A stretch of DNA of 64,000 nucleotides from Orbicella franksi. Lineage: Eukaryota. The notes below the pieces were generated by a model. The model was not told where the DNA came from, searched no databases, and was given only the letters and a program-made list of their open reading frames with translations. How positions within the stretch are numbered: position 1 is the stretch's first letter; every line of letters begins with the position of its first letter. This document shows positions 1 through 64,000 of the stretch, piece after piece. Location: the NCBI GenBank assembly GCA_964199315.1, contig OZ116707.1:4526001-4590000 (forward strand). Direction: 5' to 3'. The position numbers were made by a program, and so were the translations under genes.

Positions 1-935
1 TGATTTTTCCTTAAAATCAGAGGAAATGTGCGACTTCTTCGACAAACGTGGCTATCCTGCTTCTGTTGTTCAAGTGGGCCATCATCGTGCCCAACATCTT
101 GATTGACAGTCAGCACTAGAAATGTCACAGAAGGAAAATAATGATAGAATTCCATTCACCCTCGCATTTCGCCCTCACAACCATGCAGTAAAATCCAACA
201 TTCTAAAAACCTTTAAATTACCTCAAAATGATCCTGATACTGGTAGAATCTTTTCGCAACCTCCATTAATTTCATTCAAACATTACAAAAACAGGAAACT
301 TTTTAGTCAGAAGTGCATTCCAAACAAGTGATCAAACCGGAACTTTTAAATGCCCATGCACACGATGCGAAACATGTCCTTTCATTCGAAACTTTGAGCG
401 ATCCATCGAGATCACTGATTATTTCACCTGTACCTCAGCCAATGTCATCTACTGCATAACTTGCACTTTTTGCCAAAAGTTATACATCGGCAAAACAGGG
501 AGACGACTAGGCGACCGATTCTGAGCACACCTTCGTGACATAGAGAAAGACGACAAAAATGCATCTAAACCAGTTGCGAGACACTTTAATCTCCCCGATC
601 ATTCTAAGCAACATATGGTAGTCTGCAGCCTTTCCCTACATCAAGGAAGAACAGAAAGCCGCAAAACTGTAGAACAAAAATTTATTTTTCAAATTGGCAC
701 TCTTAATCGTCACGGTATCTATGAACGCTTTTCATTCAACTAAAATGTATTCTGTTGTTTTTCAAGTTACCATGCACCAACCAATAGGGTAGCTCCATCT
801 TTCTGTATATAAACCACACACAACCCACAATTCCTCTATTTGCTCTGACGAAGGGCTAACACTTAAAACGTCAGCTTTCTAACCTCTTTACGGTGGCCAA
901 TTCACATTATCAACCCAGTTGATAAAACCAAATTA
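1..935 (+). mobile_element. Penelope-like retroelement, 3' fragment (RT thumb, GIY-YIG endonuclease, 3' terminus); decayed
   Basis: Broken frames give SEEMCDFFDKRGYP..., KENNDRIPFTLAFRPHNHAVK, FTCTSANVIYCITCTFCQKLYIGKTGRRLGDRF and EQKFIFQIGTLNRHGIYERFSFN* (stop about 741), followed by a noncoding tail containing a hammerhead-like core. Confidence 0.9.
845..875 (+). ncRNA. Degenerate minimal hammerhead ribozyme core of the Penelope-like element
   Basis: CTGACGA-AGGGCTAACACTT-AAAAC-GTCAG. It matches CUGANGA...GAAA with GAAA changed to AAAA and stem II damaged. Confidence 0.7.
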
Positions 936-949
936 AGTTTGCTACCGTC

Positions 950-1180
950 GTCAGTTTTTATATAACAAGTATTAAATTGTTAGTTTGTAGCACATTAGTC
1001 TAAGTGATGAATCATGTACCTTGACTACTCATCTTTCATGTTAAGTTTCTGTTACAGTTGTCAGTTTTTATATAACAGGTATTAAATTGTTAGTTTGTCA
1101 CAAATTACCTAAGTAATGAATTATGTACTTTGACTACTAAGCTTTCATGTTAAGTTTCTGTTACAATTGTCAGTTTGTAT
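950..1180. repeat. Tandem repeat, unit about 110 bp, about 2.1 copies
   Basis: GTCAGTTTTTATATAACA(A/G)GTATTAAATTGTTAGTTTGT recurs at 950 and 1060; a partial copy starts at 1169. Confidence 0.85.
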
Positions 1181-1278
1181 AAGATATGAATATGATTCAC
1201 AAAGATAATTTGAACTTTCACATACTAATGATTCCTTACAAATAAATTGTGTTATTGTTCTTGTTGGATGACAATTTC

Positions 1279-2566
1279 CAGGGCTGTCATTAAGGGCCGC
1301 AACCCGTAACACCTGTTACGACTGAGTTCACTTGATGTTACGGGTGAAGATGTCGATGGATGGTACGAACATGCTACACTTACCAAATTTATTTTTAAAC
1401 ATTTCCCTATTGAAATAAACATAACTGTTTCTTGGTGTCTTGTCTCCTTGGTTCTACTATTTATATTTTACCCTGGAGATGAACTTTCAGTTTGCTTAAT
1501 CGTCGTGAATTACTTTTAGACGCCATTTTAAGCAGCAAAACTTATCTTGCAATGCGCTGCTCCTGCCTTTTGAGAAATTCCGCGGACCGATGTAGAGTGT
1601 TGTCCAGGCTGATCGATCGTGTTTGGTCCCGCTCGTGTGTAGAGAAAGTTATGTTTTAATATGAATAAGAGAAAAGAACCCACGTCAAAACAGCCTGGGA
1701 TCGACAGATTTTTTTCTAAATCCCAACGGACCGATGGAAATGAGGAAGCTCACAAAACAGCCAGTCGAAGTGGTCGACAAATACCAGCGATCACAGCTTC
1801 AAGTACTGCAAGGACTTCAGCCACATGCGGGCAGCCTGTAGAACTGAGTATTATGCTACAAAGAGTGGAAGAAAAATTTCCCGAGTCTAGAAATGGTAAA
1901 GCATTTTATTCTTATTACCACTGTAACGGAAAGAGACGTTCAATGTCTGATCCAGCTTATTTGAGCTCCTCTAACGGTAAGATAGCTCAGTAATGTAGAG
2001 ATGTTATTATAATTTTTATTTCCGGTTTCACTCCTGTTTTATGCATTTGACCATAATAACAAATTATCATAACTGTTAGCAAACATAAAACCATATTGCT
2101 GATTATGGACTGTCATTTTTTTTTTTTTAAACAAGGAACACTCAGGTCTGTTGGAGATATTTTATAACTTTATTCATTTGATCTCTGTAAATTAAGGTGC
2201 ATGAATTTGAAATTATGCACTGTGAAAAACAAACAGTACTAAAATAAGGACCACCTGCATAGGTTGATGCAACAAAGATGTTATTTCACTATTTGCTGAT
2301 GATGTACTATAACATATTATCACTGTTTTATCAGCATTTTTGATTAGAAAAATTGCGATTTTCATGCCCTAGAAAGCAGGAAAATGCATTTCCAGGGGTT
2401 TCGTGCTCAAAAAATTGCTGGGGAGGGGGGTGGGGGCATGCCCCCAGACCCCCCTAGATGCTCAGGCCCTTTCGGGCCTTCAGAACGTGGCCGTGGGCCA
2501 CGTATTTGACTGCTACGGGTGATAACTTACATGCAACGGCTGCTTCAAAACTTAATGACAGCCCTG
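1279..2566 (+). mobile_element. Non-autonomous hAT-like DNA transposon with 5-bp TSD (hAT5-type)
   Basis: Perfect 16-bp TIR CAGGGCTGTCATTAAG (1279-1294) / CTTAATGACAGCCCTG (2551-2566). ATTTC is duplicated at 1274-1278 and 2567-2571. Confidence 0.85.
1661..1993 (+). pseudogene. Residual N-terminal transposase-like ORF inside the hAT-like element
   Basis: MNKRKEPTSKQPGIDRFFSK resembles the basic N-termini of hAT transposases. No catalytic domain is present. Confidence 0.45.
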
Positions 2567-3179
2567 ATTTCTATACTATTATGCCCTTGAAATATCATTG
2601 TAATTATCATTGTAATTAATAGTCATGAAGAAATATTAAAACAATTTGTCTTTTTCCTCACTGCTTATATACAGAACAAAAACATTTTTGTTCATTATCA
2701 ACTGTAACAAACTAAATAGTCATTTTTCATTCAAGAGCAAATGAAAATACTGCTTTTGATTAGAATAATCTCAATAAGCCTGGGTACTACTGATGAATCA
2801 CATAACAAACAAATTGGAAAATAATCGTACAAAATATGCATATTTCAGGAGTTCATGAGAACCACTCTAACAACCCCATAAAATTATTAGTTCATCTGGT
2901 AATAAGCTTTGGTAGTGACGTTTTCTTTTCTTTTGGTGACAACAAAATAAACTATTGGTTTTCTTGCATGGGTTAAGTGTGATCACCCTAGCACTTGAAG
3001 CTGGTTATAATTGAAAGCCATCTCAGCCTGGGATCTTTTGCTAACCAAGAAAAAGAAAACATAAGAAGAAAGCCTGTTTATTTATTTATTAAGCTTCGGC
3101 CTACTATTACACATAAAGAAAAAGAAAAAGAAGAGGAAGCAAAAAAAAAAAACAGACAGCAAAACAAAACAAAATGGCC

Positions 3180-3420
3180 AGGGGAGCCGCTACAGCTTAG
3201 CCAATTACAGCGGCCCCCTTAGATATAATTAAGAGACAAAATTATACAATATATATAAATCTAAATTTAGTATAGGGAGCTTAAAAGCAGCAATGCGGTG
3301 GGCGCGTTAAGGTCTTAGCGGTATTGCACTTTGGGCAAATTGTCCGCCACGTCCTTATATCTTCTTGATCAAAAATATCTACAGCATTTGTATAATATTT
3401 TAGTAAGGATCTCTTAAAAG
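3180..3420 (-). mobile_element. L2/CR1-clade LINE 3' end
   Basis: Minus strand reads ...LLKYYTNAVDIFDQEDIRTWRTICPKCNTAKTLTRPPHCCF*, a Cys-rich ORF2 C-terminus, followed by a GC-rich 3' UTR stem (GGGGCCGCTGTAATTGGCTAAGCTGTAGCGGCTCCC). Confidence 0.7.
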
Positions 3421-3471
3421 CAAGGGGTGTTTGATTGTGTTCCTTAAGACTTTTGATTGTGTTCCTTAAGA

Positions 3472-4025
3472 TCACTGGGGAAATGATCCACATTTTACGG
3501 AAAAAAGAGACTGCCCGGCTGAAGCTAAGAAAATCAACGGTAAACGAGCAACAGCATCAAAAATACAAAGAGCTGCGAAAAAAAGCGAAGGCCCTGATCC
3601 AAGAAAGCCAAGAGCATTACTTTGGATCTCTGGACTCTGACCTAGCACGCAGACCTAAACGCTTTTGGTCTATATTCAGACTCACCAACAAATCACGCAA
3701 CTTTCCAGAGTTTATGTCATCTTGTGACCTGAATGGACCGGGTAGTCAAGTGTCAATGCCTAGACGGATTGTAGATTTGTTCAACTCGTACTTCGCGTCT
3801 GTATTCTCTGTTCCTTCAGAGGTCCGGGGGAATCCAGCACGGCCATCGCCTTTAGATGGGCCCCTATTTGTTGACTTACAGATCTCAGTCACAGAGGTTT
3901 TGGCCTATTTAAGGCAGCTGGATGTAAATAAGGCAATGGGTCCTGATGGAATCCCTTCCCATCTATTAAAAGAAACCACTGAACAGATCGCACCATCTCT
4001 CACGAAGCTGCTCAACAAATCAACA
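3472..4025 (+). mobile_element. CR1/L2 LINE ORF2 fragment (linker before the RT domain)
   Basis: PKRFWSIF, LFNSYFASVF, LRQLDVNKAMGPDGIPSHLLKETTEQIAPSLTKLLNKS are typical pre-RT motifs. Confidence 0.9.
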
Positions 4026-4931
4026 AATCAACAATTGTTTGGCAAGTGACTCACCCCGCTACAACCCTTAAACCCGCAAAACAAAATTTAATCAAGTAAA
4101 AACTCCAAAAAAAATGGAAAGAGTGTCTAGAAATATGTATTGCAATAATAGCCGATAATATATGGTACTACCTACCCCCACCCCACCCCAGAAAAAGGGT
4201 CTTGAAACTACATAACACATGCTGTTTTCAGCTCAGTACACATATGTGAGAAACCTGCATCTCTGGCATACCAAGAGAGAAAACAGTTACAGGATAAACA
4301 TATTCCATAAAAAACTTGCAGGAACAAATGCAAATGCAGGAACAAAAAATAAAGTTTCTTTCCAACATAAAGCCCAAGTGAACGCAAATATGTTTCTAGT
4401 TTATGACAAGTCTTTGCTATTTTTATCTGTGCCAACAATTTTCTGAAATGAAAATGGAAATACCTTGACCACTGCAATGCCTTTTTAATGTGATGACTAG
4501 CAACCATTCAAGTTGTTTGTTCAAGTGTTTAAATTAAGTTTCAACACTGTTCCAAAATGGAGAAGATTTTAAGTTCCCAGGTTAAGTGAAACTACCCCCA
4601 AGAAATACTAGCCATAAATTTCCTTACAAAAAAAAGAAACCCTGAAATCGTGAATTTCAAACCCCCTAAAAAATCGTTTGCACAGTATCACCTTCACCAC
4701 GGGATATCCCCCTCCTTTGGGGTGTACCATTAGCGTGAACAGGCAATAAATAACCGTATCCTTCTGTGTTTAATTCTACTTCCATTCCTTCAATATTTTT
4801 TGCTAATGGTGATGCTAAAGTAAAACAGAAACAAACAGTGAGTTATCAGTTATAAAATAAATAAGTGTTAACTTTTCCTCTAGTTACAAATTATAGAATG
4901 GTGATATGAGTTTCAATGTATATAATATTAC

Positions 4932-6765
4932 CTTGGTCTGCTTGACTAGTCACTTCATCAGTTCCTGCTGCTGAGGATCTGAAAGACAAAAAAAAGAAAG
5001 AAAGTTATGAGATTGGTCAACTTCAGTATTAAAATACATTTACTCTTGGATGATTTTATTGCGAGTCAACAATTAGGTTTTAATTTTCTTAATGTGATGA
5101 CTAGCAACTATTGTTCAAGTCTTTTTAACTTTTGATATTATCCCTAAGTGGAGAAGATCATATATTTTTTTACATTGTGATTTAAAATTGACATTGGAAA
5201 TTCCTTTTGAATGCACCTTTCTTTGACTTCTTATTCCTTAAACCAAAACCTATAATAGGAAAAACCATACCTGTTTAGTGAAAATTGAAATTGTATGCTT
5301 ATGGATATTAAAGGCAATAGTGGATACACAGGAGGCTAGAGAAATGATATTTACAAAAATTGTGTAAACTTTTATTCACATTTTTTTCTCTACAAATATT
5401 ACTGGTAATTATACCTATCGACTATGAATTTACAGGAGGGGTAGGTCAGTCAGATAATTTTGACAAGTTGTCACATGACAATTGTATTGTTCATAGTCGT
5501 GACTATGTTCATAAAATGTATTTTATTCTCAAGTAAAAAATACTAAATAAATATGCTTAAGTATGTACATTTTTGTACTCACACTCATCTAGTTTCTTGA
5601 GGGCATCTTGAAACCATGCCCTTGAAATATGTACAGCTGAAACTTGTATTCCACTTGCACAAAACCGAATACAGTTTGTGCAGCCAATGCATTGCTGTCT
5701 TACAAAAGACCATATGGCTGCTTCTGTCACACCATTTGTATCTGTCTTTGAATCTTTGCAGTAATCCAAAAACTCTGGATGAACTGCCATTGTTTCTCGA
5801 CAGTGACAACTTTATGGTGTGTACAAGTTGTCAAAAAAGAGTTAGACCTTCCAAAGAATAGGGAACAAAAATAATGGTAACTTTTTTTCGTACTTAATTG
5901 ACTTAAAAGTCTTGGGATAAAGGGGTGAGTAGTGCAGTGTGTACAAAATATACATCCAGTTACTGGCAAGAAGTCATTAGTTAGCTTAATATGTAAAGAC
6001 ATCCCCAAGATGCCACCAAATTGCCTTAGTTCCCAAAGAGATGATTAAATTGAGTAGAAAGGTGTGGTGTTTTAACATCAAAAAATACCTTACTTTTTGG
6101 GCCTTGCGGAGCAACATTGGTAATGTTTCTTGCTATAGTGACTGCACATTTGATGAGCCACAGCCAGATGAAGAAGTAGGAGAGCAATCATTGTGGTAAT
6201 CACCACAGCCAACACATGATGGGAGTATTGGGTTCAGAGTTTTATCAAGAACCAATGTATACATCTCCAAACTAACCACGTCCAAAATCCATGATCAATA
6301 ATATTTGTAAGACAATGTCAGCTTGCACTCAGGTGGTCTCAATAAAAAAGAAATTGCCAGTGGACATGCAATTCATTCCTTATCAATTTACTTATTGATT
6401 AGCAATTATTGTTATATTCAGTTGAGACTTAATTTGGAATATTTGACTAGTGCATTTATTGTAATGATTGTTAAATCATTCAATTAGCATGAAATTGAAC
6501 TTCATACCTTTTTAGCACAGTACATTAATGTGTACATTCATTGGGTTCAAATGTCTACTTTTAAATTTTCACAGGTGTTTTCAATCTCTTCAGTCAGTTG
6601 GTGATAACAGGCCTCGTCATGTCTATCTTTGATCGCCTTATAGACGTGAGAGGTAACCACCCAGATGCTCTCATGTGCATCTCTCATTGCTTTGTGAAGT
6701 GAAGTTTCTGCCTTCTCAAGGTCTACACCATTTAAATGAGGCTCCAATTTCTCAAACTGAATTCT
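4932..6765 (-). pseudogene. Decayed multi-exon gene of unknown family
   Basis: Exon-like blocks with AG/GT boundaries at about 6510-6765 (EPHLNGVDLEKAETSLHKAMRDAHESIW), 6095-6290, 5580-5850 and 4932-4978. In-frame stops are present. Confidence 0.4.
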
Positions 6766-7154
6766 GAACCACCTTGACTTGGTCCTGAAAATGATGAATC
6801 AATCCAAGAATAAAAATTTAAAGTCTTCCTTTGATATATACTATATGAGTTAAGTTGCATTATTGACAGATTTGAAAATTATTTAAACTGTAGAGTATTT
6901 TAATACTATTTTCAAAGCCACCCTGCCCCACTAATTTTGTACTTATTCAACTGTTTTAAAAAATCAACCTTCACTTGATGTAGATATTTTACTTGATTCA
7001 ACAAGATAAAGATTTATTGAAATACTCTCAAAAGTTAAAAAGTTATTCTTGAGTTATTAGTTATTAGTTATAAGTTATTAGTGAAAAGTTATTCTCAACT
7101 GGCATAAATCATGACTGTGTCAATTATGAGGCTATTATTCCAAGAAATATGACC

Positions 7155-7540
7155 ACTGTTGGCCATGTACATCGAATGGATCAGGGCCGCATTCCCAAGC
7201 AACTCTTGTACGGAGAACTAGTACAAGGAAAAAGGCCGGTAGGATGACCGAAGCTCCATTTCAAGGATGTGGTGAAGAGGGACATGCAGGCCATTGGTCT
7301 TCCAATCGATTTGTGGGAGACTCTTGCCAGTGACAGGAGTGCATGGAAAACAAATTGCACTGAAGCCCTGCGAGAGTGAGAAAAGCTTCTGCACATTACA
7401 GTGGATACCAGGAGAGAACGTCAGAAGGCCAGGGCCCTTGCTCCACCCACTGATTCCACTTATGTCTGTGGTTCTCGTCACCGCATCTGCTAATCAAGAA
7501 TCGGACTCCAAAGCCATATCAGAAAATGTTTAAGGAAATA
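7155..7540 (+). mobile_element. RTE-clade LINE 3' fragment
   Basis: HVHRMDQGRIPKQLLYGELVQGKRPVG*PKLHFKDVVKRDM...DRSAW...C...SRIGLQSHIRKC. Confidence 0.9.
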
Positions 7541-7744
7541 CACAATTACTAACACACGCAAAAATTATGGACTAGATTGTCTGATAATGCCACCAACCAA
7601 CCATGACTGCTGTCATCAGGACTTTTAGCTGGAGAATCATCCTCAACCGATTCTACTTCAATCGCCACCATTTTCCATCAACGATGCAGTGCCTCAAAGC
7701 ATGCTCGGCATTACCAAAACCATGCACCATGCAGTCAGTCAGTT

Positions 7745-7955
7745 CACAGGAGGGGACATGTCGCTGCAACACATTCCTGGGACATGTTCCCACAACATTT
7801 TCATGTGTGTGCAAATGTTGTGATTTTGTCCCTGCTCCATGTCCCTGCTACACGTCCCTCCTACATGTCGCCTCAGTGTGCACTACACATGTTTTTGTCA
7901 CTGCAACATGTTCCTGCAACATGAACCCTTGTGTCTGGCCACTTTTACAGCGATG
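7745..7955. repeat. MITE-like fragment with repeated TGCAACA/ACATGTC motifs
   Basis: Internal repeats of ACATGTCGC/ACATGTTCC and TGCAACA. Only one end is recognisable. Confidence 0.4.
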
Positions 7956-8214
7956 AAGTGCTGCTAATCTTTTACTTCATTCTTTTTCTTTTACTTTAAA
8001 CAATAATTTTAGAAAAGGGAGTTTTATGTAGACAAGGGAGGTAAGCCTCACTGTTTTGAATCATTCAAAGTAGTCAGTTTGTGAGTCACTGTGCGAAGTA
8101 GCTCATGTGCGATGGGAAAACCACTTTCAGAAAAGATTACGAGTTTGAATAAAGATAAGTTTACATAAATTCTTCAGCTTTTTCTATGTTTTATATTTTT
8201 ATCAAAAGAATTGT

Positions 8215-8441
8215 CATGTTTTTAGTTTTTTTCTGTAAATTTGGTTATTGCTTTTATTTTATTTGGTGGGTTCTAAAGGAGCTGTTTGTTTGGTTTATCG
8301 GCCTAGTCCCTCGGTGCATTCATGTTTTTAGTTTTTTTTCTGCATTCTGTGCATTGTATTGTTGGTTATTGCTTTTATTTTATTTGGTGGGTTCTAAAGG
8401 AGCTGTTTGTTTGGTTTATCGGCCTAGTCCCTCAGTGCATT
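8215..8441. repeat. Imperfect tandem duplication, about 105-120 bp, 2 copies
   Basis: GGTTATTGCTTTTATTTTATTTGGTGGGTTCTAAAGGAGCTGTTTGTTTGGTTTATCGGCCTAGTCCCTC occurs twice. Confidence 0.9.
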
Positions 8442-8509
8442 CAGGTGAGAGCAGTGCTGACTGTTTGTTGGCCTTGTGTTCGTCCCACAAGTCGAATAGT
8501 CCAGTACAA

Positions 8510-9110
8510 ATGAAAAATTATTCAGACTTAAAATGATTGACTCTCCACTTTGCGCCTTTTGTCAAACAGAAGTCGGGTCCCCTGAGCACTTATTCTTTCA
8601 TTGCAATGTAACAAAATCTTTCTGGCAGTTGCTTTGTTCCTGGATTTCTAAAAAAAAGGTAATCTCAACATCCTTAACGCTAGAAAATGTTATCTTTGGA
8701 GTATTCAATGTCGCAGAGGGCTTTCATATTCTAAACCATATTATTTTATTAGCAAAATATTATATTTATAACTTTAATTTAAATATCATACATCCTTCTC
8801 TAAAGGTCTTCATAGCCAAGGTTAAAGCAACTTGCCAGATTGAACGGAAAATTGCAGCTAACAGCAATAAATTGGTAAAACATAAAAAATGGAACAAATT
8901 TCTACCTTGCTTCAGTTAATTTAGTTTATGTTTTGTGATGATGTATGTAGAGAGCTATTTATATTTACATTGTAATAGGCTTCTTTTCCTCCCCTTTTCT
9001 TTTTTTTTGTGTATCCCTTTTTAATGTAAAATTGTAAAACTAGCATTACAGTATCGCTTTGCTTGTCCATTGCACAACTTACAAATAAAAACAAGAAAAT
9101 ACAAGAAAAA
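8510..9110 (+). mobile_element. L1/Tx1-clade LINE 3' end (zf-RVT CCHC and 3' UTR)
   Basis: ORF 8533-8919: CAFCQTEVGSPEHLFFHCNVTKSFW...NHIILLAKYYIY...KW, then a T-rich UTR ending in AATAAA and an A-rich tail. Confidence 0.85.
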
Positions 9111-9119
9111 GGAACAGTT

Positions 9120-9770
9120 CGGTCTGAAATTCATGCTATTTGCGTCCCTGGATTCTCTTAAGTTTCCTGTCAGAAACAAGGTGGATCTCCAGGGCAGTAC
9201 GTTTGGCCTCTCTGTGTAGGAGCTGAATCAGGAGATACAAGGGCAGCTGTCCATGTCTGGAGGCTTGGCAGTTGAGGCCATGGTGCCACCCCTCAAGGTC
9301 GTTATTTGTCCTCGTGGCTTTTTTAAACACAGTCTGGTCTGACAGGCTCCAGTTGATCCAGTTGCTGGACACATACTTGGTGAGGGGCTGCAATATGACA
9401 GTAGCTTGGTGCTGGAAGCGGTTAAACATTATGATAAATAGGCAACTAAGATAACTTAATGATAGTTACCTTAGGCCTAACTGTGCATTGCCAGTTAGTG
9501 GCATTTGCTCTGCGACCTTTGATGTTGTAGCAGTAGCCCCTTTTGTCTATCAGCTTCAGTCTGTCTTTTGTAGTGAAGTCTTCCGGGATTTGGAAGGTGG
9601 CAGCAAAGGAAGAGTCGTTCTCTATGGCTGTGGGTAGTGGCTCAAGGATAGATGATTCATCAACAGCAGGATCAGCAAAAACATGCTTGGATTCTGCTTG
9701 GAAGTGACTGGGGGTGAAATGACCATGGTGAGGGGGGTAAGGGTTTGTGGTGATGCGGTTTGGCATTAAT
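9120..9770 (-). mobile_element. FLYWCH-MULE (Mutator-like) transposase remnant, internally deleted
   Basis: KLIDKRGYCYNIKGRRANATNWQCTVRPK (FLYWCH start, followed by a GT donor) and RTNNDLEGWHHGLN...LPLYLLIQLLHREA (MULE C-terminal catalytic Glu motif). Confidence 0.85.
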
Positions 9771-10494
9771 TTTTGGTGCGGTTTTGCAGAAATCTTTATT
9801 TTAACCTGCAGTATTGTGGTTTTATAAGACTAAGCCGTTTGTGGTTTTCATAAATTTTTGATCGTGGTAATCGGTGAAAAAGAGTCTGCAGCTGTCTGTG
9901 CTTTCCAGTTATGACAGTTATTACTCGGAACCTGATGCTTCCAATGACTTTTGATCTATTCTTTATATTTTGCAAGGGACCATTGTTGTGCAAGCAGACT
10001 TTACTGTTTGTAATTTCTGCTTTTTCCAGTTAATAATTGCCATGATTAACCATTTTATCCAATGATACATCGACTTGTTGACTTTCCGGGCTGGGAATCT
10101 TTCACTTGGATTTCCTACAGTATTTGCCATGGCCTCGTGCAGGACAATGTCTGCTGAGTAAGAAGCGGTTATAAATTGTGTGGGCATATTCTACGAGGAA
10201 GGAAAAGGAGGAGAGAATTTTAGAAAGAAGAACAAATTTTGGTGTAAAGTCAGGAAGAGCGAGAAGCGTCTTGTGAAAATACGAGACATCCTTTGATAAG
10301 TAATGTCGCACTCTAATTGCAAGTCAGTAATGAAAATGAACTCCAAAGCTAATCCTCAAGCTTTCCTGGAGGACAGTATTCTATAGCTTAGCCCCCAATA
10401 TTTTGCTGGATTATTTGATGGCTTTGATGGTCTTAATGTGTATAGTATTCAGTATTGACCAGAACACCAGAGTGATCCAGAGCTTCTGTAAGTG

Positions 10495-10790
10495 CTTATA
10501 GGAGGTCACTTACGAGGGCTTAGACCATATTAGGTCGAAATTTTAAGTTACCCCATGATTTGGATGTTTTATTCAATCTGAAAAGTATCAATTTCAAGAA
10601 AAAAATCCAGCACTTTTGTCTCTTGCAGTATTCCCAGGGGTCCCCAAGGAATGCAATAATGTTACAAGCCTTATTGTCCAGAGTTTCTGCTCTATTAGTA
10701 TCAAGTGGTCACTTAGGGAAGGTTAAAAACAAAAGAAAATTTCAGCCCTGAAAATGGTCGCGGTCACTTATGAAAGGTGGTCGCTTTTCT
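10495..10790. repeat. Non-autonomous DNA-transposon fragments (GGTCGCTT/GGTCACTTA motif family)
   Basis: Repeated GGTCACTTA/GGTCGC motifs. A related piece at 19930-19999 ends in GAGGTTTGACTGTA. Confidence 0.4.
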
Positions 10791-23080: not shown

Positions 23081-24620
23081 ATATGTGGTTTAGATTGTTT
23101 AATCTCATCCGAAATATGTTCCTAACTTTTGTTCTGCTAATGCCATAGCTTTGAAAGCATCTCCACCGATGATGATTTTTCATGTCAACATTTCCAGTGA
23201 AGTTTGCAGATTTCAAAAAATTAACAGTGGCATCAAAGTTGGTCGATTTAAAAAAATCAGCAGCCGTTTTGAATGTCATTTTTCCATTTTCGAAAGTGTA
23301 TGGATTGTCATAAACATCTGAACTGACATCATTCTGTTTTCCCTCGATTCCATAAACAATCAAATAACTACGAACCTGAGCTCAACTGTTTGCAATACCC
23401 TGACACCTTACATTACTGAAAATTCTTTGAGGAGCTGTTGAAGAATACTTAATGCATGTGAACGATGGATTGACTGTATCTTGAAAACAATTTTGTTGAT
23501 TGTTGACTAATATTCAGTTGAAGTGAAATAACTGATACTGTTACTTTGTCCATAACTGGTGGGAAGAATTCAACCACTTAAGTGTACTCACCATTTGGAA
23601 GCACAAAAATATTAAAACAAGTCTAGATGAATACCAGTTTTGTGCACCTTTTTCCATTCTAAAACTGTAAGCTTTTTTATTCACATCATGAGGTGAACCA
23701 GGAAAGTCCATGATACCATCAACAATGATGTTATTTTTGCTCAGTGACTCATTAACATCTTCCATAATGTATCGGAAAACATCTTTTTTACTGTCAGAAC
23801 TTGTTATATGTGACTCATTTATCTTTTTGGTAAAACTATCAGTCAGCGTTGTAATCATAGCCCCTTTGACTTGGTTTATGTATATAACATTAGTAGCTGA
23901 CAGCACGTGGGAGTCAGTGGATAAGTTGATAATTTTGTTGTTGTTCATGTCTAAATCAGCAGCCATTTTATTTGAACTATTGAGTAAAAGAGCATTACCA
24001 CCACCACTACTATTTGCTATTTCTGTATCGACATATCCTTTAGTCGCTCCATTACTGTTTTGTGTTGGTGTTGCTAAATTTACCAATTTATTATTCCCCA
24101 CATCTAAATCAACATTCATAGAAGTTCCGCCATTTATGTTCAATTTTTATTGTCTACTTGTTGTACTTTATCCGATAATTCAGACAATGCTTGTTTTGTT
24201 CCATCAATATTCGTTTGAAGAACCGAATCAGTGTTGTCAACAAAAGCCTCGTTGGTTTTATCGGCAGTAGCAATGTTTTGCTTACCAGTACCAACATAAG
24301 CCTTGCTGGTTTTATCAGCAGTAGCAATATCTTGTTTAGCATTTTCTGTATCAACATATTTTTTGGGAACAAAATCATTATCATCGTGTAACCCATCATA
24401 ATACAGCTTGAAATTGAACACAAAATAACACGAAAAGTTCTGCCGTTAATGTGCGTGCTGCTTGCAAGAAATGTTACAATGCAGGGACACTTCCGGTTTG
24501 ATTGTGAAATTTTATTCTGACAAGCATCACCTGCTGTTATTGTTAAAATAAATGACATATATCTTTGCTGGGAATTCACTCTACTTTTTTTATTGGTGAT
24601 CGGGCTTCTTCCACGGTAAA
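23037..24620 (-). pseudogene. Polintovirus/phage tail-fibre-like protein gene, frameshifted and interrupted upstream by Tc1
   Basis: Repeats of DVGNNKLVNLATPTQNSNGATKGYVD, DMNNNKIINLS and FVPKKYVD, plus KDVFRYIMEDVNES...NKKAY. Pieces lie in ORFs 24140-24421, 23541-24143 and 23037-23363. Confidence 0.75.
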
Positions 24621-24655
24621 AAAAATAAACTTACAAAGAATAATGCCTTTCTCAT

Positions 24656-25736
24656 TTAATACCTTGATCGACCTCCTTTTGAAGCTAAGACAGCATCAAT
24701 GCGCTTTAACATACTTTCTATAGTTTTATCTATAAGTTTGACATCAATGCTTTCTAGTGTACAAAGAACTCTTCTTTTAAACTGATCGAAAGTTTCCTGA
24801 GTAATGTTACACGACTCAGTCGTGTCGCAACATATGAAAAACATTCTCTATCAGGTTGAGGTCAGGGGATCGGGGAGGAATTTTGTGCAGTTTTCCTTCA
24901 ACCTCTTCCATAGCTTCGCAAGTAGGTCTGCTGTTTTGTGAGGGATCATTGTCCATGACAAAAAGATGTTGTCCGTTTGTTTTTGGGCCAGCAGCAGCAA
25001 AGCATAAATTGAAATGGTCCCTTATGAACTGTGAGAAGAACCGGCCATTCAGTTTTTCATAAGGTTCTCTTAAAATGACACCTTTGCCATGAGCAATTGC
25101 TACTAGTAAGTGAAGTCTTCGTCCACCAGCCAGATCTTTTGAGCCTTTTGCAGTTATTTGGAGTCCTTCGCCTTGTTTACACCATACTCTTGCCTTTGGT
25201 GATGCCGAGTTATTCAATGGATTTCGCTTATAAACAAAAGAAACTCCGTCCAGATAAAACGCGATGTCTTTTTTCCAGAAGTTCAGATTACTCAACAACT
25301 GACGTTTCATTTGCTTAGCGTATTTGAAACGTTGTCTTTTGTCTTTCTCATTCAGCATTCCTTTTTTTTGTGCCTGGAGAAAATAATAAGCATTCTCATT
25401 TAAACAACAGGAAAATGTTCTCTCACGTGCCAGCTGAAAGGTAAATCCACTTTCTGTCACTAACTGTTTCATGGTAAAGTTAACATTCATGGTTCGCATT
25501 CTATTCAGAGTTTGAAACAGGACTCGTTTGTCTCTTTCCGATATTTTCCTGGGCGGTCTTTTTCTTGGTTGAATCTGGTTTTTCGTATGTAGCAGCTGAT
25601 GACTGCATATTCACCAAGCGGAACTTTTCGATATTCCGCAGTTGTCTGCTATGACTTGAAATGATGCATTACATTCTCTCCTCAAGTACAAAGCGTAAGT
25701 TCTCTGCTTAGCTGTTATGATTTTGGAGAAAACCAT
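24656..25736 (-). mobile_element. Tc1-family DD34E transposase, near full length but disrupted
   Basis: ATG at 25736. HTH region, then FYLDGVSF, VMDNDPSQ...PRSPDLNLIENVF (34 residues between D and E), and C-terminal IESMLKRIDAVLASKGGRSRY*. One stop and one frameshift. TIRs not located. Confidence 0.9.
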
Positions 25737-27299
25737 TCCTTTCTAAGTAGCAAGATATCACAAACATACAAATCTGTTCTGCTCAACTCAGTGTATTGCT
25801 TGTTTATTGCTTGTTTATTGCTTGTTTAGGTACTAGCTATATATACACACAGGCCGTACAGGAAACGTGATTCTCAAAATCTCGAGAAAAGCTGTTTCGA
25901 CGGGCAATTAAGCGTTCTTACATGTTACAATAAGGTGCATGTAAAACGTCTCAAAATATGTACAAAATCATAAAACAGGAAAAATTGAAGCATGTAAAAC
26001 ATTTATTCGTGGTGCTGAAGGCAATGCGATCACAAATTAAAAGAAAACACGAATCCTTTTATAGGGTTTTCCCACTGAACATATCATAGTCTCAAAAGTC
26101 CTTGGCACGGCTGGATCAGATAGCACGAAAATGTGTTGACAAGCTATTTTGGAAACAATAAGTAATGACAACACTGGAATAGGAAACCCCCTTCCCCCCT
26201 AACAATGTTGGAAACGAGCAATGACGAATTCATCATGATGAACAACATGGAATCGGGGGGAGGGGGCCAAACTGATAAATTTCCCTGACAGATACTGCAA
26301 AAGTGGGCAAGCGTGCCAAGAGTTTTGTCGGGGATTGTAGCTATACTTCAACAAATGTTACATACCTCAGGTTCATTGCCAGCAGAAGAAGCCAACACTA
26401 CCTCTTCGCCCTGAGAATTTGCGTCCATAATATTATGTCGCTAAATCCCACATTGAAGTAGATCAATGCACGTGCTAAAGGCTTAGCAGCCATGCCTTTG
26501 TGTAGGAAAGTGACGTACTGTAGGATTCCATTGCCATATATCGTGCATTGAAAAACATAGTAATAGTGTTACTCTTTTTGTTGTATGTCTGATAACTATT
26601 CTGTTAAGCTATCCTTCTTAGTTTGGGGCCACTTGACATACCCTTTCATTACCCCCATTTAGATCTGAGTAGTCATATTTCCTAGGTTTCTTTGTCTGAA
26701 AGTGACTGATTTTAATTAGTGTAAGAAGTAATGTTTTGTAAATAAGTTACGTGCCTTCTGTTTCTTCAGGGTTTCAGTGAAGAGTAGAATTTTGCGAAAA
26801 GTCAATATGACAATATATATTTACATATAAAGACAGTGCAAAACGATTCAATTGTGTATTAGCCATTTTCCCCAATAAATAATATGTTGAAGACGTCTGA
26901 AGAGGTTTGCAAGTACGAAAATTAAAGTTGCAAAATTTCCGAGAGGGGTAGCCACTTTATCTAAATCCAAGGGGGTACCCTCTCAATAAATGATATCTGA
27001 GGGGGGGTTTCAAGTCATACTTCAATGAAATGGCCCATTGGAACAATTGTCACTGACTGCACCCTCTAAGAAATGATTTTCAACTATGAGGTAAGTTTTA
27101 TACACACATTGCCATTAAGGCAAATAAGTGTCGGCTTAACTTCAGAGTAACCTGTCTACGTATTGAATTTTTCTCAATATTCAATTATGTCTTTCATTTA
27201 GGAGCATGTGTGCATGTGCACAACATCTGTATCGAATGTGACGAATGCTATTCAACTTTAAGACAACAAATTAACATTTAAGCGTCTATCTACTGGTCA

Positions 27300-27375
27300 A
27301 GATTACAATGCTGATGACAGAATTCATGATCAATAACAGGACAGACGCATGAAAAACTGATGTCAATTTGTTAAA
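27300..27375. repeat. Arm of a palindromic MITE
   Basis: GATCAATAACAGGACAGACGCATGAAAAACTGATGTCAATTTGTTAAA, recalled as an abundant coral repeat; not verified. Confidence 0.45.
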
Positions 27376-27456
27376 CATAAACACTGTATTTTCCTGGTTT
27401 ATGTTAGATCACTTTTTGTGACATTTTTCAATTCTGCACGAAGAAATTTGGTTTAA

Positions 27457-27765
27457 AGAAAAGCAAAGATGATACACCTCAGGAGGAAAGCAATGAGCGG
27501 TGATCCAGATAGTCCCACTGAAAATCCTAAACCTACATCAAAGTTGAGAGGAAAATTTCTTGATGATGATCTTGATCCAGATAGCCTTCCAGAAAATTCA
27601 GCAAACATAAAGAAAAAGACTCCCCACAAACCCCTACCTTCCTGGTGCAACAGTGATGAAGACCTGCAAATTATTGAGGTTAAGCGAAGCACATCTAAGG
27701 AGGAGGATTCACATTCCGATAGTGAGGAATCTACTTCAGAGCCCATGAAAAATCCCTTTAAAGGG
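27457..27765 (+). pseudogene. Isolated acidic/Ser-rich exon-like segment
   Basis: Open for 99 codons and ends at an AAAGG|GTAAGT donor. No family recognised. Confidence 0.3.
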
Positions 27766-28071
27766 TAAGTTAATGACAACATTGAATTATAGACACCTTT
27801 ATAGCGTACAGATCTGTTGGTTATCGGTTTCTATATACATTGAACAAGAAGCTTTCTTATCTCACTATCTTATGGTCACTTGTACAATACAGTGAAACGA
27901 TATTCATTTGAACCTCAAATTAACCCCTTTTAAATTCAAACATATATTAAATTACCAGCTATTGGATTAGTTCAAGTCAAACAGTAGTAATCATGAAGTG
28001 TTGTCTGTGGGAAACATATGGTCTTCAGTATATACTTATCCTTTTGGAATAATTTATATTCTTTCTTCCCT

Positions 28072-29517
28072 TTATTGTTTGGCAGAGATCCATAGAAGAA
28101 ATCCAGTATTCATGTTTTTGTTTTCTAAAATTAACCTCTGAAGGACTAGTTTGGTGGACAAAGAACCACATGAAAGGATTCCTTGGTGTTTTGAACTATA
28201 TTCCACATCTACATCAGCGTCATAGATCTCAAGCCTACTTGGTAACTCATTAATTGTGGGCTGGATACTGATGTCAAGGTTTTCTTTGTAAAATATATTT
28301 CCATGTTCAACAACAGCTTCTAATGTAACTGACTTCCAATTACTACATGGTTTGATAATTGAAAAACAGATACAATAAAAACATATGGCACAGTTCTTTT
28401 TTGCATTAGTTTCCATAGTAACATCTGCATTAACTGCAGCTGTTTGACAGGTCACATTTTGATCATTGGATGAGAATGGCTCATTGTCATTATGAACAAC
28501 TTCATTTTCTGATACAGAAATGTGTAAACCTTTAAGCTCAAATATGGCATCAACAGTATATGAAGTCTGAAAGTATTCCACTAATTTATTCATTCCCTGG
28601 GCATGCAACAATACACATGTTCCTTGAAGATGGGCCATACCAAATGAATCTCTAGCATGGGAATCAAATACTTTAAATGTACCATCTAAAGTATGATAAA
28701 TTGCTACAGTAGTATTCTCTATTGTCAACAGGACTGAGTTATAGGTTTCTGCTAGTAAAGTGTGCAAAGCCCTATCCAGGGGCATGGAGTAAGGAAAGTC
28801 TTCAATTGAATAATTGCTGTTTGCATGTAGCCTGCAAGTATAACTTTCACTATACTGCAGCTTGTAATTAGTGTCGAACACTGTAATCATTGTTGGTAAC
28901 TCTGTTAACATCAAAAAAGAGTTTCTGGATATTCTTGATAGACTAGAATACAGTTCATTACCAATGTTCATAATTTCAACCAAGTCTTCTGCAGAAGTAA
29001 TTGAATTCTTGTTGTTATATATTAGACTACATAAAGACATGGCTACACATTGCTGTCCAGCATTTTGACCAAACACTGCAACATTACCTTGACAATATGG
29101 TGCATGGAGTGTTTGAGAAGGAACAACTGAAACTGGCCCTGGATTTTTTTCTATATCCATACAAAGGCTTGATTGGCAATAGTTGACTCTGTGATTCAAA
29201 TTCTTATAAACCCGTGATTCTGTTGAAATATCTTTACTTGATGCATTTGGAAATCTACCGTTTCCTTTCAGCTTAAACTTCAGGTTAGCAGTCTTACGAT
29301 TTCCTCTGCGTGATGCTACAGCAAGATGAGATTTCATTCCCACGGAGAAAACTCGCTTTTTTCTTAGTTTAACCTTATGAGAAGATCTGCATTGAACGGT
29401 GTTATAACTGTAATCAACAGTTGAACGAGCACTTCTAAATGTAGTATAAAGATGAATTCGAGATGACCGTGGTACATTCCTGATAATGTGTTTTTTTCCT
29501 GCTTTTTTGTAGAACAC
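28072..29517 (-). CDS. 481-aa ORF: basic leader, 2A-like StopGo motif, peptidase C76 (herpes tegument USP)-like deubiquitinase, and the start of a second degenerate C76-like module; probably a Helitron2/Helentron 5' ORF, 3'-truncated
   Basis: DIEKNPGP at 29157-29134, then YCQGN...GQQCVAMS (oxyanion Gln, catalytic Cys) and FKVFDSHAR (Asp-His). The second module begins NCAICFYCICFS...W....L..V...GN..Y. Confidence 0.75.
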   Translation of the reverse strand: MFYKKAGKKHIIRNVPRSSRIHLYTTFRSARSTVDYSYNTVQCRSSHKVKLRKKRVFSVGMKSHLAVASRRGNRKTANLKFKLKGNGRFPNASSKDISTESRVYKNLNHRVNYCQSSLCMDIEKNPGPVSVVPSQTLHAPYCQGNVAVFGQNAGQQCVAMSLCSLIYNNKNSITSAEDLVEIMNIGNELYSSLSRISRNSFLMLTELPTMITVFDTNYKLQYSESYTCRLHANSNYSIEDFPYSMPLDRALHTLLAETYNSVLLTIENTTVAIYHTLDGTFKVFDSHARDSFGMAHLQGTCVLLHAQGMNKLVEYFQTSYTVDAIFELKGLHISVSENEVVHNDNEPFSSNDQNVTCQTAAVNADVTMETNAKKNCAICFYCICFSIIKPCSNWKSVTLEAVVEHGNIFYKENLDISIQPTINELPSRLEIYDADVDVEYSSKHQGILSCGSLSTKLVLQRLILENKNMNTGFLLWISAKQ

Positions 29518-30142
29518 GAGTAAGCCGTTTCACTGAAATTCTGCTTGGTTCACGATCACATCGAACTATATGGCAGCTAGCCTTAACACGATGATAATAA
29601 ATAAACTCAGCATATTGAGATCTACAGTCCTTTATTGAAATAGACTTGTCTTTGCCAAGTTCTGAGCAAGAATAATTACGGTCATTATTCACTTCTAACT
29701 TGTTTACATAGGAATTCTGGCATTCAGGTTCTGAGTGGTACATTTTAGTGCAATCGATTTTTGCGCAGGCATTCAGTGCACTTTCATAAGTTTGGCATTC
29801 AAGGTACCTCACTGGCATTCAACTTTTATTTGTATTCGGCCGATATGAGGGCTAGAATGTTGCAGTGTTTGAGAAAAGCTACAGCACAACTCAAAATCAT
29901 AACAAAGAAAACACAACACTTGAGCTTACCTCTACAAAAGTGTTCGCTCGCCAGTAAACAGTATTCCACCGATCTTTTCCACCAGTACTTTTCCACAAGT
30001 TTTTCCACGAGCGTGGCCTGTCACATTGAGCACGTGATAGGTCCGTGGAAAAGCTCGCCAGCAAAGCGCCCTGGGATTACGTCACACTATTGCGCAAGAA
30101 TGCAGAATTCTGGCAACGACTACGGATCAAGCCGAATTTTCA

Positions 30143-30183
30143 ACTCCTGCCCTGGCCCTGAGGGCCTGGGCCGGAGTAATAAT
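30143..30183 (-). other. GC-rich hairpin with TTATTACTCCGG end; putative Helitron2 5' terminus
   Basis: ACTCCTGCCCTGGCCC-TGA-GGGCCTGGGCCGGAGT forms a 16-bp stem with 2 mismatches, about 650 bp upstream of the C76 ORF. Confidence 0.5.
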
Positions 30184-30214
30184 CAATTCTATGTGGGGCT
30201 CACCTCAACTGGTT

Positions 30215-30412
30215 GGTCTTTATCAGTGGTCCTAAAGGTAATTATTTTTCTGTTTGAAAGTAGCAAAACTTCTTATGACCCCCCCTCCCCTCCCTGCAAA
30301 ATGGTCAAAACTCTCATGACCCCTTATTCCCACACCTAAAACGTTTTAGTCCCCCCATGATTTCACTGACTCCCTTCCAAACCATAACTAGTAAACACTC
30401 CCTTATTCTTAT
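30215..30412. repeat. MITE-like fragment (C-rich subterminal, ...ACTCCCTTA end)
   Basis: ATGACCCCCC repeats and a terminal CACTCCCTTA. Confidence 0.4.
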
Positions 30413-30449
30413 AAACCTTTTTGCTATAGTGTAATTTACATTGATTGCA

Positions 30450-30670
30450 GGAGAAGGCACAGATGTATGGTATTGACTGGAATGGGCCCATTTCTGAAGA
30501 CAACAGTGAAACTATCCAAGTTCCAGAAATACCATGTCCTCTTGCAGATAATCACTTGCAAGATCTTAGGGAAAATATCAACCCACTTAGAAACAGTTTC
30601 TTCCGTGGTGTGGATATTTATCTTGAGACAGTTGAGTTCCTTGAGGAAAGAACAAGAAACAACATGAGTT
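30450..30670 (+). mobile_element. C-terminal exon of an IS3EU/integrase-core-type transposase
   Basis: After a GCAG acceptor: MYGIDWNGP...VPEIPCPL...INPL...GVDIYLETVEFL, recalled as the C-terminus of these transposases. The DDE core is absent. Confidence 0.55.
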
Positions 30671-32199
30671 GCAATGTTCAAGCACAAAACCTGGGCAATA
30701 TAGCTATAACGGAAGCAAACTGCATGCCTCCTGGTTCTGGATCTGGTGTGGACCTGAACAACACAATTCCAAGAACCCAATTCAGTGCATTGGTTTTAGC
30801 AGATCAACCACCTGGGCACCCACCTGCAGCATACTTTGATCAATGATTTGTTTATTGAACTGTTCACTTGTGTTTTTGTGACACACAGTTTTGTTTGGTT
30901 ATTCTAAATGTCTGCATTTCCAATTTCTCATTTTAAGGATTGTTATATAAAAGGTCCAGAATAACAAATAAAAGTTTGGAAGTGAATTGTTCTCTTTACT
31001 GAACCTGATTGTTAGTTTTCCTCATGAAAATAATGAGAAGAGAAGCAACACAATAATGAAACTTTTTATTTTCATAAGATCTGGGTTTTCGACAAAAGTA
31101 ACTATTACAGATTCTAGCGTGTAATATAAAGGAACTCACTCAATGTTTCAGAAATCTACCTTATATTATTCAAGATAAAATGAAAATGAAAATGAATCCA
31201 TTCACATGCTAAACAATGAAACACAAGGTAGGATTTACCCTGGCTGCACAATTCCCATACATGCACTACCACAATTTTTTTTGTTAACAGCGAACAGTCA
31301 CTGATCATTAGTGTGGAAACTGCTCATCTTACCATCATTTATGGATTGCCTCCTGTACACAGGAGGCAAATCAGTATCTGACTCTTCAGAACAACTAAAA
31401 AAGTGAAATAGACTGTGTTAATGAACCATATACTTATGCCCATGTGCAAGCTTAAAAGGAATACTTTTGTGAAAAGAAAATATGTTGAAAACTGTAGAAA
31501 TGAACTCAAGTTAATCTGAATATCTAGTAACAGAAATTTTTTCATAATGCACACAGTAATCACTGAGTCATTTATTTTAAGCCAGTGTCTTACTAGAACA
31601 GACCAACAGCAAATGCACCACTTGTGTTCATAGCATTTTGCTATTACAAACAATACCATGTCAGTGAATGTCGATCGTGATGAACTGATGTAATATATTT
31701 CACAACAGAAAAGGTACTCTACTATTATTATAACTGCTTATAATTTTTGGAAAAAAATAATGGAGTTTATTTACAATGTTCTTGTTTTTCAGGTGCTACA
31801 ACAGCAAAGTTTCTGATGTCAACTTCACTAGAAAAAAGAGATATTTCGTTTAAAAGTTTAAAAATAATTTAATCCATGTTGAGAACCTTTTACATACAAA
31901 TTATAACAGTCTCCCAAAATAAGAAACTATTTCTCAGAAAATACTTCTGACAATAAATACATGTACATGCAACTCTTTAATTTTAACTGTTATCACTACA
32001 CAAGAAAACTGTAATAAATATGGAAAAAATAAATTATGAACATGTAACTTACAACACAAGATTGTTATTATATGTTCATCACTAAAGTCAACCTCCAAGT
32101 TTGAATTTAGCAGAATTATACAGTAGATGTATAAGGTAGTTTCATTTTCATCCCTAGTTCAAACACTAGTGGTCATCGATGACTTCAGATGGTTAAATT

Positions 32200-33078
32200 G
32201 ATCACACTGCAAAAGTGGACCCCTCCTGAAAAAAACCCGGACTCATTCCAACTGCAACTGAAGATAAAGACCAGCATGCAACTGATGCTACACTTGGACG
32301 CTTTGAGCAAACTGGTCTTCCAGCATTTCTACATGGTTCTTGGAAGAATACCTGTAAAATCATCAAGATACAAGGGATCGGACCGTGCCCAAACAACAAA
32401 AGTAAGATGACGGTGATATCATTAACTGCTGAAACAAGTCACACCATTCAAATGCTCGCCCATGGCAAATTTGCATGTTGTAGTTACTGCCCCCATTTCA
32501 AAGAGTTCTCAATGTGTAAACACACACCATTGCAGTAGCAAGCCAAACAGGAAAGCTGGTTGACTTCCTGGGGTCTTATGAACCACCTTTTGAATGGATG
32601 GTCTCCTCCAACATACCTTCAGGATCAGGCAAGAAAGACAAAGAAAAGACTAAGAAAGGACCACCCCACAAGGGATGTTCAGGAGTACAAGGAAAGAGTC
32701 GCCACTGGAAGCCAGGAGAGAGAGGAGGAAGAAGAAGCACCATATGAGTTGGTTTTTGAGAAAGACACAAGCACCACCACGTGCTATGGCTGTAAGGGGT
32801 GGGTGCAAGATAAGCCCTCATCACGACCGCCTCCTCCCCCATTTGACCTCTTCACACGACATTGTGAGAGAAGAACCTATAAGAAACGTAAAAGCAAGAT
32901 CAGAATCAGCAGAAATCCAGAGTTGGTCTATTTCCATCCTACCAAAGCATCCTGTGCTGGCCTGTCATGGTCGGTTATTAGAGAGGGAAGATTTAGTGTG
33001 GACAATGACACTAAAACACTTCTTAATAACAACCATAAGCAACTTCTGTTCACTGAGTTTGGCTTCTCTTGCGACTAA
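32200..33078 (+). mobile_element. C-terminal part of a SWIM-type MULE transposase; decayed
   Basis: SWIM-like CCSYCPHFKEFSMCKHT and C-terminal CYGC...PPPPFDL..RH.ERR...VYFHP...C. Paralogous to the 36967-48550 element. Confidence 0.65.
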
Positions 33079-33363
33079 CAGAACTTAGTTTGCCTAAGGG
33101 AGTGTGAGACCTTAACCTCTGAACTGATACAACATTGTGTTCCTTGTTAGCATCCTTTGTTTTAAACCAAACAGTTAAGTGCTACAATGGTGGGAATTGT
33201 TAAATAGAGGAAAGTCTAGGCCCTGCTATATTTGATGATTGGTCCAATGACCGCTGTGTCTGGACTACAAATCAAGGAAATGAACTACTCTTTGGTGAAA
33301 ATGCTGGAAACCAATATGTTGAGTTGTCTCATCAAATAGAATATATTAATTTGCAAACTTAGT

Positions 33364-35118
33364 GTTGTGATTGGCATTTCTCCATGATCACGTTATGTAT
33401 TCGCTCTTTACAGAATAAATTAGTGTATGTTTGGATTCACTTGAGGCTGGTCTGCACATTTGGCAATGAGACATTTCATTCTGGATTCGTACAGGAATGG
33501 CAACCTACGGAAAAATAGGAGAATTCAAAGAATCAGAGGAATCATGGACCCAGTGGGTGGAGTGGTTGGAACAGTATTTCCTAGCGAATGAGGCGGAAGA
33601 TGTGGCGAAACGTCGAGCAATTCTACTCAGTGTTTGCAGGAGTAAAACGTACCCACTTACAAGGGATTTACTTCAACCAGCGAAGCCAGTGGAAACAACT
33701 TTTAAGAAGATTGTACACACACTTCAGAAGCACTTTTCACCGAAGCCAAATGAGATAGTGGAGCATTGTAAAGTTCATAGCCGAAATCAAAACAAAGACA
33801 AAGGAGTTGCGGCATACATGGCAGAATTGCGTAAGCTAACCAAACATTGTAACTTTGGCGAAACATTACCAGAAATGCTATGAGATTGGTTGGTCTGCGG
33901 TATAAATAATAAGAAAATCCAGTGGCAATTACTGGCGGAATGAGAGTTGACGCTCAAGAAGGCTGAGGAGATTGCTTTGGGAGAAGAGTTAGCAGCAAAG
34001 CACATGGTTGGTATTCAGTCTGACACGACCCCCAGCAGCGTTAATCAGGTCGACGCTTGAGACAAGAAGGGAATTAAAGAGCGCCATCCAGATTCAGAGT
34101 GTTACCGTTGTGGGGAGAAACATAAAGCTTCAGCCTGTCGATTTAAAGGTCCTCAGTGTTTTAAATGTGGACAACGAGGGCACATAGCCAAAGAGTCGTG
34201 GTGAAAAAAGGGAGGAGAAAAAGATGGGCAAAGGAATTGATTCTGGAACACGGGAAGGTAAACATACTGGTTCACAAGACAGCAAGCCAAAAGGGGAAGA
34301 AGAAGCAACCTACACATTTTGTTTCCGGGGAAGAAGGTGTTTATGCAGCAACAATGTACCACATTCGGAGACAAAGCAAACCCAAGGCATTCAAAGGGAC
34401 TGAGGAACTTTGTGGTGAACCACACAAATTGGACATAGACACTAGTGTGACCAGAACCATGTTGAATGAAGAAACGTACAACAAATTATGTGACAAATTG
34501 GAATTGAAGAGTTTCAAAGGCCGCATTAAGCACATACACAGGAGAGAAAATACCGGTGTCGGGTGAAGTACTGATTCCTGTCAAGTACCAGAATCGACCG
34601 CATAATTTACCAGGCATGGTGTTGAACAGTCCTGGACCCGATTTACTTGGATGGGACTGGCTTCAAGTGATTAAGCTTAACTGGAACAGTATTTTTAACA
34701 TCCAGGAGGGCAACCCTCAGCTGCAGAAGATCCTAGATGCACACAAGGACGTTTTTGGCAAAGGACTGGGTACACTGAAGGGCACAGAAGCCAAAATCTA
34801 TGTTGACCTAAGTGCTCTACCCAATGTCAGGAAGCCTTGCCCTGTGCCGTATGCACTTAAAGCGAAAGTCGAAAAGGAACTGGATCAATTGCAGAGCAAA
34901 AGCATAATATCTCCGGTAGTGTTCACAGAGTGGGCGGCACCTATAGTTCCAGTGGTGAAACAAGACGGATCAGTGGGTATTTGTGGTGACTATAAGTGTA
35001 CTGTTAACCAAGTCTCAAAGTTGGATAATTATCCAATCCCCAAGACTGAGGACTTGCTTGCCACACTAGGAAAAGGAAATAAATTCACCAAGCTGGATAT
35101 GTCACAGGCATACCAATC
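33364..35118 (+). mobile_element. Gypsy (Ty3) LTR retrotransposon, 5' part: short LTR remnant, PBS, gag, protease, truncated RT
   Basis: TG-initial LTR-like segment and PBS-like TGGCAATGAG at about 33461. Gag MATYGKIGEF...; knuckles CYRCGEKH and CFKCGQRGHIAKE; protease-like DTSVT; RT EWAAPIVPVVKQDGSVGICGDYK...KLDMSQAYQ. Many stops. Confidence 0.92.
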
Positions 35119-35164
35119 ACCATATACAAAAAACAAAGCACCAAAAAACATGGTCAGTAGAAGA

Positions 35165-35270
35165 AAAAGTTATAGTTTGGTTACCTTTTAATCCTGGGTT
35201 AGCGTTAACCGGCTTCCGAACAATCCTGCCCTGTTTTCAACAAGTTAACCTGACATGAGCGGAACATTAA
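35165..35270. repeat. MITE fragment (TAACC/GGTTA motif family)
   Basis: CCTGGGTTAGCGTTAACCGGCTTCCGAACAA, recalled as a Harbinger-like MITE end. Confidence 0.35.
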
Positions 35271-35769
35271 TAGCTCAGTCTGTAACTGGACAGTTTGGAA
35301 TGGGACAGTATGTGTCATTTTGTGTGTGCTCTTAGGTTTCTATTTTCATTCATGTCTTTCATATTGAATTACCAAGAGCAAAGAAAGCTAGCAAAGTGGA
35401 CTATATTTTTATAGGGCTGTGTAAAAACAACAAGATGTTTTCAAGGTTGGTTGCTTGGTAGTGGTCTCTTCTATGCTGTTCTTTTTTCGTACATGTATGT
35501 TACATGGTTAAGATATATATTAGCTAACAAAATGAAACAGCAAGGGAATGGTCTGAAACAAGTAAACTTGAAGAAAGTTGTTTAGAGCTAGACTGTCCAA
35601 GCATTAGGTATGTCATATGTTGTCATCATAGTGCAAAGTCTCCAAGCCATCAAACACCACCACTGACAATGGACATAATACTAGAAATTTTACTTACAAA
35701 TTTTCTTAGTTGTGCAACACCTACTTTGCAGCCATTACAGACACATTATTGTTTGCAACATTGTTCCTT

Positions 35770-64000: not shown

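Follow-up and report, generated by a model that had tools for sequence, protein, structure and literature searches.

A 2A-like motif at the junction of leader and deubiquitinase in a broken Helentron fragment of Orbicella franksi

Introduction

Peptides of the 2A (StopGo) type have been described in RNA viruses and retroelements, and also in a few marine genes. A peptide of this form, DIEKNPGP, is encoded on the minus strand of a 64,000-nucleotide stretch of the Orbicella franksi genome (assembly GCA_964199315.1, contig OZ116707.1, positions 4,526,001 to 4,590,000), here called the window, to which all coordinates refer. It stands before a domain resembling herpesviral tegument deubiquitinases, and a preliminary description, made from the letters alone, proposed that skipping at the motif would release a deubiquitinase (DUB)-bearing polyprotein from a basic leader, in what was probably a rolling-circle element. 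The locus raises two questions: what kind of element carries this frame, and does the motif act on the ribosome? We approached them through sister copies and intact relatives in the same genome, database homologues, RNA reads and published functional data; the cited papers are quoted from the accessible parts of their text and tables.

Results

The window locus is a broken 5' piece of a rolling-circle DNA transposon, a Helentron (HLE2); its features are collected in Table 1. Four sister copies with 95-98% identity have a common 5' end at 30180-30183; they are dispersed copies with internal deletions that share one 3' segment, which tblastn and blastn did not detect in the window. The 3' segment of the family is also found at a fifth place (contig C10, 8.50 Mb), without a RepHel frame in its vicinity. 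The 3' part of the element (Rep, helicase, endonuclease and 3' terminus) is missing from the window copy, and an intact relative of 2549 aa aligns to the window over its residues 71-517 only. Position 28083 is also a breakpoint in contigs of other sequencing runs, one contig running on past it. With regard to the termini, the 5' hairpin has a folding energy of -16.5 kcal/mol (DNA parameters, without shuffle control), and its 9-bp core recurs in inverted orientation near the 3' end of both sisters examined (C9 and C13), followed by a stem-loop. This subterminal repeat core is shorter than the typical 11-15 bp, and the window holds the 5' one only. Helentrons insert between T and T without target duplication; the copy ends here are T/A-rich, and the common 3' end of the sisters closes in TT. 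The termini of two intact, more distant elements yielded only short inverted repeats at chance level.

Table 1. Coordinates of the features of the Helentron fragment in the window
Feature	Position	Strand	Basis or remark
Helentron (HLE2) 5' fragment	28083..30183	-	sister copies; break at 28083
First half of degenerate second VTD, cut by 3' break	28084..28398	-	profile alignment
VTD (peptidase C76-type) deubiquitinase domain	28519..29109	-	Gln, Cys, Asp-x-His intact
2A/StopGo-like octamer DIEKNPGP, predicted skip Gly131/Pro132	29134..29157	-	frame reading
First half of leader frame from ATG 29818	29435..29818	-	DREPSR block at 29540-29557
17-nt deletion relative to sisters	29493..29494	-	frameshift within leader; sister alignment
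Likely first non-coding exon of the family	29928..29980	-	start near 29980, splice donor 29928
5' hairpin including 5' subterminal inverted repeat	30144..30177	-	9-bp core 30169-30177

The minus-strand frame at 28075-29529 is open for 485 codons from stop to stop, or for 481 codons from the start chosen in the preliminary description; however, it is not a gene. The frame is open because the window copy lacks 17 nt that are found in all four sisters, and it ends at the break at 28083. It has no start codon at its 5' end, the first Met being codon 65. The length given earlier was correct, whereas the picture of an intact unit in a decayed neighbourhood was not, because the leader is frameshifted, the start is missing and the 3' side is cut. 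The longer form, without the 17-nt deletion, is present in contigs of run X1, and the deletion may be private to the window copy or an assembly error. The window copy is a dead fragment that cannot transpose on its own.

Intact relatives, of 2549 and 2924 codons, show the order basic leader, DxExNPGP, VTD, degenerate VTD or repeats, DUF6570, Rep, PIF1 helicase and an endonuclease-like tail. Rep, PIF1 helicase and DUF6570 stand in one frame in these relatives and are absent from the truncated window copy; in P0127, with 79% identity to the window frame, DUF6570 and Rep follow downstream. The Helitron Rep family was found in all 28 long database homologues, which, together with the intact copies in the same genome, bears out the assignment to a rolling-circle element. 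The Rep signature is RGSPH in 26 of these 28 and RGLPH in none; Helentrons are recognised by a Ser between the Gly and the Pro before the Rep His, where Helitrons have Leu (PMC4067079). Pfam endonuclease families (C-terminal APE) were detected in 4 of the 28 long VTD homologues and in three intact OTU-type copies, while the intact VTD copy L031 has an SDH-type motif at its end, by eye, and no Pfam match there at E 0.001. A search for motif plus VTD in the 497-Mb genome gave 148 matches among the 150 scored of 170 candidates, and the named database homologues are anthozoan. It had been suggested that full-length copies be sought and their linkage to a Rep-helicase be checked; intact copies do exist, in the order leader, motif, DUB, RepHel and APE. 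As a separate observation, L045, L047 and L070 (C6 25.71 Mb) make up a young VTD-RepHel family that has no in-frame leader and a Met at codon 3; a partial duplicate of the VTD start lies just upstream. The family may be spliced, and a separate frame of 346 codons follows the helicase.

The domain downstream of the octamer carries Gln147, Cys161, Asp289 and His291 in the herpes-tegument order. The window frame matches Pfam Herpes_teg_N with E 3.7e-10 and 40.2 bits (cut-off 25), and its best match among solved structures is PDB 8ADD, the VTD of a zebrafish Helitron (E 8.6e-8), with which Cys161, Asp289 and His291 align; Cys and Asp-x-His form the VTD triad as defined in PMC9741609. An AlphaFold model of P0002, a relative with 79-81% identity (121-row alignment, mean pLDDT 69, high across the VTD), matched 8ADD with E 3.5e-13 and a target TM of 0.76, and M48 (2J7Q) with E 2.5e-10. 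The C76-type identity that had been read from the order of the residues is upheld by the Pfam score, the 8ADD match and the M48-like fold of the relative. By analogy with the zebrafish Helitron VTDs, for which cleavage of ubiquitin has been demonstrated (PMC9741609), the VTD is predicted to be active as a deubiquitinase. A degenerate second module after the first had been noticed as well, and it was recovered as a profile match to the first VTD (E 3e-4 over 111 columns, with a probability of only 39%; E 0.65 for the Rep control). The motif (F/Y)D(S/A/P)H is absent from this module in the five readable of six intact relatives, although the scan of 420 residues showed an isolated D-x-H at another place in two of them; the second VTD is probably inactive.

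The octamer has the core D(V/I)ExNPG/P. The window contains its pattern a single time, and none of 200 base-shuffled windows contains it. Gln147 lies 15 codons past the final Pro of the octamer; the preliminary description put the module about 14 codons after the motif. It should be noted that the preliminary description regarded the Met before the Asp, in place of the usual Gly, as a possible cause of weak skipping. This Met is found in the window copy only; all four sisters have Thr, and Gly precedes the Asp in just 24% of 83 distinct homologous peptides, which rules the Met out as a property of the family. Upstream of the octamer, the conserved positions are Y-24, K-23, N-20, H-19, N-16 and L-10 (YKxxNHxxN..L). 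The window peptide has one Leu within -19 to -10 and no Trp, and thus neither the Leu-rich tract of class A nor the Trp-bearing tract of class B. In the model of P0002, the octamer falls in a low-confidence, unstructured region.

Conservation of the motif was assessed in several ways. Among the best 30 VTD loci of the genome, 20 have the exact octamer and 6 a one-residue variant. Of the 120 listed among 173 database matches, 91 aligned across the Cys and 82 had at least 45 residues upstream; 72 of these 82 retain the octamer, as do 26 of the 28 long homologues; these rates are biased upward, because both queries contained the motif. Anchoring on Rep instead, we found the exact motif on the same strand, at most 5 kb upstream, at 21 of 58 Rep loci, compared to none in each of three control orientations and approximately 0.06 expected. 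The 58 loci are those on contigs C1-C7, from 117 Rep matches, with 6 duplicate pieces merged, and the motif places were those among the first 100 of the 226 listed; the loci are not independent, because they are copies of fewer families. NPGP, the conservation of which in homologues was to be checked, is kept in most of them. Position x is occupied by K, T, V, E, S or L, and synonymous codons vary within the octamer, as judged by eye and without formal tally; therefore, selection appears to act on the octamer at the level of the peptide. Twenty further motif places, 19 of them without a Rep link, were inspected: four run straight into an APE-like motif, three more are retrotransposon-like by eye, and most of the others are decayed Helentron-type leaders. 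Judged in the same manner, L074, L075, L077, L078, L080, L086 and L088 are likely to be APE-type non-LTR retrotransposons with 2A-like motifs.

The motif is tied to the junction of leader and DUB rather than to the VTD, a point that the preliminary description missed and that emerges from comparing the families. The ATG at 29818 is in frame with the octamer in three of the four sisters, 226 codons upstream of it. A leader block consisting of DREPSR, a basic helix and VPxSS is common to VTD and OTU families, in keeping with the basic leader proposed earlier, and a second leader type likewise occurs with both DUBs. In many motif-bearing families, it is OTU, not VTD, that comes straight after the motif; these are unrelated DUB folds, and they are interspersed on the Rep tree. 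At L073, the degenerate VTD of the window family recurs behind a DREPSR leader, the 2A-like motif and an OTU, which suggests a swap of the DUB directly behind the motif. The leader gave no Pfam match, and a fold search with the whole P0002 model returned only VTD structures at E < 0.001; within the leader, only a three-helix block (residues 78-125) is predicted with confidence. An HLE2 copy at L056:3672-7994, on the minus strand, has two tandem 2A-OTU units in one frame, with a different, hydrophobic leader type.

In a Rep tree of 24 rows, 17 motif-bearing rows are separated from 7 without the motif, both groups at 100/100; this clean split may have an exception, because L056, with a short alignment, was left out. 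The DREPSR block is also present in the sister clade, where the leader that holds it ends in LxGG in two OTU families; LxGG stands at the corresponding position in a third OTU family (L057), which has a frameshift further upstream. Nineteen database matches were available for this clade, five without the Cys motif, five short and nine with at least 60 residues before the Cys motif. Of these nine, eight have LxGG 35-39 residues upstream of the OTU Cys motif and none has a 2A-like motif; four of the five short ones also show LxGG. For comparison, LxGG occurs in 32 of 2324 background windows of 50 aa, and near the motif in none of 80 proteins of the 2A clade. The exceptions at the site are LSGD in L100 (DREPSR-OTU) and LSCG in P0162. 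The LxGG set of the HLE2 sister clade comprises L055, L057, L058, L069, L097-L099 and P0150-P0164. A VTD family of the same clade begins its domain at codon 3 of the frame, and no motif was found in any frame within approximately 1.2 kb upstream. All three arrangements (2A, LxGG and none) therefore place the DUB at the predicted N-terminus of the transposase. The position of LxGG suggests a ubiquitin-tail-like candidate site of self-cleavage at the same junction as the 2A-like motif, and the two may represent two routes to one cut.

RNA reads bear on how the family is expressed. In polyA run X23, molecule ends fall at 29978-29980, and 68 reads depart from the sequence at 29928. Two polyA runs of one study gave 85 and 58 reads across the junction of this donor with an acceptor in the 3' segment of the sisters. 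The whole leader-2A-VTD region is removed by splicing from most transcripts of the family in these two runs; read depth is about 1-12 over the coding part versus up to about 140 in the 3' exon, in which the only frame is a short one of about 65 codons. The reads carry sister-type letters and hence are not attributable to the window copy. Since the short 5' exon (window 29928-29980; L041:799) is spliced to the 3' segment, leader, 2A-like motif and VTD lie in an intron of the main transcript. RepHel would likewise be intronic in intact copies, and control of transposase expression by splicing is possible. Runs X21 and X22, from another study, are blank on the element and constitute no test, and contig-only RNA runs cannot show transcription.

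The functional data closest to this family come from a 2026 preprint (PMC13405545), in which 20-mers were screened in HEK293T cells. Five peptides of the clade to which the window family belongs were found in its table media-7.csv, three of them identical to 20-mers in homologues P0075, P0093 and P0123; four were classified as non-skipping, one as fall-off only and none as skipping. Sixteen more comprise 12 non-skipping, three fall-off and one skipping peptide; these were assigned to other Helentron families by resemblance, and the library also held engineered variants that are indistinguishable in the table. One row, for an Acropora protein in which the motif precedes a VTD, is annotated only as a helicase and scored as fall-off; the word "helitron" is absent from the available text and four supplementary tables. 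The preprint links activity to at least three Leu within -19 to -10. It should be noted that its classes derive from an SVM with 86% training accuracy, that the ribosomes are human, and that the 20-residue insert omits the conserved YKxxN at -24 to -20. Full activity of the FMDV 2A needs more than 30 aa, and some viral upstream motifs perform poorly with mammalian ribosomes (PMC12846837). Moreover, the octamer alone is insufficient for activity, and even a canonical motif may have almost no activity, as in CR1 elements (PMC3708506). Because none of the five 20-mers from relatives skipped, we refer to the window motif as 2A-like and not as an active 2A; any recoding of the ribosome at the motif of this family would probably be partial.

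The surroundings of the fragment contain remnants of several kinds. Exon-like pieces with splice signals flank it on the plus strand, at 27457-27765 and 30445-30846; they have no Pfam match and no RNA coverage in the runs examined, and possibly belong to another element whose intron holds the fragment. A Tc1-type DDE_3 transposase remnant lies at 24816-25610 on the minus strand (Pfam E 4.7e-12), and decayed frames resembling gag, protease and RT of an LTR retrotransposon, by eye, at 33470-35191 on the plus strand, with a weak DUF7083 match below the cut-off. The longest frame of the window, of 584 codons, occupies 52965-54719 on the plus strand and matches DUF7869 (Pfam E 1.3e-21). At 27305-27380 there is a short, MITE-like repeat of very high copy number, with inverted halves and a contig depth of hundreds of thousands. 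Minus-strand frames at 23541-24630 carry repeats of the NxxDLDxxNNKxxNL and NxATKxYVD types, without a Pfam match, which we take to resemble fibre-like proteins of Polinton-type elements.

Discussion

The reading that we favour, with confidence only a little better than even, is that the locus is a broken 5' Helentron fragment of a family in whose intact members DxExNPGP likely serves as a site of partial recoding. Partial recoding is favoured because the screen was mostly negative, but its classifier is imperfect, the insert was short and FMDV 2A needs more than 30 aa (PMC13405545, PMC12846837). At DxExNPGP, some ribosomes would skip and some would fall off; this would free a deubiquitinase-Rep-helicase-endonuclease protein from the basic leader and, at the same time, limit its amount. 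In the sister clade, the LxGG may be cut by the DUB of the element itself. The common outcome would be a transposase that starts with its DUB, and the VTD may then shield the transposase from ubiquitin-dependent degradation, as was proposed in PMC9741609.

A wider formulation, which we hold tentatively and with the chances somewhat against it, is that Helentrons process their transposase like a viral polyprotein: the leader would be removed either by a new leucine-poor StopGo subclass, which depends on cnidarian ribosomes or on a context longer than 20 residues, or by the DUB at a ubiquitin-mimicking LxGG, the two being interchangeable at one junction. Viral papain-like protease/DUBs that process their own polyprotein are exemplified by TYMV PRO/DUB and by coronavirus PLpro (LXGG). 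The LxGG clade resembles these in having a DUB beside a ubiquitin-tail-like site in its own polyprotein, with self-cleavage being putative here; no report of self-cleavage by a Helentron OTU or VTD was found in the literature searched.

Efficient classical StopGo in the native host, with near-complete release of the DUB-RepHel protein, was the proposal of the preliminary description, and we consider it unlikely. The octamer is perfect and canonical in most families, the 20-mers in the screen did not extend to the conserved upstream block, a skipping score was given to one peptide similar to a site of an OTU family (PMC13405545), and viral upstream motifs that function poorly on mammalian ribosomes offer a precedent (PMC12846837). 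However, skipping was scored for none of the five clade peptides and for only one of the 16 peptides from other families, and the upstream tract is leucine-poor.

Equally improbable is a motif that no longer acts on the ribosome and is kept as a protease site, or as a structural or binding linker, at the junction of leader and DUB. The mostly non-skipping scores would agree with this, and a proteolytic route is made plausible by the LxGG that the sister clade has at this position. Nevertheless, the exact D(V/I)ExNPGP with a free x is the signature of StopGo, DUBs read ubiquitin-like GG tails and not NPG/P, and the octamer falls in a low-confidence, unstructured region of the model.

There is very little probability left for a domesticated host gene encoding a stand-alone deubiquitinase. 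The long frame and the intact catalytic residues would fit one, and domesticated VTD genes exist in cnidarians (PMC9741609); this interpretation is already largely refuted by the frameshift in the leader, the 3' break inside the second module, the transposon 5' terminus, the dispersed sisters with 95-98% identity and RNA reads with sister-type letters. A fragment of an endogenous herpesvirus tegument gene, which the Herpes_teg_N match and the fold of M48 might call to mind, has a negligible chance and is refuted by the linkage to RepHel (all 28 long homologues are RepHel proteins); the best structural match is a Helitron VTD, the termini are of Helentron type, and the 28 window frames scanned in Pfam include no viral structural gene.

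The closest known elements are the VTD Helentrons, or HLE2 subgroup b, including zebrafish DrT1 and DrT2 (PMC9741609, PMC11417382, PMC4067079). Like them, the window family has a VTD or OTU N-terminal to DUF6570, Rep, PIF1 and APE in one frame, the RGSPH signature, subterminal inverted repeats, a 3' stem-loop and non-autonomous deletion derivatives; its sisters match the Helentron/HINE anatomy of PMC4067079. Both VTDs of DrT1 are active, whereas the second VTD of the window family is degenerate. Helentron VTDs, cnidarian ones included, and DUB activity in zebrafish have already been published (PMC9741609, PMC11417382). In APE-type non-LTR retrotransposons (L1Tc, Ingi, CR1, L2, Crack), 2A-like sequences with activity ranging from good to none (PMC3708506) similarly place D(V/I)ExNPGP close to the N-terminal end of the main enzyme frame, and such 2A-bearing elements likewise occur in the same genome. 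In contrast to them, the window family is a rolling-circle DNA transposon in which the motif precedes a DUB, not an APE, with a longer leader (226 aa) and a leucine-poor upstream tract. With viral class A StopGo/2A (PMC12846837, PMC12338488), it has in common a canonical octamer between two modules of one frame; however, its YKxxNHxxN..L tract belongs neither to the Leu-rich class A nor to the Trp-bearing class B, and activity is putative.

What is known is the VTD-Helentron; what is new is the 2A-like junction, its placement irrespective of the DUB and the LxGG counterpart. "NPGP" is absent from the main text of PMC9741609, and neither a 2A-like motif nor a DREPSR leader nor an LxGG site is mentioned in the available parts of PMC11417382 and PMC4067079. 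PMC12338488, in its accessible portion, lists similar coral peptides without naming Helitrons. We found no report of a 2A-like or StopGo motif in Helitrons in the literature covered, which lay outside subscription journals and theses, and none of StopGo in a DNA transposon, although the supplements of bioRxiv 10.64898/2026.09.24.754024 could hold such cases.

If the proposed processing is true, the DUBs of these transposons gain a second job, i.e., self-processing, and Helentrons have a testable way to dose their transposase. It would also explain the coral 2A-like peptides in screening tables, which have been unrecognised as parts of Helitrons. Should the longer YKxxNH context rescue activity, the family would provide a new upstream class of StopGo peptide.
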